A DNA stretch of 64,000 nt from the IMG/VR virus record IMGVR_UViG_3300033049_000066, positions 229,279-293,278 of that record. One strand, written 5' to 3'. This document shows positions 1 through 64,000 of this stretch, one piece after another. Numbering within the stretch: position 1 is the stretch's first letter; each line of letters opens with the position of its first letter. The notes beneath the pieces were generated by a model, which worked only from the letters and a program-made list of their open reading frames with translations, had not been told where the DNA came from and searched no databases. Both the position numbers and the translations under genes were made by a program.

Positions 1-1609
1 ACCGGGTCACTTGGGGTAGTATTAGCAGCATAAAACAATTCACTCTGAGCTAACCAATCTGGGTCGCCAACAATATCTATTTCGCAATTTGCAATGTCTT
101 GCGGCGCGTACAATATGCTCGCCGCGTTTGCTGCTTGTTCTGTCTCTTTGTTCTCACTGCCTTGATCTGATTCGGTTGAGTTTGCTCGGTAGGATCTCTG
201 TGCGTTATAATTCGTTTGCTGTTTTGGGGCGGCCTCAGGGTTTTCCTTGTGCTTGTCAGTAAACGTAGTATAATAAAAAGTCTTGTAATCTTGCTTAAAA
301 TTTAGGACTTCTGTATTCTTACCTGTAAACCAGTAATCATATTCTTTATGGATTTTAAAACAGCTTGATGGATTAAAATCACTTGTATCAACAGTTGCGA
401 CGTCGTACACAGACACTACGTACGTAATCTTATACGACCATCGTTGACGCGTTTTATCAAAATTTAAAACTTCTATCCGGGGACGTATCTTAAACCATTT
501 TAGCAAATTTAAATTTGATTGTTTGAATATTGTAGATCCATCTTTGTTTGCGTCATTGGTTTTCTTGTATTGATTCGCAATGTACGAACTAGATCGTATA
601 GCTAAATCAATAAATTTTACAATTTTCATACCTGCGTTTGTCGCGTAGGTTTGAACTGTCTTGACTGCCTGAGCTGATCCGTTTGACATAAGGGCGAGGT
701 CAGACGATTTCGCTTGACCAAGGGTTCCGGACCGTTGTATAATTGGTGTGCCGGGTGCGAATGCTATTGCGTTGGCTATTTCAGGCGGCATTTCAATCGC
801 ATACCTATCAGCGTACTCGTAATTCTTATTTTTAGCTAATGTCGCTTGCTGCCTGTTGAGTGCTTGCATTAATCCTTGAGTTACAACACCATTGACGTTC
901 TTAGACGTTTCTCCATTGAGCAAATCAGTTAATGTATTACCTTGAAGGGCAAGATTGAACGGAATTGTACCGTGGACTTGTCCAAGGCCGACTTGAGTCT
1001 GTGGAGCAACACACTCACACGCATAAACTACTTTTGAACTCTCAACGCTGAACTGTATTTGACGAATCATAAATGGAATCCACTTTTCAGTGTACGCATC
1101 TCTGTCAGTTGTATCTACAAAGTTTGCGTTTCGTACTTGATTTCCTTTTTCGTCGTAACCGTAAAATCGCACCACCATCAAATACATCTGATTCACAGGA
1201 TTGAAATCTGTGTAACCTATATTTGCGGCGTAAGCTGACGAAGCGCGGTACAAGCGGTCCATGAATGTCAAACCCATTGGCTCAGTTACTGTAAATTTTA
1301 TTTCAAATGTGTTCTGCGGCCCACCTGTGCTTGTGCCGGCAATAAAACTCGAGAACTGTATGTCGTCTAGGTAGAAATCCTGTGTGAAGAATTTGTTCCG
1401 GATGGCTCCAAAATTGCCAGTTGTTGCTGTGCCTGCGTCAGAGCTTGCGCCACCGCTCTGTATTAACAATTCCATCCCGGTGACATCTTTTGCCTTAGTG
1501 GCAATCATATTTGCGTAGTGCTTAGGCGATTGCATATATATTGAGATGCCGTACGTCATGGTGCTAAAGGCACGGAACGGGTTTGGGATTGGCTTATTTA
1601 GTTCTGCCA
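1..1609 (-). CDS. Baseplate hub/tail structural protein (runs off the window edge, C-terminus missing)
   Basis: ATG at 1609 reads MAELNKPIPNPF...FYLDDIQF...FTVTEPMGLTFMDRL...VRFYGYDEKG. It follows the gp53-like gene in a late operon. Confidence 0.6.
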
Positions 1610-1912
1610 TTAGAATCCCAAATTATCCCGGAGTGTATCAATTGTAGGTACGTAAATTTCTGTGCCGACGCTAAAATCTAGCATGGGATTTTTTAGCGTA
1701 TTTGGATTGCGCTGGGCGAACACCCACCACAGTTCAGAATCTTCGTACAAGTCGTACGCTAGTAAATCTGGGCGGAGGTGATACGTCTGTGTTAGTGTAA
1801 CTTTAACATCACTGGATAATTTCGGTAATGGTCGATTTACCATTAAATCTAAATAGTAATCGTTAATTTGTGTTAGTGCGTATAAGCTCTTTTTTGAATA
1901 CTGTGCTGCCAT
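1610..1912 (-). CDS. Baseplate wedge protein, gp53/LysM-like
   Basis: Motif RPDLLAYDLYEDSELWWVF...G.EIYVP. ATG overlaps the upstream stop. Confidence 0.75.
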   Translation of the reverse strand: MAAQYSKKSLYALTQINDYYLDLMVNRPLPKLSSDVKVTLTQTYHLRPDLLAYDLYEDSELWWVFAQRNPNTLKNPMLDFSVGTEIYVPTIDTLRDNLGF

Positions 1913-2925
1913 TACCAAAATCCTTTCTTGAGAAGTGTACCATTTGCGTATTCCTCTAAGCTAAATTCTTTACTAACTTGATCTCGCGTTTGAATTGGGA
2001 TCATTGTAAAATTAATAGTAATCTTAGTAGGCACATAAGTGGCTTTTGTGTATACATCACTGTATTTAATTTTTCTTGCGGCCTCGGCTCCTTTTTTCTT
2101 CCGGGTGCCGCCAGTAGTTAGGCCAAGTCCACGCATTCTATCCACGTTGCTAGTGCTCGAGGCTTTCAGCTCTATCTCAGTTGGATCTGTCCCAGGCGTT
2201 TCCCCACACGGAATATAATCTACATCGGTTGGCAAATTGTAATTCATCATTGTTATTGCGCAAGGGTGATTGTTAAATTGATATTCGCCAAGGCCGGTTA
2301 AGAATACAACCGGTGGCGGCATTCCTCGGTTCACTGAATCTTTTCCGTAAAACATCTTCGTTGCTGATCTTAAAAAATGTAAGGTTGCTAACATATAATT
2401 TGCTTCGTTTACGTCGTTTGCAGTAAATGTTGCTGTTATAATTAAATTCTGTGTGACACTGCCTGTATAAAAGTATCCTCGGTAGTTGCTGTGAGTTAAA
2501 TCGTAATTTTCGTAGTTAGCATTGTACTGCACTGCGATCTCAGGCGTGTACGGAAATATGATCCCATCGGTTGTTTGAAGTGGCGCAAGGATTCCAGGAT
2601 TGTCGGCGTTGTACAGGTACTTACTGTCGGGTCCGAGGTGCAAACGTACACGCCAGTCTGCTTCTTTGATAGCAAGTCTCTGAGCTTCTGCTTTGCGTTC
2701 TTCTTGAATCGCAAATTCTTCTCTTGATAATTCACCTGAGATATCAAGATCCGTTATTCCAGCTATATCTACATCCGCTGTGTCAGTATCGTCTTCAAGA
2801 AAGTCTACAGCTTCAAGAAAGTCTGCGTCATCTGGCTCTGCGTCGAAATCAGCCTTACTAACTGGCACTCCGTCTATTAAATAGATTATGTTAAAATCAT
2901 TATCAAGTTCAGTTGTCTTTGCCAT
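1912..2925 (-). CDS. Baseplate/tail-tube initiator-like protein
   Basis: IFPYTP, HFLRSATKMFYG and PPPVVFL.G.G motifs. Late promoter at 2948-2953 supports the start at 2925. Confidence 0.55.
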   Translation of the reverse strand: MAKTTELDNDFNIIYLIDGVPVSKADFDAEPDDADFLEAVDFLEDDTDTADVDIAGITDLDISGELSREEFAIQEERKAEAQRLAIKEADWRVRLHLGPDSKYLYNADNPGILAPLQTTDGIIFPYTPEIAVQYNANYENYDLTHSNYRGYFYTGSVTQNLIITATFTANDVNEANYMLATLHFLRSATKMFYGKDSVNRGMPPPVVFLTGLGEYQFNNHPCAITMMNYNLPTDVDYIPCGETPGTDPTEIELKASSTSNVDRMRGLGLTTGGTRKKKGAEAARKIKYSDVYTKATYVPTKITINFTMIPIQTRDQVSKEFSLEEYANGTLLKKGFW

Positions 2926-2988
2926 AGTATATCCTTTTATATTCATATATTTATGGTGAGTCGTTATAACCCAATATAATAAAAGAGG

Positions 2989-3017
2989 TTGACATGTGAG
3001 TACATAGGTGCTATAAT
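2989..3017 (+). promoter_or_regulatory. sigma70-type promoter for gp55
   Basis: TTGACA-17 nt-TATAAT, perfect consensus. Confidence 0.85.
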
Positions 3018-3046
3018 TAAAGCTCATTAAGCTAAAGAGGAGAATT

Positions 3047-5017
3047 ATGGCTAAACGGAAAAAGAATTATTTAAATAACAAGGATATGCTCAAGGAAATT
3101 CACCTTAGCAAAATATCATATTGTGCGTTTACTGACAAGGTAGAGGACAATCAACAAGATTTCATCGTGGAAAGTGCTGACGCGATCTTCGGTACGCAGA
3201 ATGTAGAGGTTAAGAAAGAAACCGAAACCTCAGCTGCGGTTTTTGAAGACATCCCGGTAATACAGCTTGCGAGAAAAGCTAGGGCAGCGAGACTTACAAA
3301 ATTAGAAATTCCAACTGCGGTAGAAGATATAGTTGACACAGATATTGTATTTCGTGTAATGACGAACGAACACATTCCACGAGTCCCCAAGAAAAAATCC
3401 AAGGCACTACTAGCAAAAGAAGCAAAGCAAGCGAAATCCGACGCGATTTTTGACGAGCTTATGGATGGCGACGAGGATGGCGACGCTCCTACACCCACCG
3501 GGCCTGAGGTTATCTTGATCCCAATGCGTGTAAATTTTCCACCGTTTTTCCATTACCGGTTGACGGATGAACCGGGTGAACTAAAACTTGTCGGCAAATC
3601 CCACTGGCGTGGTGACTTAGAAACAGGCAGTTTCAACAAGACCAAGGGGCAAACTACAAACAATCTTGCTATGATGTACATCAAGCTCTGTGAGCGGTAC
3701 GGCACTAGAGGCAATTGGAGAGGGTATTGTGTAGATCAGGCCACAGAGGCTCTCACAGACCGTGGGTGGTTATTTGAAAATGAGATTACCGAAAATGATA
3801 AAATTTTATCATATAATGGCTCGACTATGGTTTGGTCTAACATTAATTCTATGTTTCGGGATAATTACAGTGGATTAATGCATAAACTTACATCTCGTAG
3901 CATCGATTCACTAATCACACCAAGTCATAAAATTGTAACCGATAAGGGGTTACTAAAGATTGAATATCTCAAAGAATCAGACCGGGTCGTTGTAATGGGT
4001 GATGCTGTGCCTACGGAGTTTGAGAAAACATACACAGATCAACTAGTTGAATTAGCTGGATGGATCATAACAGAAGGTAATTATCAACCCAAAAAGAAAA
4101 TTGTTACGATTTATCAAAACGAAGGTTCTTATGCCGACCGCATACGTAAATGTTTACATAACTTAAATTACTCGTTTTCTGAACGCAAATCTTCGAAATC
4201 CGAGAATATTTCATTTGCTATTAAGAGGAAGTACTGGGATGAAATCACAAATCTATTACCTAACAAAAATCTAACTATGGATTTTATTTTAAAACTTACG
4301 TATAATCAACGTGAATTATTAGTTAAAACAATGGTGGATGGTGATGGACACAGACACGGATTATTAATGCGATATACTCAGAAAAATAAAGAACACATGG
4401 ATCATTTTCAAACGTTATGTGCGCTAATTGGGTTAAAATCAAATGTTCATTATGTCGAGAATAAAATGTCATTCGGTAAGCCGGTTAACTATTATGTAAC
4501 AAATGTGTTTTCAAAACGAGGAAACTACACACGTGGATCGGCTATCGACATGCACGGTGGGAAAGACAATGGGAGTAGACACGTCGGCAAGGGGAAATTT
4601 TTCCACCCCAACAAGCCCACGGTGCAGTACGATGGTACGGTATGGTGCCCGGAGACTGACTACGGTTGCTTCTTAGCTAGGCGTAACGGAAAAGTATATT
4701 TGACCGGAAATACGTACAACGATGAAATGCAGGGGCAGGCTTTACTCCAGCTTTCGCAAATTGGACTTCAGTTCAATGAGCTAAAATCGCAGAATCCATT
4801 TGCGTACTACACTGCCGCGGTCACGAACAGTTTTACCCGGGTCTTAAACATTGAGAAAAAGATGCAAAATATCCGAGACGATATCCTCGAGTCAAATGGG
4901 CTCACTCCTAGCTGGACAAGGCAATACGCGAATGATGCGAAAAAGATGCCCCAGTATGATTACAATCTAAATGATCCCAGGAAGAAAAAGGCCAAAGAAG
5001 AGGAACCTAAAACTTAG
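3047..5017 (+). CDS. gp55: T4-like late sigma factor, intein-containing
   Basis: N-terminal NYLNNKDML. After intein removal the protein reads NWRGY|TYNDEM...QFNELKSQNPFAYYT...F.RVLNIEKK. It lies upstream of gp47/gp46 as in T4. Confidence 0.88.
   Translation: MAKRKKNYLNNKDMLKEIHLSKISYCAFTDKVEDNQQDFIVESADAIFGTQNVEVKKETETSAAVFEDIPVIQLARKARAARLTKLEIPTAVEDIVDTDIVFRVMTNEHIPRVPKKKSKALLAKEAKQAKSDAIFDELMDGDEDGDAPTPTGPEVILIPMRVNFPPFFHYRLTDEPGELKLVGKSHWRGDLETGSFNKTKGQTTNNLAMMYIKLCERYGTRGNWRGYCVDQATEALTDRGWLFENEITENDKILSYNGSTMVWSNINSMFRDNYSGLMHKLTSRSIDSLITPSHKIVTDKGLLKIEYLKESDRVVVMGDAVPTEFEKTYTDQLVELAGWIITEGNYQPKKKIVTIYQNEGSYADRIRKCLHNLNYSFSERKSSKSENISFAIKRKYWDEITNLLPNKNLTMDFILKLTYNQRELLVKTMVDGDGHRHGLLMRYTQKNKEHMDHFQTLCALIGLKSNVHYVENKMSFGKPVNYYVTNVFSKRGNYTRGSAIDMHGGKDNGSRHVGKGKFFHPNKPTVQYDGTVWCPETDYGCFLARRNGKVYLTGNTYNDEMQGQALLQLSQIGLQFNELKSQNPFAYYTAAVTNSFTRVLNIEKKMQNIRDDILESNGLTPSWTRQYANDAKKMPQYDYNLNDPRKKKAKEEEPKT
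3728..4711 (+). mobile_element. Intein (328 aa) with LAGLIDADG homing endonuclease in gp55
   Basis: Starts CVDQATEALTDRGW. Block B ITPSHK; endonuclease motifs LAGWIITEG and MVDGDG. Ends VWCPETDYGCFLARRNGKVYLTGN followed by T(+1). Confidence 0.92.
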
Positions 5018-5040
5018 CCCGACGGATATACTCTAAACAT

Positions 5041-5069
5041 TTGCGATTGTTGTTGTTTTATCGTATAAT
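5041..5069 (+). promoter_or_regulatory. sigma70-type promoter for gp47
   Basis: TTGCGA-17 nt-TATAAT, flanked by an inverted repeat. Confidence 0.65.
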
Positions 5070-5153
5070 ATGTTTAGCGTATATTCACCAGCATGGAATA
5101 GATCCTAGCAACCGGCAGAGTTGTAGATGTACGTAAATGACGGATAATAATAA

Positions 5154-6167
5154 ATGAGTCAACTGTTTAAGAAGGCAATGATCTTCACTGATATACATTT
5201 TGGGCTAAAAAGTAATAGTCAGCAGCATAACAAAGATTGTGAAGACTTTGTGCAATGGGCAATAAAAACCGGCAAGGAGCATGGCTGCGAGACTGGCATG
5301 TTCTTGGGAGATTGGCATCATCATAGATCATCAATTAATTTGCAAACTCTAAACTACAGTTTACGAAGTCTGGAACGGTTAAATGATGAGTTTGATAATT
5401 TCTACTTTATTCCTGGCAATCATGATTTGTACTACCGCGACAAGCGTGATATACACGGCATTGAGTGGGCTAAACATCTTCCAAATATAACAATTTGCAA
5501 TGATTGGTTTCATCAAGATAATGTATCAATTGTTCCGTGGTTGGTCGGCGACGATTACAAAAAATTAATAAAAATAAAAGCCAAGTACATGTTCGGCCAC
5601 TTCGAGCTTCCGCACTTTAAAATGAATGCGTTAGTTGAGATGCCGGATACTGGCACTGTGAAAAGTTCGCAGTTAGCAAATGTCGAAAAGGTCTTTAGTG
5701 GGCATTTTCACATGAGGCAGGTTCGTGGCAATGTCACGTACATCGGCAATTGTTTCCCGCACAATTTTTCGGATGCTGGGGATGACCAGCGTGGGGTGAT
5801 GATTCTCGAGTGGGATAAGGAACCGAAATTTTTTGCCTGGCCTGATCAACCCCTATACAAGGTCGTGAATTTAAGTACGCTCCTTGACGATGCGGATTCT
5901 ATTCTCGGACCGAATATGCACGTGAAGGTCAATCTCGACATTGACGTCAGCTATGAAGAAGCAAATTTCATCAAGGAAACTTTCGTCGAGAAATATAAAC
6001 TGCGTGAAATTAGTTTGATTCCTTTGAAGGAACAAGAATTTGAAGACGATAATAATCAGGCTGTCTCGTTTAACAGTGTTGATACTATCATACACGAACA
6101 AATCGCCGCAATCGAAAGTGAGTTTTATAAAACTGGATTGCTAATGGAAATATATAACAACCTTTGA
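5154..6167 (+). CDS. gp47: Recombination nuclease subunit (Mre11/SbcD-like)
   Basis: Metallophosphoesterase motifs DIHFG, LGDW, GNHD, GHFE, SGHFH. Confidence 0.95.
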   Translation: MSQLFKKAMIFTDIHFGLKSNSQQHNKDCEDFVQWAIKTGKEHGCETGMFLGDWHHHRSSINLQTLNYSLRSLERLNDEFDNFYFIPGNHDLYYRDKRDIHGIEWAKHLPNITICNDWFHQDNVSIVPWLVGDDYKKLIKIKAKYMFGHFELPHFKMNALVEMPDTGTVKSSQLANVEKVFSGHFHMRQVRGNVTYIGNCFPHNFSDAGDDQRGVMILEWDKEPKFFAWPDQPLYKVVNLSTLLDDADSILGPNMHVKVNLDIDVSYEEANFIKETFVEKYKLREISLIPLKEQEFEDDNNQAVSFNSVDTIIHEQIAAIESEFYKTGLLMEIYNNL

Positions 6168-6174
6168 GAAAACT

Positions 6175-6972
6175 ATGAACGAAAAAACAATACATTTTAT
6201 CGCTGGTTTACCACGTGCAGGTAGTACGCTACTCTGTAACATTTTAAATCAAAATCCAAGATTTCATGCTACAAGCACCTCGGGCATTTTAGACATTGTA
6301 CTCGCTATACGCAACCAATGGGAAAATGTTAACGAATTCCAAGCAACTCCAAATAAGCTCGGAAAAGACGCAGTAATGAAACCAATTTTACAAAATTACT
6401 ATTCAACAGTCGAGAGGCCGGTTGTATTTGACAAGTCGAGAGGATGGCCCGGGTATTTAGAACTTGCTGAACATTGTCTAGGCACAAAAGTCAAGATGAT
6501 TGTCCCGGTTCGTAGAGTCGTAGATATTCTCGCTTCGTTTGAAAAATTAACAAGAAACAATTCACGGACTTGGCAAATGCCGCAAGAGAAATCACACTTC
6601 TTTGAGATGCAGACGCTCGCTGGTAGGGCAGATGTTTGGATGAGAAACGATCAGCCTGTGGGCATTGCCTACAATCGCGTAAGAGATGCGATAGACAGGG
6701 GCTTTGGCGAACAACTACATTTTGTGGAATTTGAAAATTTAACCGCGCATCCTGAGGCTACAATGGCTGCTTTGTACGAGTTTCTCGGTGAGGTGTATTT
6801 TGCGCATGATTTTTTAAATGTTGAGCAAAGCACAAATGAGAACGATGACGTCCATGGTATCCCTGGACTCCACACGATCCGACAGGTAGTGAAGCCGTTT
6901 GACGTAGATGCTAAGAAAATCATCGGAGCGGATGCTTACAAGAAATACGAAAATGCGGAATTTTGGAGATAG
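6175..6972 (+). CDS. P-loop sulfotransferase family protein
   Basis: PAPS-binding loop FIAGLPRAGSTLL, DKSR, VRRVVDILAS, V.FENL...P. Confidence 0.85.
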   Translation: MNEKTIHFIAGLPRAGSTLLCNILNQNPRFHATSTSGILDIVLAIRNQWENVNEFQATPNKLGKDAVMKPILQNYYSTVERPVVFDKSRGWPGYLELAEHCLGTKVKMIVPVRRVVDILASFEKLTRNNSRTWQMPQEKSHFFEMQTLAGRADVWMRNDQPVGIAYNRVRDAIDRGFGEQLHFVEFENLTAHPEATMAALYEFLGEVYFAHDFLNVEQSTNENDDVHGIPGLHTIRQVVKPFDVDAKKIIGADAYKKYENAEFWR

Positions 6973-6976
6973 ATAA

Positions 6977-9940
6977 TTGATTAAAATTAAAAGTTTGGTT
7001 GTAAAAAACTTTATGAGTATCGGAAACGCAAGTCAAGCCGTGGACTTTGACCGTGATGACTTGACCCTCGTTCTTGGGGAGAATCTTGATCTTGGGAGCA
7101 ATGGTGCGAGAAATGGTACCGGGAAGGCGCAACCGTTGTACTCAAAAATAAAAACACCCGGTGGCTGGGCTACAATGGGCGATATGGTCGTTGGGCAAGC
7201 CATCACCACACCTACCGGGGGCAGTGCTGAGGTCAGTGGCGTTTTCCCACAGGGTGAGGTAGAAACATACAGAATTCATTTTTCTGATGGTAGGCAAACA
7301 GATGCTTGCAAAGACCATCTGTGGAAAGTTTACTCGCACTCGTTTAAAGATAAATGGCAGGTTCTAACTACTGCTGAGTTAATTTCGCATACAGAAAAAT
7401 ATAAAAATCATAAAAATAAATCTACGTACTACAAATATGTTCCGTTGATTATCCCAGAAAATATTGCAGACATTAAGTTGCCATTTGATCCATATTTCCT
7501 TGGCGCGATGCTCGGAGACGGTGGCATGACCGTACACGGTATCGGGTTTACAACTGCTGATGACGAAATGTTTGAAAATATGAAACAGGTTCTGCCAGAA
7601 AATTATCAGATAACAAAAAATCATTATGATGACTACGGATATTCATTAAAATTTATTAATCGAAAAAAGTACAGCACATTACGACTAGGATTATCTGCGC
7701 TGAAGTTATACGGAACGAAATCAGCAACGAAATTTATTCCAGAAATATATAAAAATGCCTCCATTAATCAAAAAATAGAACTTATACAAGGGATAGTAGA
7801 CACCGACGGTTATGTCGCAAAGAAAAACGGGTCACTTTCTATTACAACCGTCAGCAAGCAAATGGCGGATGATATTCAAGAAATAATACAGTCTATTGGC
7901 GGGATCGCTAAAATAAAAATTAAAACGAACTGTGGGTATAAAAAAGACGGCATATTTATACCATGTCAGGACGCCTACACCGTTTGCATCACATACCATA
8001 CTCCAAAACTTTTAGCTCGACTTAGCCGGAAAAAAGATCTCTTACCGGGTGAGAATTATCAGTACAAAAATAGAAAATTAAGAATCGATCATATAGAATA
8101 TATTGGTAAGATTGAATCCCAATGTATTATGGTCGAACACTCAGATCACTTATACATTACAGACAATTATATTGTTACACATAATACGACGTTGATAAAC
8201 GCTCTGAGCTATGGGCTGTACGGCAGTGCGCTTTCTGAGATTCGCGTGAACAATCTTGTCAACAAAACTAACAGAAAAAATATGCTCGTGTCGGTTGAGT
8301 TCAGCATCGACGAGGCGCAGTACAGAATTGAAAGGGGCAGATCTCCAAATGTGCTGAAATTTTACAAAAATGATCTTGAGCAGAAGGATGAGGATGGTGC
8401 GCAGGGCGAGAACAGGGAAACGCAAAAAGAGATAAATGATCTACTGGGGCTGAGTCACGCGATGTTCAAACACGCTGTCGCGCTAAACACCTACACCACC
8501 CCGTTTCTGTCTCTCAAGAATGCTGACCAGAAAGATATTATCGAGGAGCTTCTCGGAATCACTGTCCTTACCGAGAAGGCCGAGGCACTGAAAGCGGTCA
8601 ACAAGATCACAAAGGATGGGGTCAAGGAAGAAGAATTCCGGCTTGAGACTATCATGAAGGCGAATCTGCGAATTGACGAACAGATTGAGGGGTTGAAGCG
8701 CCGGCAGCGGATGTGGCAGATCTCCCACAATAACACAGTAGATGGTTATACTTCAAAGATTGAAAAATTGATGGTGGTCGACATCGAAGACGAGATTGCT
8801 AAGCATAACCGCAATGCGAAAATCCGGGTTGATACTGACAAGAAAAACACCAAGGGCAAAGCAGCAGTTGACAAATTTAACGCTGAACTAAAAATTCAAA
8901 AGGATCGTGAGATTGCCGCCATTGACAAATTCAACTCTGCTGTGCTAGAATGTAATCGGTGGATCAAACAAATTGAAAATGATACAAAGGCCCAGGAGCG
9001 TCGGTCGCAAGCGTTACAAAGAGATATTGATTTACTAGAAGATCACAAGTGCCACGCCTGCGGGCAGGATCTCCATGATGAGACACAGGAAGCAAATATT
9101 GCGGCTAAGAAAACAGAATTAACAGAATGTGCAATGCAGATTCTATCTAATCAAACGCAGGATACAGAGCAGAAACTAAAACTTGCGGACCTTGGCTCAC
9201 CGCCGGTAACAAAAGAAGCTAAGAAAGCCAAAACGTTCAAAGAAGAGCAGTACAAGGGCAACCTCACTTTTTACAAAACCATCGACGAGGCTCACGGACA
9301 CAAGAGCTCGCTCGCTACGCTCACATCGCAGCTTGAAACCGCTGTAGACACTGCTGATCCGTACGTTGAACAAGTAGACGAAATGGTTGCTAGTGGGCTA
9401 GTTGAGGTCTCTTACGAATCTTTAAATCAGCTTGTCGAGCTACAAGAGCATCAGGCATTTCTACTAAAACTTTTAACGAGCAAAGATAGTTTCATTCGCA
9501 AGAAAATCATTGAGCAAAATTTAGCGTACTTGAATGGGCGGCTTACATATTACCTCACTGAAATCGGGCTTCCGCATCGTGTGCGGTTCATGTCGGATCT
9601 TAGCGTTGAGATTACAGACTTGGGCAGAGACCTGGACTTTGACAATTTGTCACGGGGTGAGAGGACTAGGCTGATTTTGTCTCTGTCTTGGGCGTTTAGG
9701 GATGTCTGGGAAAGTCTGTACAGCCACATCAACTTACTTTTTGTAGACGAGCTTGTCGACAATGGACTTGACACAAATGGCGTCGAAGCCGCTATTAAAA
9801 TTATGAAAAGTATGGCGAGGGAGCGTGGGAAAAGTGTTTGGCTGGTCTCGCACAGAGAAGAATTAATTAGCCGCGTGAATAACACAATGAAAGTGATTAA
9901 GAGCGGTGGCTACACTGAATACAGTAGCGAATTAGAATAG
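6977..9940 (+). CDS. gp46: Recombination ATPase (Rad50/SbcC-like), intein-containing
   Basis: KNFMS; Walker A NGTGK|TT; zinc hook CHAC; signature LSRGE; Walker B LFVDE; H-loop VSH. Confidence 0.95.
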   Translation: MIKIKSLVVKNFMSIGNASQAVDFDRDDLTLVLGENLDLGSNGARNGTGKAQPLYSKIKTPGGWATMGDMVVGQAITTPTGGSAEVSGVFPQGEVETYRIHFSDGRQTDACKDHLWKVYSHSFKDKWQVLTTAELISHTEKYKNHKNKSTYYKYVPLIIPENIADIKLPFDPYFLGAMLGDGGMTVHGIGFTTADDEMFENMKQVLPENYQITKNHYDDYGYSLKFINRKKYSTLRLGLSALKLYGTKSATKFIPEIYKNASINQKIELIQGIVDTDGYVAKKNGSLSITTVSKQMADDIQEIIQSIGGIAKIKIKTNCGYKKDGIFIPCQDAYTVCITYHTPKLLARLSRKKDLLPGENYQYKNRKLRIDHIEYIGKIESQCIMVEHSDHLYITDNYIVTHNTTLINALSYGLYGSALSEIRVNNLVNKTNRKNMLVSVEFSIDEAQYRIERGRSPNVLKFYKNDLEQKDEDGAQGENRETQKEINDLLGLSHAMFKHAVALNTYTTPFLSLKNADQKDIIEELLGITVLTEKAEALKAVNKITKDGVKEEEFRLETIMKANLRIDEQIEGLKRRQRMWQISHNNTVDGYTSKIEKLMVVDIEDEIAKHNRNAKIRVDTDKKNTKGKAAVDKFNAELKIQKDREIAAIDKFNSAVLECNRWIKQIENDTKAQERRSQALQRDIDLLEDHKCHACGQDLHDETQEANIAAKKTELTECAMQILSNQTQDTEQKLKLADLGSPPVTKEAKKAKTFKEEQYKGNLTFYKTIDEAHGHKSSLATLTSQLETAVDTADPYVEQVDEMVASGLVEVSYESLNQLVELQEHQAFLLKLLTSKDSFIRKKIIEQNLAYLNGRLTYYLTEIGLPHRVRFMSDLSVEITDLGRDLDFDNLSRGERTRLILSLSWAFRDVWESLYSHINLLFVDELVDNGLDTNGVEAAIKIMKSMARERGKSVWLVSHREELISRVNNTMKVIKSGGYTEYSSELE
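7127..8185 (+). mobile_element. Class-3-type intein (353 aa) with LAGLIDADG endonuclease in the gp46 Walker A motif
   Basis: Starts with Ala (AQPLYSKIKTP). WCT signature: DHLW, SQCIMV, VTHN. Endonuclease motifs LGAMLGDG and GIVDTDG; +1 residue is Thr. Confidence 0.92.
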
Positions 9941-10471
9941 CTACTTATAATAAAAGTTAGTAGTACTAAACTCCTCGAAGAGTTTACTCAAACCTTTTGT
10001 TAATTTACGAGATTTGGGATAAGGTGGTACTTTCTTTTTAGGATATTTTGCTTTGAAAAGTTTGATCATTTTATTATAGGATGATTTTTTAACTTTTTGA
10101 GCTTTAGGAACCTCGGATGGATGGATATAAACCTCCCCGTCTTCGGTATACGCACCGGCTTCTAAGTAGTCAGCTAAGTTGCGTAAAAATGTAGGAAGAT
10201 CGGTCGGGTGTTTGGATTCATCGGCCCCATAATAACGTTTCCAATTATTCGTTATTTTTCCTTCAATGGCATTTGCCCGGAACTCAATCGCATTGCGAAT
10301 TGTTCCTTTGTTAGGTGCGTAAGGCTCGGAATTTAGCTTATGTATATGATCTAACACGCATTTGTCGATAGGGATTTTAATCCCCAGTAATGGACAAACT
10401 TCGTTATTTTGTTTATGAAGTTTTTCTTTAAGGATCTTGATATCCTTGACTTTGAGCTCGACGTATTGCAT
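9941..10471 (-). CDS. Endonuclease VII (gp49)-like His-Me nuclease
   Basis: Q...CPL...VLDHIH...G.IR.....AN.IEGK...FLRNLADYL...IHP. Late promoter at 10478-10483. Confidence 0.8.
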   Translation of the reverse strand: MQYVELKVKDIKILKEKLHKQNNEVCPLLGIKIPIDKCVLDHIHKLNSEPYAPNKGTIRNAIEFRANAIEGKITNNWKRYYGADESKHPTDLPTFLRNLADYLEAGAYTEDGEVYIHPSEVPKAQKVKKSSYNKMIKLFKAKYPKKKVPPYPKSRKLTKGLSKLFEEFSTTNFYYK

Positions 10472-10539
10472 TGTAATTATTTATTGTGTAAAACGAACAC
10501 TAGAAAATTTTTAAGATGAGCGCAGCGGACTAAATATCA

Positions 10540-11240
10540 AGCACGTGGTAGATGCATAGAAATGGCATGCTACTTCTAGGATTTTTATTATGGACATTTT
10601 GACTATACGTCGAAGAAGTAAAACAGGTATAAGGTTGGTGGGCCGAGCGTAATTCCACCGTGCAAGTATTATGAAATGTACCGCTGCGCAAACGTCTTGC
10701 TGTTTAGGCGCCTCAAATTGACTACCCGAAAGGATGCTTTAAAGTGACGCGCCCATGTGCGATCAACTTTCAATTGTTGTAAATAGTAAGGAAATATGAA
10801 AATAATTCCGAGGCAAATAATTGTAAATTGCGAGATAACAGATGTCCTGTTTGCGAACAGAAACATGGCTTGCGAATGCAACTTGTCTAGTGAGATGGAT
10901 GCCATATTTGAATGGTGGAAGACCAATCAAACACCCATCTGCACATAACATCAGCTAGGTATAAGGCGGTTATGTGCGCGTTGAGCACTGCATGTAATGA
11001 GGTGATAGCAAAACCTACCTTTCTTAGTTAAGCGATTAGTGGACTAAGTGTTGTATTATACCTAGCGAACGTTCCATGCGTTTTAGTCGTCGTCTTTGGC
11101 GGCGTGGCACCTTGGCTCACTCTCCAATTCGAACTCATTCGCTAACGCTCAATCATATGCATTACTTCTATTTTAATTTGTGTTTACTAATATGAGTGTT
11201 GAAGCGATAGCGACAACACGAATAGATCTGCTTCAGATCT
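10540..11240 (+). ncRNA. Putative large structured non-coding RNA; boundaries and strand uncertain
   Basis: About 840-nt gap with no convincing long ORF. TAAATA at 10531, many hairpins, and an 11-bp loop-distal pairing (10954-10964 with 11056-11066). Confidence 0.55.
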
Positions 11241-11313
11241 TCTATACTAAACTAATTGCTTAGAAACAAATGGAATGTCACGACCACGACTTGCGTTAAA
11301 AAGTTTATATTTT

Positions 11314-11550
11314 CTAAAAAAACGGAAGGCCGGATTTTTGCGTGGTTTCGAGATTATCCTCTGCGATCTTTGTAATTAGCTTTCGTTCTGCCGAACTTAA
11401 ATTCATTGCGGTGTCGTACTGAATACCCCCACGCATAGCCCATGCATGATGTAAGCATTCTTTTCGTATAGCGAGGGATTCTTTTTCTAGTTGATCAACG
11501 AACTTGGATATTTGCTCAGAGTTTAAGATTGTTAGCTTTGATCGAAAAAA
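11314..11550 (-). CDS. gp51/T-like tail chaperone extension, probably reached by -1 frameshift
   Basis: WAMRGGIQY..AMNLSSAER motif. No good start of its own; lies in the -1 frame behind the heptamer T TTT TTC. Confidence 0.7.
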   Translation of the reverse strand, partial: FFRSKLTILNSEQISKFVDQLEKESLAIRKECLHHAWAMRGGIQYDTAMNLSSAERKLITKIAEDNLETTQKSGLPFF

Positions 11551-12434
11551 GATGTCATGTCTAACGTAAAGTGCTGATCGTACGTATGATTGCAAACATG
11601 TGTATTTGGCTTAGTATCTTTGGCGCCTTCTTCATCATTATCTAGTACTTCATCTTTGATTAGCTCGGTACATTTAATTTTTAGAGGCTTAAGAATTTCT
11701 TTAGTCTTTTGTTCAATGACTGAGGCTTTGATCTTTTTGTACATAGAAGTTTCACAATTCTTTAAAAATTCTAATATATGTTCTTCTTTACTAACTGTAC
11801 ACTCTGGTGTTGTAATTGAGGCTATATTCTTCGCGAGCGTAGTGAGTGTGTACTCTGATACTTTTTTGAACGTGTCAGAGAGTAATTTAATTTGATCTTC
11901 TTCTTTTAGTGTAGAATCAACCAATAAGTGACTCAGCTTCTGCTCTTCAAACTGTAATTTATTGTTTTCGTTTAAATCTTTGTAAGTCATTGGCTTAAAT
12001 GCGATAGTTAAATCACCTATAACCATCACTTTACTGTAGTCAGTTGGTACAATTGAGTCAAGAACCACTCGTAAATCGACGTTGTACCCAGCAACATTAG
12101 CACAACTTGGGCATTTGGTTTCAATTTCCATATCATGGCCGAAGCTAGCGATTCTAATCGCGCACAGTACGGCGGTTAAGTCCGTTACCGGCATCGTCCA
12201 AGCATCTTTAATGGAAGGAATACAGCTTTCTATAACCTGTACGACCGCTGATCCATTGAACAAAGCGTCCGGGGTTTTATACGTTATCTCGTCAATCGCC
12301 GTCATGGGTAAAACCGGCACTTCACCAGTCTCAGGTAGATCAAGTTTTCCATCACCGTAACCTTCACCCTTGCTTGGTAATGCTAAGTGAATAGAGGCGG
12401 TTCTAAAGTACTGCGATAAAGGATTTTCGCTCAT
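11532..12434 (-). CDS. Baseplate hub assembly/tail assembly chaperone (gp26-like)
   Basis: NPL..YFR...LPS.G, PMTAIDEI, AIRIAS.G and CPSC motifs. Divergent from the tape-measure gene. Confidence 0.8.
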   Translation of the reverse strand: MSENPLSQYFRTASIHLALPSKGEGYGDGKLDLPETGEVPVLPMTAIDEITYKTPDALFNGSAVVQVIESCIPSIKDAWTMPVTDLTAVLCAIRIASFGHDMEIETKCPSCANVAGYNVDLRVVLDSIVPTDYSKVMVIGDLTIAFKPMTYKDLNENNKLQFEEQKLSHLLVDSTLKEEDQIKLLSDTFKKVSEYTLTTLAKNIASITTPECTVSKEEHILEFLKNCETSMYKKIKASVIEQKTKEILKPLKIKCTELIKDEVLDNDEEGAKDTKPNTHVCNHTYDQHFTLDMTSFFDQS

Positions 12435-12511
12435 TAAATTATTTCCATAAATAGTTAGTACGTCTATTTACCAAAGACATAAACGGCGTATAAAATAATG
12501 GATAACAGTTA

Positions 12512-14461
12512 ATGGCAGACGAAACGCAAGAAGAAATTGAACAACGAGAAAAGATGGTTGAGGTTTTGCTTGAGCAGATTCGCGCTGGTGAAAAAAGCAT
12601 TGACGCAACATTAAAACGGTACTTAGCGGAAACCAAAACCGGTAAGGCCATTAGCGAAACTCACACTGCAACTACGAAACTTACTAAAGGATTCACGAGC
12701 TCAGCACAAGCACTTGCAGGCAGTACCGGCAATCTCAACGATCTCTCGTCAGTCGTCAGCGGGACCATTGGAGCGATTACAGGATTGCTAGGATCCATTC
12801 CGCTAGTCGGGCCGGTCATTGAGAAATTTGGTGATGTTGCTGCCGAGACAATGACATTTGCGATGGGGCAAATTCAAGCAGGATTTTCATCGTTTCAAGA
12901 ACTGTCAAAAGTAGGATTAATCGGCGCAAATGGCATCGACGGAATGTCACAGGCAATGCGAGACAGCAACATACCACTCGCGACCTTTTCAAAATTGCTA
13001 ACCACTAGCTCACAGGACTTAGGGTTCTTGTCATCATCCGCACTAGCCGGCAGCAAGAAATTTAGCAAATCGTTAGCGATTATGTCCGACGATGCTGGCA
13101 AACCACTACGTAGATTAGGGTTAAGCGTTGAAGAGATAGGCGAAACAATCATTGACTTCCAGGTGATGCAACGACGTCAAGGAATCCTCGGGCAGTTGAG
13201 CCAAGACCAGATAAAGAAAGGTACTGAAGAATACGCAAAAGAATTAGACTTAATCGCAAAATTAACTGGTAAGTCCAGAGCAGATGTACAGAAAGAACGC
13301 GAAGCAGCAATGAGTGATTCACGCTTTCGTGCTTCAACAGCTGAGATGGATAATAAAACACGCCAGAAGCACATGGACGTATTAGCACTGATGACCGACC
13401 CAGCGCAGAAACGTGCGTACATGGATAACGTCTCGGGCTTTACTAACACCGCAGCGGCCATACAGCAAGAAATCAATGGCATGGGCTCAACAATTCGGAA
13501 AGTAATTGATGATATCAACGGAGGGGGTAGCGCAAAAGATGCCTTCAATGCTATAATTTTACAGTCACGAGAAGTAACTAAAGTCGGCGGAATGCTCCAC
13601 CAGATGGCAAAAGTCATGGAATCTGATGGAAACCCGTTTGGTAGCTATGCTGATGCTGCCGACATGGGAGCAAGGGAATTAGTCACCACAGCTGATATTC
13701 TTAAGGCTCGCAATAAACTAATGGATACCGAGGGAACAAAAACTGATAAGATAGTTACGTCAATGATGGAATTACAAGAATCCACCGCCGCATTAAATAA
13801 TTTGTTCATCGGAACTGACGGAGCCATTGAGGTAATATCAATGTTTAGCAGCGTAATGCACAAGACAATCAAGTTCATTGAAGGCGAACTATTAGACAAG
13901 AGGAGTTTTACTGAAAAAACTGGCGAATGGTTCTCCGATTTCACTAGTGGGACCACAGTCGATAGCGTAATTAGTACAATGTCAAACCAGATAAATTCTG
14001 CCCTCGGCACTAATGATAGTCTAGGCAAGTATGTCGGCGGTAAAGTGCACGATGCGTTTGGTGACAAACCAAAATTTGCGAATGCGCCAGCCCGGGATTT
14101 CGAGTACGTTAACGGAGTTCCTGAATTCGCATCCCGCAGCCAAGGTGCCACCCCGTCTCCAATAACGCCGCAGGTAGCCCAAGTTGCCGCAGCAAGATCA
14201 ACCCCACAAGTTGATCCAATTGCCCTTCAACGCAGAATCCTAGCAAAAGAAAAAGAACTCGACGCTGGACTGAGTAAATTTAGAATTAAAGCTGAATCCG
14301 ATCTTTCAAAATCATTAAATGCGGATGAAAGAGCAGGCGGCCGAGAAATGATGTCAGAGCTAATGCAAATTCGTAACGAATTGAAGAAATTAAATAACAC
14401 CGCAACGAAGCAAAATCAAGGCATTGCAAATGTTGATAATTCGATTAAACGGGCCAGTTAA
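12512..14461 (+). CDS. Tape measure-like protein
   Basis: 649 aa, Ala/Gly/Ser-rich and helical, with LAKLTGKSR-type motif. Adjacent to the tail chaperone; late promoter at 12448. Confidence 0.7.
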   Translation: MADETQEEIEQREKMVEVLLEQIRAGEKSIDATLKRYLAETKTGKAISETHTATTKLTKGFTSSAQALAGSTGNLNDLSSVVSGTIGAITGLLGSIPLVGPVIEKFGDVAAETMTFAMGQIQAGFSSFQELSKVGLIGANGIDGMSQAMRDSNIPLATFSKLLTTSSQDLGFLSSSALAGSKKFSKSLAIMSDDAGKPLRRLGLSVEEIGETIIDFQVMQRRQGILGQLSQDQIKKGTEEYAKELDLIAKLTGKSRADVQKEREAAMSDSRFRASTAEMDNKTRQKHMDVLALMTDPAQKRAYMDNVSGFTNTAAAIQQEINGMGSTIRKVIDDINGGGSAKDAFNAIILQSREVTKVGGMLHQMAKVMESDGNPFGSYADAADMGARELVTTADILKARNKLMDTEGTKTDKIVTSMMELQESTAALNNLFIGTDGAIEVISMFSSVMHKTIKFIEGELLDKRSFTEKTGEWFSDFTSGTTVDSVISTMSNQINSALGTNDSLGKYVGGKVHDAFGDKPKFANAPARDFEYVNGVPEFASRSQGATPSPITPQVAQVAAARSTPQVDPIALQRRILAKEKELDAGLSKFRIKAESDLSKSLNADERAGGREMMSELMQIRNELKKLNNTATKQNQGIANVDNSIKRAS

Positions 14462-14484
14462 AAATACCAAAGATTGCATAACCC

Positions 14485-14492
14485 TATAAATA
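14485..14492 (+). promoter_or_regulatory. T4-type late promoter TATAAATA (representative of about 20 TAAATA sites)
   Basis: TAAATA also occurs just upstream of late genes at 12448, 16233, 16935, 26486, 27209, 33408, 45190, 46968, 50990, 53641, 54140, 58595, 60236, 62949 (+) and 2948, 10478, 12465, 35224, 38007, 46898 (-). Confidence 0.85.
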
Positions 14493-14510
14493 GTGTAAAG
14501 AGAATTAATT

Positions 14511-16235
14511 ATGGCAGATAAAAAGAATGCTGGTGGATGGAAGAAGTATTTTAAAGTAGCAGACACCTCAGGAACAATGAGTCCGATTAGTGGGCTTGGG
14601 AATATCAATGGGCAAGTTGGGTTTAAAAACTATCAGAGTAACTTACCAGAGGTGTACACCGGTCACCCTAATAGAATCGAACGTTACAATCAGTACGAAG
14701 CAATGGATATGGATAGCGAAGTTAACGCTTGCTTAGATATCATATCTGAATTTTCAACTCAAACAAACGAGCAGAACAATACCGCATTTGACTTCTTCTT
14801 TAATGAAACACCGACCGACAACGAAATTAACATTATTACTCAGCAACTTAATCAATGGGTGAAACTGAACGAATTTGATAAACGCATTTTTAAAATATTT
14901 CGCAATACAATTAAGTACGGCGATCAAGTTTTTATACGTGATCCAGAAACATTTAAATTATTTTGGGTTGAGACAAACAAAATTTCAAGAGTAATTGTAA
15001 ACGAAAGTGATGGTAAAAAGCCCGAGCAATACATTGTTCAAGACATAAATCCAAATTTCGAAAACTTAACAGTCGCAGCAAAAACAACAACTGATTTTCA
15101 ATCAGGTATGCCAAACCAAGGTTACACCGCGCCACAATCGTACACAATACCTGATCAACAAGGTGCGAGTACAGGTGGTCGTTTTTCAATGTCGCAGACA
15201 GAATCCGCTGTTGACGCAGAGCATATTGTACACATCAGCCTTACAGAAGGGCTAGACTACAACTGGCCTTTTGGACAATCAATACTTGAGCAAATATACA
15301 AAGTTTACAAACAAAAAGAATTACTTGAAGACGCTATTTTAATATATCGCATACAACGAGCACCGGAGCGCCGCATTTTTTATGTTGACACAGGCGATAT
15401 GCCAGCACATTTAGCAATGGGATTTGTTGAACGTATTAAGAACGAAATACACCAACGCAGAATACCAACACAGAGCGGTGGAGCAAACCAACTGGATGCG
15501 AGTTACAATCCAATTTCAATGAATGAAGATTACTTTTTCCCGCAAACCGCTGATGGACGTGGCTCGAGAGTAGAGACATTACCCGGTGGACAGAATCTGT
15601 CTGAGATCGACGACCTACGTTACTTCAACAACAAAATGGCACGTGGACTTCGAGTACCGTCAAGCTACCTACCAACTGGCCCAGATGACAGCCAAGGGAC
15701 ACTAAACGATGGACGCATGGGAACGGCACTGATCCAAGAATTCCGCTTCAATCAGTACTGCGAGAGAATACAAAATACTATCATCACGAAGCTAAACACA
15801 GAATTCAAGATGTTTTTACACTGGAGAGGCTTCAACATTGATTCCAAAATCTTCGACTTAAAATTTAACAACCCGCAAAACTTTGCTAGCTACAGACAAA
15901 CAGAGCTCGACGCCACGCGCCTTGGCAACTTCGGTGGTGTTACAGATATTCCTTACATGTCTAAGCGATTCGCCCTGAAACGCTACTTAGGGCTATCAGA
16001 AGCAGAGATGGTCGAGAACGAAAAAATGTGGCGCGAAGAAAATAACGTTCCAGATGAATCAGTTACTGGCGGCGCCGGTGATGACTTACGTGGTGTTGGT
16101 GTCACTCCTGGGGGAATGGACGCAGACTTGGGAGACCTAGATGATTTTGAAGGCGCCGACGAGCTTGACCTTGATCTCGACGGTGGCCCAGATGAAGCAG
16201 GTGCCGGAGCCGAGATAGATGTCGAAACGCCATAA
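14511..16235 (+). CDS. gp20: Portal protein
   Basis: LLEDAILIYRIQRAPERRIFYVDTG, EDYFFP and ETLPGGQNL motifs. Confidence 0.97.
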   Translation: MADKKNAGGWKKYFKVADTSGTMSPISGLGNINGQVGFKNYQSNLPEVYTGHPNRIERYNQYEAMDMDSEVNACLDIISEFSTQTNEQNNTAFDFFFNETPTDNEINIITQQLNQWVKLNEFDKRIFKIFRNTIKYGDQVFIRDPETFKLFWVETNKISRVIVNESDGKKPEQYIVQDINPNFENLTVAAKTTTDFQSGMPNQGYTAPQSYTIPDQQGASTGGRFSMSQTESAVDAEHIVHISLTEGLDYNWPFGQSILEQIYKVYKQKELLEDAILIYRIQRAPERRIFYVDTGDMPAHLAMGFVERIKNEIHQRRIPTQSGGANQLDASYNPISMNEDYFFPQTADGRGSRVETLPGGQNLSEIDDLRYFNNKMARGLRVPSSYLPTGPDDSQGTLNDGRMGTALIQEFRFNQYCERIQNTIITKLNTEFKMFLHWRGFNIDSKIFDLKFNNPQNFASYRQTELDATRLGNFGGVTDIPYMSKRFALKRYLGLSEAEMVENEKMWREENNVPDESVTGGAGDDLRGVGVTPGGMDADLGDLDDFEGADELDLDLDGGPDEAGAGAEIDVETP

Positions 16236-16244
16236 ATAAATACT

Positions 16245-16484
16245 ATGAACATACAAGACGTTGTACTACTATTAGAACTTGATGCGCCAATCCCAGGCAT
16301 GCAAGATGTTGGCGATGATCTCTCAACAAAATACGCAATGCGACAAACACGATTGACACTAAAACAGCTCAACAAGCTGCGGAAAATGAATGACATCCGT
16401 GAGTACGAAAAAGCCGCCAAATTGAAGAACGTCCGAGCACAGTACGGAAACGCAGATGACGGTGACGGAATGGATTCTTTTTAA
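16245..16484 (+). CDS. Small head-module protein
   Basis: Own late promoter; RQTRLTLKQLNKLRK; lies between portal and core genes. Confidence 0.7.
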   Translation: MNIQDVVLLLELDAPIPGMQDVGDDLSTKYAMRQTRLTLKQLNKLRKMNDIREYEKAAKLKNVRAQYGNADDGDGMDSF

Positions 16485-16485
16485 A

Positions 16486-16824
16486 ATGAAATCGACTGAA
16501 TTTATAACCGAATGGAAAAAGTACGATAAAGTTGACCCACTTTTGTCACAAGCTAGAAAAATAGCAACAGGCGAAATTAATAAACTTAGTAAAGAATTTC
16601 GCCTTCGGCGCAGGTGGTCTGAATGGACTGATGACAAGGTAGCTATCCAGTTTTGGCAACGTGACAATAATTATGACCCCAAGACTGTTACACTAACTCT
16701 AGAATACCAAAAATTATTAAGAAAGCTGTGTCGCCAGTTAATAAAGTCTCCGAATATTGCAAGCGCAAAGGTAACGCCAAACGCATTACACCGTCCCGAC
16801 ATTATAGTTACAGTTTCTTACTAG
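16486..16824 (+). CDS. Putative internal head protein
   Basis: N-terminus MKSTEFITE resembles the T4 capsid-targeting sequence. Confidence 0.55.
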   Translation: MKSTEFITEWKKYDKVDPLLSQARKIATGEINKLSKEFRLRRRWSEWTDDKVAIQFWQRDNNYDPKTVTLTLEYQKLLRKLCRQLIKSPNIASAKVTPNALHRPDIIVTVSY

Positions 16825-16847
16825 CACCTAGCACTAACATTTAAAAC

Positions 16848-16890
16848 AAAAGGTAATTTCGGTAAAGAATTACCTTTTTCTACCTTTTTC
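16848..16890 (+). terminator. Hairpin with U-tracts
   Basis: AAAAGGTAATT...AATTACCTTTT followed by TACCTTTTTC repeats. Confidence 0.5.
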
Positions 16891-16982
16891 TACCTTTTTT
16901 ACCTATTAAACACCTACTTTTCTCTTTTCTCTATTAAATACACGCATAAAGAATATATATATACCCTTTAGGAGATTCTAAA

Positions 16983-17744
16983 ATGGATAAATTTGAACAA
17001 CTTATAAAATACTCAAACAATGGTGAAGATGCGTTACTTAACGAACTTTTTCACGAAATTGTAGTTGAGAAATCTCGTGAAATATACGAGTCATTAATGG
17101 ATAGCGAAAATGAAATGGGCGGCGATTCAGCTGACGAACTTCTTAACGATATCACATCTGATGAAAACGGTATGCGCGAAGACGACGATCTAAACATGGA
17201 ACCAGAACTAGGTGCTGATGACGAACTAAACATGGAACCCGAAGTAGATGCTGATGAATTTGGTGGAGAAGAAGGCGAAGCTGATCTTGAAGATCGAGTC
17301 GTTGACTTAGAAGACCAACTAGATGCATTAATGGCTGAATTTGATTCTGTTATTGGTGGAGAAGAAGCTGAACTTGGTTCTGATGAACTTGGTGCAGAAG
17401 CAGGCGAAGAATTTGGTGCAGAAGCAGGCGAAAAATTTGGTGCTGAAGAAGAAAATATGGAAGGCCGTTTTAACGAAGCAGTGTCACTGACTAAAGTTAC
17501 AACAGGAATTGCTAATTCAACTGAACCAGAAGGCACAAATAAGCGTTCTATCAATGCTGACAACAGCGGTAAGAAAGGTGCAGTTGCAAAACCACACCAG
17601 ACTAACGGCGAAGAAGGCAATGTAGCAAACCCAACAGTTAAACCAGGCGACGGTACAACAGCGCCAAACGAAAGCAAAGTTAAAGAACCTAAGAAGAAGG
17701 GTGAAGACGGCGCAATCAACAAGAAAAGTTTAAGCGGTTCATAA
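16983..17744 (+). CDS. Acidic prohead core protein
   Basis: LFHEIVVEKSREIYE and LEDRVVDLED; very acidic; directly before the protease. Confidence 0.7.
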   Translation: MDKFEQLIKYSNNGEDALLNELFHEIVVEKSREIYESLMDSENEMGGDSADELLNDITSDENGMREDDDLNMEPELGADDELNMEPEVDADEFGGEEGEADLEDRVVDLEDQLDALMAEFDSVIGGEEAELGSDELGAEAGEEFGAEAGEKFGAEEENMEGRFNEAVSLTKVTTGIANSTEPEGTNKRSINADNSGKKGAVAKPHQTNGEEGNVANPTVKPGDGTTAPNESKVKEPKKKGEDGAINKKSLSGS

Positions 17745-17753
17745 GGGCTTACG

Positions 17754-18386
17754 ATGAGTATCTTACAAGAATATTTAAATTATGACGCAGCTAATGTTGA
17801 GCTTCTCACTGAAGCCAACAGCAGCGGCGGCAAAGATTTATACATGAAGGGCATCTGCATTCAAGGCGATCAAAAAAACGCCAACCAACGCATTTACCCT
17901 GCAAGAGAAATCACAACAGCCGTTAAAACACTTAACGAACAAATCAACGGTGGCTATTCTGTCTTAGGCGAAATAGACCATCCGGAAGATTTAAAGATCA
18001 ATTTAGACCGCGTGTCGCACATGATTACAGAAATGTGGATGGAAGGCGCTAACGGTTACGGTAAGTTAAAGATACTTCCAACTCCGATGGGCAAAGTTAT
18101 TGAAACAATGCTACAGTCAAAAGTTAAATTAGGCGTTTCGTCTAGGGGAAGTGGTAATGTTAACGAAGCCACAGGACACGTCAGTGAATTTGAAATAATC
18201 ACTGTAGATATCGTAGCACAGCCATCTGCTCCGGAAGCGTATCCGACAGCTATATATGAAGGCATCATGAATATGAAAGGTGGCTTGAAGTTGTTAGGTA
18301 TTGCAGAAGACGCTTGCGAGAACAAACGTGTACAAAGATATTTGAAAGAAGGCGTAATTGCGTTAATTAAAGATTTAAAGATTTAA
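17754..18386 (+). CDS. gp21: Prohead protease
   Basis: NANQRIYP, GEIDHP, GVSSRGSG, DIVAQPSAP. Confidence 0.96.
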   Translation: MSILQEYLNYDAANVELLTEANSSGGKDLYMKGICIQGDQKNANQRIYPAREITTAVKTLNEQINGGYSVLGEIDHPEDLKINLDRVSHMITEMWMEGANGYGKLKILPTPMGKVIETMLQSKVKLGVSSRGSGNVNEATGHVSEFEIITVDIVAQPSAPEAYPTAIYEGIMNMKGGLKLLGIAEDACENKRVQRYLKEGVIALIKDLKI

Positions 18387-18982
18387 TGACAGAAGCGTTT
18401 GTATATAAGTGGACACAAATATCAACTAAGAAATGGTACATTGGGTCCAGAACAGCAAAAGGTTGTTCTATGCAAGATGGGTATATTTGCTCTAGTAGAA
18501 TTGTTAAACCTTTAATTTTAGAAAATGCAGTTGAATGGAATAGAGAAATACTAGCAGTTGGCACACCAGATAATATGCGCCAGCTCGAAAGTAAAATGCT
18601 ACAGCAGCTTGATGCAAAAAATGATCCGATGAGTTTTAACGAATCAAACGCAGATGGCAAATTTAGTACCGCGGGGATTGAACCGTGGAACAAAGATAAG
18701 AAAACGGGGCACACGCCGTGGAATAAAGGACTTGCTAAAGAGCTTCAGCCAGGATACGGATTGAAGCATACTAAAGAAAATAAAGAATTATTTAGTAAAA
18801 ATCAGCAAGGAGCGAGTAATTCTATGTATGGTGCTACGCCGTGGAATAAAGGTAATACAGGTAAGAAGTGGTTTAACAACGGCTCAATTGAAAAAACTTT
18901 TATACCAGGTAACGAATTGGAAAGTTTTGTTGTAGGAAGATTGACAAAACCCAATATGAGATCGAAAGATCTTAAAATTTAG
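18386..18982 (+). mobile_element. Free-standing GIY-YIG (Seg-like) homing endonuclease
   Basis: FVY...WYIGSR...Y.CSS; PWNKG repeats; NUMOD3-like HTKE. Confidence 0.85.
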
Positions 18983-18993
18983 GAGACCACAAA

Positions 18994-20091
18994 ATGTTAG
19001 ATGCAATCAAACAATTGCTTGACAGTAACGTGATTAACGAAGATACCAGCTCAGAGATAATGGAAGCCTGGGATTCAAAGTTAACTGAGGCTCGCGACGA
19101 ATTACGTATTGAGTTACGTGAAGAATTTGCGCAGCGTTACAATCACGACAAGACAGTGATGGTGAAAGCTCTTGATAAAATGATGACTGAAGGTTTAACA
19201 GCTGAAATTGCTGAATTTGTCGAGGAGAAATCTGCACTTGCAGAAGATCGCGTTAAGTTCAACAAGAAAATGGCTGAAAACGGTGCTAAGTTCAATAACT
19301 TCATGACAGCTAAATTAGCTGAAGAAATTAAAGAACTCCGTAAAGATCGTCAGATACAAACAGAAGGCCTAAAGAAAGTTGAAAATTTCGTTGCTGAGAA
19401 ATTAGCAAAGGAAATTAACGAGTTTGCAACAGACAAACGTGACTTAGTGGAAACTAAAGTACGTCTTGTTGCTGAAGCTCGCACTCAACTAAACGCACTT
19501 AAGAAACGTTTCGTTACTGAAAGTGCTGCTAAGGTTAAGCAACATGTTTCATCAAGACTATCATCAGAGTTAACAGCATTACAAGAAGACATCAAAGCCG
19601 CTCGCGAGAATAGCTTTGGACGACGCATTTTTGAAGCTTATTCAACTGAGTTCACATCAACTCATCTGAACGAGAACGCAGAAATACGTAAATTGAAAGA
19701 TGCTTTAGAAGCTAAAGGAACAGAGTTAACAGAATCTGTAACTAGAGCTTCTAAGTTAAAAGCTCTCACTGAGAGTAAAACGAGAGAAATTCGTATGATT
19801 AAAGAAGGCAATCAGCGTGATGAGATGTTAACAGATTTGTTAGCACCACTGAACAAAGATAAGCGCGAAGTCATGCAAAATCTATTGGAAAGCGTTCAGA
19901 CAGGTCGTTTGACGAATGCTTTTGAAAAATATCTACCAGCGGTACTTGCTAATAAAGCTAAAGACACTGCTCCTTCTAAGAAGCGAGTAGTTACCGAAAG
20001 CCGTAAAGCTGTAACTGGGGATAAACGAGCTGCTAAAGTTGTAGTTGATAATAATATTATTGACATCAAGAAATTAGCTGGCTTAAAATAA
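18994..20091 (+). CDS. gp22: Prohead scaffold protein
   Basis: Coiled-coil with FGRRIFEAY and a C-terminal KLAGL; sits between gp21 and gp23. Confidence 0.85.
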   Translation: MLDAIKQLLDSNVINEDTSSEIMEAWDSKLTEARDELRIELREEFAQRYNHDKTVMVKALDKMMTEGLTAEIAEFVEEKSALAEDRVKFNKKMAENGAKFNNFMTAKLAEEIKELRKDRQIQTEGLKKVENFVAEKLAKEINEFATDKRDLVETKVRLVAEARTQLNALKKRFVTESAAKVKQHVSSRLSSELTALQEDIKAARENSFGRRIFEAYSTEFTSTHLNENAEIRKLKDALEAKGTELTESVTRASKLKALTESKTREIRMIKEGNQRDEMLTDLLAPLNKDKREVMQNLLESVQTGRLTNAFEKYLPAVLANKAKDTAPSKKRVVTESRKAVTGDKRAAKVVVDNNIIDIKKLAGLK

Positions 20092-20112
20092 GTGTAAATA
20101 GGAGATATAAAA

Positions 20113-21306
20113 ATGTCACAAGCACTATTAGAAAACCGTTGGGGTGAGACCAAAGAAGCATTGCTTGAAGGTCTTGACGGAACGAAACGTTCATCAATGA
20201 GCGTTATCTTAGAAAATACCCGTAACCACTTAGCAGAATCTGCTTCAAGTGGCGCTACTGCCGCTGGTAACGTTGCAACATTAAACCGTGTTATTTTACC
20301 AGTTATTCGACGTGTTATGCCTACCGTTATTGCTAACGAATTAGTAGGTGTTCAACCAATGAGTGGACCTGTTTCACAGATTCACACACTTCGCGTTCGT
20401 TACGGTGAAACATTAACTGACGGTTCTGCCGCAGCTACTAACGTTGCACCAGGTGATGAAGCTTTATCACCATTCAAAATTGCTCAGGCTTACTCAGCTG
20501 GTAATGGCGCAGCATCACAAGCTAACTATACAGCAGCAGCAACAGCTGGAATGGAAGGCACAGGTGGACGTTCAATAAGCGTACAGATCCTGAAGCAGGC
20601 AGTTGAAGCTAAAACTCGTAAGTTACAAGCACGTTGGACTTTCGAATCAGCACAAGACGCACAGTCTATGCATGGCATCGACGTAGAAGCAGAAATCATG
20701 GCAGCATTAGCGCAAGAAATTACCGCTGAAATTGACCAAGAAATTCTTCTTTCTTTACGTTCACTTGCTAGCACAGAAGAAACTTACAACCAGGCAGCAG
20801 TGTCAGGTACAGCTACATTTGTAGGTGACGAACACGCGGCTCTTGCAGTATTGATCAATCGTACTGCTAATAAGATCGCTCAGCGTACACGTCGTGGTGC
20901 AGGTAACTATGCAGTTGTTTCACCAGCAGCATTAACAGTACTTCAATCAGCTACTACCTCTGCTTTTGCACGTACAACTGAAGGTACTTTTGAAGCACCT
21001 ACAAACACTAAGTTTGTTGGTACTCTTAACTCAGCAATGAAAGTTTACGTTGACAGCTATGCTGCTGACAGTTCGCCAGTACTTGTTGGTTATAAAGGTT
21101 CAAGTGAATCAGACGCACCAGCGTTCTATTGTCCTTACATACCTTTAATGAGTTCAGGTGTTGTACTTGATCCAAGTACGTTTGAACCAGTTGTTAGCTT
21201 CATGACCAGATATGGTTATGTTGAGCTTACAAATACTGCTTCATCTTTCGGCAACGCTGGAGATTATCTCGGAGAAGTGGCCATTTCTAACCTTAGCTTC
21301 CAGTAA
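20113..21306 (+). CDS. gp23: Major capsid protein
   Basis: GVQPMSGP, KTRKLQARWT.E.AQD, EIDQEI, FYCPYIPL, MTRYG. Confidence 0.97.
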   Translation: MSQALLENRWGETKEALLEGLDGTKRSSMSVILENTRNHLAESASSGATAAGNVATLNRVILPVIRRVMPTVIANELVGVQPMSGPVSQIHTLRVRYGETLTDGSAAATNVAPGDEALSPFKIAQAYSAGNGAASQANYTAAATAGMEGTGGRSISVQILKQAVEAKTRKLQARWTFESAQDAQSMHGIDVEAEIMAALAQEITAEIDQEILLSLRSLASTEETYNQAAVSGTATFVGDEHAALAVLINRTANKIAQRTRRGAGNYAVVSPAALTVLQSATTSAFARTTEGTFEAPTNTKFVGTLNSAMKVYVDSYAADSSPVLVGYKGSSESDAPAFYCPYIPLMSSGVVLDPSTFEPVVSFMTRYGYVELTNTASSFGNAGDYLGEVAISNLSFQ

Positions 21307-21348
21307 GCTAACAAAGAAATAAAACTTTACTTAGGTAAATGTTAAATT

Positions 21349-21377
21349 AAAATACGCTCTTCGGAGCGTATTTTTTT
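21349..21377 (+). terminator. Rho-independent terminator after gp23
   Basis: AAAATACGCTC-TTCG-GAGCGTATTTTTTT. Confidence 0.92.
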
Positions 21378-21442
21378 GGCTAGTAAAAGGTTGACTTTAT
21401 GTCGTACTTGTGATAACATGAATATAAAAGTGAAATACTACT

Positions 21443-22040
21443 ATGCAACCTTATACATACATACTTACTAAAACATATACCAACTAACACCTTTTACTAT
21501 GGTGTACGTTATCAAAACGTCAAGAAGAAAATTCCCATTGCTAAAGATTTGTGGGTAAAGTATTTTACAAGTAGTCCAAAAATCAAAAGTTTAATTACAG
21601 AATACGGTGCCGATAGCTTTGAATTTGAGATCCGCAAAATATTTAAAACCCCTGAGCGAGCTACTGCCTGGGAAGCAAAAGTACTCAAGCGGATGAAAGT
21701 GTTAGAAAACAGAAAATGGATTAACGCAAATATCGCCGGGCACATTATGCCTACAGCTGAATCAAATAAGAAGATAAGTGACTTTCACAAAGGAAAGCCA
21801 AAATCCGCAGAACACAGACGTAAGATTAGCGAATCTGTAACAGGAACAACAAAACCGCCTCGGCATGAATGGTTGCAGAATCGCCCCGCTGAACTCATCA
21901 TTGCGCTAATAACCGCCCTTCAAAAAGATAAATTAACATGCTGGAATTTAATAAAAGATCCTGATATCCGGAAACAAAAAGCCTTCGAACACGAAATGGG
22001 CCGGTGTCAGCTGATGGTTGATCGTCTGCAAAAAATATAA
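21443..22040 (+). pseudogene. Frameshifted GIY-YIG homing endonuclease
   Basis: Removing one ATAC from the (ATAC)3 run restores MQPYTYLLKHIPTNTFYYGVR...YFTSS. NUMOD3-like KSAEHRRKISES. Confidence 0.75.
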
Positions 22041-22124
22041 TGTCTGTCCTAGGTGAAATAGCTCGATGCAATGCTGCCGAAGCCGAGCCTAGCAATCCTA
22101 TCACCATCAATGATTCTTATCGAT

Positions 22125-22328
22125 TCACCTCGCTTGCAATCCAATCCAGATGATCACCGTGTCGAAGGCGGCCTCTGCCTCTGGTGACGCCTCTGAGAAA
22201 ATCTTGTCACCTAAGATGTAATTATAATTCGCAAAATCAAGCTGCTTGAAATTCGTCGGGATATTGAGCAACGGACGCCACCTCTTGCCGGCATACCACG
22301 TATCTTTCTTGGCCTTCCTCTGTATCAT
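22125..22328 (-). CDS. Small hypothetical protein (67 aa)
   Basis: ATGA-coupled to the upstream ORF; ends IIWIGLQAR. Confidence 0.6.
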   Translation of the reverse strand: MIQRKAKKDTWYAGKRWRPLLNIPTNFKQLDFANYNYILGDKIFSEASPEAEAAFDTVIIWIGLQAR

Positions 22329-22516
22329 TTGTTGAGCTCCTCCCAGACCCTTGCACCTGCAAAGGCAGTGCAAAAATCTTCACTCCACGCAGTGTACAGA
22401 ACATCATCAATTTTAAAATTGAGGTGATTAAAATCTGTGATCCTTGGTAAAAAGTACCGAGGAACCGGCGTCCAGTAATTTGGACTACCATTGTCAATGT
22501 TTATATAATATATCAT
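22325..22516 (-). CDS. Small hypothetical protein (63 aa)
   Basis: Downstream of a TTGACT-17-TATACT promoter (22615-22643); ends VWEELNK. Confidence 0.6.
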   Translation of the reverse strand: MIYYINIDNGSPNYWTPVPRYFLPRITDFNHLNFKIDDVLYTAWSEDFCTAFAGARVWEELNK

Positions 22517-22796
22517 ATTTTTACCACTAGCATCCTATGTCCAATTACCCGAGCTCTGCTCGGTTGCCTTCTAAGAAGGCAAGGCGTGTAATCGTTCTAC
22601 GCTTGCATAGTATGAGTATAACAGGTAAAATCGCAAAAGTCAATGATATTTCTGTATTTAGAGCAAATTACTCTAAATGGTTGCGAACTTACTATAAATA
22701 AGTTAAGCTAGTGCTGTAAACAGACACAGCAAGAAGCGCGAAATTATGAAAGATAAAGCATCCGATAAAATATGGAATAATCTTAAAAAAGAATAC

Positions 22797-22825
22797 TTGA
22801 CCATTGAGCAAAAAAAAGCTATAAT
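22797..22825 (+). promoter_or_regulatory. sigma70-type promoter
   Basis: TTGACC-17 nt-TATAAT. Confidence 0.7.
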
Positions 22826-22913
22826 ACAAGAACATTATATGCATATTGCTAATGATTCTATAGCAGCGGTACGTATTTTTCTTAAGACTCAAAAATAAGA
22901 TAACGGTTTAAAA

Positions 22914-24088
22914 ATGTTAACATCATACCAGGAAAAAGTTAAGTTACTAATGATATTAAAGTACGGCAGCTTAGAGCTAGCCTTTTTATCTGACGCTAAA
23001 TTTGATAAAACTGAAACCATTATTCTTAGGGACTATTTGTCAATTAAGGTACATCAGAGCAACTCCAAGATATATTACCCGGAAGAAAACAATGAGTGAA
23101 ACCGAGACATTCATGATATTAAAATACGGCAGCATTGCCGAAGCCTTTCGCGAGTACATTTGTCTAACCGAAGACGAAAAAAAGCTAATTCCGACGGACG
23201 AATATGAAATACTAATGGAATATGAATACGAATTGCACCCATTTAACTCCACGCCATTTGAGCCAAAATGAATACACAGACCTTCCTCGCCCTTAAATTT
23301 GGTAGCCTGTTTCGAGCATATCGATATTGGCTTGGAGATGTGAGATTGCGTACAACAATCGATCTCACTGCGGAACAACATTCAATCATGAACATCTATT
23401 TCGAGGACCTTAGCGTCAGCGAAAGAATACGACTTTATAGAAGAGACTGGAAAACCTAATGCAAACGTTTAACTACTACCGAACAAAATTGTACCTGCGC
23501 ATCACCTATGGAAGCGAAGAGGACATTCAAGAAGCAGGTAAGAACCACGAGGACGAGTCCAAGCGGACCCTAATCGCCACCTTCCTAGCCGAGGCCGCTA
23601 AACGAAATGACAGCATCAAATTCTCAAGAAAACGTTAAATTATTTCTGATCCTCCGTCACGGCTCAGTTCAGTCAGCATTCATAAAATGGATGATATACG
23701 AAGACCTTGACCTCTTTAGTAAGGAAGAAAACGCCCTGCTTGAAGCACTTTTTGCGGACTACTATCCAAATTTACTTCGCGCAAAAAATCCCATGCTTCA
23801 AAAACAGAATCAAAAAGAGGTTGACAAATGACAAAACGTATGCTAAAATATAAGCTTAACAACGCTCTCAAAAGAAGCAGACTATTCTCAACCAATTCAA
23901 CCTCTAGGATGAAAATAATGACACTAGAACAAGACCATCTTATTACACTGCTGCGCATAAAATATGGTGATATCGACGTCGTAACTGGTATGTGGTTGTA
24001 TAATGATCCGGAACTTAGTCCTGAAGAACTCGCGGCAGTTGATGCTTGGCTAAATTCCGATGAAAAAGAGGTTGACATCTTGGGCTAG
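22914..24088 (+). CDS. Tandem family of six small proteins (22914-23099, 23092-23271, 23268-23459, 23459-23638, 23607-23831, ~23918-24088)
   Basis: Overlapping start/stop coupling; shared N-terminal motif ILKYGS/ALKFGS/RITYGS/ILRHGS/RIKYGD. Confidence 0.75.
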
Positions 24089-24138
24089 TTGTCGTATAAT
24101 ATATATATAACAGTTAGATAACGAGCAAAGGTATAGAT
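24072..24138 (+). promoter_or_regulatory. Early promoter plus conserved leader
   Basis: TTGACA-17-TATAAT then ATAACAGTTAGATAAC, the same leader as the four repeats at 39.7-41.8 kb. Confidence 0.85.
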
Positions 24139-24450
24139 ATGTCAGCAAGTAAAACTATTATTAAAGAACTCCGGAAAGAAATCAGGGAATTATCAAATAA
24201 ACTCGAGGATTCGGAGAAGCATTTAGTTAGGCAAAAGCGACATATTCAAAGAATGGAGACTGCACATCTCGTAAAACTGTCGGATCTAAATTCACGAACA
24301 AATATCATAGCAAGTCGCCTGCGTTATAACTTTTCAAAAGAACTGACTTGGATGGCACTAGTCGATGACGGAGAATCGGTCTTCAGGATAATTCAAGAGG
24401 TTATTACTCAGCTTCGCGATACAGCTCATCCAAGCCAAGTTAACAGATAG
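24139..24450 (+). CDS. Hypothetical coiled-coil protein
   Basis: ORF directly behind an early promoter and RBS. Confidence 0.7.
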   Translation: MSASKTIIKELRKEIRELSNKLEDSEKHLVRQKRHIQRMETAHLVKLSDLNSRTNIIASRLRYNFSKELTWMALVDDGESVFRIIQEVITQLRDTAHPSQVNR

Positions 24451-24456
24451 AATTCG

Positions 24457-24565
24457 AACAACAAACAACAAACAACAAACAACAACAAACAACAAACAAC
24501 AACAAACAACAAACAACAACAAACAACAACAAACAACAACAAACAACAACAAACAACAACAAACA
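24457..24565 (+). repeat. A/C-only simple repeat (AAACAAC and AAACAACAAC units)
   Basis: About 109 nt with no G or T, intergenic. Confidence 0.97.
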
Positions 24566-24571
24566 TATATT

Positions 24572-26464
24572 ATGAAGTCAATACCAAAGTTCGAAAACCT
24601 AAATAAAGGTGGGGTACCGCTCGGGACATTATCTGTCTTTTCGTCCGACACTATATCATCAAAACCTCTAAGTAGCAAAGATCTCGTATGGGATCGATTG
24701 CAAAACGGAATCACACCAAAACCGGACTGGTCAGCAATAAGTATGACCCAGGCAATGTCCCGATTAAATCAGGCAATGCGAAAAGCTAAACCCACAGTGG
24801 AATTTTTTGTCAAAAAATCGCGTGACTACGAGCAAAATGGGATTGCTGATGATTGAATGAACACAGATTACAAAAAGTTGGAATCACCATATCCGAGTAA
24901 ATACTATAACCATTGAATACGTAGAATAGAATTATGATATTACCAAAGAAATTGTTTGAGAAAATAGAATTTTTTGAACACTCAATTGACCAGAGCTGCG
25001 GCCCTGTTGAAGTCAGTGACAAATTTATCCTACATTTCAGGGACTGGTGGCGCCGGAAAAAAGTGATAAAAATTAATCGTATCATTGAACATTACAACGC
25101 AGATGACGGATCATTTGTTCATAGATCGACACCCGGCGCAGCAGATTTATATAACCAATTAAACGACTGGGCAATATCAACTTTTGAAGAAAAGCTTACT
25201 AGCATATCAAGAAAGTATAAAACTCACAACAATGATAATATAATTGAGTTGAATCCAAAACCGGCCAACTTAGATGATGAGTAAAAGACGTAAGCGTAGA
25301 CAGCGCGGTAAGCGCATCGAAGAGCGAAAACTAGCTCTTAAAGTTTGGGTGAGGCTACAACGGAGACAAGGCCCTTCGGAAATGCCACCAGCCCCGCACT
25401 GGCTTAGACATTTCTCGTCCGTAGCACAAGAGCTTCACACTCTTGTAGTCGATCAGAATTCGTTAGAATATGAAACCACAACACGGGAAATCGCATACCG
25501 ACGAAAGAAAGATACCGCCGCTAAAAAAAGAAGAAGAACATATATTAAAAACGTTTATCTAGCAAAACACAAGCCCGTAATAGAATGAAAGAATCCAAAA
25601 TACAGATAACCCAACGCAAGATACGCAATGCGGTCCGTCGCCACAAAGATCGTGAAGCTGCCGCAGTATGGAAAAAGCTCACAGCATCCGAACCCAGGTC
25701 AATTGAGCATTACTTTAGCGAATTTAATGCTGCGGTCAAGTTGTCTTACAAGACACAACGACAACATCGAGAAAATAACTTATTAAAAACTGCCACGGGC
25801 TTAACAGCTACGACAATATCAACAGATGAGGTCCAAGATGGAAAAAAGTGAGATAATCTACGAGAGCGTGTGCCGCGACGTGATTCAATGCGAGCACTAT
25901 ATCGCGTGGGAATTTTATTCCGAGACGAATGACGATGAACGGTACTACGAATCCAACCTCACCTGTCATTCGTGTCAGCTAGTAGGGCAATCGTACAACA
26001 TAACCGAGTACAATGAATTCTGCCCCAATCAGAAAATTCTCAACAAGTATCACGACCGCCGCGTGATTGAAATCATAGCCCACGAGAAAAAGTGCGCAGA
26101 AGAAAAAATGTGGAAAATACTAAATGAGTAAACTTAGCAAAACTCAAGCAAAAGTTTGGGATCGCTTGATAAATCAGCCAGTCCCACCACGACCAACGTA
26201 CCCAACCGCAGGTACCAAGTACCACAATACAAAAACCAACCGGCTGCACATCTACAATGGCAAACAATGGATAGAGATAACGTGAGTAAGAACCTTAGCA
26301 AAACTCAAGCAAAAGTTTGGGAGAGACTGAACGCCAAGCCCACCTCGCTCGCAGATAAAGAAATTGAGATGATCCGCCGCTACATAAAATCCGACGAAGT
26401 ATTACAGTCCGCGAAGATGACGCTAGACATAGAACTACTCCTGGCAGACCGAAACAAAAATTAA
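24572..26464 (+). CDS. Cluster of small hypothetical proteins (24572-24856, 24934-25284, 25274-25588, 25585-25851, ~25838-26131, 26124-26285, 26282-26464)
   Basis: Mostly coupled ORFs; six of seven carry a (V/M)WxxL motif. Confidence 0.7.
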
Positions 26465-26576
26465 GTACTAATTCAATTTTCTTCATAAATAAGACATACG
26501 CTAGAATAATCTAGTTTATGCGGATCCAACCGCGTAGCCCTTAGAACGGCAATTCTTAAACAAAGGAGAAATTCAA

Positions 26577-27128
26577 ATGGGACGACCAATCAACAAACGA
26601 TACTTGGGTGAGCCAACTGTCACAGGTAACGAAATTAAAGTACAATTTTTCAACGGCACAGCTTCAGTAAATGGCTGGATCGTCAAGCAGCTAGGCGCTA
26701 AAAAGTTTCGCTGCACAGATGGTACAGACACAGCAGATTGTCTGTTAGTTGACAAACTAGCAGCAGCTCTGATAGCTGGTGAAATGTCAATTAGTGTACG
26801 AGACGACAGCGCCGCAGTTAAGCAGATCGTTAAAATCGCTGGACGTAAAGTGACACTTGGGTCAGGCGAAAGCATTCCTTGGGACTTTAGCAGTTCAACA
26901 AGTGACGAACGTGTCGAAGTTGAAGAAGGTGGCGACCAATCAGCTCTGACAATTAGCATTCTTGACGCAACCGCTGGTGTAACGTACGCAATCGCAGTAC
27001 CAGGAACCACAGATTTCACACTACTTGGCGCAGCAGACAGCACAGCAGCAACCGAGTTTGAAATGAATGATGTTACTCCAGAAGGTACCGGAACTGTAAC
27101 AGCAGTCGAAGATACATTCGGTCTATAA
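26577..27128 (+). CDS. Virion structural protein
   Basis: MGRPINKRYLG...WIVKQ.G.KKF; late promoter, strong RBS and own terminator. Confidence 0.7.
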   Translation: MGRPINKRYLGEPTVTGNEIKVQFFNGTASVNGWIVKQLGAKKFRCTDGTDTADCLLVDKLAAALIAGEMSISVRDDSAAVKQIVKIAGRKVTLGSGESIPWDFSSSTSDERVEVEEGGDQSALTISILDATAGVTYAIAVPGTTDFTLLGAADSTAATEFEMNDVTPEGTGTVTAVEDTFGL

Positions 27129-27146
27129 TTTTTAATTAAGTTAGTT

Positions 27147-27170
27147 AAAAAACCCCATCTGGGGTTTTTT
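27147..27170 (+). terminator. Rho-independent terminator
   Basis: AAAAAACCCCA-TC-TGGGGTTTTTT. Confidence 0.8.
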
Positions 27171-27235
27171 AATGACCAAAAACTCTAATTAGGAATATTT
27201 AATTTGGATAAATAACAGTATATGGAGCATAACGA

Positions 27236-28372
27236 ATGAGTTTAAAAAAGCGATTTACAGGTGATCTAACCATCGAGTCAGTGGACTCTGGTAATACCTT
27301 TGTAATGAAAGAAGGTGGCGGAGTTAGCCTAACGGTCAGCACACCTGTTATAGCCGTTACGTCTATGGTTATCGGAACACAATACCGAATTATAACCTTA
27401 GGCACAACAGATTTCACGACACTTGGCTCTTCACTAGTTACCTCTGGTAGTTTTACTGTAGGTGAAGAATATATAATTTCCGTACCCGGGACAACGGATT
27501 TCACGCTCATCGGCGCAGCTGATAGCGTAGCTGGGACAGTGTTCACGGCGACCGGACCAGGCATTGGTGATGGCACCGCACTTGAGACAGTGTTCACAGC
27601 AACCGCAGTAGGAGCAGGCACAGGCACAGTTAAGTCAATTGTTGCAGTAGTTATAGATGGAGACTTAACAGTCCTTGGTACATCGACGTCAATCCAGTCA
27701 GTTAACACTGATATCGTCGACAATACAATAATATTGAACTCTGGAGAAACTGGACCTGGCGTATCCGCCGGTACCGCAGGCATAGAAATTGATCGAGGTG
27801 ATGGTATATCAGCAGGAGAAACCCCAGCTGGTTTGCGCTTTAACGAAGGATCAGACAGATGGGAACTAAATAATGGTGATGGAACCTGGGATGAAATTGA
27901 TTCCGGCGCAGCAGGATTTAATCTCGTTAGTGACTTATCACCCCAGCTTGGTGGCGACTTAGATGTCAACGGTTCTGCAATTACAAATGATAGCGGACCA
28001 GTAAACATTACAACAACTACGTCCGGCGATATAAATTTAACGTCAGTGGACGCGGCTGTAATAACAGGAACAACCGCAACGACAGTCACGTCACCGGGAC
28101 TAACAACATTGAGCTCGTCAGCTGCCGATATTGAAATTACCGCAGCAACCGAGCTTACATTCGCCGCTGGTACATTTTTAAAAGTTGATCACAACTTGTC
28201 GATGCTAATCGAGTCAATACCGGCAGTGAATCCAGGACTATTACCAAATTATAATACACTATCGGCAGGCGTAGTAGGCCCGGGCGGATCAGGATTATAT
28301 TTTGTAAATAATACAATAACAGACGAACTAGTTTCAAAGAAACGAGCTATAGCATATAGCATAATATTTTAA
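27236..28372 (+). CDS. Tail fibre/structural protein
   Basis: IDGDLTVLG, DNTIILNSGETG, AGIEIDRG and DLSPQLGGDLDVNG motifs; Thr/Gly-rich. Confidence 0.8.
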   Translation: MSLKKRFTGDLTIESVDSGNTFVMKEGGGVSLTVSTPVIAVTSMVIGTQYRIITLGTTDFTTLGSSLVTSGSFTVGEEYIISVPGTTDFTLIGAADSVAGTVFTATGPGIGDGTALETVFTATAVGAGTGTVKSIVAVVIDGDLTVLGTSTSIQSVNTDIVDNTIILNSGETGPGVSAGTAGIEIDRGDGISAGETPAGLRFNEGSDRWELNNGDGTWDEIDSGAAGFNLVSDLSPQLGGDLDVNGSAITNDSGPVNITTTTSGDINLTSVDAAVITGTTATTVTSPGLTTLSSSAADIEITAATELTFAAGTFLKVDHNLSMLIESIPAVNPGLLPNYNTLSAGVVGPGGSGLYFVNNTITDELVSKKRAIAYSIIF

Positions 28373-28383
28373 AGGGTTAATAC

Positions 28384-29004
28384 ATGGCAATTCAAACATC
28401 AACAGTCGGGCTAACAGTGTCGACAGTAACTTATACAAGCACAAATGAGACTGCAATAACGTTCATGTCTCTTTGTAATTTTAGCGGGGTACCAGTAACA
28501 GTTGATATTCACATTGTGCCATCTGGTGGGATTAGCAACAATGCGAATAAAATAATTAGCTCACTTGAGATTGCGTCCGACGACACCTATATTATGTATG
28601 AAGGCAATGAAAAATTAGTACTTGGGAATAGCGACGGAGTGGTGGTTGTGGCACCAGGTGCAATCGCTGACCCAATCGCAGTAACAGCAATATCCGCAAA
28701 CGGAGAGTACCAAATTGTGACACTTGGCTCCACAAATTACATTGCGATCGGAGCCACGCAGATTACTACAACTAATTTTGTCCCTGGGACCGTGTATATA
28801 ATTGACGCAGTAGGCGACACAGATTTCACACTTATTGGAGCCGGTAGCAACTCGGTTGGTGAAGTATTCACTGCGACAGGAATAGGCGATGGCACAACCG
28901 GCACCGCACTTGAAGCCGTGTTTACAGCAAGTGCGGCTGGCACAGGAACTGGCACAGTAAGAGCGGCACTGGTTACCGTAGTGACGAGTTACATAGAGGT
29001 TTAA
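28384..29004 (+). CDS. Tail fibre-associated structural protein
   Basis: AIT.MSLCN...EKLVL..D type beta-sandwich with an inserted repeat module. Confidence 0.7.
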   Translation: MAIQTSTVGLTVSTVTYTSTNETAITFMSLCNFSGVPVTVDIHIVPSGGISNNANKIISSLEIASDDTYIMYEGNEKLVLGNSDGVVVVAPGAIADPIAVTAISANGEYQIVTLGSTNYIAIGATQITTTNFVPGTVYIIDAVGDTDFTLIGAGSNSVGEVFTATGIGDGTTGTALEAVFTASAAGTGTGTVRAALVTVVTSYIEV

Positions 29005-29005
29005 C

Positions 29006-29383
29006 ATGGGATATTTTATTAAACAATCCGGTGATGTTACTTATAATCCAGGAACTAACAACATGGAATATAATAACGGCACGGATAATGTAGTAATTGC
29101 CAAAACTGGTGCAGTGCCGCCGGTGGTAGACACATTTCTGACCGCAGGTGCCAGCGCAGGCCCGTACTCAATCACTGTTGACTACACCACCGGCATCTAC
29201 GCAACCGATTCAAATAACCCAGCGTACATGCTTGTTTTTATTGACAGCGTGTACCAAGAACCGACAAATGCGTACACTGTAACCGGTAACACAATTACAT
29301 TTACATCGACTCCGTCAGATGGATTAACTGTTACAGTTTTACATGGAATGTATAGCACAGATGTTCCGAACGCAAATTTATAA
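29006..29383 (+). CDS. Structural protein
   Basis: VFIDSVYQEP..AYTV.G.TITFTSTP motif, typical of T4-like fibre/baseplate repeats. Confidence 0.7.
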   Translation: MGYFIKQSGDVTYNPGTNNMEYNNGTDNVVIAKTGAVPPVVDTFLTAGASAGPYSITVDYTTGIYATDSNNPAYMLVFIDSVYQEPTNAYTVTGNTITFTSTPSDGLTVTVLHGMYSTDVPNANL

Positions 29384-29400
29384 ATGAGGAATAACAAATA

Positions 29401-32022
29401 ATGGCCATTAATTACATCAAAGGTGAATCACTAGCTGCAAATTTATTGCGCGGTGGAGTTGACCTAGCTGTTGAAACAGATTTACTCTATGTTGATGTAG
29501 CCAACGGACGCATTGGTATACAAAATGCAACACCAGGAACAACACTTGACATCACAGGAACAGTATCTGCGATGGCAGTCGTAACACCGATTGTAACCGT
29601 CGGCAACGTTATTATTAGCAACAACAATATTACAACCTCCATAGATGACTTAACCCTTACTTCAGCAACCACAAATGTTTCCTTACTTGGTGACCTAACA
29701 TTTAACGCTCCAGTTAGCGACATAACTGGTCAAGGTGATCTAGATAATTTAAACAATCAATCCGCACTTACAATAGTCACAACACTAGTTGATACACCGT
29801 ATTACCTGGGCAACGCAAGAGATGCAGTGTCTATAGGCTCGGACAGCGTAATCGCCGCAGCTAGCAGCCTGTATCTCACCCCAGACGGCTTGACAATATT
29901 TTATGTTGACAACAGCGGTGCTGGTACAATCCCAGTGGATGTGTACCAATCAACACTTGGTGTAGCCTTTGATTTATCAACAGCTGGTGTACCATCATTT
30001 ACAACGATTACAGGCGGCGCAATAACAGAAGCTGCCCATGCCGTTACTTTTAATATAAACGGCTTGGAAATGTATATTTCAAAATATACAAACGCTGGCG
30101 TTGATACGATAGTAGAAAAATTTACCCTTAGCTTAGCATTTGATTTATCATCGACAGTGACTTACATAGGAAATATTGTGTTAGGCGCTGGTGATGCGTT
30201 TAACTTTGCGCCAACATATTCCGCAGATGGATTAAAAGCTTACAACGCAGCCATTGACACCGCCGGCATATTTATTAATGAATACGATCTTAGCCCAGCA
30301 TATGATTTAACAACCGCTGTTTTTAATGGCAACTTTGATATCTCAACTGAGATAGTTAACACCACAAATTACATTACGACAGCCATGTCAACAGATGGAT
30401 TTACTGTATTTGCAGCGCAATATGCGGCGACAAATAACGTACTAGTAAGCTATGCATTAGGCACCGCACTTGATATTACAACCGCAGTTGAGCTACAAAC
30501 AGTTACCCCAGCAACAACCGCCGAAGTACAAGGCATATGGTTCCCATCAGATGGATTTAATTTTTACTGGCTAGACGATGACGGTGTGCTACTTCAATTT
30601 GATAGTACAAACAAATCCCCAAACACGACATCCACGGCGCTTAATTTCAGCGGCGCAGGAAAACTTATTACAACGGATGACGGAGTACAGATAAGTGGGC
30701 AGCTAATTTTACCAGGATATGCTACTGCGAGTATACCAGCTACAACTATAGCAGGCGGTCTGATTTACGACACAGATACAAACTCATTGAAAGTTTACAA
30801 CGGCAATGACTGGACAGCAATTGCTGGAGGCGGCAGTGGTGGCGGCAGTGGTGGCGGTATGCAAGGATGGAATTTGTCCACCGCAACAAACGCATCAAAG
30901 TCATTTTCAGTAGCAGGTCAGTTAGGTGAACCCACAGATTTAGCTATAAGTGAAGACGGTACAAAAGTTTATATTACAGATTTTGATGGCGTAGCGCCAG
31001 GGGTGTATCAGTATAATTTGACCACAGCTTGGGATTTTAGCACCGCATCGTACTCGGGCAATTTCGCCTCGACAATCGGCAACGGGGATTTCCCACTGTC
31101 CATAGCGTTCAATCGCAGCGGAACAAAAATGTTCATCGGGTCTACGAATGAAGTACATCAGCACACTTTGTCCCCGGCATGGGAACTTAGCGGCGCGAAC
31201 CCGGATCTAATCTCGTACACAATCGGCGCAGGTGTCGCAGCATCTGCGATAGCGTTCAACCCAGCCGGCACGGTGTTGCTCGTGCTAGACGACACAACAC
31301 GGACCGTCACCCAACATACTATGACATTACCGTACGACGTGGAAAATGCGGTAGCATCAGGGCTAAGCGGAGATGTTTTTGGCACAGTTAATAGTGGAGC
31401 ACGTGGGCTTAGTCTTAGTCCAGATGGTTACAAGATGTACGTCTCAGATGGACCAAATGAAGAAGTATACGAGTACCAGCTCACCACAGCACACGATCCA
31501 TCCACCTTAGTCTACACCAATCGGGCCCTAAGCACCACGGCCATCGACGGAGACATAGGCGGGATATTTTTTAGATACGACGGAAACAGACTGTACATGG
31601 TAGGCACCACCACCGACGCAGCCTATCAGTTCGACTTAGCATGGCACGACGAATACAGCCTCGCCACACAAGATTACGTAGACACCACATCCGTTAGCAT
31701 CGCGGGTGATGCTATGACCGGTGCACTAACAACCACCGGTGGTGTTGACTCACTAACAACCGCAACGACCGTAGTAAACGTAGCCGCAGCAGCAGCGCCG
31801 ACAGTCGGTCAAGTACTTACAGCAACCTCGGACTCACTTGCGACATGGCAAGATGCAGCAGGCGGCGACCCAGCCTCAGAGACCGTATCTGGAACAATTG
31901 AAATAGCAACACAGATAGAAGTTGATACCGGCACTGATGCGGTCCGTGCGGTGACACCAGCAACGCTACAAAAGAAAGCCGAAGAAACAGCAATGATAAT
32001 GTCTGTAGTATTTGGGATATAA
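29401..32022 (+). CDS. Tail fibre / receptor-binding protein with beta-propeller-like repeats
   Basis: LYVDVANGRIGI; repeated DG.K.Y...Y.L..AWD.STA units; gp34-like ATQIEVDTGTD..RAVTP. Confidence 0.8.
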   Translation: MAINYIKGESLAANLLRGGVDLAVETDLLYVDVANGRIGIQNATPGTTLDITGTVSAMAVVTPIVTVGNVIISNNNITTSIDDLTLTSATTNVSLLGDLTFNAPVSDITGQGDLDNLNNQSALTIVTTLVDTPYYLGNARDAVSIGSDSVIAAASSLYLTPDGLTIFYVDNSGAGTIPVDVYQSTLGVAFDLSTAGVPSFTTITGGAITEAAHAVTFNINGLEMYISKYTNAGVDTIVEKFTLSLAFDLSSTVTYIGNIVLGAGDAFNFAPTYSADGLKAYNAAIDTAGIFINEYDLSPAYDLTTAVFNGNFDISTEIVNTTNYITTAMSTDGFTVFAAQYAATNNVLVSYALGTALDITTAVELQTVTPATTAEVQGIWFPSDGFNFYWLDDDGVLLQFDSTNKSPNTTSTALNFSGAGKLITTDDGVQISGQLILPGYATASIPATTIAGGLIYDTDTNSLKVYNGNDWTAIAGGGSGGGSGGGMQGWNLSTATNASKSFSVAGQLGEPTDLAISEDGTKVYITDFDGVAPGVYQYNLTTAWDFSTASYSGNFASTIGNGDFPLSIAFNRSGTKMFIGSTNEVHQHTLSPAWELSGANPDLISYTIGAGVAASAIAFNPAGTVLLVLDDTTRTVTQHTMTLPYDVENAVASGLSGDVFGTVNSGARGLSLSPDGYKMYVSDGPNEEVYEYQLTTAHDPSTLVYTNRALSTTAIDGDIGGIFFRYDGNRLYMVGTTTDAAYQFDLAWHDEYSLATQDYVDTTSVSIAGDAMTGALTTTGGVDSLTTATTVVNVAAAAAPTVGQVLTATSDSLATWQDAAGGDPASETVSGTIEIATQIEVDTGTDAVRAVTPATLQKKAEETAMIMSVVFGI

Positions 32023-32045
32023 ATAACATAACAAGGAATTAAATA

Positions 32046-32372
32046 ATGGCGAACACACTTAAAAACGCAGGACAACTGATTGGTGCAACAAGCACGACAA
32101 TATATACAGTGCCTGCAGCGACGACCGCAGTAGTACATGCGGCATGGTTCGCAAACTTACACGCATCAAATCAGCTAACCATCACCGTTACGTGGACTGA
32201 TTTGTCAGACGCGTCGACAGTACATACAATATTAAATAACGTGCCTATCCCAGTAAATGATACGCTTATCTTTGATAAGCCAATAAACTTAGAGACAGGT
32301 GATATTTTATCAGCCCTTTGTAGTTCGGCAAACGATGTGGAAGCGACTGTAGCGTTGATGGAGATTACATAA
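32046..32372 (+). CDS. Fibre-associated small structural protein
   Basis: MANTLKN...IYTVPA.T...INLETGD. Confidence 0.7.
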   Translation: MANTLKNAGQLIGATSTTIYTVPAATTAVVHAAWFANLHASNQLTITVTWTDLSDASTVHTILNNVPIPVNDTLIFDKPINLETGDILSALCSSANDVEATVALMEIT

Positions 32373-33379
32373 TGTCACTGGTATCGGGAACTAATTATAG
32401 CAAGACAGTGGTCGGCGGAGCAAGGAACGCAATCATCAATGGAAACTTTGATATATGGCAACGCGGAACCTCATTTGCTGCAATTGCCGGAAATGCATAC
32501 TCAGCTGATAGATTTCAGTATGAAAAGAACGGTGCAATGATACATACCGTATCGAGAAGTACTGACGTACCAACCTACGCTGAAAGTGGTGTTCTAAGCA
32601 ATTATTCATATCTAGCTGATGTTACGACAGTAGATACGTCAATTGCTGCAGGTGATCATTGTTTCATTGAATATACTCTAGAAGGATACGATTACGCGCG
32701 GATAGCAGGTGGTGATGCTACGTTATCATTTTGGGTCAAGGCCGCAAAGACAGGAATCCATTGTGTTGGCCTTAGAAATTCTGTAGCTGACAGAAGTTAC
32801 ATAAGTGAGTACACAATTATTGCGGCTGATACTTGGGAAAAGAAAATCATAACTGTACCACTAACAGAAACTGGCGGAACTTGGAATTACACAACTGGAA
32901 GAGGATTGCAAATTGTTTTCATGCTTGCTGTCGGTACAACATTTCAAACCACAAAAGACGCATGGCAAACAGGTAATTTCTTAGGCACTGCAAATCATGT
33001 CAACGAAGTTGACAATGTCGCAAATAATTTTAGAATAGCCCAAGTTCAACTTGAAAAAGGGGAAGCCGCCACGCCATTTGAATTTCGCGCATTTAGTGAT
33101 GAACTAGGAAAGTGCCAAAGATACTACGAATCAGGAACCAGGCATATTGTTCATCCTGGTATGGTCAACGGCACAACTACAACAGCAGGAACCATTAGTG
33201 TCAAATTTAACACACCGAAGCGGGCCACCCCGACGATTTCGTATGCAACACTTAATACCACCACCACCGGCACCTTCCAGTTAGATGACGAAAATGGATT
33301 TGAGGTCATAAATCTTACAGCAGATGGGAGCAGCTCAATAGCCAGGATCAACAGCTGGTCAGCAGATGCGGAATTATAA
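32372..33379 (+). CDS. Tail fibre tip / carbohydrate-binding-like protein
   Basis: RNAIINGNFDIWQRG, TLSFWVK, VQLEKG..ATPFE.R....EL..CQRYY, C-terminal ADAEL. Confidence 0.8.
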   Translation: MSLVSGTNYSKTVVGGARNAIINGNFDIWQRGTSFAAIAGNAYSADRFQYEKNGAMIHTVSRSTDVPTYAESGVLSNYSYLADVTTVDTSIAAGDHCFIEYTLEGYDYARIAGGDATLSFWVKAAKTGIHCVGLRNSVADRSYISEYTIIAADTWEKKIITVPLTETGGTWNYTTGRGLQIVFMLAVGTTFQTTKDAWQTGNFLGTANHVNEVDNVANNFRIAQVQLEKGEAATPFEFRAFSDELGKCQRYYESGTRHIVHPGMVNGTTTTAGTISVKFNTPKRATPTISYATLNTTTTGTFQLDDENGFEVINLTADGSSSIARINSWSADAEL

Positions 33380-33436
33380 GGAAACTGCACCAACGAAATC
33401 TAACTGATAAATAGTGTTAAATAATAGGATAAAAAT

Positions 33437-33844
33437 ATGAAATATAAATTAGAAGCCAATGGCGTTAAAAATAACGAAACCGGTGCAATTATTCCAAACT
33501 CGACAGAAAATCGGGATTGGGTAGAATATCTAGCATGGGTAGCCGACGGTAACACCCCAGACGCAGAATTCACAGCTGAAGAAATTGAGGCCAAACGAAT
33601 TCTCACTATCAAAGCGACAGCGGGATCAAAGATCGTTGAGATAATGCCTGAATGGCGTCAAAGAAATAATCTAGCGAGAATGCTTGAGATAATTTCAACC
33701 GCTGTTGATTTAACTAAACTATCAGCTCTGGATCTTGACGAAATCGCAGCAGCCCAGATTCAATGGAATGACGTGAAGGTAATCCGTACAAAATCTAACG
33801 ATGCTGAAAAGGATGGCACAGCAGCAGATAAAATAAACTGGTAG
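33437..33844 (+). CDS. Tail fibre assembly chaperone-like protein
   Basis: IP....NRDW.EYLAWVA.GNTP; follows the fibre gene. Confidence 0.65.
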   Translation: MKYKLEANGVKNNETGAIIPNSTENRDWVEYLAWVADGNTPDAEFTAEEIEAKRILTIKATAGSKIVEIMPEWRQRNNLARMLEIISTAVDLTKLSALDLDEIAAAQIQWNDVKVIRTKSNDAEKDGTAADKINW

Positions 33845-33848
33845 TAAT

Positions 33849-34286
33849 TTATTTAATATATAAATCTTTTAGTGTGTTTATGCGCTTAAAAATATCATCA
33901 ATTTTTATAGTAGCCCACAAGCCAGGGTGAAGCGGCCTCGGAATAATATCTGAATCAATCCAAGCGTACCCGACGTGTTCGTGATTTAGTACCGGGGTAA
34001 ATTCTTCTTCTACTAGACAATAAAAAGTATGGAAGACAAAGAAGTCCCCCTTCGCAGTGAATTTTTCAATGGGAATAAGTTTTATCGTCTCGGGCATGAA
34101 ACCCATTTCCTCACGACACTCACGTTCTATAGCGTCAAGGAGCGTTTCCCCAACCTCAATCTTGCCACCCGGCAAAGACCAGTGCCCCTTATATTTTCGA
34201 TCATTTCGCATCAGGTACAAGTGCCGGTTAGTAGCTTGGCTATAGAACCATACCCCCACCGCTTCAATGTGATTTCTGCGATTCAT
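33849..34286 (-). CDS. Nudix hydrolase
   Basis: Nudix box GGKIEVGETLLDAIERECREEMG. Confidence 0.93.
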   Translation of the reverse strand: MNRRNHIEAVGVWFYSQATNRHLYLMRNDRKYKGHWSLPGGKIEVGETLLDAIERECREEMGFMPETIKLIPIEKFTAKGDFFVFHTFYCLVEEEFTPVLNHEHVGYAWIDSDIIPRPLHPGLWATIKIDDIFKRINTLKDLYIK

Positions 34287-35218
34287 GAGTCACCTTTATT
34301 TTTCCATAATCTACCAAGTAAAAAGTCCTGTGGTTCGGTTCCTGGAATACATCGTGTATTAATTGATCCATTATTGTACCATTTTTGTTTACTGAGCGTG
34401 GATGCTATTTTTTTATTAATATTAGAATTTCGGTTAACTGCAATTTCTTTCATTTTGTTTGAGAATTTTAATTTACTTTCATCATTCTGATCATTTCTTG
34501 TTTGCTGTCTTTTTTGTTTTATTTTGGATTTTTCATTTGATGATTTATTATTATGTGTTATGATTCTTTTATTAATAATAGATTCTTTTTCTATAGGTGA
34601 TTTATTTTTCCATGCTTCCTTTCGCTTATTGGAAATAACGGTTTTTTCTATTTGTGATCTGTTTGTAGCTTGATCCTTGGATCTTTGCGCATGTATTTCT
34701 TTTTCTTCTTTGGGTTTATTATTCCAAATTTCTTTAAACTTACGGGCATATTCATCCTTTCCATATTGGGATTTATTCTCCCAATTAATTTTATGTGAGT
34801 TAGATGCCCTTTTAAAAATCGCATCTTTCTCGTCTTGAGATTTATTTGCCCATTGTTTTTTGGTTTGGTTAGATTTATGAATATTTAACTCTTTTTTAAT
34901 TTTGGCGAACACTCTGGCGGTGATCATGGATTGATATCTATTCTGGCGCGGGTCCGCCCTCATCATTGAAAGTGCGTTTATCATAGCATATTTGGATTTA
35001 TTTGTTATCATTTTTGTTAATAGCCAATGGCAAATAAAATGTTCCCTATGTGTTAAATGTACTCCATTCCAGTTATGTTTGAATAAATTTTTATATTCTG
35101 GGCACAAAGATTTTGGAAGAACATGATGATGCTCGGTTTCGTTAGCAATCTTAACATCGTTTGCTCTGTATATAATATTAAAGTACCATCTTGTGTATTT
35201 GTTATTTAAAAATTGCAT
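34283..35218 (-). mobile_element. Free-standing HNH homing endonuclease
   Basis: NNKYTRWY, EHHHVLPKS, LTHREHFICHWLL; W.NKS..EK repeats; own late promoter; very AT-rich. Confidence 0.85.
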
Positions 35219-35240
35219 ACCGCTATTTATGCGATAACAA

Positions 35241-36620
35241 TTAAAATATTAAATTCCAATCACCACCGCTGTAAACGCCCTCGTAACTTCTTGTCCAAGC
35301 CCCAATGGTGTATTTGAATTGTACACTTGTAGTTAAATTTGAAACGTACTGCGGTGTCGCACCGTCAGGATCGGCAACGTCATGTGCCTGGGCCGAGAAC
35401 GCAACAGACCACCCAGCGCCGTCGTACACAATAATATCATTCTCGTTAGCTACAACATCACCCCAGGCCGAAGCAAATACAGGATTCACCCCATCCCCGA
35501 TAGCGTCCGTAAGCAGGTAACGATCTCCTGTAGCAAGCCCTGTTAACGGCCCAGACTCAATTGGATTTATTACAGCAGTTACAGGATCAAGTGTATTCGT
35601 CGGTAGCGTATCAGTATCAACATTAAATAGTAGCAAGCTGGAATCTGATGGGTGATATGAAATTGTGCCAATGACGTCAGGGCGATCAGGAGCCTCCAGG
35701 CGAATCTGTGAAATGCCGCTGTTCAACGTGCCGTACTCATCTATCACAGCATGCCACGACAAATCATCCGCTTTAGGATCCGGAATCAATCCGATGTTGC
35801 CATCATCCCCGGGGACATTGCCATCTAAGATGCGTATCTGATTGCCCAGTAGCAAAATTTGATAACCATGCGGTGTGATTTTCAGCCTTGTTCCGAGAAG
35901 AATATCGTCACTGTCGATGGCATCAACGTACTGTCCAACGTCGTCGTAGATGCTAGCAATGACCTTGTGTATTACGCCTTCCTTGGTAACTCGAGCCGGC
36001 GGGCTAATCCATATCGGTAATGTAAATTTCAATGTAGCAATGTCGATCGCCCCATCATTATTTGGAATTGATCTTGACGACCAGTTCGTGTCGTCAATAT
36101 CAACGACACTGAGGCTAGTCCAATCAAGATAATTGTCGGTGCTCTGTATTTCAAATGACGGGTTAAAAAGTACTAAAATTTGTTCAAGTAATTGTAGCTT
36201 CATGTCGGTGCTAGAAGTCCACGCATCTAATTTGAGACTCAAACTGTACGGAACCGGCATCGGTCTCTCAATGTCAAAGGCATTGCCCTGGACCATTTCG
36301 AAAGTTTGTGTATCTTCATCCCAAGCTCGTTGTTTTACATTTTTTCTGTCAACGTGGTACGGTTCCTGCATTCGAGGCCGATCATATTTTAGCCCATCAA
36401 TATAAAAAGACATCAGCGGTGCACTCGGCATGCTGTTTGCTGAGGCATCCGCTAAGATAGTAGTAGCCTGTCGCGTCGCATCCCCGTATCGTATCGGAAC
36501 CCGCACTAGTACTGGTTGGTTGTTGCTGTCGAGCCCACCGACCACCTCGAAGTTGCTAAACATTCTAGCAAATTGTACTAAAAATCTTCGTATCTGCCCA
36601 TCGTAAAAATATGTACTCAT
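35241..36620 (-). CDS. gp15: Tail sheath stabilizer/terminator
   Basis: YFYDGQIRR, VPIRYG, PVPY.L, QLLEQILVLFNP. Confidence 0.88.
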   Translation of the reverse strand: MSTYFYDGQIRRFLVQFARMFSNFEVVGGLDSNNQPVLVRVPIRYGDATRQATTILADASANSMPSAPLMSFYIDGLKYDRPRMQEPYHVDRKNVKQRAWDEDTQTFEMVQGNAFDIERPMPVPYSLSLKLDAWTSSTDMKLQLLEQILVLFNPSFEIQSTDNYLDWTSLSVVDIDDTNWSSRSIPNNDGAIDIATLKFTLPIWISPPARVTKEGVIHKVIASIYDDVGQYVDAIDSDDILLGTRLKITPHGYQILLLGNQIRILDGNVPGDDGNIGLIPDPKADDLSWHAVIDEYGTLNSGISQIRLEAPDRPDVIGTISYHPSDSSLLLFNVDTDTLPTNTLDPVTAVINPIESGPLTGLATGDRYLLTDAIGDGVNPVFASAWGDVVANENDIIVYDGAGWSVAFSAQAHDVADPDGATPQYVSNLTTSVQFKYTIGAWTRSYEGVYSGGDWNLIF

Positions 36621-36623
36621 AAT

Positions 36624-37985
36624 TTAATTGTCCTTGTCCGGCCTCAAAAGTTCTGAGAGGGACTGTCTGCTTGGAATATCGCCTCTGTCTGTCGTGCTGA
36701 TCATATCGGTGTTGTTCACAAATTGGCTACGCTGTGTCTCACCATTCAGATACAAATCAGTGCGCACATCATCCTCAATCTTGATCCACGTCGTCCCATC
36801 ATATCTAAAAAGTCTGTTGGGCTTGTAGTCTAGTCGGAGTACGTGCTCTCCAATGTCAGGGTTAACTGGAAATGATGTGCCTGGGGTAACGGGCCAACCG
36901 TTTGGTGCGAGACCATCACCTATCAGATAACCCAATCTCAATTTGTTACAATTTGCGCCACTAAAATCTGCGGTAGATACTGCGAGCTGGTCGACAGTTA
37001 CATTGTCAAGATCAGCAGTGACACCAGGATTGTATGTACTCGCATCAACTGTTATACCCGAGTCCACCGTGATAACGATACTGTCTGCCGAAAGGCTAAG
37101 AGTGGTAGTGTCTGCTGTTGGCGTACTGCCATCAGCCGTGAGCCCATCCTCCGCCGCCGTTATCACCCCAGCATCTGCGGTAATGCCGACAATCTTCACC
37201 GGTTCCTGATTCTCATCATATGAGATAACGTAGAATTTGCTTACATCGTACCCACTCTGTGGAACCTCGACCTCAGCCTGCTCGAGAATCGCGTCGTTAA
37301 TATCAAGATTTTTGTTATGCTGCGACATATAGTCCGCCAACGACCCCGCCCCATTTCCTTTCCCATCATCCCCATCGATCCCGCCTGTGGTGTCGATGTA
37401 GCCTTCAAGAATATCGTTGTATTCCTGGGTGGCAACCAGCGGTACTGCTTTCACCCGCCATAGATGCGGCATCCACGTTTGACTGAACCCTTCACTGGCG
37501 AAAGAAGCATCATTGATGACGTAAAATTTCGGCAGTGCTTTGGGTATTGATTGATCGAGCGGATGGAAGTCTCGCAAATTAGGTATTTCAAGCACGTCAC
37601 CATTCATTAGCTTACGACCGAGATAATCAATCATATCATTGTAGTGGAACGTGATGAATAACGTATCATTTTGCATGAATAAGCCAAATTGGCTTAAATC
37701 AAAATCTATATCCTGTGTACGATACACCCCGCGCTGTACGTAGACATCGTCTGCGTACTTGCGATTACGATTTTCAAGCAATAGCAAATCTTCTATGAAC
37801 AGAGGATTCGTCTCGTCGTATGTTGGGATAGTAGCATCCCCAGACGGTTCAGCTGTGGTTTTCGGTCCGAGATACTTGTGGATGTGTATATCTAACCCGC
37901 CCACAGTATATTGCTCTCGAATTATATTATCGAGAAACTTAAAATCGTTAGTTTTGTCTTGGCGCCACAATGACAGTCTTGGCAT
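36624..37985 (-). CDS. Neck protein (gp14-like)
   Basis: MPRLSLW, DLLLLENRNRKY, LSQFGLF, GDVLEIP; directly upstream of gp15. Confidence 0.75.
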   Translation of the reverse strand: MPRLSLWRQDKTNDFKFLDNIIREQYTVGGLDIHIHKYLGPKTTAEPSGDATIPTYDETNPLFIEDLLLLENRNRKYADDVYVQRGVYRTQDIDFDLSQFGLFMQNDTLFITFHYNDMIDYLGRKLMNGDVLEIPNLRDFHPLDQSIPKALPKFYVINDASFASEGFSQTWMPHLWRVKAVPLVATQEYNDILEGYIDTTGGIDGDDGKGNGAGSLADYMSQHNKNLDINDAILEQAEVEVPQSGYDVSKFYVISYDENQEPVKIVGITADAGVITAAEDGLTADGSTPTADTTTLSLSADSIVITVDSGITVDASTYNPGVTADLDNVTVDQLAVSTADFSGANCNKLRLGYLIGDGLAPNGWPVTPGTSFPVNPDIGEHVLRLDYKPNRLFRYDGTTWIKIEDDVRTDLYLNGETQRSQFVNNTDMISTTDRGDIPSRQSLSELLRPDKDN

Positions 37986-38053
37986 ATTATATTCCTGCGT
38001 TTCATGTATTTATGCAGAAATCTATTGTACGGTTTTAAGTTACTGAGATATAG

Positions 38054-38910
38054 TTAAACTTCACCGGGCAGAATGTTCTCAATAATTTCTTTTAACTCAG
38101 GATGATAATCAATCTTGTACGTCACATCACTCGGGTGTAACGACCATCTACTGTGCACAATTTTGTCACCCTCGGGGATATCATCGTAGACAATGTGGAC
38201 ACGATAGACCCCATTCCCGATGATGACGCGCCATTGATTTTGCGTCTTCGTTCGCTCACCCCCGCACCAGCAGTGATATCTCACATAGCCCTTGAGCTTA
38301 CAAATCACAATAAATTCTGAGAGTGTCATTCAATCTCGCATGAGGATAGCAGTAATAATTTTTTCCAGTGACGCCGAATCGTCGACGATATTGCCGGACG
38401 ATATGCGCTCAATTAGCATCGCACTGAGAATGATAGTTTCACCTTTAGATTGGTAGTACTGAATGACCGCACTGTGCGATTCGGTGGCTATGCGGATGTA
38501 GAATTTTGTACATGGACCGTTGCAGGTTGGTAATTCGCTATGATGTTGGACCATCCCTTTAAGTTTGCATACTAAAATAAAATCAAGCAATGTCATCAGG
38601 CGGGTATGAACTGATTTTGCAAATCGCTTATTTTAGCTTTTTTGATAAAAACCGTTGATTTCCGGCCATTGAAGCCAGTGAATAAAACATCCGCATACAC
38701 AAGCGCAAATTTAGACTTACCTTTTGCGTTACTGGTATAACGGTATATTATTTGACTGTGCATATTCCCATAGCGCGGCAAATCTCGGACTTCTAATTTG
38801 CATATAACGTTCCTGTTGTGTGAATCATATATCTCGTCGCTGGATATAATGGATTCATTGTGTATCATCCCTTTGAGTTTCCAAAACGTTAGCATATTTT
38901 CAAATTTCAT
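38054..38910 (-). CDS. Three small proteins with a shared N-terminal KLKG motif (38054-38329, 38330-38596, 38596-38910)
   Basis: FIVICKLKG, FILVCKLKG, MLTFWKLKG; abutting ORFs. Confidence 0.75.
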
Positions 38911-39473
38911 AATCTTTCTTCCGTTGCGTGTTATTCAAGCGTTATGTGTGGTCATCGGCCATTTTGCTTATCGTTCGCATACAGCAATTTAATTCATTAA
39001 CTTTGTCCTGTAGTTCAGTTATTTTGTCCCATGTTTTTTCGATAGCGCATACCTCCCACTTACCATCCGGAGTTGTTCTGTATACTAATCTTCCACCTAT
39101 CATTTTTTCTTCATAATACATACTGACCTCCATTTTTTTCTGCTGCTGCTGTGTTGAATATTTTGTGTACCATAATCTTTCTTCCTTTGCGTGTTATTCA
39201 AAGTCGTTATATTCTTTTCATGTTCGCCAGATATATCTTCCCGCGCTTATCGCCAGTATCAATTTCGATAGTCCCATATGGCTCGTATTCTTTAGCTTCG
39301 TCAGGCGTTAAGAATCTAGCCGATTTGCCACAAAAAGCATCAGCAAAAAATTGCTCGGTTTTTTTCTTCTTTTTCTCTATTTCATCATTAACCATATCAT
39401 TCTCCAAATAAAAATATAAAAATATAACAAGCAAATTTCATAATCTTTCTTCCTTTGCGTGTTTCAAGCGTTA
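38908..39473 (-). repeat. Three copies of a ~31-nt intergenic leader repeat (38911-38941, 39174-39206, 39442-39470)
   Basis: TAA-CG(A)CTT(T)GAA(TA)ACACGCAA(A/C)GGAAGAAAGATT-ATG. Confidence 0.92.
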
Positions 39474-39668
39474 TAAACTCACATTAATACAACCGTCATT
39501 TTTTAATCCGTTGTACTCACTAGGTTCTTCAATGTCTATTGTTGGGTTATTGACATCTCCGTAATTTTTCTCAACGTAATTTATAATTTCGTCCCGACTA
39601 GGTGTCTCACCATCAAATATAATTAAAATAGTGTTGTCTCCATAATCCTTACTTGACTCATACATCAT
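38942..39668 (-). CDS. Three small early ORFs (38942-39121, 39207-39395, 39471-39668)
   Basis: Each has an RBS and stops exactly at a leader repeat. Confidence 0.7.
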
Positions 39669-39902
39669 AATCTTTCCTTTGCTCTTTATCTAACTGTTAT
39701 ATACATTATATGACATATAACGCCAAAGGTCAACCTCTAATTGCGGTTATTTAAGATTATTTTAGGGCTGTTTTACTATGATTTACTGGTACTGCTACGT
39801 GAATGCCGGCCAAAAACGCCGCTAAAAACCAGTATTCTTATATAAATCAATAACTTACCAATATATTACTCTGATTTAATAAATGCTAGAACCTTATATA
39901 AA

Positions 39903-40256
39903 TCAATGACTTACTAGAGCAGCTCTCGGGGATTCCCCGATCACCTGCTTTCCGTGCCTGTACCACTCCTTCGTGCCATCAGCTAGTTCAACAGCCGGCC
40001 CGCCTATTCTGTGTAGTTTACCGTATCTGTACCACCACGTAGCACCATTTGTAAGTGCCATAGCCGGGCCGCCTATTCTGTGTAATTTTCCATTTTGGTA
40101 CCAAAATTTGTCACCATTTGCGTACTCGATAGCAGGCCCATCTTCTCTGTGTGATTTTCCATTTTGGTACCAAAATTTGTCACCATCTTTGTCAACACGA
40201 ATATCGTACTTTAAGCGATTGAATGTTTCTTGTGCTGTACCTTCAATCACGAGCAA
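39903..40256 (-). CDS. HREDGPA-repeat (MORN-variant-like) protein
   Basis: Repeats of WY.NGKLHR..GPA. Confidence 0.85.
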   Translation of the reverse strand: MLVIEGTAQETFNRLKYDIRVDKDGDKFWYQNGKSHREDGPAIEYANGDKFWYQNGKLHRIGGPAMALTNGATWWYRYGKLHRIGGPAVELADGTKEWYRHGKQVIGESPRAALVSH

Positions 40257-40943
40257 AATCCTTCATAGCTTCGTGATAATCACTAGCAAAATCCTTCATA
40301 GCTTCGTGATACGCATCTTCATCTTCGTAGCCACCATCAGCGTAGATTTTGTAAGCAGCGAAGTGAGCCTCAGCCTCTTCCACCACTCGCTTCATTTCCT
40401 CAATAGTAAAAGAAACAGTAACCTCTTCCCCGCAGTATCCACCCGGAACAGCCACCTCAATCTCACCGTAAGAATCCACCTCAACGTTAAACATCACCTT
40501 TCTGTTGTATTCTATCATGCTATCTCCTACAAAATGTCGTCTATTGCGCGTATCACTTCATCGTACGCAAATTCCTTGCCATCATCTACCGCACGTTCTT
40601 CGTCCGACCCGTACAAAAACTGATCGGTAACACGGTACCGAGCCTCTTCACACTCAGCTCGTAGTTTTAGCAAGTTTGCTTCAAAATACTCGGCTCTCGC
40701 TTTGTATACGCTAAATTCTTCCATTGTAAAAGTTGCTTTTGGCATAATATTCTCTTAAAAGTTGCGTACGAATTCAATTTCGCTAAGCTTGAATGTTTTG
40801 TAACAAAATGAGCCCTGAAACGGCATATTCATGTTGCTAACACGTACGGTACCTTTAACAATATCAGTATCCATTACACGTGCAAATTCGTTCATATGTC
40901 CTTTTTTAAACTTCTTAATGCGTACTATATCCATTATATCCAT
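40243..40943 (-). CDS. Three small early ORFs (40243-40518, 40527-40745, 40755-40943)
   Basis: Operon behind a promoter repeat, with RBSs. Confidence 0.7.
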
Positions 40944-41092
40944 AATCTTTCCTTTGCTTGTTATCTAACTGTTATATACATTATATGACAAGTAGCGCCA
41001 AAGGTCAACCTCTATTTGCAGATATTTAAGATTATTTTAGATTATTTTAGATTATTTAAGGGCTCTCTTGGACACGATGACGGTTTATAGAC

Positions 41093-41124
41093 GCAAGTGC
41101 CGATGTTATAACATCGGCACTTGC
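41093..41124. repeat. Perfect 32-bp palindrome
   Basis: GCAAGTGCCGATGTTA|TAACATCGGCACTTGC. Confidence 0.95.
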
Positions 41125-41174
41125 ATCACGGTTTGGTTGATTCTATTATGCTATTTCCTACGAAATATCGTTTA

Positions 41175-41336
41175 CTACCTTACTAACTCGTAACTATCAT
41201 ATTCTTCTTCATTTATGAAGAAGTATTCTTCGTTACCATCAGTAGTTATTACCACAATGTGACTGTCGTGAACCTCTGTAACTATTAGTTCTTCACCACT
41301 GTCTATATATCTAATTGTGTTGTTTGTTTTGAACAT
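41175..41336 (-). CDS. Small acidic protein (53 aa), not in the ORF track
   Basis: AGGAG RBS behind a promoter repeat; MFKTNNTIRYIDSGEELIVTEV... Confidence 0.7.
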   Translation of the reverse strand: MFKTNNTIRYIDSGEELIVTEVHDSHIVVITTDGNEEYFFINEEEYDSYELVR

Positions 41337-41431
41337 TCGTTTTCTCCTACGAAATATTGTTATCTAACTGTTATATACATTATATGACAAGTAGCGCCAA
41401 AGGTCAACCTCTAATTGCGGTTATTAGCAAA

Positions 41432-41689
41432 TTATTCGTAATTTTCGCTTAAAATCTGTTCATTTGCTTCATTTAGCGCAATAGGAACAATTTTTACATG
41501 ATGTTCACTAATGCGCATGTGATATGTGCTAAAAGGCTTATTATATTTCTCAATAAATAACGCCAGTTCCTTCTCGGCCGTTTTGACCTTGTTGAAAATG
41601 CCGACAATGCTTGTCGTAGACCCATAATTGCCAGATCGGCCCGGAATTGATGCGATTATCATGTAACCTGTTGATGTAAAATGATTCAT
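41432..41689 (-). CDS. Small early protein
   Basis: Sits exactly between two promoter repeats. Confidence 0.7.
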   Translation of the reverse strand: MNHFTSTGYMIIASIPGRSGNYGSTTSIVGIFNKVKTAEKELALFIEKYNKPFSTYHMRISEHHVKIVPIALNEANEQILSENYE

Positions 41690-42091
41690 AATCTTTCCTT
41701 TCTCTCGTTATCTAACTGTTATATACATTATATGACATATAGCGCCAAAGGTCAACCTCTAATTGCGGTTATTAGCAAATTAAATTTAACTGTGCTAAGT
41801 CGTTGATTTTAAAATAATGCTGTTTTGTGGTGTTTTATACTATATAGTGTATCAACACGCACGATAAGAAACAAAAACGCCGTTAAAAACCACTATTCTT
41901 ATATAAATCAATGACTTACCAATATATTACTCTGCATAGTAACTCTATATAAATCAATGACTTACACCATTCTGCCGTCTTTCCTGGATAAGTGTATATA
42001 TAATAAAGTACAGAAGATAAAAATAAAGGTAGACATTTAGGATTACTTGTCGTATAATAGTAATACAAATTAGGAACTAGGAGTTCATAGC

Positions 42092-43282
42092 ATGGCAAAA
42101 GCAAAAACAAAAGCAAATAGAGCACGAGTTAACGGAACAGCACCATTGAATCCATCAGCTGACACATTACGCATTGGATTTGATAACGCAAAATACGTTG
42201 GGCACGAGCCGCTTTGGAACGAAGTTGCTTTGACTGAGGAAAATCGCCAGTCACATTTAGCAAACGGGTTCAACTGGTACAATCACAGCTTCAATCATAA
42301 AGACGCTAGAGTATTCCTAGCAGAATTCCTTACAGTGAACAAGCGCATGGATGAAGCTAAGAAGGTTAAACGTGCGAAAGATTACGCATTTCCGAACGCA
42401 TTGGGTTGGATGGCACGTATGACAATGATGGGTTGGGAACTCGACGCACTAGAAACTGAACGTGTCGAAGGCGCAATTACAAAAGCAATCGCATCTGTTG
42501 TCGCAAAAGTAGAAGTTGAAGACAGTGAAAAGCCAGCTAAAGCAAAATTTAATATTCAAGAGCTTATGCGCGAAAAGTCAGCAGCAGCCGGCGGCGAGCT
42601 TGAAGGCATGCTAGATGATTACATTGCCAATGGCGCATTGTCAAAGCACGGCCTGAAGCCAATTGACGTACTTAAAACAGCAAATATCTTACCAGCACAT
42701 GCAGGCGTTGAAATTGCGCACTGGACAGGCGTACTAGCTGAACTAAAAGAAGCAAAAGCTGGTAAAGATGCTGATTTAACTGAAGCTTACAGCAGCTACA
42801 ACAAAATTCAGCTACGAAACATCATGAAATTTGTTGAACTTATTATATCTGATTACAATGGTTACGTCGCATTTAAAAAGTCAACGAAGAAAGTACGTAA
42901 GAAAAAAGTTAAAACTCCTGAGCAGCTTGCGTTCAAGCTGAAATTTCTTGCTACTGACAAAGATTTGAAGCTTACGAGCATCAAACCAGCTAAAATCATC
43001 GGCACAAAAGAGCTATTCGCTTATGATGTTAAGAAACGCAAACTAATGTATTTCGTAGCAGATGAATATGCAGGCGAGCTTACTATTAAAAATAACACAA
43101 TAGTTGGCTTTGATGTAATGAAGTCAGTACAGAAGACCGTACGTAAACCAGCAGAACAGCTCAAAGGATTTACGTCAGCAAGCCGTCCAAATACCCGCAA
43201 ACTATTCAAGGATACTAAGTCCGTAGAAGTAAAAGTAAGCGGTCGATTTAATGAAAACATTGTAATACTGAAATGTTTCTAA
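42092..43282 (+). CDS. Hypothetical early protein (396 aa)
   Basis: TAGACA-17-TATAAT promoter and AGGAG RBS; NWYN and KTVRKPAEQL...GRFNE motifs. Confidence 0.8.
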   Translation: MAKAKTKANRARVNGTAPLNPSADTLRIGFDNAKYVGHEPLWNEVALTEENRQSHLANGFNWYNHSFNHKDARVFLAEFLTVNKRMDEAKKVKRAKDYAFPNALGWMARMTMMGWELDALETERVEGAITKAIASVVAKVEVEDSEKPAKAKFNIQELMREKSAAAGGELEGMLDDYIANGALSKHGLKPIDVLKTANILPAHAGVEIAHWTGVLAELKEAKAGKDADLTEAYSSYNKIQLRNIMKFVELIISDYNGYVAFKKSTKKVRKKKVKTPEQLAFKLKFLATDKDLKLTSIKPAKIIGTKELFAYDVKKRKLMYFVADEYAGELTIKNNTIVGFDVMKSVQKTVRKPAEQLKGFTSASRPNTRKLFKDTKSVEVKVSGRFNENIVILKCF

Positions 43283-43296
43283 CTAGGAGTAACACA

Positions 43297-43509
43297 ATGA
43301 AGATCTACATGCTATTATTCAGCACTGCTATGCTAATGTCCTGTGACCACCGCCTTGGTCCAGTTGAAATTTTAACAGCACAAGAAAAATGTAAGAGCAA
43401 TAATGGCATCTCGTACCTTAAGGTTGAGTCTCACTATTATGATGTTATCTGTAAGAATGGTGCAACATTTCCAACCTTGCCCACCTCCATCATTCGCAAA
43501 GCACAATGA
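43297..43509 (+). CDS. Putative lipoprotein
   Basis: MKIYMLLFSTAMLMS-C lipobox-like signal; AGGAG RBS. Confidence 0.65.
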   Translation: MKIYMLLFSTAMLMSCDHRLGPVEILTAQEKCKSNNGISYLKVESHYYDVICKNGATFPTLPTSIIRKAQ

Positions 43510-43619
43510 AAGTCAACGAACGATACCAATACAATAAGAGCGACATGAATGTCGCTCTATTCGCCGGGATAGTAATCGGCGCACTTATTGCAATCCTATT
43601 AAATGTAATTTTTTGTTAA
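43506..43619 (+). CDS. 37-aa membrane peptide, not in the ORF track
   Basis: ATGA-coupled; VALFAGIVIGALIAILLNVIFC. Confidence 0.6.
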   Translation: MKVNERYQYNKSDMNVALFAGIVIGALIAILLNVIFC

Positions 43620-43628
43620 GGAATACTA

Positions 43629-44027
43629 ATGATTAGCTCAATGAAAGCTACAATTAAAAGATGGTTCAATTGGACCACTCCAGAGAAACGCTTCGCTACA
43701 GCATTTTGGCTGGGGGTCTTGTTCAACACATTTATAATGTTGTTTCTTCAGGACTATAGGGGCAAGGAAGCGTACATTGCCTACGTTGCCGAGAACTGGA
43801 CGAATATACACTGGGCAGTTTGGATCCCGCTGATCATCGGCGTTCTGCTACTATACAATCGCAACCGGCAAAAATTTGAAAAGGAAATGGCTTGGATGCT
43901 AATTAAAAATCCAATGAAGGTAAATGTTGAGGCAGATGCCGCAAAACCAAACGTTACTAGCTCACGCTGGTGGAATACTCCGCCACCCCGACCCCCCCCA
44001 CCCCCGACCCCACCACCGAAGAAATAA
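43629..44027 (+). CDS. Two-TM membrane protein with polyproline tail
   Basis: Two hydrophobic segments; ends TPPPRPPPPPTPPPKK. Confidence 0.7.
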   Translation: MISSMKATIKRWFNWTTPEKRFATAFWLGVLFNTFIMLFLQDYRGKEAYIAYVAENWTNIHWAVWIPLIIGVLLLYNRNRQKFEKEMAWMLIKNPMKVNVEADAAKPNVTSSRWWNTPPPRPPPPPTPPPKK

Positions 44028-44043
44028 TTCAGAGGATTAAGCT

Positions 44044-44565
44044 ATGAGCGAAACAAAAAGATTTAGTCTAGTAGTATACGACGGAATAAATTTATTCCGT
44101 GACGGAACGTGGACTAAATTAGAGTTCAAGACAGTTGAAGAAGGCCAAGAGGTTATTGGATTCCTAGAGACACTAAATGATGAGCAAGTGGATCAATGGA
44201 TTAGATTACAATCGTACATGAATGGCTCACACATGTCATTTAATCGACTAAAATATAACACGTCATACAGCGGCCAAACTACAAATCACAACACTCGAAC
44301 AATGAAAGATGGGAAATGGAAGGAAACTCCAAATTCCGGCAGCGAGTGTATCCAAGCAGTGAATTTCTTCGACGTACAATGGTCTAATTGCCCGATAGAA
44401 GTTGCAGATGAAGTACGGCAATTATGGCGAGATGTTGAGTACGGTAACGATGCTTACTTTTACGACTGGGAGGATGCTGACCCAGATACGGAAAATTATC
44501 CAGTAATTAAAAAGTATTTAAAATCACGTGGCATTACTGAATGCCACATACATTGGTGGTGGTAA
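44044..44565 (+). CDS. Hypothetical protein
   Basis: 173-aa ORF with RBS. Confidence 0.65.
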   Translation: MSETKRFSLVVYDGINLFRDGTWTKLEFKTVEEGQEVIGFLETLNDEQVDQWIRLQSYMNGSHMSFNRLKYNTSYSGQTTNHNTRTMKDGKWKETPNSGSECIQAVNFFDVQWSNCPIEVADEVRQLWRDVEYGNDAYFYDWEDADPDTENYPVIKKYLKSRGITECHIHWWW

Positions 44566-44567
44566 TC

Positions 44568-44894
44568 ATGAGCAGAGAAGAGCTACAGAACGAGTTCGAT
44601 GACGTATTAGATCGCGAAAAGGAAGAAGAGAGAACAAAGCCCCCGAAGCAACATCAGGTGTTCATCATGAACGATGATTATAGTACCTGGCCGTTTGTGA
44701 TTGAATGCTTGATGAAATTCTTTGGGCAAACAGCGGAGCAAGCGGAAAGAACCACAACGACTATCCACACAAAAGGCAAAGGTCTCGCAGGCACCTACAC
44801 AAAAGACATTGCCGAGACGAAAGCCCGAGCTATGAATGAATACGCACAAACCAATGGCATGCCGCTACATGCTGAAACTGAGGAAGCACCATGA
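44568..44894 (+). CDS. clpS: ClpS N-degron adaptor
   Basis: V...NDDYST..FVI..L.KFF.....A......IH.KGKG.AG.YTKDIAETK.....A.....PL. Confidence 0.9.
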   Translation: MSREELQNEFDDVLDREKEEERTKPPKQHQVFIMNDDYSTWPFVIECLMKFFGQTAEQAERTTTTIHTKGKGLAGTYTKDIAETKARAMNEYAQTNGMPLHAETEEAP

Positions 44895-45196
44895 AGAGAG
44901 TAACCGTACTAGCAACAATTTTGATCGTCTTGTCTGTGGGGATGAATATCTTTACTTATTATGAGAAATCTCTGCCCATTGAGTGGCAAGGCGACCTACA
45001 GTATACATACCCGGGTATGTTTGCCGGCACAGCGTTGATCGTCAGACCCCCAGGCACCGAAGGACTAGCGATTGTAGATATGGATCAAGCAGTCTTCTTT
45101 GTTACAGAATTTGGAGATCCGATGAACTGTGCTGTGCTTAGCCTACGCACGCCAAGCGGCACTCTCCATGGCGAGTGCGTAGAAGGTCATAAATAG
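44891..45196 (+). CDS. Hypothetical exported/membrane protein
   Basis: N-terminal hydrophobic signal; ATGA-coupled. Confidence 0.6.
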   Translation: MKRVTVLATILIVLSVGMNIFTYYEKSLPIEWQGDLQYTYPGMFAGTALIVRPPGTEGLAIVDMDQAVFFVTEFGDPMNCAVLSLRTPSGTLHGECVEGHK

Positions 45197-45219
45197 TTTA
45201 AACTCAGCGAGAAAACTAT

Positions 45220-45969
45220 ATGGCAAATTTACAAGATATGAAAAAGGGTGTATTTGATTACGCTTCTGCAATGCTAGGTTCAGGAATGATAGATTTATCC
45301 CTTGACCCTATTCATTACGAAACAGCCTACGCACGAGCACTTGGCGTCTATCGCCAACGTGCGCAAAATGCGTATGAAGAATCGTATGTCTGGATTGACC
45401 TCGCTCAAGGAGAATCGGATTATACCTTGCCGCAAGAAGTTACTGAGGTCCGACAGGTATTTCGTAGAACGTTTGGATCCGTTGGCGGAGATTCAGCATT
45501 TGATCCGTTTAGCTCGGCAGTCATCAACACCTATGTATTGAACCTGGGCGGCACCGGCGGCCTAGCAACGTGGGAGATGTACACGCAGAAGTTAGAACTG
45601 GCCGCAAGAATGTTTGGTGGCTTTATGAATTTCACCTTCAACCCCAGCACTAAGCGAATCAAATTCGTGAGAAATATCACAGCAAGCGGAGAAACGGTTT
45701 TACTCTGGACCTACAACATGAAACCTGAAATCCAGCTGCTTACAGAATTGCAAATCTCACAGTGGATGAAAGACTACACCTACGCAAACTGTAAGTACAT
45801 GGAAGGCGAAGCCCGTGAAAAGTTTCAAACCATCGCCGGCCCAAATGGCGGAACTAGCCTCAACGGCTCCCAGCTAAAATCTGAAGCTCAGGCGCACATG
45901 GAACGTCTTGAAGACGACTTGAAGAAATACGTAGATGGCAGCGATCCAATTTCCTGGGTAATCGGCTAA
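45220..45969 (+). CDS. gp13: Neck protein
   Basis: LG.GMIDL.LD..H, W.KDYT.A.CK...GEAR.KF..I.GP.GG..LNG. Confidence 0.88.
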   Translation: MANLQDMKKGVFDYASAMLGSGMIDLSLDPIHYETAYARALGVYRQRAQNAYEESYVWIDLAQGESDYTLPQEVTEVRQVFRRTFGSVGGDSAFDPFSSAVINTYVLNLGGTGGLATWEMYTQKLELAARMFGGFMNFTFNPSTKRIKFVRNITASGETVLLWTYNMKPEIQLLTELQISQWMKDYTYANCKYMEGEAREKFQTIAGPNGGTSLNGSQLKSEAQAHMERLEDDLKKYVDGSDPISWVIG

Positions 45970-46011
45970 CTAAAATTTGACAAACCTGTTTAACTATAGT
46001 ATACTATACAA

Positions 46012-46545
46012 ATGCTACAAAAATATACTGACCTAATGATAGATATAGAGACGATTGACGTCTTGCCGACCTCCGCAATTCTTACAATCGGAGCACAGGG
46101 ATTTAACCCTTTTAGCGACAAATTCACCGACGTTACATTTTACAAACGATTAACACTTGAATCCCAAGCTGATCGTACCATTGACGACGGCACAGTTGCG
46201 TGGTGGGGGAACCAATCTGCCGACGCACAAGAAGAGGCCCTTAGTGATGGCGATGACAGAGTTGATATTAAACCCGCCCTGCAAGAATTATCAAAAATCG
46301 CGTGGAAACATAAGCGAATCTGGGCAAATGGAATTACATTCGACATGGTAATTCTTGAAAATGCGATGCGACAGTACGGCGTCAATTGCCCCTGGAAATT
46401 CTGGCAAGTTTTAGACGCAAGAACCATCTACAAACTAACCAACGCAAAGCCACTAGGCAACAATCACAACGCTCTCGCAGATTGCGTGAATCAAATCGAC
46501 ACACTACAGCAGTCGATCCAGCAACTTGGCATTACAAAGATTTAA
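46012..46545 (+). CDS. DEDDh 3'-5' exonuclease
   Basis: MIDIET, WANG..FD..ILE, HNALAD; promoter TTGACA-17-TATACT upstream. Confidence 0.9.
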   Translation: MLQKYTDLMIDIETIDVLPTSAILTIGAQGFNPFSDKFTDVTFYKRLTLESQADRTIDDGTVAWWGNQSADAQEEALSDGDDRVDIKPALQELSKIAWKHKRIWANGITFDMVILENAMRQYGVNCPWKFWQVLDARTIYKLTNAKPLGNNHNALADCVNQIDTLQQSIQQLGITKI

Positions 46546-46892
46546 TTATCGGGAGTTAACCCCAAGTCCTTAGCCCAGGGCATATCTTGTTTCTCGACCG
46601 CAACCGCACAATTCAAACAAATCGATCTCAGATTAGTACGCTGAGTATTTTTTAAGTCACCGTCAACATAGTAAACTATAATCTGTTTACCCCACCTCGC
46701 CTTGAAGTGGCACTTGTCACACTCTGTCTTTTTCTTGTAGCCAGTTTTCGTCCAGTTCGGAATAGCAGCCTTCACCCCACGTCCTGTGCGAATACAATTG
46801 TCACACTTGGACCGATAATACGTTTTACCATTGCGTTTATAGTTGATGCTGGCGTGTCTTTGGTTGCAAGCCGCACATATCGGTCGTTTCAT
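46542..46892 (-). CDS. Zn-finger / degenerate HNH-like protein
   Basis: Four CxxC pairs; VYYVDGDLKN....NL..ICLNC lacks the usual HNH His; late promoter at 46898. Confidence 0.7.
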   Translation of the reverse strand: MKRPICAACNQRHASINYKRNGKTYYRSKCDNCIRTGRGVKAAIPNWTKTGYKKKTECDKCHFKARWGKQIIVYYVDGDLKNTQRTNLRSICLNCAVAVEKQDMPWAKDLGLTPDN

Positions 46893-47011
46893 GCAGGTAT
46901 TTATCTCGCAGTTCTTTCCAAAGGTGAAAAACCCGGCCGATAAGTGACTGTAATATGAAGATTCAAATAAATAGAAGCAAAGAGACAGATTCAATCAAAT
47001 TAGGAGATTAG

Positions 47012-47680
47012 ATGTTAACATACTTTACAATATATAAAGTCAGCAATTTACTCAATGGGAAATTTTATATCGGACAGCATCAAACTACAGATTTACAAGA
47101 TACCTATTTAGGTAGCGGAACGTCGGTAGTAAGGGCTATTAAAAAGTATGGTCGGCTGAACTTTTCTAAGGAAGTTTTATTTGTATTTGATAATTTTGAT
47201 GAAATGAATAACAAGGAAATTGAAATGGTTACTGAGGGATTAATTAAACATCCACTATGTTACAATCAAGTAATAGGCGGACAAGGTGATAATTCCAAAT
47301 CATTAAAGGAATACGTTAGAACTCCAGCGCATTGTGCTGCGTTAAGCAAAGCGAAGCTAGGTAGAACGCAAGATCCGCTAGTCGTTGAAAGACGAGCAAA
47401 AACTTGTAAAGCAAATCGAGCTAAAATGTCTCAAGAAGAGCGAAATGCACGATTTGGTCAGTGTGGTGAAGCTAATGGATTTTATAATAAACAGCATACA
47501 GCAGATTCAAAACAAAAAATAAGAGATACAATCGGAGATAGCAGAAAAGGAAAGTACAATGCTAACGCCAGATCAATTACTATAGACAATATAGCATATC
47601 AGACTCATAAAGAATGTATGCAACAACTTGGGCTATCGAAGCGAAAGCTCAAAAAATTAAAGAAATCTTTGGGAATTTAA
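47012..47680 (+). mobile_element. Free-standing GIY-YIG (Seg-like) homing endonuclease
   Basis: TIYKVSNLLNGKFYIGQH...YLGSG...KKYG..NF.KE; NUMOD3-like N.FYNKQHT. Confidence 0.92.
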
Positions 47681-47708
47681 GAATGAATAATATTAAGGAG
47701 AGAAAAAA

Positions 47709-50700
47709 ATGTTAGTATCACCAGGAGTTGAGGTCACAATTATAGACGAAAGTCAGTACACTTCAGCAGGACAAAATACAGTACCGTACATCTTGTTAGC
47801 TACAGCGGAAAATAAATTAACCCCAGCTGGCACAGGAATTGCATCGGGTACATTAGCATCGGCATTAGGCGATGTTTATTTAATTACAAGTCAACGCGAA
47901 CTTGTTAACACATTTGGTAATCCAAACTTTGTTAAAACATCCGGCGGTGACGCAATACACGGTTATGAACTAAACGAGTACGGCTTAATGGCTGCTTACT
48001 CCGTCTTAGGAGCAACTAACCGAGCATACGTCCAACGTGTTGATGTTGACCTAGCAGAAATTGAAGCTTCTGTAGTACGCCCAATAGGTGCGGCGAGCGA
48101 GGGTACATATTGGTTTGATTTAGCTGAATCAGTTTATGGTTTGTTTGTATGGAACGCGACCGCGAATACCTTTACAAACGTCGAGCCTCTTGTTATTACT
48201 GATAACGCTGACTTAGTCTCAGATGGTGGCGTGCCACTAGCAAGCATAGGAACAGTAGATTCATATGCGATTGTCACAACTGATTCAAATAATACAGTAT
48301 ACTGGAAGAACTATGCTAATGTATGGGTAGTTGTCGGATCCGACGCATGGAAATTAACTACTCCTGTTACTGTCGGAACCACAACTCCGTCAGCAGCAGT
48401 CACTGCCGGTGCGTTTGATGTTATTACAGTAACTACACCAGGCCCTACTACAATCACCGTAACTGGGCTTGCCTCATTTGCACTTCAAGTAGCTGAAATT
48501 GTTGGTCAATTACCGGCAGAAGTTTCTGCATTCATCAAAGATGGAGCAATAGCATTTGCAACTTCCGACGCAACGTTAGAAATTAATAACCCAACTACTA
48601 CAACACTAACCGAGCTTGGGATTACAGCCGCAGTTTACAACTCATCTACAATGGCACACGATACTCACATTAATGTACCACGTTGGAGAGCAACAGATAC
48701 AACGCCTCGCCCAACCGGTTCAATGTGGCAGAAGACAACTTCAGTCAATAATGGCTTATCGGTAGTTGTTAAACGTTATAATTCAGTTACTGCCACATTT
48801 GACGTACAGTCAGCACCTGCTTACCTTGACGACGTAGCGGCAAACGCTGCTCTAGACCCAGGCACAGGCGGATCTGCTATACCAAGCGGTGACACTTATG
48901 TACAGTACGATGTCAACGAAGATAATAGTGCTACACTGAAATTATTTAGACGCACTGGCGGCACAACTTCTGTTACTGGCACCAATGGCACAATTGCTTT
49001 ACCGTTAGTATTTGCGATAGGCGATGCTTTTACAATCCAAGCAAGCCTAAAAAATAATGATACATTGCCAGCAGCAGTAACAGTCACCTTAACAGGTACT
49101 ACAGCAGCAGATTTTGTAGCAGACTTAGCAGCAGCCGGCGTAACAAATGTCGCATCATCTGTTACAGCAACCGGTCGTATTACAATTGAACACACTGCCG
49201 GCGGCGTAATTGTACTTAATGATACAACTAATGCTCCGATAGCAAACATCGGTATTACTGATGCACTTGACAATGTTCGTTTAAATGCCGCAGGTGATTT
49301 AGTACTTAGTAACTGGAACTTCTTAACTTACACAGCAGAAGCCACAGTGCCTGGGCAAGATCCTTTGAACGACACACGCTGGTACTATTCAGCAATTGAT
49401 CAAATTGACATTATGATCCACGAAGGTGGCTCTTGGATCGGATATAAGAATGCTACTACCGACATACGTGGGCATGACTTATCCCTTACTAATCCAACCG
49501 GTCCGATTGTTAGTGCAACTGCCCCGGTTCTTCAAACAGATGATACAGATCTTGAACTTGGTGACTTGTGGCTTGATACAAGCGACTTGGAAAATTATCC
49601 AGTAATACGTCGTTGGGAAGCCGATGTAAACTCTGTAGAAAGTTGGACATTAATTGACAACGCTGATCAAACATCTACTAACGGCATATTATTTGAAGAT
49701 GCACGTTGGGGTTTAACTGGTGAAGAAGATATAGCAGCTGGCGATTTTATAGCAATTACTGATTTATTGCTTAGCAATCAGCTTGATCCAGATGCGCCAG
49801 ATTCAACACTATACCCAGATGGCATGTTACTTTGGAATACACGACGCAGCGGTTACAACGTTAAAGAATATCGCGTTAACTACTTCAACGGTACGGACTT
49901 CGATCTTTCGTCATTGCCTAACATTCATCCGAACGCTTGGGTTACAGTATCCGGCAAGAAAGATGACGGAAGCGCAAACTTTGGTCGACTAGCCCAACGT
50001 AGTTTGATAGTTGAAGCAATGAAAGCTGCGATCGATACAAACACAGACATCCGTGAAGAACAACGCCAATTCAACCTTATCGCAGTACCTGGATATCCAG
50101 AGCTAATACCGAACATGGTTGCGTTAAACAATGAACGTTCAAATACAGCATTTGTAGTCGGTGATTCACCACTGCGCCTAGCTAATAACGGAACAGACAT
50201 TGCTAAATGGGCATCTAACAACGACGGACTTGGTGTTTCGACCAATGACGGACTTGCAAGTAACGATGAGTATTTAGGTGTTTTCTATCCAAGTGGTAGA
50301 ACTAACGACTTAACTGGAACTTCAATTATTGTGCCTCCAAGTCACATGATACTTCGTACCATTATACACAGCGACGAACAAGCCTATCCGTGGCTCGCAC
50401 CAGCTGGAACACGCCGAGGTCAAGTTGACAACGCAGACGCAATTGGTTATGTTGACGCAGTTACTGGTGAATTCCAGCAGATGTCTACACGCCAAGGAGT
50501 ACGTGATGTGCTTTACACTAATAACGTAAATCCAATCACATTCATTCCAGGTTCAGGCATTGTTAACTTCGGTAACAAAACTACCAAGTCTGGTTCAGCA
50601 CTTGATCGTATTAATGTATCACGTTTAGTATCGTTTATTCGTGTACAAGCTGATGCAATTGCGAAACAATTTGTATTTGAACCTAACGACAAACTAACAC

Positions 50701-50918
50701 GTGATGAAATCAAAGGTCAGATGGAACGTATGCTAAATGATTTAGTTGCAAAACGTGGTGTATACGATTATATAGTAGTTTGTGATAAGAGTAACAATAC
50801 AAATACTCGCATTGATCGCAACGAACTTTGGGTTGACATAGCAATAGAGCCAGTCAAAGCTGCTGAATTTATTTACGTCCCAATTCGCATACAGAATACG
50901 GGCGACATTAGCGGTTAA
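47709..50918 (+). CDS. gp18: Tail sheath protein
   Basis: LVSPGVEV...DES, YPWLAPAG.RRG, VNPITF, SALDRINVSRL, IEPVKAAEFI. Confidence 0.97.
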   Translation: MLVSPGVEVTIIDESQYTSAGQNTVPYILLATAENKLTPAGTGIASGTLASALGDVYLITSQRELVNTFGNPNFVKTSGGDAIHGYELNEYGLMAAYSVLGATNRAYVQRVDVDLAEIEASVVRPIGAASEGTYWFDLAESVYGLFVWNATANTFTNVEPLVITDNADLVSDGGVPLASIGTVDSYAIVTTDSNNTVYWKNYANVWVVVGSDAWKLTTPVTVGTTTPSAAVTAGAFDVITVTTPGPTTITVTGLASFALQVAEIVGQLPAEVSAFIKDGAIAFATSDATLEINNPTTTTLTELGITAAVYNSSTMAHDTHINVPRWRATDTTPRPTGSMWQKTTSVNNGLSVVVKRYNSVTATFDVQSAPAYLDDVAANAALDPGTGGSAIPSGDTYVQYDVNEDNSATLKLFRRTGGTTSVTGTNGTIALPLVFAIGDAFTIQASLKNNDTLPAAVTVTLTGTTAADFVADLAAAGVTNVASSVTATGRITIEHTAGGVIVLNDTTNAPIANIGITDALDNVRLNAAGDLVLSNWNFLTYTAEATVPGQDPLNDTRWYYSAIDQIDIMIHEGGSWIGYKNATTDIRGHDLSLTNPTGPIVSATAPVLQTDDTDLELGDLWLDTSDLENYPVIRRWEADVNSVESWTLIDNADQTSTNGILFEDARWGLTGEEDIAAGDFIAITDLLLSNQLDPDAPDSTLYPDGMLLWNTRRSGYNVKEYRVNYFNGTDFDLSSLPNIHPNAWVTVSGKKDDGSANFGRLAQRSLIVEAMKAAIDTNTDIREEQRQFNLIAVPGYPELIPNMVALNNERSNTAFVVGDSPLRLANNGTDIAKWASNNDGLGVSTNDGLASNDEYLGVFYPSGRTNDLTGTSIIVPPSHMILRTIIHSDEQAYPWLAPAGTRRGQVDNADAIGYVDAVTGEFQQMSTRQGVRDVLYTNNVNPITFIPGSGIVNFGNKTTKSGSALDRINVSRLVSFIRVQADAIAKQFVFEPNDKLTRDEIKGQMERMLNDLVAKRGVYDYIVVCDKSNNTNTRIDRNELWVDIAIEPVKAAEFIYVPIRIQNTGDISG

Positions 50919-50937
50919 TAACTAACGCTATACATTT

Positions 50938-50962
50938 AAGAGGGCTTCGGCCCTTTTATTTT
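50938..50962 (+). terminator. Rho-independent terminator
   Basis: AGGGC-TTCG-GCCCTTTTATTTT. Confidence 0.85.
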
Positions 50963-51027
50963 GGAGAAAAATTCACGTCAACAAGATGATAAATAACAGT
51001 AAGATATAATCAATAGGAGACAATATA

Positions 51028-51645
51028 ATGTCAGTATCCAGTCTTACAAAAATGACCACTCCGTTAGCGAGTGACCAAAGCGCAACAAGCCAGGGCTTGT
51101 TAATGCCTAAACTTTCGTATCGCTTTCGGGTGGTATTTGAAAACTTAGGTGTCTCAACTCCTCGCACAGAGTTAACAAAACAGGTTAAAGACTTTACACG
51201 TCCGAATCCTACTTTTGACCAAACCATAATTGATGTTTATAACTCAAGGATTAAACTAGCAGGAAAACCAAATTGGTCAGACGTGACATGTAATTTACGT
51301 GACGATGCATCAGGTTCAGTTTCTAAGTTAATTGGCGAGCAGATGCAGAAGCAATTCGATTTCATGGAACAGGCGTCAGCATCGTCCGGGATCGATTACA
51401 AATTTACTACACGCTTAGAGATGCTTGACGGCGGAAACGGAGCACACGAAGTAACAGTTCTTGAGACTTGGGAAATGTATGGTTGTTACTTAACGGGTGT
51501 TAACTACGGAACAGTAGATTACTCAAGCAGTGAGCCAATCATGCTTGCGATGAGTATTTCATTCGACAACGCAGTTCAAACTCCAGATAATACCGGTATC
51601 GGCGCAGCAATTGGTCGTACGCTTGGAAATAACGTTACAGGTTAA
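51028..51645 (+). CDS. gp19: Tail tube protein
   Basis: MPKL.YRFRV, LAGKPNW, ETWEMYGC, FDNA; follows the sheath gene. Confidence 0.88.
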   Translation: MSVSSLTKMTTPLASDQSATSQGLLMPKLSYRFRVVFENLGVSTPRTELTKQVKDFTRPNPTFDQTIIDVYNSRIKLAGKPNWSDVTCNLRDDASGSVSKLIGEQMQKQFDFMEQASASSGIDYKFTTRLEMLDGGNGAHEVTVLETWEMYGCYLTGVNYGTVDYSSSEPIMLAMSISFDNAVQTPDNTGIGAAIGRTLGNNVTG

Positions 51646-51651
51646 TAGGCC

Positions 51652-52785
51652 ATGAGCGGCTTAGATAGTTTAAGTAAGAAATTTGGAGCCTCGTCACTAA
51701 GTGATTTAGCAAGCCAAATTACCGATGGCTTCTTTGGTGATGCTGGATATCTAAAGGATTATTCTCACGCGTCAAAGCTGATGCGCCCAAACGGGTTAGC
51801 ATTGGCGCCGAAGCAAAAGTTTCTATTCCATGTTTATTTCAATCTAACAAATCCGGGTTTGTTAAAATCAGCAACTGACAAAGCCCTTGTTGGTGCGCTG
51901 GTGAAGACAGTGCAGCTACCATCTTTCAAACTAGACACAGAAGAGCATATCCAGTACAACAGAAAACGCTTAGTTCATAACAGAATTAAATATGACCCCA
52001 TTACAATAAAACTTCATGACGATGGCGAAGGGCATGTGCTTGATATGTGGACAAATTACTATCAGTACTACTTTGCTGATTCACAGTACAGTTACTCCGA
52101 GGGAATTCCGACCGACCGAGGTCCAAACGGCCGCACGAACTACAATCAGCGAGACTTGTACGCAAAAGAAAGAATCAATCAAATAGCCGGCTGGGGTAAG
52201 ACCGTAACTAGCCCTCAGTCAAATGGGGATAAGCCAGCTTTCTTCAAAGATATTAAAATTTATGGGTTCAACCGCGGCGCATACGTCCTCTATACACTAA
52301 TAAATCCAGTGATTACAGCATGGGATCATGACACGTATGACTACGCCGACAGCACTGGAGTCATGGAGCACACCGTGACGCTACAGTACGAGGCAGTAAA
52401 ATATGCGGATAGTACAGCAGTAGATGAGAACGTCAAGGGCTTCGGACTAGAATCACGTTACGATCAAGAACCGGGCGCACTAGGACCAGGCAGCACAACC
52501 TCATTGTTCGGCACCGGCGGCCTGACCGACACAGGCGGATCAATCATAAGTGATTTGTCGCAAGGGAACTTAAAAGGAGCACTGTCCGCAGCACAAAAAC
52601 TTGGCTCATCTGCTAGGACATTTGGGAGCATTGACAATTTAAAAAACGTGGTAACTGGCGACGGCATCGGCGCCATTAAAGGCGAATTTCTAAGAGCAAT
52701 TGATTCAAAGCCAAGGCTGGAAGATTCATTCCCTACACCAAACACCGGAAATTCAAGTGCCACTCCGAAGAAATCCGAAGGATAA
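51652..52785 (+). CDS. Tail-tube-fold protein (tube paralog / baseplate-tube junction)
   Basis: PK.KFLFHVYF, LP.F.......QYNRKR, Y.LINP.IT.W.HD. Confidence 0.7.
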   Translation: MSGLDSLSKKFGASSLSDLASQITDGFFGDAGYLKDYSHASKLMRPNGLALAPKQKFLFHVYFNLTNPGLLKSATDKALVGALVKTVQLPSFKLDTEEHIQYNRKRLVHNRIKYDPITIKLHDDGEGHVLDMWTNYYQYYFADSQYSYSEGIPTDRGPNGRTNYNQRDLYAKERINQIAGWGKTVTSPQSNGDKPAFFKDIKIYGFNRGAYVLYTLINPVITAWDHDTYDYADSTGVMEHTVTLQYEAVKYADSTAVDENVKGFGLESRYDQEPGALGPGSTTSLFGTGGLTDTGGSIISDLSQGNLKGALSAAQKLGSSARTFGSIDNLKNVVTGDGIGAIKGEFLRAIDSKPRLEDSFPTPNTGNSSATPKKSEG

Positions 52786-52788
52786 ACT

Positions 52789-53157
52789 ATGGCAACTAGC
52801 ACAAGCACAATAAATAATCCGGAATTTAGTGATGCGAATATACCACGAGCGATCGTTCGTGATAACTTATTACCTTTGCCGGTCGGCCCTGAATACGATT
52901 ACGTGCTGAGCATTTTTAAGAGCATAATGAAAGACGAAACTGCGGCTAAGAGCTTCGCACAATCGCTATACACTGTATCGCAATTAACTGGAATTTATGT
53001 CGTTACACTGCTTGAGGCACTTGACACCACAGACGAAATCTCGTTGACAACGGCCATGGCGTTTTACCTGAACGGAATCAACTCGCCAACAACACTTTAC
53101 GGGGTAAAAAATTTAATTATACCTAATTTCTATGCTGGACGCAACGTGCTGAGCTAA
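52789..53157 (+). CDS. Hypothetical late protein
   Basis: Tight operon spacing. Confidence 0.7.
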   Translation: MATSTSTINNPEFSDANIPRAIVRDNLLPLPVGPEYDYVLSIFKSIMKDETAAKSFAQSLYTVSQLTGIYVVTLLEALDTTDEISLTTAMAFYLNGINSPTTLYGVKNLIIPNFYAGRNVLS

Positions 53158-53159
53158 CC

Positions 53160-53606
53160 ATGCGCAGAGGAAGCAATAAGTTTTCACAGGGGGTTTACAC
53201 GCCTCGCAATCCAAACAAGTACACCGGCAAGGGAAAAATCATCTACAGAAGTTCGTGGGAAAACCACTTCTGCATATTTTGTGACACCAACAATCACATA
53301 CTTGAGTGGGCAAGTGAGGCGATCCGTATTCCTTACCGCCATCCGCTCACCGGAAAGCAAACTACGTACGTTCCAGATTTTTTAATAAGATATCGAACTA
53401 AAAATAATAAAATCATCACTGAGCTTATTGAAATCAAGCCCGCTGGTCAAGCATCTTTGCGAGAAGGAATGAATCAGAATCAACGAGCTACAGTAGCGGT
53501 AAATAAGATGAAATGGGCTGCTGCCTCGAAATGGGCCAAGGCAAATGGCATAATCTTTCGGATTCTTACGGAACATGATTTGTTTGCTGCAACAAAAAAA
53601 CGATAA
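53160..53606 (+). CDS. gp4: Head completion nuclease (TnsA-like fold)
   Basis: P.NP.KY.G, YRSSWE, W.SE...IPY, Y.PDF, IEIKP, VN..KW.AA. Confidence 0.92.
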   Translation: MRRGSNKFSQGVYTPRNPNKYTGKGKIIYRSSWENHFCIFCDTNNHILEWASEAIRIPYRHPLTGKQTTYVPDFLIRYRTKNNKIITELIEIKPAGQASLREGMNQNQRATVAVNKMKWAAASKWAKANGIIFRILTEHDLFAATKKR

Positions 53607-53651
53607 CTCAACTTTCTAATTCTACACAGCATGAACTAGCTAAATATGTGT

Positions 53652-54134
53652 ATGACACAACGACTTGCAGAATTATTTGATTTACCCCCCGACGAACCTA
53701 AGGTTAAAGAGCCCAAGGCAGAAGAGCCTAGTACTGAGATAATAACTACAGAGGCACTAACCAATCTTGAAAAGATTGATCAAGCACTTCCTTCAATCAA
53801 AGGACTAGACTCTAGCGATAAAGAAATGGACGACATTGCTGACTTAGCAATTGACAGTTACAAGGATCTAATGGATTTAGGTATGAACGTCGAGGCTAGA
53901 GTAGCCTCAGAGATACTAAGTTCAGCAAGTCAATTCCTTGGCCACGCGATTACAGCGAAAAACGCAAAAATAAATAAAAAATTAAAGATGCTTGATCTCT
54001 TGCTGAAGAAAGCTAAGCTTGATCAAGACACCGGTACCGATGACACCACACCCGGCGAAGGTAAGATGCTTGATCGCAACGAACTACTAGCTGAGGTCTT
54101 GCAAGCTGCTAAAGATAATGACAAAACAGATTAA
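53652..54134 (+). CDS. Terminase small subunit-like
   Basis: Helical; YKDLMDLGMNV, DRNELL; late promoter. Confidence 0.65.
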   Translation: MTQRLAELFDLPPDEPKVKEPKAEEPSTEIITTEALTNLEKIDQALPSIKGLDSSDKEMDDIADLAIDSYKDLMDLGMNVEARVASEILSSASQFLGHAITAKNAKINKKLKMLDLLLKKAKLDQDTGTDDTTPGEGKMLDRNELLAEVLQAAKDNDKTD

Positions 54135-54173
54135 AACGATAAATATATACAAATATTGCGAGTGAAACAATTT

Positions 54174-54767
54174 ATGAAAACACTAAACGAATACCTAACT
54201 GCATCTAAGAAACAATACATTTACCGTGTTAAAGTTGCAGGTGAATTTCCTAAGGAAACTTACGAGAAGTTTAAGTTAGCACTGGATATGTACCAAGTAG
54301 ATAATTGTACGGCACCCAAAACAACTCCCGTACAAGAACAACCATTTGATTTTCCCGGTCTAACAAATCAAGAAGTTAACATCTTTGATGTTACTCTAAA
54401 CTATCCAGCAAACAGCGAGCAGATCGCAGAACTTGCTAAACTATCAGGAATTGCTTTGCCAAATCTTGTAGTGATTCTTAGAGACTTTGACGAAAGCAGG
54501 AAAGCAGAAGCAGAAGGGTTTGAAGATGGCACACGTCTTGAAACACCTGAATATCCCGAGCAGACTAAGGAACAGAAAGCAGCTAGTGACGCATACGCAG
54601 ATAGCTACAAAACAGCCGCAAGAGAATTTGCAGGTGATGTAAATACAAAATTTGAAATTGCAGGTGAAAAGACACCAGCAGCAAAATTCACAACAGACGA
54701 AGCAGAAGGTAAAGACAGTCCCCTGTCAAAAGTTGCGCGTCAAGAACTAAAGGACATACTAAAATGA
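54174..54767 (+). CDS. Late hypothetical (candidate head) protein
   Basis: MKTLNEYL N-terminus; TTPVQ..P.DFP; late promoter. Confidence 0.7.
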   Translation: MKTLNEYLTASKKQYIYRVKVAGEFPKETYEKFKLALDMYQVDNCTAPKTTPVQEQPFDFPGLTNQEVNIFDVTLNYPANSEQIAELAKLSGIALPNLVVILRDFDESRKAEAEGFEDGTRLETPEYPEQTKEQKAASDAYADSYKTAAREFAGDVNTKFEIAGEKTPAAKFTTDEAEGKDSPLSKVARQELKDILK

Positions 54768-57124
54768 GAGACACAAAACTTTATAAAATCTTAGAAAATT
54801 TCGACAAGATTGATTCAGCAGCCGATAAATTGACTCCTATCACAGAAAATTACGACGAAATTCATAACATCTTAAATCGATTATCTGATTCAGGTAAGCA
54901 ATTAATTGCTCAAGGCGACGCAAACATCGATGAGTTACTAACAGGTGAGTACACCGATGTGGCTGGGATTGACATGAGAGCTGATATTCGCATATTGCGC
55001 AAAGCTTCACGTCAACTACAGCAACAAGGAAATCTTAACCGAGACCAAATATTAAATATACTTCATAATTCAATTGATGATGCGCTGACTGATGTCACCG
55101 AAACTCAAACCACCGTACAGACCATGGGTAACAAAATAAAAGTTACTACAGATGGTGATACTACAGAATACGACGACGCTGAAACTGCCAAGGCAATGAT
55201 GGGCGACGACGAATTTACAACCGAGAGCGACAATGCTGAACCATCACTTGCTTTTAACGCTGGTGCAGATGCTGCCAACGCAGGAAAAGATCTACGTGAT
55301 ATAAATGTTGCTTTCTACCCAGAAGCCGATCGCAATGATTTCATTGCTGGATACGAGAGTGTACCTACCGTAGCAGTGACAGAAGGCGGCCTAGGTGGAG
55401 ATATGTGGGATTCAGCAGCAGATGAGCTGGATCTTGCCGACTACGGCGACAACGACTTTTCAGTAAGAGATGAACCACCAGCAGAATTTGGCATCAGCGA
55501 TGATGAATGGATGATTAGTGACTTAGATGAAGAAATTGAAGCAGACTTCGATTCTGATTTAAGTTCCGGTTACCCAGGAGACAACGATGATGACGCAGAG
55601 CTAGCGACTTTTGACAGCGAAGATGAATCGCATCGTAAACGTTTGCAACGCGGCACCCCAGTTGTTTTAAGCCCGGATTTATTTGCCGACAAGAACAGCA
55701 ACAGGCGCGGTGTCTTTATAAATCGTAGCCCAAGCGGTCACTACGGTACTGTAATACGTGATTTTGATCACAAAGAAGTTAAAGTTCATCTTAGTGATAT
55801 TGTATCCGCAGATTTAGTAAACAATTCAGTCTACGAAGAATACGGGATCAACCTTGAATCTATGCTAGCTGAAGATAAAATTAAGTTTAGTGATTTAAAG
55901 GTCGGTCAGAAATTTAAGAAACCTAACAATTCTGAATTAGTGTTAACAAAAACAAAAACTAATAAATTTAAAAAGAATCTTACTAAGCCACAAGGCGGAG
56001 CGGTACATTTTAGTATTTCTCCAGACGCTGAGGTTATAGCTGAAGATATTACAATGACCCAAACAACTAACCTAGACCACCCAGAAAACGATACAACTAC
56101 AGTGACAGCAGTAGGCCAAGACGCTGGTGACGACTTAGCGGCGCTTATGACGAACGCAGGGCTAAACAGCACATCGGGATACTCCGCAGCAGTTGAACCT
56201 GAGGTAGTTGACACAGGCGAGCCACTAGAAATGCAAGGTATGCTCGACATGATGGACGCACCTGAGATGACACAAGAAGCTTACGGTGATCCAACTTACA
56301 ACGCTGACTTATTTCCAACACCCGACCCTGAGGACTTTGAACCATCAAACGCAGAATTAGATGCGATTGAAGCCGACCCAGAGATGTTTGAAGCCGAAGG
56401 GCAAGCAACATTAGCTAACATTGACCCAGCATTAGCAGCCGACATAATTGGCGGCTTGGATATAGCGCAGGTGCTAAGTCACAATTCGCACAGAGCCTCA
56501 CAGAAGGACCTCGACATACTTGAACGAGAATATTCAGATGTAGCTGCGAAATACGGCTTAGACGAGTTTTTATCTTCAGACGCAATACTTGATAGATTAG
56601 AATCTGCTATCTTTGATTTGTTTGGTGGTAACGATGCACCAGTAGTTGAAGATGCGCAGCCAGTATACTCACTTGATAGCTTGTTATCTAATTTTGATGA
56701 GAGTGAAGTTTTAGCATGGTTAGGAGATGACGGCAATCAGGCTATTGATGTTGCGCTAGTTGCTAAATACGGCACCGATAAAGAAAGTGCCGGGGACTTA
56801 TTTAATTGGTTATACAATCGTTATGGTAAAATAATTTCCGATTACGCAAAAGAGAATTTTGGAGCACACTTAGGTGAAGAACGCGATCAGGAATACACAA
56901 ACACCCCAGGTGAACTTGAAGCTGGTGTAGACGTAGTTACACATGGCTTGAGCGGTGGACTTAACCGACGTAAGAATTCTTACAAGCTAGCAGCTGGTGG
57001 TGACAATCCAATGAAGCGTCCAGTAACTGAAAACAAGTCATCGAAGATTGTAAATGAACACGAAAGTGTTGATAACTTTTTAAATATGTACAAAGTGTTT
57101 AAACATAAAGGCGAAAAGAAATAA
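54764..57124 (+). CDS. Large acidic late protein (candidate internal head polyprotein)
   Basis: 786 aa, D/E-rich, many hydrophobic-x-E sites; C-terminal GGLNR.K...GDNPM. Confidence 0.7.
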   Translation: MRDTKLYKILENFDKIDSAADKLTPITENYDEIHNILNRLSDSGKQLIAQGDANIDELLTGEYTDVAGIDMRADIRILRKASRQLQQQGNLNRDQILNILHNSIDDALTDVTETQTTVQTMGNKIKVTTDGDTTEYDDAETAKAMMGDDEFTTESDNAEPSLAFNAGADAANAGKDLRDINVAFYPEADRNDFIAGYESVPTVAVTEGGLGGDMWDSAADELDLADYGDNDFSVRDEPPAEFGISDDEWMISDLDEEIEADFDSDLSSGYPGDNDDDAELATFDSEDESHRKRLQRGTPVVLSPDLFADKNSNRRGVFINRSPSGHYGTVIRDFDHKEVKVHLSDIVSADLVNNSVYEEYGINLESMLAEDKIKFSDLKVGQKFKKPNNSELVLTKTKTNKFKKNLTKPQGGAVHFSISPDAEVIAEDITMTQTTNLDHPENDTTTVTAVGQDAGDDLAALMTNAGLNSTSGYSAAVEPEVVDTGEPLEMQGMLDMMDAPEMTQEAYGDPTYNADLFPTPDPEDFEPSNAELDAIEADPEMFEAEGQATLANIDPALAADIIGGLDIAQVLSHNSHRASQKDLDILEREYSDVAAKYGLDEFLSSDAILDRLESAIFDLFGGNDAPVVEDAQPVYSLDSLLSNFDESEVLAWLGDDGNQAIDVALVAKYGTDKESAGDLFNWLYNRYGKIISDYAKENFGAHLGEERDQEYTNTPGELEAGVDVVTHGLSGGLNRRKNSYKLAAGGDNPMKRPVTENKSSKIVNEHESVDNFLNMYKVFKHKGEKK

Positions 57125-57125
57125 G

Positions 57126-57467
57126 ATGAGAGCAGATGAGTTTGTCACAGAAACAAAGCGTGGCAAGGTACTTGACGCAGTGTCAAAAGTCAGCCCGGGC
57201 AGTTCGTTCACAGCGGATGGTGGGATTGACTTGTATCGAGCAGCACAGCTCATAGCACGATTACCGGGTGACATCGGTGACCTCGACCCGTACAGTTTCG
57301 TAACAGGCCGGCCAATGATTGTTACTTACACTAAAGAAGAACAAACGATGGTTAAAGACGCATTCAAAGCAATGGGTATTGATTATCATGAAGAACTACA
57401 CACCGGAAGCGAAGAGCCCGCCGGTGTCAATACAACGAGCCCGACACAAGGATTTAAAGGATATTAA
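57126..57467 (+). CDS. Candidate internal head protein
   Basis: N-terminus MRADEFVTE. Confidence 0.7.
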   Translation: MRADEFVTETKRGKVLDAVSKVSPGSSFTADGGIDLYRAAQLIARLPGDIGDLDPYSFVTGRPMIVTYTKEEQTMVKDAFKAMGIDYHEELHTGSEEPAGVNTTSPTQGFKGY

Positions 57468-57468
57468 A

Positions 57469-57867
57469 ATGAACGAAATAAATCAACTTAAGAACTTAGT
57501 TGAGAGCCTTAGCAATATCGGAGTGGATAATCAAGGTACAGTCGAACTGCCAAAAGATACAGTAGACCGAATACTTGAGGCTTTAGAAGCTGGAATACAC
57601 GCAATAGAGAACCAAGATAGCGATCAGCAATTTGCAGTTACCTCCATGCATTCAGCGCTAAAGCTAATAGACCCACACCACACATATAACGAGTCAGCTA
57701 GCGTAATCGAAGCAGGTACAGATTTTAACCAAGCAGCTCGTATTGAAAAAGTGCAGGGTTTAGAATTCAACCAAGCAGAAAAATTAATTTTTAATTGGGT
57801 AAAAGCCGGTGTTATAAATGTTAGGAATTTCTCAGAATTAATTAAGGCAAACAGAGACGTATTTTAA
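57469..57867 (+). CDS. Candidate internal head protein
   Basis: N-terminus MNEINQLKNLVES. Confidence 0.7.
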   Translation: MNEINQLKNLVESLSNIGVDNQGTVELPKDTVDRILEALEAGIHAIENQDSDQQFAVTSMHSALKLIDPHHTYNESASVIEAGTDFNQAARIEKVQGLEFNQAEKLIFNWVKAGVINVRNFSELIKANRDVF

Positions 57868-57952
57868 AGATAACCTCTTCGGACGCTAGGCGTTAAGGCC
57901 GCGCCCAGCGTTAACACAACGCAAGGATTTAAAGGATTTAAAGGATATTAAA

Positions 57953-58354
57953 ATGAACGAAATAAATCAACTTAAAAGTTTAATGGAATCAATAACACAA
58001 CTGTCAGAATCATCAGCTGGCAGAATGAAGAATGCTGACTTTGTCAAAATGTACCCAAATTTGCCACTAACTTGGTCTATTTTTGTAGATACCACGTCTA
58101 GAACAACTAGTACAAATGATGTAGGTGAAAGTATTGTTGATCTATCTACGTATGCTCCAGACGGTACGTATGATGTATTTTTTAATAATGCGCTAACAGA
58201 TGGCATTATCGTAAACGATGGCGTGTTTGTTATTAAACCAACGGTTGATTCAATTAAGGCAGCAGTCGACGCCGCAAGATATACTGGCAACTCCATTGAA
58301 AAATTAGAGTGGGACCCAAAGGTTAAAATCTTTCGTCTCACAATGGGATCATAG
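57953..58354 (+). CDS. Candidate internal head protein
   Basis: N-terminus MNEINQLKSLMES. Confidence 0.7.
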   Translation: MNEINQLKSLMESITQLSESSAGRMKNADFVKMYPNLPLTWSIFVDTTSRTTSTNDVGESIVDLSTYAPDGTYDVFFNNALTDGIIVNDGVFVIKPTVDSIKAAVDAARYTGNSIEKLEWDPKVKIFRLTMGS

Positions 58355-58367
58355 CAGAATTTCTGCT

Positions 58368-58484
58368 ATGGATAATTTAACCATCGCAGTTTTAGCCTGG
58401 GCCGCAGTCACCGCAACGACTGTTATTGTACTATGGTATCAATCTAGGACTCTCGTAAAATCTAAAAAAAGAATAACCTCTTAG
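58368..58484 (+). CDS. 38-aa single-TM peptide, not in the ORF track
   Basis: MDNLTIAVLAWAAVTATTVIVLWYQSRTLVKSKKRITS. Confidence 0.45.
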   Translation: MDNLTIAVLAWAAVTATTVIVLWYQSRTLVKSKKRITS

Positions 58485-58547
58485 GACGGTTAGGCGTTAC
58501 GGCCGCGGTACTGAATTCGCTACTCAATCCGCACAGTAGAGTAAAAT

Positions 58548-58573
58548 AGCAGTCCTTGGGCTGCTTTTTATTT
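58548..58573 (+). terminator. Rho-independent terminator
   Basis: AGCAGTCC-TT-GGGCTGCTTTTTATTT. Confidence 0.75.
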
Positions 58574-58605
58574 TCCATCTATTCAAAATTCGGTTAAATA
58601 CTATT

Positions 58606-60183
58606 ATGAGCAAAAATCTCGATGGCGTGCTGGTCAAACGACCGCATAGTAAAACACATTACGATGAAAATCACGTTAGATGTTTCGCACGATGCGTTAA
58701 CCCACTCACGGGCCCGTTGTATTTTCTTACAAATTTTTTCTACATTCAACATCCGATCCAAGGTAGATTAAAATACAGTCCGTATGAGTTTCAAAAAGGC
58801 TTAATCGACAGCTATGTAAATCATAGATTCAGTATCAATCTTCTTAGCAGACAAACAGGCAAGACGACGACCGCAGCAGGATATCTACTGTGGTACGCGA
58901 TGTTCAGACCCGACAGCACCATTCTTATCGCAGCGCACAAGTACAGCGGCGTACAAGAAATTATGCAGCGTATACGCTATGCGTATGAACTATGCCCGGA
59001 TCATATAAGGGCAGGTGTAACATCGTACAATAAGGGATCAATGGAGTTTGACAATGGTTCACGCATAGTCGCGCAAGCAACGACAGAAAACACCGGACGT
59101 GGTATGTCTATTACATTATTGTACTTAGACGAATTCGCATTCGTAAGGCCGAACATTGCGAAAGAATTCTGGACTTCAATCTCCCCGACACTGTCAACAG
59201 GTGGTGGGGCAATTATCACAAGCACGCCGAACAGCGATGAAGATCAATTTGCGTTACTGTGGAAGGGCGCCAACAAAACTGAGGACGCATTTGGAAATCA
59301 GACAGAACTGGGCGTCAACGGATTCAAGGCATTTTCAGCGGACTGGAAGCAACACCCGGACCGCGATGAACAGTGGGCCGATGATGAACGTGGCCGCATA
59401 GGAGATGAACGCTTCCGACGTGAGCACTTGAATGAATTCTTAATCTTTGACGAAACACTAATCGCCGCAACTACACTGATTGACATGGAGGGGATCGAAC
59501 CCATCCGCAAATCAGGGCAAGTGCGCTGGTACTCAGAGCCCAAGCCAGGGATGATATACACCGTGGCACTTGACCCAAGCCTTGGCACCGGGGGCGATCC
59601 CGCAGCTATACAGGTATTTGAAGCAAACACAACAAAGCAAGTCGCGGAGTGGAAGCATAACAAAACTCCGATACCCATGCAGATTCGTGTATTTGCAGAT
59701 ATTATCAATGAAGTTGCGGAGAAATGTAAGAATATGAATAACGTGTACTTCAGCATAGAAAACAACACAATAGGTGAGGCAGCACTCATCAGTATTGATG
59801 AGTACGGCGAGCAAAATCTTCACGGCGTATTTCTAAGCGAGCCAAGAAAAACCAGAGGCAGCCGCTCCTCACGCTCACGCAAGGGATTCAATACCACAAA
59901 CAGATCCAAGCTATCAGCATGTGCAAAAGTTAAAACACTAGTTGAGAAAAAATCAATGACAATAAGTAGCAAACCACTCATCACAGAATTTAAGCACTTT
60001 GTAGCACACGGAGCAAGTTTCGCAGCAAAACCCGGAGAGACCGACGATTTAGTGATGGCCTTACTGTTAACGGTGCGTATGTTTGCAGTTCTTAAAGACT
60101 ATCACAAGGAACTTACAAATCAATTGCGTGACTACAGCGATGATATAGTTGCACCTATGCCGTTTATATCAATGATAAGCTAA
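58606..60183 (+). CDS. gp17: Terminase large subunit
   Basis: Walker A SRQTGKT, Walker B LLYLDEFAF, ITSTP, nuclease ALDPSLG.GGD and DDLVMA. Confidence 0.97.
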   Translation: MSKNLDGVLVKRPHSKTHYDENHVRCFARCVNPLTGPLYFLTNFFYIQHPIQGRLKYSPYEFQKGLIDSYVNHRFSINLLSRQTGKTTTAAGYLLWYAMFRPDSTILIAAHKYSGVQEIMQRIRYAYELCPDHIRAGVTSYNKGSMEFDNGSRIVAQATTENTGRGMSITLLYLDEFAFVRPNIAKEFWTSISPTLSTGGGAIITSTPNSDEDQFALLWKGANKTEDAFGNQTELGVNGFKAFSADWKQHPDRDEQWADDERGRIGDERFRREHLNEFLIFDETLIAATTLIDMEGIEPIRKSGQVRWYSEPKPGMIYTVALDPSLGTGGDPAAIQVFEANTTKQVAEWKHNKTPIPMQIRVFADIINEVAEKCKNMNNVYFSIENNTIGEAALISIDEYGEQNLHGVFLSEPRKTRGSRSSRSRKGFNTTNRSKLSACAKVKTLVEKKSMTISSKPLITEFKHFVAHGASFAAKPGETDDLVMALLLTVRMFAVLKDYHKELTNQLRDYSDDIVAPMPFISMIS

Positions 60184-60246
60184 TGCGATGTTTTAATTTA
60201 CAGTCGTTTGATTTATATTAAAACTATTTCTAAGGTAAATACAACT

Positions 60247-62799
60247 ATGAATAACGTAGCAGATAAATTATACAACATACTCGGCACTAAATTTAACAAT
60301 ACAGACATTAAAACACTAAGCGCATCCGGCAAAGAAACTACCGATATGGAAGAAATTCAAATGTTTAGTTTTGATTTTCTTGTTGATTCACGTAATTACG
60401 GACCGGTCGTATTATTATTAAGCGCAACAGACAACCTTGAAGTCTACTACGGCGACAACACAAGTAAATCCCTTGATAGAGACGCGAAGAAAAAATGGGA
60501 GAACTTAATTGAACATTTGAGTACTTTTGCGCGTACAAATAGATTAGGGTTTAGTTTGAAACACACCTCAGATTTAAAATACGATTTATCAAATATCGCA
60601 GATATTACAGAAAGCTACAGGAATATTTTTGAAGGATATTACGGAACCAGGAAGACTAGCTACAGCCCACAAGGCAACGCCAAAATTATCATAAAACATA
60701 CTAAGGCAATCAGCGAAGGCGAGAAAAGGTTTCGTAATATATCTTCACTTTTTATTGAAAATGCTGACGGCGAGCGTTTTAAACTTCCATTCACTAAGCT
60801 AGCAGGCGCAAGGGCAATGGCACGTCACGTAACAGAAGGCGGCAACCCTTACGATTTATTCGGCGTTCACATCTCAGAGATGGTCAAAGATATCAACACG
60901 CTGGGCGGATTTGTTAGGCGCTCTAAGATGTACGAAGGCAACGACGACGCAATGGCAATGGTCGAAACTGGACGCTCTCACTACACTGAAATGCGTAAAG
61001 GCCTCAAGAGAATAGCAGGTGTACGTGGATACAAAACATACAAAGAAAGCTGGGAACCCTCAGCAATCACAGAACAAGATTTAGACACATCAAAAATTAG
61101 GGGCCTGTTCACTGAAAAGAAAGTTAATCAACGCACAGAAGATGCATTACCACTGCTAGCACGTCTACAACAAATGGCAGAAGCACAAAATCAATCCGAC
61201 CTTCCGAGAGATGAACTAAGCAAACACAGAGAAGATCACGGTGAAGAACCTGACACCAACGACGAAGGCGCGACTTATGAATTTCACCCATTCGACATTG
61301 AGCAACGTGATTCAGACAAATGGCATGCTGATCGTTACGCTGAATATTATGAAGAAACTAACAAACAGGACCCAAAAATGAAGCAAATGAATGAGCAGTA
61401 TGAAGAACAGCGTACAAAAATTATAGTAGACTTTCTCACAGCAGAAGGCCACCGCGGAAGTTTTAGTACGATGACACTAACTAATGTCATGGCTAAGGCA
61501 GGTTACCGCATGGAACTCAATCAACTGGAAAAATTCTTAGGGACACTAGCCGACCAAGGCATAATACGGAGCACTGGCACTTCGAGTGGTTTTGGAAGCA
61601 CACCGTCTACGACATGGAAGCTAGGTGGCGGAAGCCCTGCGCAATATGAAGAACAGCGTACAAAAATTATAGTAGATTTTCTCACAAAAGAAGGTCATCG
61701 CGGAAGTTTTAGTACATTGACACTAACTAATGTCATGACTAAGGCAGGACATCGCATGGAACTCAACCAACTGGAAAAATTCTTAGGAACACTAGCTGAT
61801 CAAAACATAATACAGAGCACTGGCACTTCAACTGGTTTTGGAAGCACGCCATCTACGACATGGAAGCTAGGTGGCGGCGGTATGAAGACGGAGGGAGAAG
61901 ATAACGTTAGCCCACCAACAGAAGAAGATAACAAAACAAAAGACTACGGAATGATAACTTGTTCAACATGCGGCGGTAGCGGCATGGTTGAACGTAGTTG
62001 GTGCCCAGAATGTGATGGATTTGGTCTAGTAACGCCTAACGCTGCCGAAGAGGCTGAAATGAAGGAAGTAACAGAATTTACACAATGGGCAGAGACCATA
62101 GTTGAAGGAACGTGGGCATTTGCTGATACCCCAGACGCACTAGCAGAGCTTAAAGAGTTTATGGCGACAGAACGACCCGTTGGAATCGATGCAATGAATG
62201 CGACCACAGCACTTTACAATATATTAGGCAATGACGAATTGTTTGATCTTTTAGCAGAGATAGCTGAAGAAAACCCAGAATCCGACGCACGTATAGCAGT
62301 TAAAACTTATATTGAAGGCGTATACAGAAATTTAGACAGCTACAATGAAAGTGATCAGTTAAATATTGTTAACATGTATAATACTATTATCGGCGAAAAG
62401 ATGTACCCGCACGAAGTTGACGAAAATTGCGCAATGGACTTAGACATTGATGATGAAACACAATTAAATGCTAGCCACAATAAAGCAATGGACGACTACA
62501 TACAAAAAGAAGACGTTGACGACGAGTATCCATCTGAGATGGCGAGAGCGAGAGCGAGAGCTAGCGCAAGAACAAGAGCTATGAGTGGTCGAGAAGATTC
62601 CGGAGCGTATTATCATGTAACAGGTGAGCCCGGGCACAAAGGAACATACGCAAACGACATGGACAAGATGTCCGATCCAACCGGCGATGACGACGAATAT
62701 GAATATGACGATATGAAGTCCGGCACAAGCAGCAAATTAGATGAGTCTACTGATTTAGTGAAGTTGATGTCTCGTACAAACTTCTTACTTAACAGATAA
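60247..62799 (+). CDS. Large late mosaic protein with tandem winged-helix-like repeats and a CxxCxGxG zinc finger
   Basis: GERFKLPF..L.GARAMARHV.EGG.PYD core; 82-aa tandem repeat; CSTCGGSG...CPECDGFG. Confidence 0.75.
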   Translation: MNNVADKLYNILGTKFNNTDIKTLSASGKETTDMEEIQMFSFDFLVDSRNYGPVVLLLSATDNLEVYYGDNTSKSLDRDAKKKWENLIEHLSTFARTNRLGFSLKHTSDLKYDLSNIADITESYRNIFEGYYGTRKTSYSPQGNAKIIIKHTKAISEGEKRFRNISSLFIENADGERFKLPFTKLAGARAMARHVTEGGNPYDLFGVHISEMVKDINTLGGFVRRSKMYEGNDDAMAMVETGRSHYTEMRKGLKRIAGVRGYKTYKESWEPSAITEQDLDTSKIRGLFTEKKVNQRTEDALPLLARLQQMAEAQNQSDLPRDELSKHREDHGEEPDTNDEGATYEFHPFDIEQRDSDKWHADRYAEYYEETNKQDPKMKQMNEQYEEQRTKIIVDFLTAEGHRGSFSTMTLTNVMAKAGYRMELNQLEKFLGTLADQGIIRSTGTSSGFGSTPSTTWKLGGGSPAQYEEQRTKIIVDFLTKEGHRGSFSTLTLTNVMTKAGHRMELNQLEKFLGTLADQNIIQSTGTSTGFGSTPSTTWKLGGGGMKTEGEDNVSPPTEEDNKTKDYGMITCSTCGGSGMVERSWCPECDGFGLVTPNAAEEAEMKEVTEFTQWAETIVEGTWAFADTPDALAELKEFMATERPVGIDAMNATTALYNILGNDELFDLLAEIAEENPESDARIAVKTYIEGVYRNLDSYNESDQLNIVNMYNTIIGEKMYPHEVDENCAMDLDIDDETQLNASHNKAMDDYIQKEDVDDEYPSEMARARARASARTRAMSGREDSGAYYHVTGEPGHKGTYANDMDKMSDPTGDDDEYEYDDMKSGTSSKLDESTDLVKLMSRTNFLLNR
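61396..61878 (+). repeat. Intragenic tandem duplication, period 246 nt
   Basis: QYEEQRTKIIVDFLT...TPSTTWKLGGG occurs twice. Confidence 0.97.
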
Positions 62800-62823
62800 A
62801 ACAATACAATACTACAGTGTTTT

Positions 62824-62849
62824 TAAAACGGCGAAAGTCGTTTTATTTT
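62824..62849 (+). terminator. Rho-independent terminator
   Basis: TAAAACGGC-GAAA-GTCGTTTTATTTT. Confidence 0.75.
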
Positions 62850-63057
62850 GGCTATCATTTCTGTTGCAATTTTCTGCTAAATGTTGTATAATACGTATGT
62901 GGTTACAAAAATAAGAATTAAAAATTCCCAGTAACACACCAAAGACGATAAATAATCGTATGCTACAACGCCGCGAAGGTTTAGTAGTATTAGGAAATAT
63001 TCTATAAGCCCGCGAAGGGTTAGGTAGATTCAGGACATAAATTAGGAGAAAACTATC

Positions 63058-64000
63058 ATGGCCTCATTAGCAGATATTCGAGCTCGCTTAGCAGCTCAAG
63101 ACACAAAAAAATCATCATCATTCACAGACGGCGAAGGCCCGGTATACCCACATTGGACAATTGACGAAGGACAGACTGCCATCGTGCGTTTTCTAAATGA
63201 CAACGATCCAACGAACACATTCTTTTGGGTTGAACGCGCAATGTTTAAATTTCCGTTCAAAGGAGTAAAGGGTGACCCAACAGCATCACAGAATACAATC
63301 GTTCAAGTGCCCTGCATGGAAATGTACGGCGAGAAAGATGCTGTCCTGGACGAAGTCCGAGGCTGGTTCAAAGATACCTCAATGGAAGAAATGGGACGTA
63401 AATACTGGAAGAAACGTACATATATTTTTCAAGGTTTTGTACGTAGCGATCCAAAAGGTGCGGCCGGTCCAGAGAACCCAATCCGTCGCTTCATGATTAG
63501 CCCACAGATTTTCACGCTAATTAAAAGCAGCTTAATGGATCCAGAAATTGAATATTCGCCAACCGACGTAAACAAAGGTTTAGATTTTAGAATTGCTAAG
63601 CAAGAAAAAGGTGGATATGCGGATTACACAAACTCAAGTTGGGCTCGCAAAGAAACAGCGTTAACCGACGAAGAAACCGCAGCCATCGCAAAATATGGCT
63701 TAAATAATCTTGTTGAGTTGCTACCACCTAAGCCTACCACTGAAGTGCAGGCTGTCATTCGTGAAATGTTTGAAGCTTCTGTTGACGGCGAACCCTATGA
63801 TCCTGAACGTTGGGCATCATACTACACTCCAAAGGGCATCTCAAAAGTTGACAACGCAGCAGCCGTTATAGTACCAGCAGCACCAGCAGCCGAAGCAGCA
63901 CCAGCAGCCGAAGCAGCACCAGCAGCCGAAGCAGCACCAGCAGCCGAAGCAGCACCAGCAGCCGAAGCAGCACCAGCAGCCGAAGCAGCACCAGTTGTCG
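63058..64000 (+). CDS. gp32: Single-stranded DNA-binding protein (runs off the window edge)
   Basis: MASLADIRARL, VRFL, FFWVER, VPC.EM, YWKKR.Y.FQGFV, GGYADY..S.W.RKE. Both a sigma70-type promoter (62864-62892) and a late promoter lie upstream. Confidence 0.9.
   Translation, partial: MASLADIRARLAAQDTKKSSSFTDGEGPVYPHWTIDEGQTAIVRFLNDNDPTNTFFWVERAMFKFPFKGVKGDPTASQNTIVQVPCMEMYGEKDAVLDEVRGWFKDTSMEEMGRKYWKKRTYIFQGFVRSDPKGAAGPENPIRRFMISPQIFTLIKSSLMDPEIEYSPTDVNKGLDFRIAKQEKGGYADYTNSSWARKETALTDEETAAIAKYGLNNLVELLPPKPTTEVQAVIREMFEASVDGEPYDPERWASYYTPKGISKVDNAAAVIVPAAPAAEAAPAAEAAPAAEAAPAAEAAPAAEAAPAAEAAPVV
63883..63990 (+). repeat. Six perfect 18-nt repeats encoding (PAAEAA)6
   Basis: CCAGCAGCCGAAGCAGCA x6. 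Confidence 0.97.

Follow-up and report, generated by a model that had tools for sequence, protein, structure and literature searches.

A predicted large structured RNA of a T4-like phage with a 5' domain distantly related to the Polynucleobacter-1 RNA

Genomic context of the locus

The analyzed window, a 64,000-nt stretch of DNA, is part of a 293-kb contig of a T4-like phage (IMGVR_UViG_3300033049_000066), of which an identical copy was found in a second sample, providing no sequence variation. The interval of interest lies between two sets of genes. On one side, an endonuclease VII-like gene (9941-10471, - strand; PHROG 423) follows a gp46-like gene that carries an intein, while on the other side a conserved 93-aa ORF (11314-11595, - strand) is located next to a gp26-like baseplate-hub gene (11532-12434, - strand). 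No tRNA genes were detected in the window, and no Rfam family reached its gathering score in the interval. The preliminary description had considered this the largest non-coding gap in the window, yet at a 100-aa threshold the stretch at 40624-42091 is longer.

In order to evaluate whether the interval could be coding, six-frame translations were inspected and showed stops in all frames. Gene callers predicted nothing here, and stop-to-stop pieces had no translated similarity in 97 loci from related phages. A 50-aa ORF preceded by a Shine-Dalgarno-like AAGGAA is present at 10796-10948, and in other relatives the same gap holds unrelated small ORFs. However, the former is interrupted by a 41-nt insertion relative to the homologues, and the longest open stretches (35-89 codons) differed between relatives, with no frame open in all of them.

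The stems listed in the preliminary description were found at the positions given there, with the exception of TCGCTAACGCT, which starts at 11139 and not at 11138. Taken alone, these stems were not beyond chance. The minimum free energy of the 701-nt fold was only marginally better than that of shuffled sequences (z = -1.97 on the + strand and -1.77 on the - strand), 9-bp stems are expected by chance, and perfect inverted repeats of 11 nt or more within 250 nt occurred at about 8 loci in the window (about 4 expected), the loop-to-downstream complement described below being one of them.

A family of RNAs at a conserved genomic site

Relatives were retrieved through the gp26-like and endonuclease VII-like proteins, and nearly always kept an ORF-poor interval at this place. 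A permissive Rfam scan of 1.4 kb resulted in a weak hit to Polynucleobacter-1 (RF01718) at 10633-10779 on the + strand (21.5 bits, E 0.039), below the gathering score of 37 bits and not reported under the stricter filters of whole-window scans. Interestingly, the same family was found at the same place and strand in loci from related phages, designated L080 (105.3 bits), L074 (104.7 bits), L053 (38.5 bits), L040 (30.4 bits) and L001 (23.8 bits). As in the window, the hits in L080, L074 and L053 lie beyond the gp26 gene and its small neighbouring ORF, on the strand opposite to them.

In all of these loci, conservation extended far beyond the 141-nt Rfam model, covering central hairpins and a two-hairpin terminal module. 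A covariance model of the terminal module of types C and D (R1) detected 64 loci at E up to 0.012 (63 of them below 1e-4), in 64 of 95 sources and always on the strand antisense to gp26. This module was 93.7% paired, with 14 of 16 pairs changed on both sides. Over the whole 3' part of 55 distinct C- and D-type RNAs, an RNAalifold consensus of 76 pairs was 93% canonical, with 33 covarying pairs, and G.U outnumbered A.C 606 to 50. The 3' domains were conserved in over 100 loci and are not in Rfam. Thus, the Rfam motif is the 5' domain of a 450-900-nt RNA lying between the gp46 side and the gp26 baseplate-hub block.

Several types were distinguished: C, with a canonical Polynucleobacter-1 5' domain; D, the majority, with a different 5' domain; B, intermediate; A, the closer kin of the window, with an exact TATAAATATC box, two GNRA-capped leader hairpins and a 15-bp helix closing the Polynucleobacter-1 domain; X, comprising loci L204 and L210; and W, the type of the window itself. 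None of them was found in GenBank phages, and a blastn search with the gap of the window gave no match in that set either. A genome scan with a G+C-rich 18-mer gave mostly chance hits, although four true ones were copies in metagenome-assembled genomes labelled as bacterial, located on phage-like contigs carrying gp26, gp46 and SegE-like genes.

The RNA of the window could not be aligned by blastn to type A, apart from the terminal module and the small ORF, and in the first 97 loci the only match was the small ORF at 11314-11595. A metagenome scan with gp26 returned no close relative of the window (the best was 53% identical), while exact searches with GACTACCCGAAAGGATGC and GAGCACTGCATGTAAT gave, respectively, only the window's own contig and only chance hits besides self. 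A protein search with the endonuclease VII-like gene, followed by contig look-ups, resulted in two full-length relatives (L183 and L184) and three partial ones (L187-L189), and a DNA pattern from an invariant stretch gave a fourth full-length one (L208). Pairwise identities among W-type RNAs ranged from 59 to 78%.

Comparative support for the structure

RNAalifold gave partly different or empty structures on the sparse alignments. Therefore, 18 helices plus the pseudoknot proposed in the preliminary description were defined by hand in window coordinates and counted on a seven-sequence alignment. A total of 91.4% of cells were paired, against 33-45% when partners were slid by 1-3 columns, and 28 of 104 pairs had changed on both sides, against 2-7. 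None of 500 shuffles reached the observed values for cells paired, for pairs or cells changed on both sides, or for the covariation score. It should be noted that the structure was drawn from the window sequence itself, and that only four full-length W-type sequences exist, two of them 78% alike, so that several apparently independent changes may be single events. Nevertheless, confidence that the locus encodes a real structured RNA is high, and the possibility of a decaying pseudogene, or of a cluster of small protein genes with stems arisen by chance, is remote and already largely refuted by these counts.

Wobble pairs were informative with regard to the strand. In the W type, G.U pairs outnumbered A.C pairs 47 to 14, which, as in the C and D types, favours a folded RNA read from the + strand rather than DNA hairpins. 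A structured replication origin, the alternative raised in the preliminary description, acting either through a persistent R-loop primer formed by a promoter-proximal transcript, as may be the case at T4 oriF and oriG, or through DNA cruciforms, would be consistent with the promoter-like box at the 5' end, the intergenic location next to recombination genes and the presence of adjacent nuclease genes in every type. However, covariation preserves an intricate fold that a primer does not need, and no shift in composition or GC skew was observed at the site. This reading is therefore regarded as very unlikely.

Anatomy of the W-type RNA

The 5' end is preceded by a promoter-like box, ACTAAATA, at 10529-10536, and the inferred RNA start is near 10541-10545. 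The preliminary description had reported a late promoter, but the exact box TATAAATA is absent here, and that of the window departs from the T4 late consensus at two positions of eight. At the homologous place, W-type relatives carry N-TAAATA, while all five group A relatives carry the exact box, TATAAATA(TC). Exact boxes also precede structural genes elsewhere in the window, for example at 14485 before the portal gene. The box is followed by hairpin H1 (10548-10573; GUAG+AUGC / GCAU+G bulge+CUAC; 98% paired, 4 of 8 pairs changed on both sides, with many G.U pairs) and by the conserved UUCUAGGA at 10574-81. Relatives carry one or two such hairpins with GCGA loops.

The Polynucleobacter-1-like domain (10633-10779) comprises six helices in the order of the Rfam family: P1 (10637-41/10655-59), P2 (10666-69/10678-81), P3 (10694-97/10706-09), P4 (10714-20/10771-76), P5 (10725-26/10732-33) and P6 (10745-50/10759-65), with the conserved junction ACUACCC..GGAUG enclosed by P4. 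Compensatory changes were observed in P1, P2, P3 and P6; P1, which corresponds to GGTGG/CCACC, showed one G-C to A-U exchange. A second pseudoknot, between AAACAG (10621-10626) and the P3 loop CUGUUU (10700-10705), is only tentative, since these segments were invariant in 6 of 7 sequences and the single exchange, AAACAAA and UUUGUUU in L208, was matched by eye.

Downstream, hairpin H4 (10790-10809; GGAA/UUCC) was weakly supported (53-80% paired), every relative having a hairpin here but with a different inner stem. Helix H5 (GGCAA 10812-16 / UUGUC 10883-87) was 100% paired, the counterparts in relatives being, by eye, GGCUG/CAGUC, GGUAU/GUACC and GGGCAU/GUGUCC. It encloses a variable region with a window-specific 41-nt insertion that contains CTGTT-TGCG-AACAG (10847-60), and this stem consequently has no comparative support. 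The nested helices H6 (GAUGG/CCAUC) and H7 (UUUGA, UGGU / ACCA, UCAAA), at 10893-10940, were 100% and 85% paired, with 2 of 5 and 6 of 9 pairs changed on both sides, respectively.

The central domain contains hairpin H8 (10941-10977), formed by GCACATAAC (10941-49) and GTTATGTGC (10969-77), which was 80% paired with 3 of 9 pairs changed on both sides. Its loop (10954-64) is perfectly complementary to 11056-66, forming an 11-bp pseudoknot that spans the conserved stretch 10983-98 and hairpin H10. This pairing was kept in 95.5% of cells and showed two independent compensatory changes (G-C to U-A in L183 and L184, and G-C to A-U in L208), along with one A.C mismatch in L183 and L184. Because both the hairpin stem and the loop pairing covary, the pseudoknot topology is credible. 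The most conserved stretch of the centre (10983-11016; GAGCACUGCAUGUAAU .. GAUAGCAAAACCU) was invariant or nearly so in the four full-length W-type RNAs, although the candidate helices examined around 10999-11021, as well as GUGC/GCAC, were not supported. Hairpin H10 (11023-11048; CUUAGU/ACUAAG) was 100% paired, with 2 of 6 pairs changed on both sides.

The G+C-rich hairpin H11 (11088-11114; CGUCGUC/GGCGGCG), preceded by a U run and followed by the invariant GGCACCUUG, was 96% paired, with stems that differ between relatives and a position that matches the G+C hairpin of groups A, C and D. The segment UCGCUAACGCU (11139-11149) is complementary to the H12 loop (11203-13) with one mismatch, but the partner loop is absent in the other W-type RNAs and this pairing is not conserved within the type, although a like pairing can be drawn by eye in C-type RNAs. 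Finally, the terminal module (11196-11240) consists of hairpin H12 (GUGUUG/CAACAC, 11196-11219, loop with AGCGAUAGCGA), a GAAU linker and hairpin H13 (AGAUCUG/CAGAUCU, 11224-40), and its stems covary across types A and W. It is probably the 3' end, or a terminator used by one or both strands: H13 is a 7-bp hairpin followed by a poor U tract (UCUAUAC) on the + strand, it was flagged as terminator-like only on the - strand, and in the wider family its pairs show as many A.C as G.U. C and D types have CUUUAA-like tails.

Relationship to Polynucleobacter-1 and to the other types

The kinship of the 5' domain with RF01718 is supported by helix order and junction, by the synteny described above, by hits of the W-type relatives to the same family at the same place (17.0-20.7 bits), and by the X type, which links the two. 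A W-type profile hit L204 and L210 at E 1.3e-6, and positions 714-860 of L210 scored 36.1 bits (E 9e-5) to RF01718. On the other hand, a covariance model built from the domain of groups A and B (R2) gave no hit at 10633-10779, even with filters off and E up to 10, and nhmmer profiles of the group A leader plus Polynucleobacter-1 part and of its middle part gave no hit in the window. With respect to the terminal module, a profile of the group A variant (GAAU linker between the hairpins) hit 11190-11242 at E 0.003 over the whole window, while model R1 (loop GAGCGAUAGCGAA, second hairpin directly abutting) detected neither the window nor group A. The central domain of types A, C and D (the conserved CCGUUG.. 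hairpin and the GGUA-CCGG-NCAA-CCG-CC hairpin) was not detectable in the window by nhmmer, the W-type centre having its own conserved sequences. The 5' domain is treated as a remote homologue of RF01718, and not as a member by the criterion of Rfam; confidence in the family kinship is high, slightly below that in the structure itself. The statement of the preliminary description that no family could be recognised is only partly right, as it holds for four fifths of the RNA but not for the 5' fifth.

Neighbouring genes and possible roles

The 5' neighbour differed between phages. In L208, a SegE-like gene on the same strand replaces the endonuclease VII-like gene found on the other strand in the window, and gp46 lacks the intein, while the RNA, the small ORF and gp26 are unchanged. 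The RNA is therefore not an appendage of a particular upstream gene. Nevertheless, a cis-acting boundary element, namely a long folded 3' region and terminator or insulator that would stabilise upstream messages and stop read-through and antisense transcription, without a function in trans, was also considered. The RNA always lies where two convergent gene blocks meet (gp46 side on + and baseplate hub on -), in C and D types it starts right after the stop codon of the upstream SegE-like gene, the terminal module lacks strand bias in wobble pairs, and Polynucleobacter-1 was rated as probably cis-regulatory in the 2010 survey (PMC2864571). Yet 450-900 nt with at least 18 conserved helices and long-range pseudoknots is far more than a terminator needs, and groups A and W have a promoter-like box of their own, so that this alternative, although the leading one, seems unlikely.

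Endonuclease genes of three unrelated families (endonuclease VII-like, SegE-like GIY-YIG, and HNH) were found at the 5' side of the RNA in different phages. This observation, together with a size and pseudoknotted architecture typical of large ribozymes, would be compatible with a catalytic or mobile RNA, such as a self-cleaving or self-splicing ribozyme or an intron-like remnant, tied to the adjacent nuclease. However, no Rfam intron or ribozyme family matched the region, even at E up to 10, and there are no flanking exons of a split gene. That the nuclease families differ fits homing endonuclease genes settling beside a conserved target, as segB appears to do in the T4 tRNA cluster, better than a dedicated partnership, although the endonuclease VII-like gene may simply be the gp49 resolvase of the phage. 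A catalytic or nuclease-linked role is regarded as unlikely, while the recurrent homing-type nucleases suggest that the gene is also a landing site for mobile elements.

Taken together, positions 10541-11240 (+ strand, ends approximate) are best explained as an independent gene for a roughly 700-nt, multi-domain, pseudoknotted non-coding RNA, a divergent W type of a large family located between the gp46/gp47 side and the gp26 block in more than 100 related uncultured phages of the T4-like group, that of the window being a jumbo phage. This supports the core inference of the preliminary description, whose chosen ends (10540 and 11240) coincide with a conserved promoter-like box and a conserved terminal hairpin. 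In the absence of transcript data, it is inferred that the RNA is transcribed late from its own promoter and ends at the terminal hairpin; as convergent genes follow, it cannot be a leader. Its size, GNRA-capped hairpins and long-range pseudoknots indicate a compact tertiary fold, and a trans-acting, stable RNA, probably expressed late during virion production, is favoured, although this role rests on analogy only. Confidence in this explanation as a whole is moderate.

Comparison with known systems

Polynucleobacter-1 has been catalogued since 2010 as a short, probable cis-regulatory motif of Burkholderiales and fresh water (Weinberg et al. 2010, PMC2864571), the only paper found to mention it. 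The window shares with it six helices in the same order and the ACUANCC-loop-GGAYG junction, and members above the threshold occupy the same syntenic place and strand in related phages. In contrast to the 141-nt Rfam model, the RNA described here is about 700 nt long, with leader hairpins, central domains, pseudoknots and a terminal module that Rfam does not hold, and is a phage RNA with no downstream gene on its strand.

A functional analogy with the phi29 packaging RNA, probably a much shorter (about 170 nt), early-transcribed podovirus RNA that acts in trans in virion production, is speculative, and no Rfam match was found here. The T4 oriF/oriG origins may rely on a promoter-driven transcript close to recombination functions, but would need a DNA unwinding element rather than a conserved RNA fold.

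Large folded RNAs without a known job, such as GOLLD, ROOL, OLE and raiA, are among the clearest open problems in bacterial and phage RNA biology, and few classes are known. The RNA of the window most resembles GOLLD and ROOL (PMC5737381; PMC12286853), which are large (about 600-800 nt), multi-domain, rich in covariation, often phage- or prophage-borne, and of unknown function. No match to GOLLD, ROOL, OLE or other large RNAs in Rfam was detected at the gathering threshold or at E up to 10 in the region, nor at the gathering threshold in the relatives scanned. Moreover, it is not near tRNA genes, and is carried by lytic-type T4-like phages at a fixed syntenic site. More tentatively, the Polynucleobacter-1 motif could be the tip of a new class of giant ornate phage RNAs (450-900 nt), nearly universal in a large clade of uncultured freshwater T4-like phages and diversified into at least six subtypes at a fixed genomic site, which would act as a catalytic or self-assembling RNA particle during late infection, as a lytic-phage counterpart of GOLLD and ROOL.

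Genomic context of the RNA locus

The gene adjacent to the 5' end of the RNA was an endonuclease in every subtype, yet it belonged to different families: SegE-like GIY-YIG in types C and D and in the full-length W-type relative L208 (L058 10162-10638, - strand; L208 2275-2616, + strand), HNH in type X (L204 3474-3872, - strand), and endonuclease VII-like in types A and W (window 9941-10471, - strand), suggesting that the RNA gene is a landing site for homing endonuclease genes. In addition, the gp46-like recombination nuclease subunit encoded at 6977-9940 (+ strand; 987 aa) carries an intein with LAGLIDADG and Hom_end domains at approximately residues 265-339. The homologues in L208 and in L245 (a family member from a genome contig) aligned to residues 1-50 and 401-987 only, and thus lack this intein. 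A sulfotransferase-family gene was found at 6175-6972 (+ strand), between the gp47-like phosphoesterase and the gp46-like gene, an unusual insertion in that conserved pair.

An ORF of 93 aa with a TTG start (11314-11595, - strand) overlaps the end of the gp26-like gene by 64 nt. Although it was conserved across relatives (46-66% identity over its whole length), it matched no Pfam or PHROG family, and it was not called as a gene in the public record.

Family members were also detected in MAGs labelled Bifidobacterium, Flavobacteriales and Haliscomenobacter (genome contigs L245, L221, L227 and L233). The contigs carry gp26, gp46 and SegE-like genes, and are therefore probably phage contigs binned with bacteria, rather than evidence of host carriage.

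Other candidate structured elements

The only Rfam hit above threshold in the window was the freshwater-2 RNA (RF02980) at 26500-26579 (+ strand), with 51.5 bits against a gathering score of 49.9, located directly upstream of the ORF at 26577-27128. A partial match to isrG (RF01390) was observed at 63764-64000 (- strand; 32.4 bits, E 7e-5), far below the gathering score of 100 and cut off by the end of the window, which may be due to chance or may represent part of another structured RNA. The longest ORF-poor stretch of the window at a 100-aa threshold (1468 nt) was located at 40624-42091, with long perfect inverted repeats nearby, namely arms of about 16 nt at 40092/40166 and a 14-nt hairpin at 41093-41114, although nothing was found there in Rfam.

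In the canonical Polynucleobacter-1-bearing RNAs (C-type RNAs of L080, L074, L013 and L006), inspection of the alignment by eye only suggested that a hairpin loop (AUAGCGU or UUAGCGU) is complementary to a site about 100 nt downstream (ACGCUGU or ACGCUAA), with matching changes, representing a loop-to-downstream pseudoknot analogous in position to that of the window.

Follow-up and report, generated by a model that had tools for sequence, protein, structure and literature searches.

In the lambda G/GT system (Xu, Hendrix and Duda 2004) and the P2 E/E+E' system (PMC3091744), a -1 ribosomal shift on an X_XXY_YYZ heptamer a few codons before a stop codon appears to yield a short and a C-terminally extended tail assembly chaperone (TAC) with a shared N-terminus. 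P2 uses the heptamer T_TTT_TTG, without a hairpin. Although such frameshift-encoded pairs are regarded as near-universal in long-tailed phages, no pair of this kind appears to have been identified for T4-type phages. T4 does, however, encode two paralogous proteins, gp26 and gp51, that are both listed as baseplate-hub assembly chaperones, and gp51 is absent from the particle (PMC3004832). Both match Pfam family PF12322 (T4_baseplate) over their full length, and gp51 has an additional C-terminal tail (PF28602, Gp51_C). In T4, these short and long forms are separate, divergently transcribed genes with no slippery site and no -1 ORF; T4 also makes gp26' from an internal AUU start.

Here, we describe a locus of a ~300-kb marine jumbo phage in which a single PF12322 gene is probably decoded into a short and a long product by a -1 frameshift, although no protein, ribosome-profiling or reporter data exist for any member of this group. 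We found no description of the site in literature searches, which did not cover subscription-only papers.

A slippery heptamer in a gp26-type gene

The window analyzed is a stretch of 64,000 nucleotides from IMG/VR record IMGVR_UViG_3300033049_000066. An earlier note, made from the sequence alone, had proposed that a gp26-like gene in this window shifts into the -1 frame at T_TTT_TTC to give a fusion of ~373 aa, and had named heptamer conservation in homologs as a test. We confirmed the sequence features (Table 1), and the proposal is supported, although the coordinates given in the note (11314-11552) cover the extension and the heptamer rather than the whole gene. The gene ends ACA TCT TTT TTC GAT CAA AGC TAA, and the -1 frame reads FFRSKLTILNSEQ...AWAMRGG...GLPFF. 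After the heptamer, the first ATG, GTG or TTG in this frame is codon 38 of 78 (counted from Phe-Phe), and the only upstream start is a TTG at 11595, 62 nt inside the gene, with no Shine-Dalgarno sequence. The predicted fusion comprises 295 + 78 = 373 aa.

Table 1. Coordinates of the features at the PF12322 locus (positions within the window)
Feature	Position	Strand	Description
PF12322 gene, 0 frame	11532..12434	-	Short product, 300 aa; stop TAA at 11534..11532
Slippery heptamer	11544..11550	-	T_TTT_TTC in X_XXY_YYZ phase, 0-frame codons TCT TTT TTC; two tRNA-Phe can re-pair one base back
-1 frame extension	11314..11544	-	76 codons read after the shift (CGA at 11544..11542 through TTT at 11319..11317); stop TAG at 11316..11314
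Weak local stem	11493..11543	-	GAUCAA (11543..11538) with UUGAUC (11498..11493), 6 bp, zero spacer
Tape-measure-like gene	12512..14461	+	649 aa, divergently transcribed; tape-measure-like by position
Portal protein gene	14511..16235	+	phrog_213, E 2.9e-104; same synteny in related loci
Endonuclease VII gene	9941..10471	-	phrog_423, E 4.8e-22; same order as in RaK2, 121Q, Serratia BF and CBB

The 300-aa protein matches PF12322 with 48.2 bits against a gathering threshold of 24.5 (E 1.4e-12; residues 55-258 on model positions 38-203) and the baseplate hub family phrog_150 (E 1.6e-15). PF12322 was its only significant Pfam match, and no TAC family was listed even at E <= 1. Pairwise BLASTP against T4 gp26 or gp51 was not significant, so that this homology rests on the Pfam profile. 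Four invariant cysteines (C108, C111, C255, C281) suggest a zinc ribbon. The AF2 model has a pLDDT of 85.8, but Foldseek against the PDB found no match for the N-domain, VIA-align against 48,161 chains gave only generic helical-hairpin hits with Z < 8, and a PDB profile search gave noise. The extension is predicted to be helical (AF2 pLDDT 83). Pfam and PHROG scans of the extension found nothing even at E <= 10, in a Pfam copy that lacks the PF28602 model; a PDB sequence search with the extension profile gave only noise (E > 0.2), and Foldseek against viral predicted structures gave nothing below E = 1.8. A nucleotide search of the locus against cultured phages also found no match.

Conservation of the heptamer and of the -1 frame

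By itself, the motif is not beyond chance, as TTTTTTC occurs 27 times in the window against 28.3 expected; its significance comes only from conservation. NNT TTT TTC followed by G is invariant at the nucleotide level in the window and in 82 of 82 relatives at 30-67% protein identity. The preceding codon varies (AGT/AAT/ACT/TCT/CGT/CAT, encoding S, T, N, R or H) but always ends in T, while nearby third positions are near saturation. From codon usage, the probability of NNT TTT TTC given Phe-Phe is about 0.075 per independent lineage. The Phe-Phe motif is itself conserved in the protein family, which explains part of the T-richness, though not the phase or the codon choice. Of six cultured Rak2-like jumbo phages, five (RaK2, 121Q, Serratia BF, CBB and PA5oct) have the same heptamer, and the sixth, XacN1, has T_TTT_TTT.

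The extension is 78 aa counted from Phe-Phe in nearly all relatives (79 in Phosso), has 12 invariant columns, and is conserved from the first residue after the shift (FFRxRLL...), yet it has no conserved start codon, the first one lying at variable positions 3-38. A variant contig from an independent seawater sample carries 24 substitutions over 11203-11715 but no indel or substitution at the heptamer. Nine of these substitutions fall in the extension, and seven are silent in the -1 frame, against 7-8 amino acid changes plus stops in the other frames.

In contrast, we did not find a convincing downstream stimulatory structure in the window or its closest relatives. RNAalifold on the 120 nt after the heptamer gave no consensus structure, and Rfam found no hit in 9500-13000. 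The weak local stem in the window (duplex -8.4 kcal/mol, z -0.9) is not a convincing stimulator. Many relatives instead pair a box 4-14 nt after the heptamer with a segment 60-83 nt downstream, with co-varying variants (family mean -17.8, z -1.76; mean best stem 6.8 bp against 5.2 +/- 0.13 under synonymous resampling), although this last statistic is optimistic because related sequences are not independent.

Alternative explanations for the -1 reading frame

We considered whether the -1 ORF might be an independent gene of about 8 kDa, translated by termination-reinitiation or coupling. Atu_ph07 and Phosso have an ATG overlapping the stop (ATGA), and 121Q has an ATG at extension codon 5, so that some independent initiation is possible in these three phages; public annotations call a separate hypothetical protein in 121Q, Serratia BF, CBB, XacN1 and Phosso. 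However, all homologs with an ATG near the stop keep the slippery site, and most members, including the window, have no ATG, GTG or TTG before codon 8-38 of the extension and no Shine-Dalgarno sequence, yet residues 1-38 are conserved. Gene callers give ragged N-termini, with products of 40-98 aa. Furthermore, this model does not explain the nucleotide-level invariance of an in-phase X_XXY_YYZ motif, and natural in-frame fusions join the extension to the PF12322 domain at exactly this point. We therefore consider an independent gene unlikely.

Transcriptional slippage, in which RNA polymerase adds one U in the T6 run, would encode the identical S-F-F-R junction, and the 7-T run of XacN1 is compatible with it. 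Nevertheless, six T is probably short for efficient polymerase slippage, which usually seems to need 8-9 or more, and the run is fixed in one phase (NNT TTT TTC) in 88 of 89 genes, although NNV TTT TTT would also encode Phe-Phe with six T. Polymerase slippage, unlike ribosomal slippage, has no phase requirement. We regard this alternative as improbable as well, albeit without transcript data, as a search of sequencing runs found only DNA contigs, from one study of seawater metagenomes, and no RNA. Homopolymers are error-prone and in-frame long forms exist in other phages, but an artefact or a decayed gene is very unlikely: the same T6C occurs in 80 independent metagenome assemblies, in at least eight finished cultured-phage genomes and in the variant contig of the second sample, which excludes an assembly error; the in-frame forms have a different junction; and purifying selection acts on both frames.

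Correspondence with T4 gp26 and gp51

We determined that the extension is homologous to the C-terminal tail of T4 gp51. Aligning the extension profile with a profile of gp51 tails using hhalign gave a score of 30.3 (E 9e-6, probability 83%, 37-57 columns), whereas reversed and shuffled controls reached at most 14.4, and the nearest Pfam-bearing ESM Atlas cluster, an independent language-model lead, is Gp51_C. This homology rests on one profile-profile comparison, together with the fusions described below and motif inspection; comparison with the single T4 gp51 sequence was uninformative (probability 1%). The N-domain of the window protein is about 90 aa longer than its T4 counterparts, and the first helix of its extension is ~16 residues longer than that of the gp51 tail. 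The gene 26 / 51-27-28-29 region of T4 has the same divergent layout, and T4 gp26 shares the Phe-Phe motif near its end (...EFFELL), but with the non-slippery codons TTC TTT.

A profile search further identified ~320-351-aa proteins of uncultured T4-like phages in which the extension is fused in frame behind a PF12322 domain (E 1e-16 to 1e-22 against the extension profile). Their junction is xFR, with a single Phe and non-slippery codons. All six such loci examined also have an adjacent short PF12322 paralogue upstream, which largely lacks the cysteines and whose C-terminal Phe codons are non-slippery in five of six; the synteny is the same (portal, tape-measure-like gene, then the PF12322 genes divergently). 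Conversely, nine genomes with the heptamer carry exactly one PF12322 gene: RaK2, 121Q, PA5oct, Atu_ph07, four IMG/VR genomes that are 93-100% complete, and the window's own record, although the latter is only 83% complete, so that a second gene cannot be formally excluded in it.

Taken together, these data are best explained by a programmed -1 frameshift, a reading in which we have high confidence. Most ribosomes would terminate at TAA, while a fraction slip back one base, with both tRNA-Phe re-pairing on UUU. The short form would correspond to T4 gp26 and the long form to gp51, and the gene would set a fixed ratio of two assembly factors with a common N-terminal domain; the slippage itself, its efficiency, the chaperone role and the binding partners are inferred. 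The designation of the site as lambda G/GT-style in the earlier note holds as an analogy of mechanism and logic, not of family membership. Unlike lambda G/GT, the gene does not lie between the tail tube and tape-measure genes on the same strand, no tube gene is adjacent, and the N-terminal domain is much larger (about 295 aa).

The recoding site appears to be shared by a whole clade of jumbo phages, including the cultured RaK2, 121Q, PBECO4-type, CBB, Serratia BF, PA5oct, XacN1 and Atu_ph07, yet it is not annotated in the seven public records examined (RaK2, 121Q, Serratia BF, CBB, PA5oct, XacN1 and Atu_ph07, plus Phosso), where the downstream piece is either missed or called as a separate hypothetical protein. 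Recognizing it would correct annotation in hundreds of metagenomic jumbo-phage genomes. The three-way comparison of one gene plus a frameshift, tandem short and long genes, and divergent gp26 and gp51 argues that both isoforms are required, and the analysis offers a testable hypothesis for the function of gp26 and gp51 in a genetically tractable system. More tentatively, PF12322 proteins may be the long-sought tail/hub assembly chaperone pair of T4-type myoviruses, with one frameshifted gene as the ancestral state or a recurrent solution. T4 and its relatives would then be a case where duplication replaced recoding, and the essential, catalytic and so far unexplained role of gp51 would be that of a GT-like factor whose tail recruits a hub or tube component.

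The earlier note had described the divergent neighbor as a tape-measure gene. We find it tape-measure-like only by position, variable length and a weak language-model lead; PHROG, Pfam and BLAST searches and comparison with T4 gp29 gave no confirmation, and a complex prediction with the 300-aa protein returned no verdict (score 0.02), which is evidence neither for nor against binding. Its homologues in related loci are 573-968 aa long. The syntenic CBB_251 is a virion protein, while the CBB virion mass-spectrometry table lists neither CBB_250 nor CBB_249 and lacks the gp26-like protein.

Gene context and the slippery site

Upon inspecting the end of the gp26-like gene, we determined that an ATG-initiated ORF encoding 300 aa ends ACA TCT TTT TTC GAT CAA AGC TAA, and that the run T_TTT_TTC within it is in X_XXY_YYZ phase with that ORF (coordinates are listed in the table below). 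From the heptamer onward, the -1 frame reads FFRSKLTILNSEQ...AWAMRGG...GLPFF. The first ATG/GTG/TTG after the heptamer is codon 38 of 78, and the only earlier start is a TTG 62 nt inside the upstream gene, which lacks a purine-rich ribosome-binding site. A -1 slip would give a product of 295 + 78 = 373 aa. Everything that the earlier note described in proposing a -1 frameshift that yields a ~373-aa fusion is therefore present. However, the heptamer on its own means nothing, as TTTTTTC occurs 27 times in the window against 28.3 expected from shuffles.

Coordinates of the features discussed in the window and in the sequences used for comparison
Sequence	Feature	Coordinates	Strand
Window	SbcD-like nuclease subunit gene	5154-6167	+
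Window	SbcC-like nuclease subunit gene	6977-9940	+
Window	Stretch holding only short ORFs (53-85 aa), between the stop of the extension and the endonuclease VII gene	10472-11313	-
Window	Region covered by the variant contig	11203-11715
Window	Stop codon TAG of the -1 frame (frame open from 11595)	11316..11314	-
Window	Heptamer T_TTT_TTC	11550..11544	-
Window	gp26-like ORF (300 aa)	12434..11532	-
Window	Divergent intergenic region (77 nt)	12435-12511
Window	Prohead protease gene	17754-18386
Window	Homing-endonuclease-like ORF (phrog_314)	18386-18982	+
T4 (L090)	gp26 and gp51	3803-4429 and 4480-5229
T4 (L090)	Internal ATT (AUU) start of gp26'	4090
Two-gene phage L092	Short paralogue with the heptamer	820-1704
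Two-gene locus L098	Intein-interrupted portal gene	1-1709

The 300-aa product matches Pfam PF12322 T4_baseplate (E 1.4e-12, 48 bits against a cut-off of 24.5) as well as PHROG 150 'baseplate hub', whereas the extension matches no Pfam or PHROG family. The window is the end of a 293-kb IMG/VR virus record estimated at 83% complete, and the sequence is found in seawater metagenomes. On the plus strand, a 649-aa protein without family hits is followed by the portal gene, while on the minus strand the gp26-like gene is followed by its extension, a stretch of ~840 nt without long ORFs, and endonuclease VII. Just beyond the endonuclease VII gene lie SbcD-like and SbcC-like genes, the gp47/gp46-type recombination nuclease, and in the head module a homing-endonuclease-like ORF sits directly after the prohead protease gene.

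The same gene order is found in the Rak2-like jumbo phages RaK2, 121Q, Serratia BF and CBB. A gap of about 800 nt occupies the same position in 121Q, Serratia BF and CBB (about 365 nt in RaK2); Rfam finds nothing in the corresponding stretch of the window. In RaK2, the divergent neighbour is annotated as a virion structural protein similar to a tape-measure protein, and in CBB the neighbour, CBB_251, is in the virion with 29 peptides. For the 649-aa protein of the window, the tape-measure identity rests on this synteny, on homologues of very variable length and on a weak language-model lead to TMP families; it has no BLAST hit in cultured phages and no similarity to T4 gp29. Among relatives (loci L003-L082, minus strand upstream of the gp26-like gene), this tape-measure-like neighbour varies from 573 to 968 aa, with only 15-31% identity to the 649-aa protein, but has a conserved ...ELD..AKLTG..R..QE... 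motif and several invariant Gly. The divergent intergenic region contains GTATAAAATAATGG upstream of the plus-strand gene, which appears to resemble the T4 late promoter TATAAATA with one extra A.

Conservation of the heptamer and of the -1 frame

A scan of IMG/VR returned 80 loci whose product is 43-67% identical to the window protein, and tblastn with the extension added Agrobacterium phage Atu_ph07 and Sinorhizobium phage Phosso. In all 82, and in the window, the 0 frame reads NNT TTT TTC G, 3 to 6 codons before its stop. These eight nucleotides have zero entropy, while neighbouring third positions have 1-1.9 bits. The codon before the two Phe is AGT, AAT, ACT, TCT, CGT or CAT, that is, five different amino acids, always ending in T. 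Elsewhere in these genes, Phe is TTT 63% and TTC 37% of the time, and 32% of third positions are T; given Phe-Phe, the exact heptamer is therefore expected in about 7.5% of independent lineages. Furthermore, of six cultured jumbo phages at 26-31% identity, RaK2, 121Q, Serratia BF, CBB and PA5oct have T_TTT_TTC and XacN1 has T_TTT_TTT, and each has a -1 ORF of about 70-80 codons.

In contrast, T4 gp26 ends ...EFFELL with GAG TTC TTT GAG, and in phages with two PF12322 genes (see below) the short paralogues end in xFF or xF with non-slippery codons in five of six cases. The Phe-Phe motif is thus a protein feature of the family, but the slippery codon arrangement is kept only where a -1 ORF follows. 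In one two-gene phage (L092), the short paralogue still ends ...ACA TCT TTT TTC AAT GAC TAA, the same heptamer as in the window, but the -1 frame closes after two codons; this may be a relic of a former frameshift site.

Counted from FF, the extension is 78 aa in nearly all relatives and 79 in Phosso, with the consensus FFRxRLLxLDSExI...WYMRGG..Y...LS..ER..I..IIKDNLETTKKSGLPFF. Twelve columns are invariant, including R3 and L6 directly after the shift. The first canonical start codon after the heptamer falls at codon 3, 6, 8, 16, 17, 20, 34 or 38, depending on the sequence. In the short overlap, the conserved reading is the -1 frame (R-x-R-L-L), while the 0-frame tail varies in length and sequence. 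A variant contig from a second seawater sample has 24 substitutions and no change at the heptamer. Of the nine substitutions that lie in the extension, seven are silent in the -1 frame, whereas the other two frames would suffer 7-8 amino-acid changes and already contain stops. This also removes assembly error as an explanation.

Homology of the extension to the T4 gp51 tail and gene architectures

Both T4 gp26 (208 aa) and T4 gp51 (249 aa) match PF12322 from end to end (E 8.8e-64 and 3.9e-52) and are therefore paralogues; as the T4 record also annotates gp26' from an internal start, T4 makes three related products. gp51 has about 48 extra C-terminal residues, which precomputed Pfam annotation calls PF28602 Gp51_C in 90 of 94 gp51 homologues. 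An ESM Atlas search named Gp51_C as the nearest Pfam-bearing neighbourhood of the extension, although we consider this a lead only. We aligned 70 extensions and the tails of the gp51 homologues and compared the two profiles. hhalign gave score 30.3, E 9e-6 and probability 83% over extension 40-76, and with a permissive setting the alignment covered 6-76 against 6-62, while the reversed target scored 11.5 and thirty column-shuffled targets scored at most 14.4. By eye, the gp51 junction ...VFKLLxNPDEV... lines up with FFRxRLLxxDxEEI, and the gp51 motif Y-D-L-x-S-I-M-x-M-I-P-I-E-R lines up with Y-D-Q-A-L-x-L-S-x-x-E-R; the RaK2-type extensions (...YEMLLNMPVTER...) are intermediate. Modelled separately, the extension is predicted by AlphaFold2 to be a small helical unit (pLDDT 83), and neither this model nor that of the N-domain (pLDDT 85.8) has an informative structural neighbour.

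A profile search of 1.84 billion representative proteins with the extension alignment gave 434 hits at E <= 1e-3, which fall into two classes. The first comprises small ORFs of 40-98 aa with ragged N-termini, which is what gene callers produce when there is no real start. The second comprises proteins of about 320-351 aa in which the extension occupies the last 76 residues; these are PF12322 proteins with the extension fused in frame. Their junction is xFR, for example SSFRNKIL, encoded AGT TTC CGT, with a single Phe and nothing slippery. In all six of these for which we looked up the contigs, a second, shorter PF12322 gene (276-312 aa, no extension) lies immediately upstream in tandem, and where the contigs are long enough (three places for two of the genes), it sits behind the same divergent tape-measure-like and portal genes. 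The portal genes next to the two-gene loci (L098 and the NCBI GCA_015689235.1 contig) are interrupted by an intein (Portal_T4 / Intein_splicing / Portal_T4), with a faint HNH hit in L098.

Conversely, genomes with the heptamer have exactly one PF12322 gene: RaK2, 121Q, PA5oct and Atu_ph07, four IMG/VR genomes 93-100% complete, and the window's own, less complete record. T4, the positive control, has two. The family therefore shows three architectures that all deliver a short and a long form, namely a frameshift in one gene, tandem paralogues, and divergent paralogues (T4 26 and 51). This is the strongest argument that both forms are needed and that the heptamer is how one-gene phages make them.

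Inferred decoding, possible function and alternative explanations

No expression or protein data exist for any member. The decoding itself is inferred: with tRNA-Phe in the P site on UUU and tRNA-Phe in the A site on UUC, both can re-pair one base upstream on UUU UUU, whereupon the ribosome reads CGA (Arg) and 75 further codons. The nearly identical heptamer TTTTTTG drives the P2 E/E+E' shift without any hairpin (PMC3091744). In many relatives, a box 4-14 nt after the heptamer (typically CGCCUCC) is complementary to a segment 60-83 nt downstream, with co-varying versions: GGCUCUUUG/CAAAGAGCC in Atu_ph07, GCUCUUAGU/ACUAAGAGC in the relative L026, and CCUCU/AGAGG variants. The mean best perfect stem is 6.8 bp, against 5.2 +/- 0.13 when downstream codons are resampled synonymously, and 38 of 66 sequences have stems of 7 bp or more, against 9.4 expected. 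However, the sequences are related, so that this statistic is generous, and RNAalifold finds no single consensus. The window and its closest relative, L003, lack such a stem (duplex -8.4 kcal/mol, z -0.9), and for this window we claim no stimulator.

The 2010 T4 tail review lists gp26 and gp51 as hub assembly chaperones, and the CBB virion proteome lists the tape-measure-like neighbour but not the gp26-like protein or the small ORF. By analogy with G/GT, the shared N-domain, which has four invariant Cys that probably form a zinc ribbon, would hold one client, and the gp51-like tail would dock to another. The first client would probably be the tape-measure or hub core protein encoded next door, while the second would be a hub, tube-initiator or tube protein, although this last step is inference only.

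Independent translation of the extension is supported by an ATG near the stop in three phages, but is contradicted by the missing start elsewhere, by the conservation of the first 38 residues, by the phase-locked heptamer and by the in-frame fusions. Transcriptional slippage would give the same protein; however, six T is short, and although slippage by the polymerase does not need the run to be in one codon phase, 88 of 89 genes have NNT TTT TTC rather than NNV TTT TTT. Sequencing error or a pseudogene is excluded by the number of independent assemblies and by selection in both frames.

Mechanistically, this is a G/GT- or E/E+E'-type recoding site, but it is not a member of those chaperone families: it belongs to PF12322, has a much larger N-domain, and is transcribed away from the tape-measure-like gene instead of sitting between the tube and tape-measure genes. 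We found no paper that connects gp26, gp51 or baseplate hub genes of T4-like or jumbo phages with frameshifting, although prior description cannot be ruled out because most subscription journals were outside the full texts searched; the CBB and Atu_ph07 papers do not mention it. The main value of the site is the link that it makes between T4 gp26 and gp51. None of the eight public records inspected annotates a joined CDS. In further public records (for example, PV654397.1, LT960552.1 and LR596615.1), the gp26-like gene is annotated as 'portal protein' in Escherichia phage WPEC5 and as 'Lead, cadmium, zinc and mercury transporting ATPase' in Yersinia phages fHe-Yen9-03 and -04, which are probably annotation errors.

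What the first reader, a model, noticed from the sequence alone, without database searches (positions are those of the whole stretch)
22125..26464. A short W-x-x-L helical tag shared by many unrelated small proteins
Seen: ARVWEELNK* (22325), VIIWIGLQ (22125), DLVWDRLQ (24572), LKVWVRLQ (25274), AAVWKKLT (25585), EKMWKILNE* (25826), AKVWDRLI (26124) and AKVWERLN (26282). Variants occur outside the cluster: LTCWNLIKDP (21549 ORF), EMAWMLIKNP (43629), ETFNRLKY (39903) and MSFNRLKY (44044). The motif sits at N-terminal, internal or C-terminal positions with no other similarity. Inference: a portable docking motif that addresses diverse cargos to one hub (a phage scaffold, host protease/chaperone, or RNA polymerase), which would be an undescribed recruitment system.
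Basis: partly seen in the sequence, partly recalled or inferred. Interest (0 to 1): 0.8.

Follow-up and report, generated by a model that had tools for sequence, protein, structure and literature searches.

The report
Shared helix tag on phage mini-proteins
A short tryptophan-leucine helix is shared, far beyond chance, by dozens of otherwise unrelated small proteins of a marine giant phage and its relatives, often joined to pieces of the phage's own core proteins; what the helix binds is still unknown.

Summary
The motif is [V/I/M]-W-x-x-L, usually E-[KQ]-[ED]-[KE]-Φ-W-[DK]-[KR]-L-[KS]. It forms the last turn of a long charged helix, followed by Pro/Gly or the protein's end.

- **Enrichment:** in proteins of 125 aa or fewer in this 293-kb marine T4-like jumbo phage it occurs 19 times against 2.6 expected. 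Larger proteins, F/Y variants and other spacings show no excess.
- **Level:** it is selected as protein, because synonymous codon positions vary freely.
- **Relatives:** two close relatives (MCP 91-92% identical) and two more distant contigs show the same excess, mostly in the same cassette downstream of the major capsid gene. More distant relatives lack it.
- **Conservation:** orthologues keep W and L while the rest diverges.
- **Cargo:** with the tag masked, 59 carriers fall into 47 unrelated groups. In relatives the cargo is often a recognisable fragment of a core phage protein: Gp23 capsid segments, sheath C-domain, tail-fibre repeat, sigma region 2 and the DnaB P-loop.

A portable terminal module is therefore supported. 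A common binding partner is inferred and untested. Clamp-binding, lambda CIII and sigma region 4 membership were tested and not met.

The parts
22125..22328 (-). 67-aa gene with a C-terminal tag (VIIWIGLQAR-stop; tag codons 22137-22151)
   Evidence: ORF and peptide. Called by JGI. Homologues in G002 end in MWAKLKA, VWEKLSD and IWQKLSD.
22325..22516 (-). 63-aa gene with a C-terminal tag (ARVWEELNK-stop; tag codons 22334-22348)
   Evidence: Two G001 homologues end in LLWEALQRD and LLIERLSRSA.
22746..22898 (+).
   Evidence: Orthologues in G001 and G002 keep W..L.KEYLT.EQK. The late-type TATAAATA box at 22693-22700 lies upstream.
24139..24450 (+). 103-aa gene with an internal conserved W..L (ELTWMALVDD)
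   Evidence: Orthologues read ELAWMALCDD and DIMWSKLGNED. It is the first gene after the consensus promoter at 24072-24100.
24572..24856 (+). 94-aa gene; tag DLVWDRLQNGITPKP at residues 38-52
   Evidence: Linked to the N-terminal tag family by BLAST single linkage.
25274..25588 (+). 104-aa gene: Arg-rich N-terminus plus tag (LKVWVRLQRRQGP) plus a diverged capsid-like remnant
   Evidence: Residues 1-43 match G001 gene 256994 (E 7e-8) in the syntenic slot. The cargo aligns weakly (E 8e-4) with the Gp23-like part of G001 gene 256677.
25585..25851 (+). 88-aa gene: conserved ~37-aa N-terminal module ending in AAVWKKL; its cargo is not Gp23-like
   Evidence: Alignment A2 has invariant M1, R11, I13, N15, R18, W29 and L32 in 18 sequences. 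All nine homologues tested carry a Pfam Gp23 fragment after the tag. AlphaFold gives helix 5-34 (pLDDT about 90), a break, then a second helix.
25826..26131 (+). 101-aa Cys-rich gene with a C-terminal tag (EKMWKILNE-stop)
   Evidence: Four-member family whose invariant columns include four Cys, W96 and L99. AlphaFold puts the tag at the end of helix 69-100.
26124..26285 (+). 53-aa gene: tag (SKTQAKVWDRLINQP) plus one tail-fibre-type repeat unit
   Evidence: PHROG hits to residues 18-52. A profile of the three orthologues' cargo hits tail-fibre-like proteins, including window 29401-32022 (E 1e-7 to 5e-7).
26267..26464 (+). 65-aa gene: tag (SKTQAKVWERLNAKP) plus a helix weakly like Gp23 residues 198-220
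   Evidence: Orthologue of G001 gene 255610 (E 5e-5). The best non-self hits of the cargo profile are the three major capsid proteins (E 0.02-0.03).
26130..26161 (+). First copy of the 32-nt direct repeat that encodes the tag of gene 26124
   Evidence: 31 of 32 identical to 26291-26322.
26291..26322 (+). Second copy of the 32-nt direct repeat that encodes the tag of gene 26267
   Evidence: The same pair of neighbouring genes also has near-identical tag DNA in G001, which points to concerted evolution.
24072..24100 (+). Perfect TTGACA-17-TATAAT promoter-like site with the phage's upstream AAAAAGAGG extension, heading the tag genes
   Evidence: The same extended consensus occurs about 50 times in the genome. 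A second copy lies at 23821-23849.
21549..22040 (+). SegE-like GIY-YIG/NUMOD3 homing endonuclease gene between the capsid gene and the cassette
   Evidence: It holds the same position as segD between genes 23 and 24 of T4.

Best explanation
The W-x-x-L peptide is the core of a portable terminal helix module.

Anatomy: a long, highly charged helix whose last turn exposes three hydrophobic side chains (V/I/M, W, L). The helix is ended by Pro/Gly or by the protein's end.

Carriers: a set of small accessory proteins encoded mainly in a hyperplastic cassette just downstream of the major capsid gene, the place of gene 24 in T4, in one clade of marine T4-like jumbo phages.

What is shown:
- The module is conserved as protein.
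- It sits at either end of the protein.
- Neighbouring copies are duplicated or homogenised at the DNA level.
- It is joined to interchangeable cargos. In relatives these are often short fragments of the phage's own core proteins.

What is inferred: the module is a docking or recognition helix read by one common partner, so that the cassette delivers a panel of mini-cargos to the same place. The partner is unknown. My leading guess is a component of the prohead core or scaffold, working like the T4 capsid-targeting sequence. A host factor is nearly as likely.
For: **Enrichment and specificity**
-.
- Synonymous positions carry no information.

**Same signal in relatives**
- G001: 15 observed vs 4.2 expected; charged form 12 vs 0.46.
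- G002: 21 vs 4.6; charged form 14 vs 0.45.
- L176: 12 vs 1.35. L177: 8 vs 0.5.
- Most instances lie in the syntenic cassette after the capsid gene.

**Selection on the tag**
- W and L are among the few invariant columns of each family.
- 63% of cross-genome homologues found with the tag masked carry the motif, against a 10% background.

**Modularity**
- 47 cargo groups for 59 carriers; 37 N-terminal and 16 C-terminal.
- The same MKE..QRKIRNG.RKQ...W..L module precedes a Gp23 fragment, a DNA-polymerase-like piece, a helicase P-loop piece or unrelated sequence.

**Surface-patch character**
- The logo is charged except at three positions.
- Pro or the chain end follows within 7 residues of L in 39 of 59 instances, against 16.9 in controls.
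- AlphaFold places the tag at the end of helices 5-34 and 69-100.

**Head context**
- The cassette lies inside the head gene block.
- A late-type TATAAATA box sits at 22693.
- T4-type capsid proteins start with a W-x-P-[LV]-L..EG motif.
Against: - No binding partner was tested, and no co-folding is possible with these tools.
- Part of the sharing is plain common descent: syntenic orthologues, tandem duplicates and a 32-nt repeat.
- The tag is not followed by a consistent L/I-x-E protease site as the T4 targeting sequence is (read from the sequences). C-terminal tags also have no counterpart in T4.
- The strongest promoters in the cassette are sigma-70-like, that is early. That fits head targeting poorly.
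- In the window itself most cargos are no longer recognisable as core-protein fragments.
- All counts rest on my own simple gene caller.
- No RNA run was listed, so expression is unproven.
Confidence: 0.45

Rival explanations
1. The carriers are a diverged gene superfamily. They descend from a few ancestors by tandem duplication, gene conversion and recombination. The W..L turn is only the best-kept structural piece, a helix end or folding or self-association nucleus, with no shared external partner.
For: - A syntenic cassette is conserved across five genomes.
- BLAST single linkage joins 19 carriers through the tag region.
- The tag DNA of neighbouring genes is near-identical in two genomes.
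- The family is confined to one clade. It is absent from 14 and 15 more distant early-region loci and from most of the 80 capsid-gene neighbourhoods.
Against: - The conserved block has only three hydrophobic positions in a charged helix, which is too little for a folding core or a coiled coil.
- It occurs at the N-terminus in some families and at the C-terminus in others.
- It outlasts the cargo, which is replaced between orthologues.
Confidence: 0.3
2. The tag is a leader or follower peptide read by a modifying or processing enzyme, as in RiPP precursor arrays with conserved leaders and variable cores.
For: - Arrays of many small genes carry a conserved terminal peptide and variable remainder.
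- G001 carries a weak radical-SAM-like gene inside the cassette.
- IscA and NifU genes end the cassette in relatives.
Against: - The radical-SAM-like gene is found only in G001.
- No such enzyme lies in the window's cassette.
- The cargos are 30-100 aa and resemble protein fragments, not Cys/Ser/Thr-rich cores.
Confidence: 0.07
3. The carriers are lambda-CIII-like amphipathic helices that inhibit, or are fed to, the host protease FtsH.
For: Lambda CIII reads RDGWKRLIDILNQPGVP inside its essential 14-37 helix. R32A, within W-K-R-L, is dominant negative (PMC1838920). Gene 26124 reads KVWDRLINQPVPP.
Against: - No Pfam Lambda_CIII hit even at E up to 10.
- The match is a handful of residues with an indel.
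- About 20 inhibitors per genome would be odd.
Confidence: 0.05
4. The motif reflects a DNA or RNA element, or is chance or compositional bias.
For: Three copies share AAAGTTTGGG.
Against: - Information at the third codon positions of the hydrophobic residue and of Leu is 0.0-0.1 bit across 19 copies.
- All six Leu codons are used.
- Shuffles never reach the observed counts.
- Large proteins and F/Y variants serve as internal controls and show no excess.
Confidence: 0.02
5. The tag is a sliding-clamp binding motif, since such motifs also occur at N-terminal, internal or C-terminal positions.
For: Q at W-4 is common, which gives a Q-x-x-hydrophobic-W-x-x-L pattern loosely like a PIP box.
Against: The DNA polymerases of all three genomes end in TFG(N/K)LFEF, the T4/RB69-type clamp tail, not in the W motif.
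Confidence: 0.02

Closest known systems
T4 capsid-targeting sequence (CTS) on polymorphic internal proteins (own knowledge: Mullaney and Black 1996; Comeau and Krisch 2005)
   Same: A short conserved terminal peptide is shared by otherwise unrelated small proteins encoded in a hyperplastic locus of a T4-type phage. It addresses varied cargos to one place.
   Different: The CTS is strictly N-terminal, has a different sequence (MKTYQEFIAE) and is cut off at an L/I-x-E site. Here the tag is at either end, no consistent cleavage site follows it, and virion presence is unknown.
Promoter-early stem-loop (PeSL) cassettes that shuffle small ORFs in T4-type phages (own knowledge: Arbiol et al. 2010)
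   Same: Hyperplastic regions of small ORFs are punctuated by repeated early promoters. Here there is an extended TTGAC(A/C)-17-TATAAT consensus in about 50 copies.
   Different: PeSLs are DNA-level shuffling sites. Here the shared element is inside the coding sequence and is conserved as protein.
Lambda CIII FtsH inhibitor
   Same: A small early phage protein whose active part is a charged helix containing W-K-R-L and ended by NQPG-P.
   Different: No profile match. CIII is a single gene. The helix here has no extended amphipathic face.
RiPP precursor arrays with conserved leaders (for example prochlorosins; own knowledge)
   Same: Many tandem small genes with a conserved recognition peptide and a variable remainder.
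   Different: No conserved maturase sits next to them. The cargos are protein fragments. The tag may be C-terminal.
Gol peptide of T4 gp23 (residues 93-122; own knowledge: Bingham et al. 2000)
   Same: G001 gene 256994 and G002 gene 4700 carry a free-standing copy of exactly this capsid segment (..RR.P....A.D..G.QPM).
   Different: Gol is part of the capsid protein itself. Here the segment is a separate small protein behind a tag or a tag-like peptide. The window's orthologue 25274 has lost the resemblance.

Membership tests
T4-type capsid-targeting sequence proteins | Conserved targeting peptide at the extreme N-terminus | tested here: not met
   37 of 59 tags are N-terminal, but W lies at residue 8-41 and not in the first 10. 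Sixteen are C-terminal.
T4-type capsid-targeting sequence proteins | Prohead-protease site (L/I-x-E) directly after the peptide | tested here: inconclusive
   Reading the sequences: L-K-E or L-Q-E follows in a few members (G001 genes 256677 and 259042), not in most.
T4-type capsid-targeting sequence proteins | Protein present in the prohead or virion | not testable with these tools
   Uncultured phage from a seawater metagenome.
Lambda CIII (Pfam Lambda_CIII) | Profile match to the family | tested here: not met
   No hit at E up to 10 for ten carriers.
Lambda CIII (Pfam Lambda_CIII) | Inhibition of FtsH | not testable with these tools
   This is a biochemical property.
Sliding-clamp binding motif of T4-like phages | Same motif at the C-terminus of the phage DNA polymerase | tested here: not met
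   The polymerases end in TFG(N/K)LFEF.
Sigma-70 region 4 / LuxR-type HTH (helix 1, L-T-x-x-Q-x-x-V-x-x-L) | Profile match that includes the following helix-turn-helix | tested here: not met
   No Sigma70_r4 or GerE hit at E up to 10. The best-looking candidate, G002 gene 71312, turned out to be tag plus tail-sheath C-terminal domain.
Small 'MKETA..QRKIRNG..VWDRLK + Gp23 fragment' proteins (unnamed family found here) | Conserved ~37-aa N-terminal module | tested here: met
   Window gene 25585 shares M1, R11, I13, N15, R18, W29 and L32 with 17 others. E 2e-9 to the G001 orthologue.
Small 'MKETA..QRKIRNG..VWDRLK + Gp23 fragment' proteins (unnamed family found here) | Pfam Gp23 segment (profile positions about 146-188) after the module | tested here: not met
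   Present above the Pfam cutoff in 9 of 9 homologues. Absent from the window's copy.
RiPP precursor peptides | Cognate modifying enzyme in the same gene cluster | tested here: not met
   None in the window's cassette. The radical-SAM-like gene occurs only in G001.

The most novel reading that the evidence does not exclude
The cassette encodes a panel of tagged mini-fragments of the phage's own most conserved proteins: three or four capsid segments including the Gol-peptide region, the sheath C-domain, a tail-fibre repeat, sigma region 2, the helicase P-loop and polymerase motif A. These act as molecular decoys or blockers. Their targets would be host immune sensors that recognise the core phage proteome (Lit, CapRel or Avs type; such sensors for capsid, helicase, polymerase and tail proteins are described in bioRxiv 10.64898/2026.01.04.697583), or the assembly and replication machines of rival phages and satellites. 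The common W-x-x-L helix would supply the shared step, such as recruitment, sequestration or delivery through the capsid.
Probability: 0.12. Interest if true: 0.9.

Novelty: new variant of a known kind. Interest (0 to 1): 0.65.

Why it matters
Small phage accessory proteins are mostly unexplained ORFans. Here about a tenth of them in one phage clade share a selectable, transplantable peptide. That gives a single experimental handle, one peptide and two point mutants, on dozens of unknown genes at once.

The cargo finding raises a second, directly testable question: why does a phage keep free-standing, tagged copies of short segments of its capsid, sheath, fibre, sigma and helicase proteins? 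These copies are conserved across genomes of 35-42% GC. Possible answers include immune evasion, inter-phage competition and control of assembly.

Tried and rejected
- **Pfam and PHROGs** on all window carriers and ten carriers elsewhere gave nothing informative beyond the tail-fibre repeat in 26124 and the homing endonuclease.
- **ESM Atlas** on gene 25585 gave only low-confidence helical look-alikes.
- **Word-based homologue search** with gene 25826 found only itself.
- **80 capsid-gene neighbourhoods** at 79-88% MCP identity: none of the window's cluster genes has a homologue there except one weak 30-aa hit for 26124 (E 6e-4), and there is no enrichment.
- **Early-promoter pattern search:** 14 distant relatives, no enrichment.
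- **Anchor L118:** no relatives.
- **Rejected hypotheses:** DNA-level motif, clamp-binding, sigma region 4 and CIII membership, a RiPP maturase.
- **Tag as the capsid segment before profile position 146:** BLAST extends into it for one cyanophage capsid protein, but with a beta-strand pattern, and the Pfam match starts only after the tag. Inconclusive.
- **Capsid-like remnants in the window's own cassette:** none significant by tblastn.
- **RNA-seq runs** for expression: none was listed.
Full report
**What the window is.** The window is the last 64 kb of a 293,278-bp metagenomic contig. DNA runs labelled seawater metagenome hold it. It carries a T4-type head module:
- portal at 14511-16235;
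- S77 prohead protease at 17754-18386;
- Gp23 major capsid protein (MCP) at 20113-21306.

The MCP is 63-66% identical to those of the closest listed cultured phages, all large (284-469 kb): Vibrio phage 2.275.O, Pseudomonas PA5oct, Sinorhizobium Phosso, and Escherichia and Xanthomonas phages. The gene order matches T4, where segD and then gene 24 follow gene 23. Here the MCP gene is followed by a SegE-like GIY-YIG endonuclease gene (21549-22040) and then by about 20 small genes up to 26464.

**Observation check.** JGI called seven of the eight carrier ORFs, including the two minus-strand ones; 26124-26285 was called only by my own caller. The two minus-strand ORFs have homologues in relatives.

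I called genes for the whole genome with a hexamer model (404 genes) and shuffled each protein within itself.

| Pattern, protein size | Observed | Expected |
|---|---|---|
| W..L, 125 aa or fewer | 30 | 15.5 |
| [VIM]W..L, 125 aa or fewer | 19 | 2.6 |
| [VIM]W + two charged/polar + L, 125 aa or fewer | 10 | 0.2 |
| [VIM]W..L, over 125 aa | 8 | 11.4 |

F or Y in place of W, W.L and W...L are not enriched.

It is also not among the ten most enriched gapped pairs.
- The sharper form that the cluster suggests holds on the independent remainder of the genome (10 vs 2.2, 0 of 2000 shuffles).
- The third codon positions of the hydrophobic residue and of Leu carry 0.0-0.1 bit over 19 copies. The conservation is therefore in the protein, not in the DNA.

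**Distribution.**
- In 80 MCP neighbourhoods from IMG/VR (79-88% MCP identity), where the next structural gene (the homologue of 26577-27128) could be located it often follows the MCP gene within 180-350 nt. The window's small genes have no homologues there apart from one weak 30-aa hit for 26124, and the motif is not enriched.
- It is also not enriched in 14 distant loci fetched through the phage's early-promoter consensus (4 vs 3.9), nor in 15 distant loci around a nucleotidyltransferase gene.
- Two close relatives, taken whole, show the same signal. These are G001 (344 kb, complete, MCP 92%) and G002 (250 kb, MCP 91%). G001 gives 15 vs 4.2, charged form 12 vs 0.46. G002 gives 21 vs 4.6, charged form 14 vs 0.45.
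- Most instances lie in the same place, a cassette of small genes downstream of the MCP gene.
- Two further contigs of different base composition (L176, 35% GC; L177, 40% GC) carry still larger cassettes with the same excess (12 vs 1.35 and 8 vs 0.5).

The motif therefore marks a clade-level gene set, not a quirk of one genome.

**Anatomy of the tag.**
- Over 59 instances in three genomes the logo is E-[KQ]-[ED]-[KE]-[VMI]-W-[KD]-[KR]-L-[KS]. This is a charged helix with three hydrophobic positions.
- Pro or the chain end follows within seven residues of the Leu in 39 of 59 cases, against 16.9 for other leucines of the same proteins. Counting Gly as well gives 50 of 59.
- Thirty-seven tags are N-terminal, 16 C-terminal and 6 internal.
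- AlphaFold models built on family alignments put the tag at the end of a confident helix 5-34 in gene 25585 (pLDDT about 90) and at the end of helix 69-100 in gene 25826.

**Selection and modularity.**
- Syntenic orthologues of the window genes exist in G001 and G002 for 22746, 24139, 24934, 25274, 25585, 25826, 26124 and 26267.
- In each family W and L are among the few invariant columns. One example is the four endings EKMWKILNE, EAIWDKLNAVE, REMWRRLK and EKIWRILQYV.
- With the tag masked, the 59 carriers fall into 47 BLAST groups. Of 30 cross-genome homologue pairs found with masked queries, 19 carry the motif, against a 10% background.
- For 25274 and 25585 the orthology is confined to the first 40-43 residues, module plus tag (E 7e-8 and 2e-9). 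The rest has been replaced or has decayed.
- The ~37-aa module of 25585 (MKE..QRKIRNG.RKQ...W..L) is found in front of four kinds of cargo: a Gp23 fragment in most homologues, a DNA-polymerase-motif-A-like piece, a DnaB P-loop piece, and unrelated sequence in the window.
- Genes 26124 and 26267 share a 32-nt repeat that is 97% identical and encodes their tags. The same neighbouring pair is also near-identical in G001. This indicates duplication or gene conversion.

**The cargo.** This was the unexpected result. In the relatives many cargos are short fragments of core phage proteins.

| Cargo | Evidence |
|---|---|
| Gp23 profile positions about 146-188 | Above Pfam's cutoff in 9 of 9 small proteins; the match starts at residue 40-44, after the tag |
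| MCP residues 57-84 | E 1e-8 to 5e-6 |
| MCP YCPYIPL segment | Suggestive only (E 0.07-0.13); the three MCPs are the top hits |
| MCP 198-220-like helix | E 0.02-0.03; the three MCPs are the top hits |
| Tail-sheath C-terminal domain | Pfam E 7e-5 |
| Tail-fibre repeat unit | Profile E 1e-7 |
| Sigma-70 region 2 | Pfam E 1e-6 |
| DnaB Walker A region | Profile E 3e-4 |
| DNA polymerase motif A | Suggestive only, E 0.045-0.3 |

MCP residues 57-84 correspond to T4 gp23 residues 93-122. The T4 sequence was checked. That this segment is the Gol peptide is my own knowledge.

In the window itself, only 26124 (tail-fibre repeat) is significant. Gene 26267 (capsid helix) and gene 25274 (E 8e-4 to the Gp23-like part of a relative) are weak, and tblastn with the MCP finds nothing significant. 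The E-values from my local searches refer to a database of about 1,350 proteins.

**Expression signals.**
- A perfect TTGACA-17-TATAAT site with the phage's upstream extension lies at 24072-24100, and a near-perfect one at 23821-23849. The extended consensus occurs about 50 times in the genome.
- A T4-late-type TATAAATA box lies at 22693, upstream of 22746.
- The cassette has the orientation of the MCP gene, so read-through is possible.
- No RNA run was listed, so the timing is inferred, not shown.

**Mechanism.** It is shown that the tag is a conserved, transplantable terminal helix on varied cargos. It is inferred that one partner reads it.
- I rank a docking or recognition role first (0.45). 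The conserved surface is a three-residue hydrophobic patch at the tip of a charged helix, it works from either end of the protein, and it outlasts the cargo.
- The head-gene context gives a prohead-core or scaffold partner a slight lead. So does the W-x-P-[LV]-L..EG start of T4-type capsid proteins. Against it stand the missing protease site, the C-terminal tags and the early-type promoters.
- The main rival (0.3) is that the tag is merely the most durable piece of an old, duplicating gene family.
- Specific hubs tested: the clamp motif is contradicted. CIII and sigma region 4 are not met as families. The RiPP-leader idea lacks a conserved enzyme.

**Novelty.** The nearest known arrangement is the T4 capsid-targeting sequence on polymorphic internal proteins. 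This differs in sequence, in position and in the nature of the cargo. I found no description of tagged free-standing fragments of core proteins. My literature check was limited: two full-text searches, with passages read from two papers.

**Limits.**
- All enrichment figures rest on my own gene caller.
- The host is unknown.
- There is no expression, proteomic or binding evidence.

Noticed in passing
window 22914-24088: A second small-protein family (motif ..ILKYGS..AF) lies in six tandem ORFs. It has 3 members in G001 and 9 in G002 in the same cassette. Function unknown.
   Followed up: partly
window 21400-22040: The SegE-like GIY-YIG/NUMOD3 endonuclease ORF starts only in the second half of the domain. 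The N-terminal GIY-YIG half (..FYYGVRY..) is in frame upstream but has no ATG, GTG or TTG start. About ten MCP relatives carry a homologous endonuclease at the same place.
   Followed up: partly
window 3047-5017: This 656-aa protein is the counterpart of a 325-aa gp55-like late sigma factor in G001 and G002 (same N-terminus). It contains a LAGLIDADG domain at residues 426-475, so it is probably an intein or an in-frame endonuclease insertion.
   Followed up: partly
window 24457-24565: An A/C-rich tandem repeat (AACAACAAAC, 11 copies) fills the gap in front of gene 24572. It could be an unstructured leader or a slippage-prone tract.
   Followed up: no
whole genome; in the window at 2989, 23821, 24072, 39733(-), 41008(-), 41407(-), 41755(-): A highly conserved extended promoter-like element, (TAACCGCAA)WTAGAGG-TTGAC(A/C)-17 nt-TATAAT, occurs about 50 times, mostly in front of small genes. 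The exact element also occurs in otherwise unrelated viral contigs.
   Followed up: partly
window 39903-40256 (-) and about 13 other places in the genome: A family of about 14 paralogues (50-70% identical) is built from G...WY.NGK.HR..GPA repeats, which look MORN-like. This explains the genome-wide excess of G...W, WY and H....P pairs.
   Followed up: no
G001 254462-259055 (L156); L176 11479-11805; L177 9411-10154: In relatives the cassette ends with IscA-type and, in L177, NifU-type Fe-S assembly genes. G001 also has a weak radical-SAM-like gene inside it. The window's cassette has none of these.
   Followed up: partly
G000 100679-103435 and its counterparts in G001 and G002: The family-B DNA polymerases end in TFG(N/K)LFEF, a T4/RB69-like clamp-binding tail.
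   Followed up: no

What the first reader, a model, noticed from the sequence alone, without database searches (positions are those of the whole stretch)
22914..24088. Tandem six-member microprotein family with an h-x-L-K-Y-G-S N-terminal motif
Seen: LMILKYGS, FMILKYGS, FLALKFGS, YLRITYGS (ORF 23459-23638, missed by the track), FLILRHGS and LLRIKYGD in ~60-75-aa coupled ORFs with diverged remainders. Inference: a gene accordion of helical effectors under diversifying selection, possibly a variant of the WxxL tag system.
Basis: partly seen in the sequence, partly recalled or inferred. Interest (0 to 1): 0.6.

Follow-up and report, generated by a model that had tools for sequence, protein, structure and literature searches.

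The report
Uncatalogued small-protein family in marine jumbo phage
Six back-to-back genes in an uncultured marine giant T4-like phage encode ~60-residue helical proteins of a real but uncatalogued family; the array is old and conserved between related phages, and its function is unknown.

Summary
The 8-residue motif occurs six times in the six-frame translation of the whole 293-kb phage contig (1.4 expected). All six lie near the N-termini of six consecutive, mostly overlapping + strand ORFs at 22914-24088.

A profile built only from outside sequences recognises five of them (E 6e-8 to 3e-16). The fourth, 23459-23638, keeps only the motif (E 0.26). The family has about 130 clusters among 1.84 billion proteins, nearly all 50-80-aa metagenomic singletons.

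No recurring match appears in Pfam, PHROGs, NCBIfam, PADLOC, PDB sequences or 50,697 phage genomes, and fold searches give only noise.

AlphaFold2 models show a small helical bundle. The motif is helix 1 plus a Gly-Ser turn, and the conserved A..W lies on helix 2. So the motif looks like fold core, not a detachable tag.

The 'accordion under diversifying selection' reading fails. Each copy has a colinear orthologue in related phages (35-54% identity) and is much further from its own paralogues. Neighbouring genes are equally diverged, and omega is about 0.14-0.24 where it can be measured.

A sigma70-type promoter conserved at nucleotide level lies just upstream. My best guess, by inference only, is early-expressed acidic protein binders acting on host or phage targets.

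The parts
22914..23099 (+). Member 1 (P0001, 61 aa, motif LMILKYGS)
   Evidence: Outside-only profile E 6.2e-8. Orthologue is L005 3969-4178, 45% identity.
23092..23271 (+). Member 2 (P0002, 59 aa, FMILKYGS; C-terminal EYEILMEYEY...PFEPK subfamily; net charge -9)
   Evidence: Outside-only profile E 8.6e-16. Orthologues are L005 4317-4502 (54%) and P0007-P0011. The longer TTG ORF from 23002 is not supported by the orthologues.
23268..23459 (+). Member 3 (P0003, 63 aa, FLALKFGS)
   Evidence: Outside-only profile E 8.3e-10. Orthologue is L005 5090-5272, 35% identity, with a shared LS..ERI tail.
23459..23638 (+). Member 4 (P0004, 59 aa, YLRITYGS): degenerate or doubtful member
   Evidence: Only the motif region scores (E 0.26). 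No outside relative at E<0.01. It has the same size, the same motif offset and sits inside the array. The identical protein is on record from another contig.
23607..23831 (+). Member 5 (P0005, 74 aa, FLILRHGS; YPNL subfamily)
   Evidence: Outside-only profile E 2.6e-16. Orthologue is L005 5259-5438, 41% identity. AF2 model has pLDDT 75 with core helices 6-18, 21-30 and 39-50.
23918..24088 (+). Member 6 (56 aa from ATG 23918; the ORF is open from 23828; LLRIKYGD; HLITLL...WLY...AVDAWL subfamily; net charge -10)
   Evidence: Outside-only profile E 1.5e-10. Orthologues are L005 5511-5750 (51%) and P0049, P0051, P0052, P0073 and P0108, all starting at MT.EQ.
22797..22825 (+). Sigma70-type promoter TTGACC-N17-TATAAT embedded in ORF 22746-22898, upstream of the array
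   Evidence: 11 of 12 consensus matches. A 28-nt block including the -35 element, and the -10 element, are 100% identical to L005 although the surrounding DNA is diverged.
23821..23849 (+). Partial promoter cassette (AAAGAGGTTGACA-N17-TAAAAT) between members 5 and 6
   Evidence: It would give member 6 its own start point upstream of the ATG at 23918.
24064..24138 (+). Full conserved early-promoter cassette closing the array (drives ORF 24139-24450)
   Evidence: 12 of 12 consensus matches. It is one of about 40 near-identical cassettes in the contig. L005 has a promoter at the same place, 5747.

Best explanation
The six ORFs belong to an uncatalogued, phage-restricted family of ~60-residue, mostly acidic, all-helical proteins. 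The family signature is T-[FY]-L-I-L-K-Y-G-S-h-x-x-A-[YF]-x-x-W ... F-[ST]-x-[ED]-E-x-x-h-[LI]-x-x-[YW]. The host is an uncultured marine jumbo T4-like phage. The 'LKYGS' motif is modelled as helix 1, the Gly-Ser turn and the start of helix 2 of a small helical bundle. It therefore looks like part of the fold's hydrophobic core, while the last helix and tail differ between subfamilies. The array is an old set of paralogues kept in the same order in related phages, each under purifying selection. It is not a recent amplification. It lies in a plastic small-gene region after the major capsid gene and downstream of a conserved sigma70-type promoter. The copies are therefore most likely made early by host RNA polymerase. 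Inferred, not shown: each paralogue uses the common scaffold and its own C-terminal surface to bind a different host or phage protein, as host-takeover or anti-defence 'monkey-wrench' proteins do.
For: Family reality: the profile search gave 133 hits at E<=1e-3, nearly all 48-90 aa, and an outside-only HMM scored five window ORFs at 6e-8 to 3e-16. Signature and acidity: column statistics show K 116/122, G 120/122, W 98/122 and E 101/122, with median pI 5.0 and 76% of members below pI 6. Fold: AF2 gave pLDDT 85 and pTM 0.66 with four helices for the member-2 orthologue, and pLDDT 75 for P0005. Protein-level constraint: synonymous sites in the motif vary between copies. Old array: colinear orthologue pairs appear in L005 and L009, with copy number 6 to 9. 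Divergence equals that of neighbouring genes, while the MCP is 88% identical. Omega is 0.14-0.24. Phage context: portal, prohead protease and gp23-like MCP lie upstream, the contig is a 293-kb virus record, and the source is seawater. Early expression: the promoter at 22797 is conserved at nucleotide level, and about 40 copies of an early-type promoter cassette bracket such small-gene blocks, as PeSL cassettes do in hyperplastic regions of T4-like phages (PMC4122927).
Against: No expression data exist: no RNA run holds the stretch. A TATAAATA (T4 late-promoter-like) site at 22693 lies 45 nt upstream of ORF 22746, so late transcription cannot be excluded, although that octamer is not enriched in the genome. 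No binding partner is known. The homodimer test gave no verdict. Member 4 is barely recognisable as a member.
Confidence: 0.5

Rival explanations
1. The conserved N-terminal motif is a capsid-targeting-type tag, like the 10-residue CTS of T4 internal proteins IPI, IPII and IPIII. It would load diverse small proteins into the prohead for injection, with removal by the prohead protease.
For: A conserved N-terminal segment with a diverged remainder, an array lying just after the head genes (portal, gp21-like protease, MCP), and a TATAAATA site at 22693. Some relatives start with K-T-Y, as the T4 CTS does according to my memory of its sequence (the paper read does not print it). CTS biology is summarised in PMC9026906.
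Against: Only 4 of 122 members have [LI]-x-E directly after the motif and 9 of 122 have it anywhere nearby, so there is no conserved gp21-type cleavage site. The motif is modelled inside a confident helical bundle together with the conserved A..W and F[ST]xEE elements further on. Removing it would leave about 40 residues. The members are mostly acidic, whereas CTS-bearing proteins of T4-like phages are described as basic (PMC9026906). A conserved sigma70-type promoter drives the array.
Confidence: 0.07
2. They are small helix-turn-helix-like DNA-binding regulators (Myb, homeodomain or Cro-like three-helix bundles) that control phage or host transcription.
For: The weak best structural rows include Myb-like Cdc5, GT-1, homeodomains and SANT (Z 3.0-3.8). 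The weak PDB sequence hit to MYB3 covers the F-T-x-E-E helix start (E 0.31).
Against: All Z values are below 4, with hundreds of unrelated rows at similar values. Foldseek E values exceed 2. 76% of members are acidic, and window members 2 and 6 carry net charges of -9 and -10. There is no HTH family hit in Pfam for any of 122 members.
Confidence: 0.1
3. The conserved half is a shared docking or oligomerisation module. Paralogues would pair with each other, or all bind one common hub, and the variable halves would act as adaptors.
For: Helix 1 carries four to five consecutive hydrophobic residues plus an invariant Lys-Tyr. Natural two-domain fusions of about 110 aa exist (P0055, P0068, P0096, P0106, P0125). 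Translational coupling of members 1 to 5 would give matched amounts.
Against: There is no positive evidence. The only complex job (P0005 homodimer) returned 'no verdict' and counts neither way. The monomer models are already compact.
Confidence: 0.15
4. It is a recently amplified gene accordion under diversifying selection.
For: Tandem arrangement, and copy number that differs between related phages (6 to 9).
Against: Within-genome paralogues share only the motif region. Every copy except member 4 has a closer colinear orthologue in other phages. Omega is 0.14-0.24 and divergence is no greater than that of the neighbours.
Confidence: 0.03

Closest known systems
Small early ORFs of hyperplastic regions (HPRs) of T4-like phages, bracketed by PeSL promoter/stem-loop cassettes (Arbiol 2010, PMC2839356; Comeau 2014, PMC4122927)
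   Same: A block of many ~50-100-aa ORFs between core gene modules. Highly conserved sigma70-type promoter cassettes repeat through the genome. Gene content varies between related phages.
   Different: Here one recognisable protein family fills the block with 6 to 9 old paralogues in conserved order. HPR genes are usually described as unrelated ORFans. The cassette sequence here is this phage's own. A stem-loop/terminator part was not tested.
T4 internal proteins IPI/IPII/IPIII and their capsid targeting sequence (PMC9026906)
   Same: A short conserved N-terminal segment with diverged remainders, in a T4-related phage, near the head genes.
   Different: No conserved [LI]-x-E protease site. The motif is part of a confidently modelled helix bundle. 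The proteins are acidic and only ~60 aa. A sigma70-type promoter lies upstream.
T4 AsiA (anti-sigma factor, PF09010)
   Same: A small all-helical early phage protein. By my recollection its hydrophobic first helix reads ILIKFS and forms the binding surface.
   Different: There is no homology: hhalign probability 0.35%, no PF09010 match in the contig, and no Pfam hit for the six ORFs even at E<=10 or for any of the 122 family members at E<=0.05.
Myb/SANT/homeodomain three-helix bundles
   Same: Three to four short helices. The F-[ST]-x-E-E helix start resembles the W-[ST]-x-E-E-D start of Myb repeats. These are the top weak structural rows.
   Different: Z<=3.8 and E>=0.3 are noise level. The element order differs (the W precedes the F[ST]xEE). 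The proteins are acidic.

Membership tests
LKYGS small-protein family (uncatalogued; defined here by alignment A4 and the outside-only HMM) | Significant match to a profile built without the window's own sequences | tested here: met
   P0005 2.6e-16, P0002 8.6e-16, member 6 1.5e-10, P0003 8.3e-10, P0001 6.2e-8 against 4,637 ORFs. P0004 scores only 0.26, so for that ORF the feature is not met.
LKYGS small-protein family | Length of about 50-80 aa, with motif [FY]LILKYGS at residues ~8-20, followed by A..W and F[ST]xEE | tested here: met
   In the window the motif is more degenerate than the family consensus. P0004 lacks A..W.
Gene accordion (recent tandem amplification) | Tandem copies more similar to each other than to orthologues elsewhere | tested here: not met
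   Best paralogue pair is E 5e-6 over 20 residues, against orthologues at 1e-9 to 1e-21 over the full length.
Diversifying selection | dN/dS above 1, or faster divergence than neighbouring genes | tested here: not met
   Omega is 0.14-0.24 where dS is measurable and dS is saturated elsewhere. Identity of 34-54% compares with 35-57% for neighbours. Site-wise tests were not possible with so few close sequences.
T4-type CTS-tagged internal proteins | N-terminal propeptide ending in a prohead-protease site ([LI]-x-E) | tested here: not met
   4 of 122 members have it directly after the motif.
T4-type CTS-tagged internal proteins | Presence in virions and late expression | not testable with these tools
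   The phage is uncultured and no RNA or proteome data exist.
AsiA (PF09010) | Profile similarity to AsiA | tested here: not met
   hhalign probability 0.35% and no PF09010 match in the contig.
HTH / Myb-like DNA-binding domains | Significant sequence or fold match | tested here: not met
   There is no recurring Pfam family over 122 members. Z<=3.8. PDB sequence E>=0.31.
WxxL-motif microproteins of the same region | N-terminal [EK]x[VI]W[DEKN][RKN]L motif | tested here: not met
   None of the six ORFs carries it. It occurs in ORFs 22746-22898 and 24572-24856 and in contig ORF 9732.

The most novel reading that the evidence does not exclude
The conserved N-terminal half (helix 1, the invariant K-Y-G-S turn, and A..W) is a common docking module. 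It would deliver a set of different C-terminal 'payload' helices to one shared partner: a host hub such as RNA polymerase or a protease, or the phage's own prohead. That would make it a modular tag-and-adaptor system specific to a clade of marine jumbo T4-like phages.
Probability: 0.12. Interest if true: 0.7.

Novelty: new member of a known kind. Interest (0 to 1): 0.35.

Why it matters
Giant marine phages carry hundreds of tiny genes of unknown role. Here a block of them resolves into one definable family of about 130 sequence clusters. It has a clear signature, a confident fold model, conserved subfamilies and conserved gene order. That gives a concrete handle for expression, pull-down and toxicity screens, and for a Pfam or PHROG entry. 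It also shows that a conserved N-terminal motif with a diverged remainder can be an old structural core, not a tag or a sign of an arms-race accordion.

Tried and rejected
**Database and sequence searches that found nothing**
- Pfam and PHROGs on the six ORFs gave nothing below E 0.1.
- Pfam, PHROGs, NCBIfam and PADLOC over all 122 members gave no family hit by more than two members.
- tblastn of P0031 and P0002 against 50,697 phage records gave no match at E<=1.
- A profile search against PDB sequences gave a best E of 0.31.
- A full-text search for 'ILKYGS' found 0 papers.
- Cluster look-up found only singletons on short contigs, named 'hypothetical protein' at best.

**Fold searches**
- Foldseek against PDB and BFVD gave E>2.
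- VIA-align wide search gave Z<=3.8 and Z<=3.2 for the two models.
- ESM Atlas by shape gave no hit. ESM Atlas by features gave a best score of 0.75, which is only a lead.

**Searches for more loci**
- With A3 it found no relative in IMG/VR other than the own record.

**Specific hypotheses tested**
- The AsiA lead was rejected.
- Complex prediction on a P0005 homodimer gave 'no verdict' (score 0.02, mark 0.42). It is reported here only and is evidence neither way.
- A nucleotide-level signal in the motif was rejected because synonymous sites vary.
- TATAAATA as a late-promoter marker is not enriched genome-wide (19 seen, about 30 expected), so the site at 22693 stays undecided.
- The minus-strand ORFs 23040-23381 and 23716-24078 were treated as shadow ORFs, because all database relatives match the + strand products.

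Full report
**Where the window lies.** The window is the last 64 kb (229279-293278) of a 293-kb IMG/VR virus record. That record was assembled from seawater metagenomes. Upstream of the finding lie a portal gene (14511-16235), a gp21-type prohead protease (17754-18386) and a gp23-type major capsid gene (20113-21306). Two homing-endonuclease ORFs flank the scaffold/MCP pair. The capsid gene is 68-71% identical in DNA to giant T4-related phages such as Salmonella 7t3, Sinorhizobium Phosso, Agrobacterium Atu_ph07 and Escherichia phAPEC6. So this is an uncultured marine jumbo T4-like phage.

**Observation.**
- The motif [LIVMFY][LIVMFY]x[LIV][KRT][YFH]G[SD] matches six times in the 586,558 residues of the six-frame translation of the whole contig.
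- Only 1.36 matches are expected, and all six are here, each 7-20 residues from the start of successive ORFs.
- ORFs 1 to 5 overlap by 8, 4, 1 and 32 nt.
- Orthologues show that ORF 6 most likely begins at ATG 23918 (MTLEQ...), downstream of a partial promoter at 23821-23849.
- Codons inside the motif differ freely between copies (cta/ctg/tta, ggc/ggt/gga, agc/agt/tca), so the constraint acts on the protein.

**Is it a family?** Pairwise similarity within the window is weak (phmmer E 0.003-0.03 for the best pairs). Relatives settle the question.
- A word-based search found four 60-61-aa orthologues of ORF 2.
- Their contigs (L005-L008) carry a syntenic array of eight to nine paralogues with a much sharper motif, x-[YF]-L-I-L-K-Y-G-S-x-x-x-A-x-x-x-W.
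- A profile of 18 sequences, searched against 1.84 billion representative proteins, returned 133 hits at E<=1e-3. Nearly all are 48-90 aa. Five are ~110-aa two-domain fusions, and a few long repetitive proteins were disregarded.
- An HMM built only from the outside sequences scores the window's ORFs at 2.6e-16 (ORF 5), 8.6e-16 (ORF 2), 1.5e-10 (ORF 6), 8.3e-10 (ORF 3) and 6.2e-8 (ORF 1).
- ORF 4 scores only 0.26, and a lone ORF at contig 122421-122585 scores 0.045.

So five ORFs are firm members. ORF 4 is a degenerate copy that keeps the motif and its position, but it has no orthologue.

**Signature and fold.** Over 122 members the near-invariant positions are L-I-L-K-Y-G-S (K 116, G 120), then A (96) and W (98) three and seven residues after the Ser. 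After a variable loop comes F-[ST]-x-[ED]-E (E 101), then h-[LI]-x-x-[YW].
- The median length is 61 aa and the median pI is 5.0. 76% of members have a pI below 6.
- AlphaFold2 with the family alignment gives pLDDT 85 and pTM 0.66 for the ORF-2 orthologue, with helices at 4-13, 16-24, 28-34 and 37-52.
- For P0005 it gives pLDDT 75, with helices at 6-18, 21-30 and 39-50.
- The motif is therefore helix 1 plus the Gly-Ser turn that starts helix 2.
- With A..W and the hydrophobic positions of the last helix, the motif reads as the core of a small bundle.

**No known relative.**
- There is no recurring hit in Pfam, PHROGs, NCBIfam or PADLOC for any of the 122 members.
- There is no tblastn hit in 50,697 phage genomes.
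- There is no PDB sequence hit better than E 0.31.
- The fold searches stay at noise level.
- The Myb/homeodomain rows (Z<=3.8) and the 'FTxEE' match to MYB3 are a generic helix-start resemblance.
- A remembered likeness to helix 1 of T4 AsiA was tested and rejected: hhalign probability 0.35%, and no PF09010 match in the contig.

**History of the array.** Each window copy has a full-length orthologue in L005, in the same order:

| Window ORF | L005 orthologue | Identity |
|---|---|---|
| ORF 1 | 3969 | 45% |
| ORF 2 | 4317 | 54% |
| ORF 3 | 5090 | 35% |
| ORF 5 | 5259 | 41% |
| ORF 6 | 5511 | 51% |

- The next gene, 24139-24450, matches L005 5807.
- A third phage fragment, L009, shows the same order.
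- Subfamily-specific C-terminal features are conserved across many outside sequences. They are EYEILMEYEY..PFEPR, [FY]PNL[NK]L, LS..ER[IL] and WLY.D..LS.EEL.AVDAWL.
- Paralogues within the window share little beyond about 20 residues.
- Non-family neighbours are equally diverged between the two phages (35-57%), whereas the MCP is 88% identical.
- NG86 estimates give omega 0.14-0.24 where dS is not saturated, similar to the MCP (0.15) and a neighbour (0.19).

This is an old, maintained paralogue set with occasional loss or gain (6 to 9 copies). It is not a fresh accordion, and there is no sign of diversifying selection.

**Expression context.** The contig holds 59 strict TTGAC-N16-18-TAWAAT sites. 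About 40 of them are copies of one ~70-nt cassette (AGAGGTTGACCTTTGGCGCTA..TGTCATATAATGTATATAACAGTTAGATAAC...), almost all on the + strand in front of small genes. This resembles the PeSL cassettes that bracket hyperplastic regions of T4-like phages (PMC4122927).
- A full cassette closes the array at 24064-24138, and L005 has a promoter at the same spot.
- A partial cassette lies at 23821.
- The shared C-terminal 'KEVD' of ORFs 5 and 6 is simply AAAGAGGTTGAC read as protein.
- Upstream of the array, TTGACC-N17-TATAAT at 22797-22825 lies inside ORF 22746-22898. Its -35 block (28 nt) and -10 element are identical in L005, although the ORF is only 46% identical in protein. That argues for a working promoter.
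- A TATAAATA site at 22693 could be a T4-type late promoter. However, that octamer is not enriched (19 seen, about 30 expected), so it stays undecided.
- No RNA data exist.

**Mechanism.** Shown: a protein family, its fold model, an old colinear array, purifying selection, and a conserved sigma70-type promoter. Inferred: early synthesis by host polymerase, and action as small acidic protein binders on host or phage targets, with target choice set by the subfamily-specific last helix and tail. I put about 0.85 on the structural and evolutionary description and about 0.4 on the functional reading, which gives 0.5 overall.

**Rivals.**
- A capsid-targeting tag (0.07) is weakened by the missing protease site (4 of 122), the folded-core position, the acidity and the promoter.
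- DNA-binding HTH (0.10) is weakened by the acidity and the noise-level matches.
- A shared docking or oligomerisation module (0.15) is suggested by the very hydrophobic helix 1 and the natural two-domain fusions, but it is untested.
- The accordion reading (0.03) is contradicted.

**Verdict.** It is a new family within a known kind of thing, namely multigene small-ORF blocks in plastic regions of T4-like phages. Interest is moderate (0.35).

Noticed in passing
window 24064-24138 (+), 2981-3050 (+), and minus strand at 39733, 41008, 41407, 41755; about 40 copies across the contig: A highly conserved ~70-nt sigma70-type promoter cassette (AGAGGTTGACCTTTGGCGCTAyWTGTCATATAATGTATATAACAGTTAGATAAC..AGCAAAGG..ATG). 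An imperfect inverted repeat spans the -10 element. It resembles PeSL cassettes of T4-like phages.
   Followed up: partly
window 23815-23831 and 24064-24088: The shared C-terminal 'KEVD' of ORFs 5 and 6 (and 'KKVDK' of L005 4867-5034) is the AAAGAGGTTGAC upstream/-35 part of the promoter cassette read in frame. So it is DNA-level, not protein-level, similarity.
   Followed up: partly
window 24457-24565: A tandem repeat (AACAACAAAC)n of about 11 copies lies between ORF 24139-24450 and ORF 24572-24856. It produces long Cys/Leu/Val shadow ORFs on the minus strand.
   Followed up: no
It is much more numerous in L005 than in this contig, where the regex matches 4 times, one of them in a 5-residue open frame.
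   Followed up: partly
window 22125-22373 (-) and 22325-22516 (-); L005 1590-1796, 1861-2061 (-), 2054-2236 (-), 3778-3969, 4499-4705: Another ~65-aa paralogue family ends in ...W.(K/E)L... and carries a central 'F.(I/F).(D/G)..(Y/F)' element. One copy interrupts the LKYGS array in L005.
   Followed up: no
L005 2829-3056 (-), 3572-3781, 7001-7246, 8339-8545: A third microprotein family (W-C-x-x-H-[EK]-S-x-G ... W-[FY]-F-E-x-E-x-D-A-x-L-F-A-L-K-F) appears in the relative's small-gene region. It was not looked for in the window.
   Followed up: no
window 18386-18982 and 21549-22040: Two homing-endonuclease-like ORFs (phrog_314) flank the scaffold/MCP pair. They are not close paralogues (BLASTP E 0.058), and the one after the MCP is absent in L005.
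   Followed up: partly
contig 122421-122585 (+), outside the window: A lone 55-aa ORF (MSDDELLVLIKYGTKGTAIFQWW...) is a weak candidate seventh member (E 0.045 to 0.28).
   Followed up: partly
L005 9618-10001 and L006 9063-9446: A small ORF carries a Gp23 (PF07068) N-terminal-like segment (...DLVSVQPM...) far from the real capsid gene. It matches 29 residues of the window's MCP at 62%.
   Followed up: no
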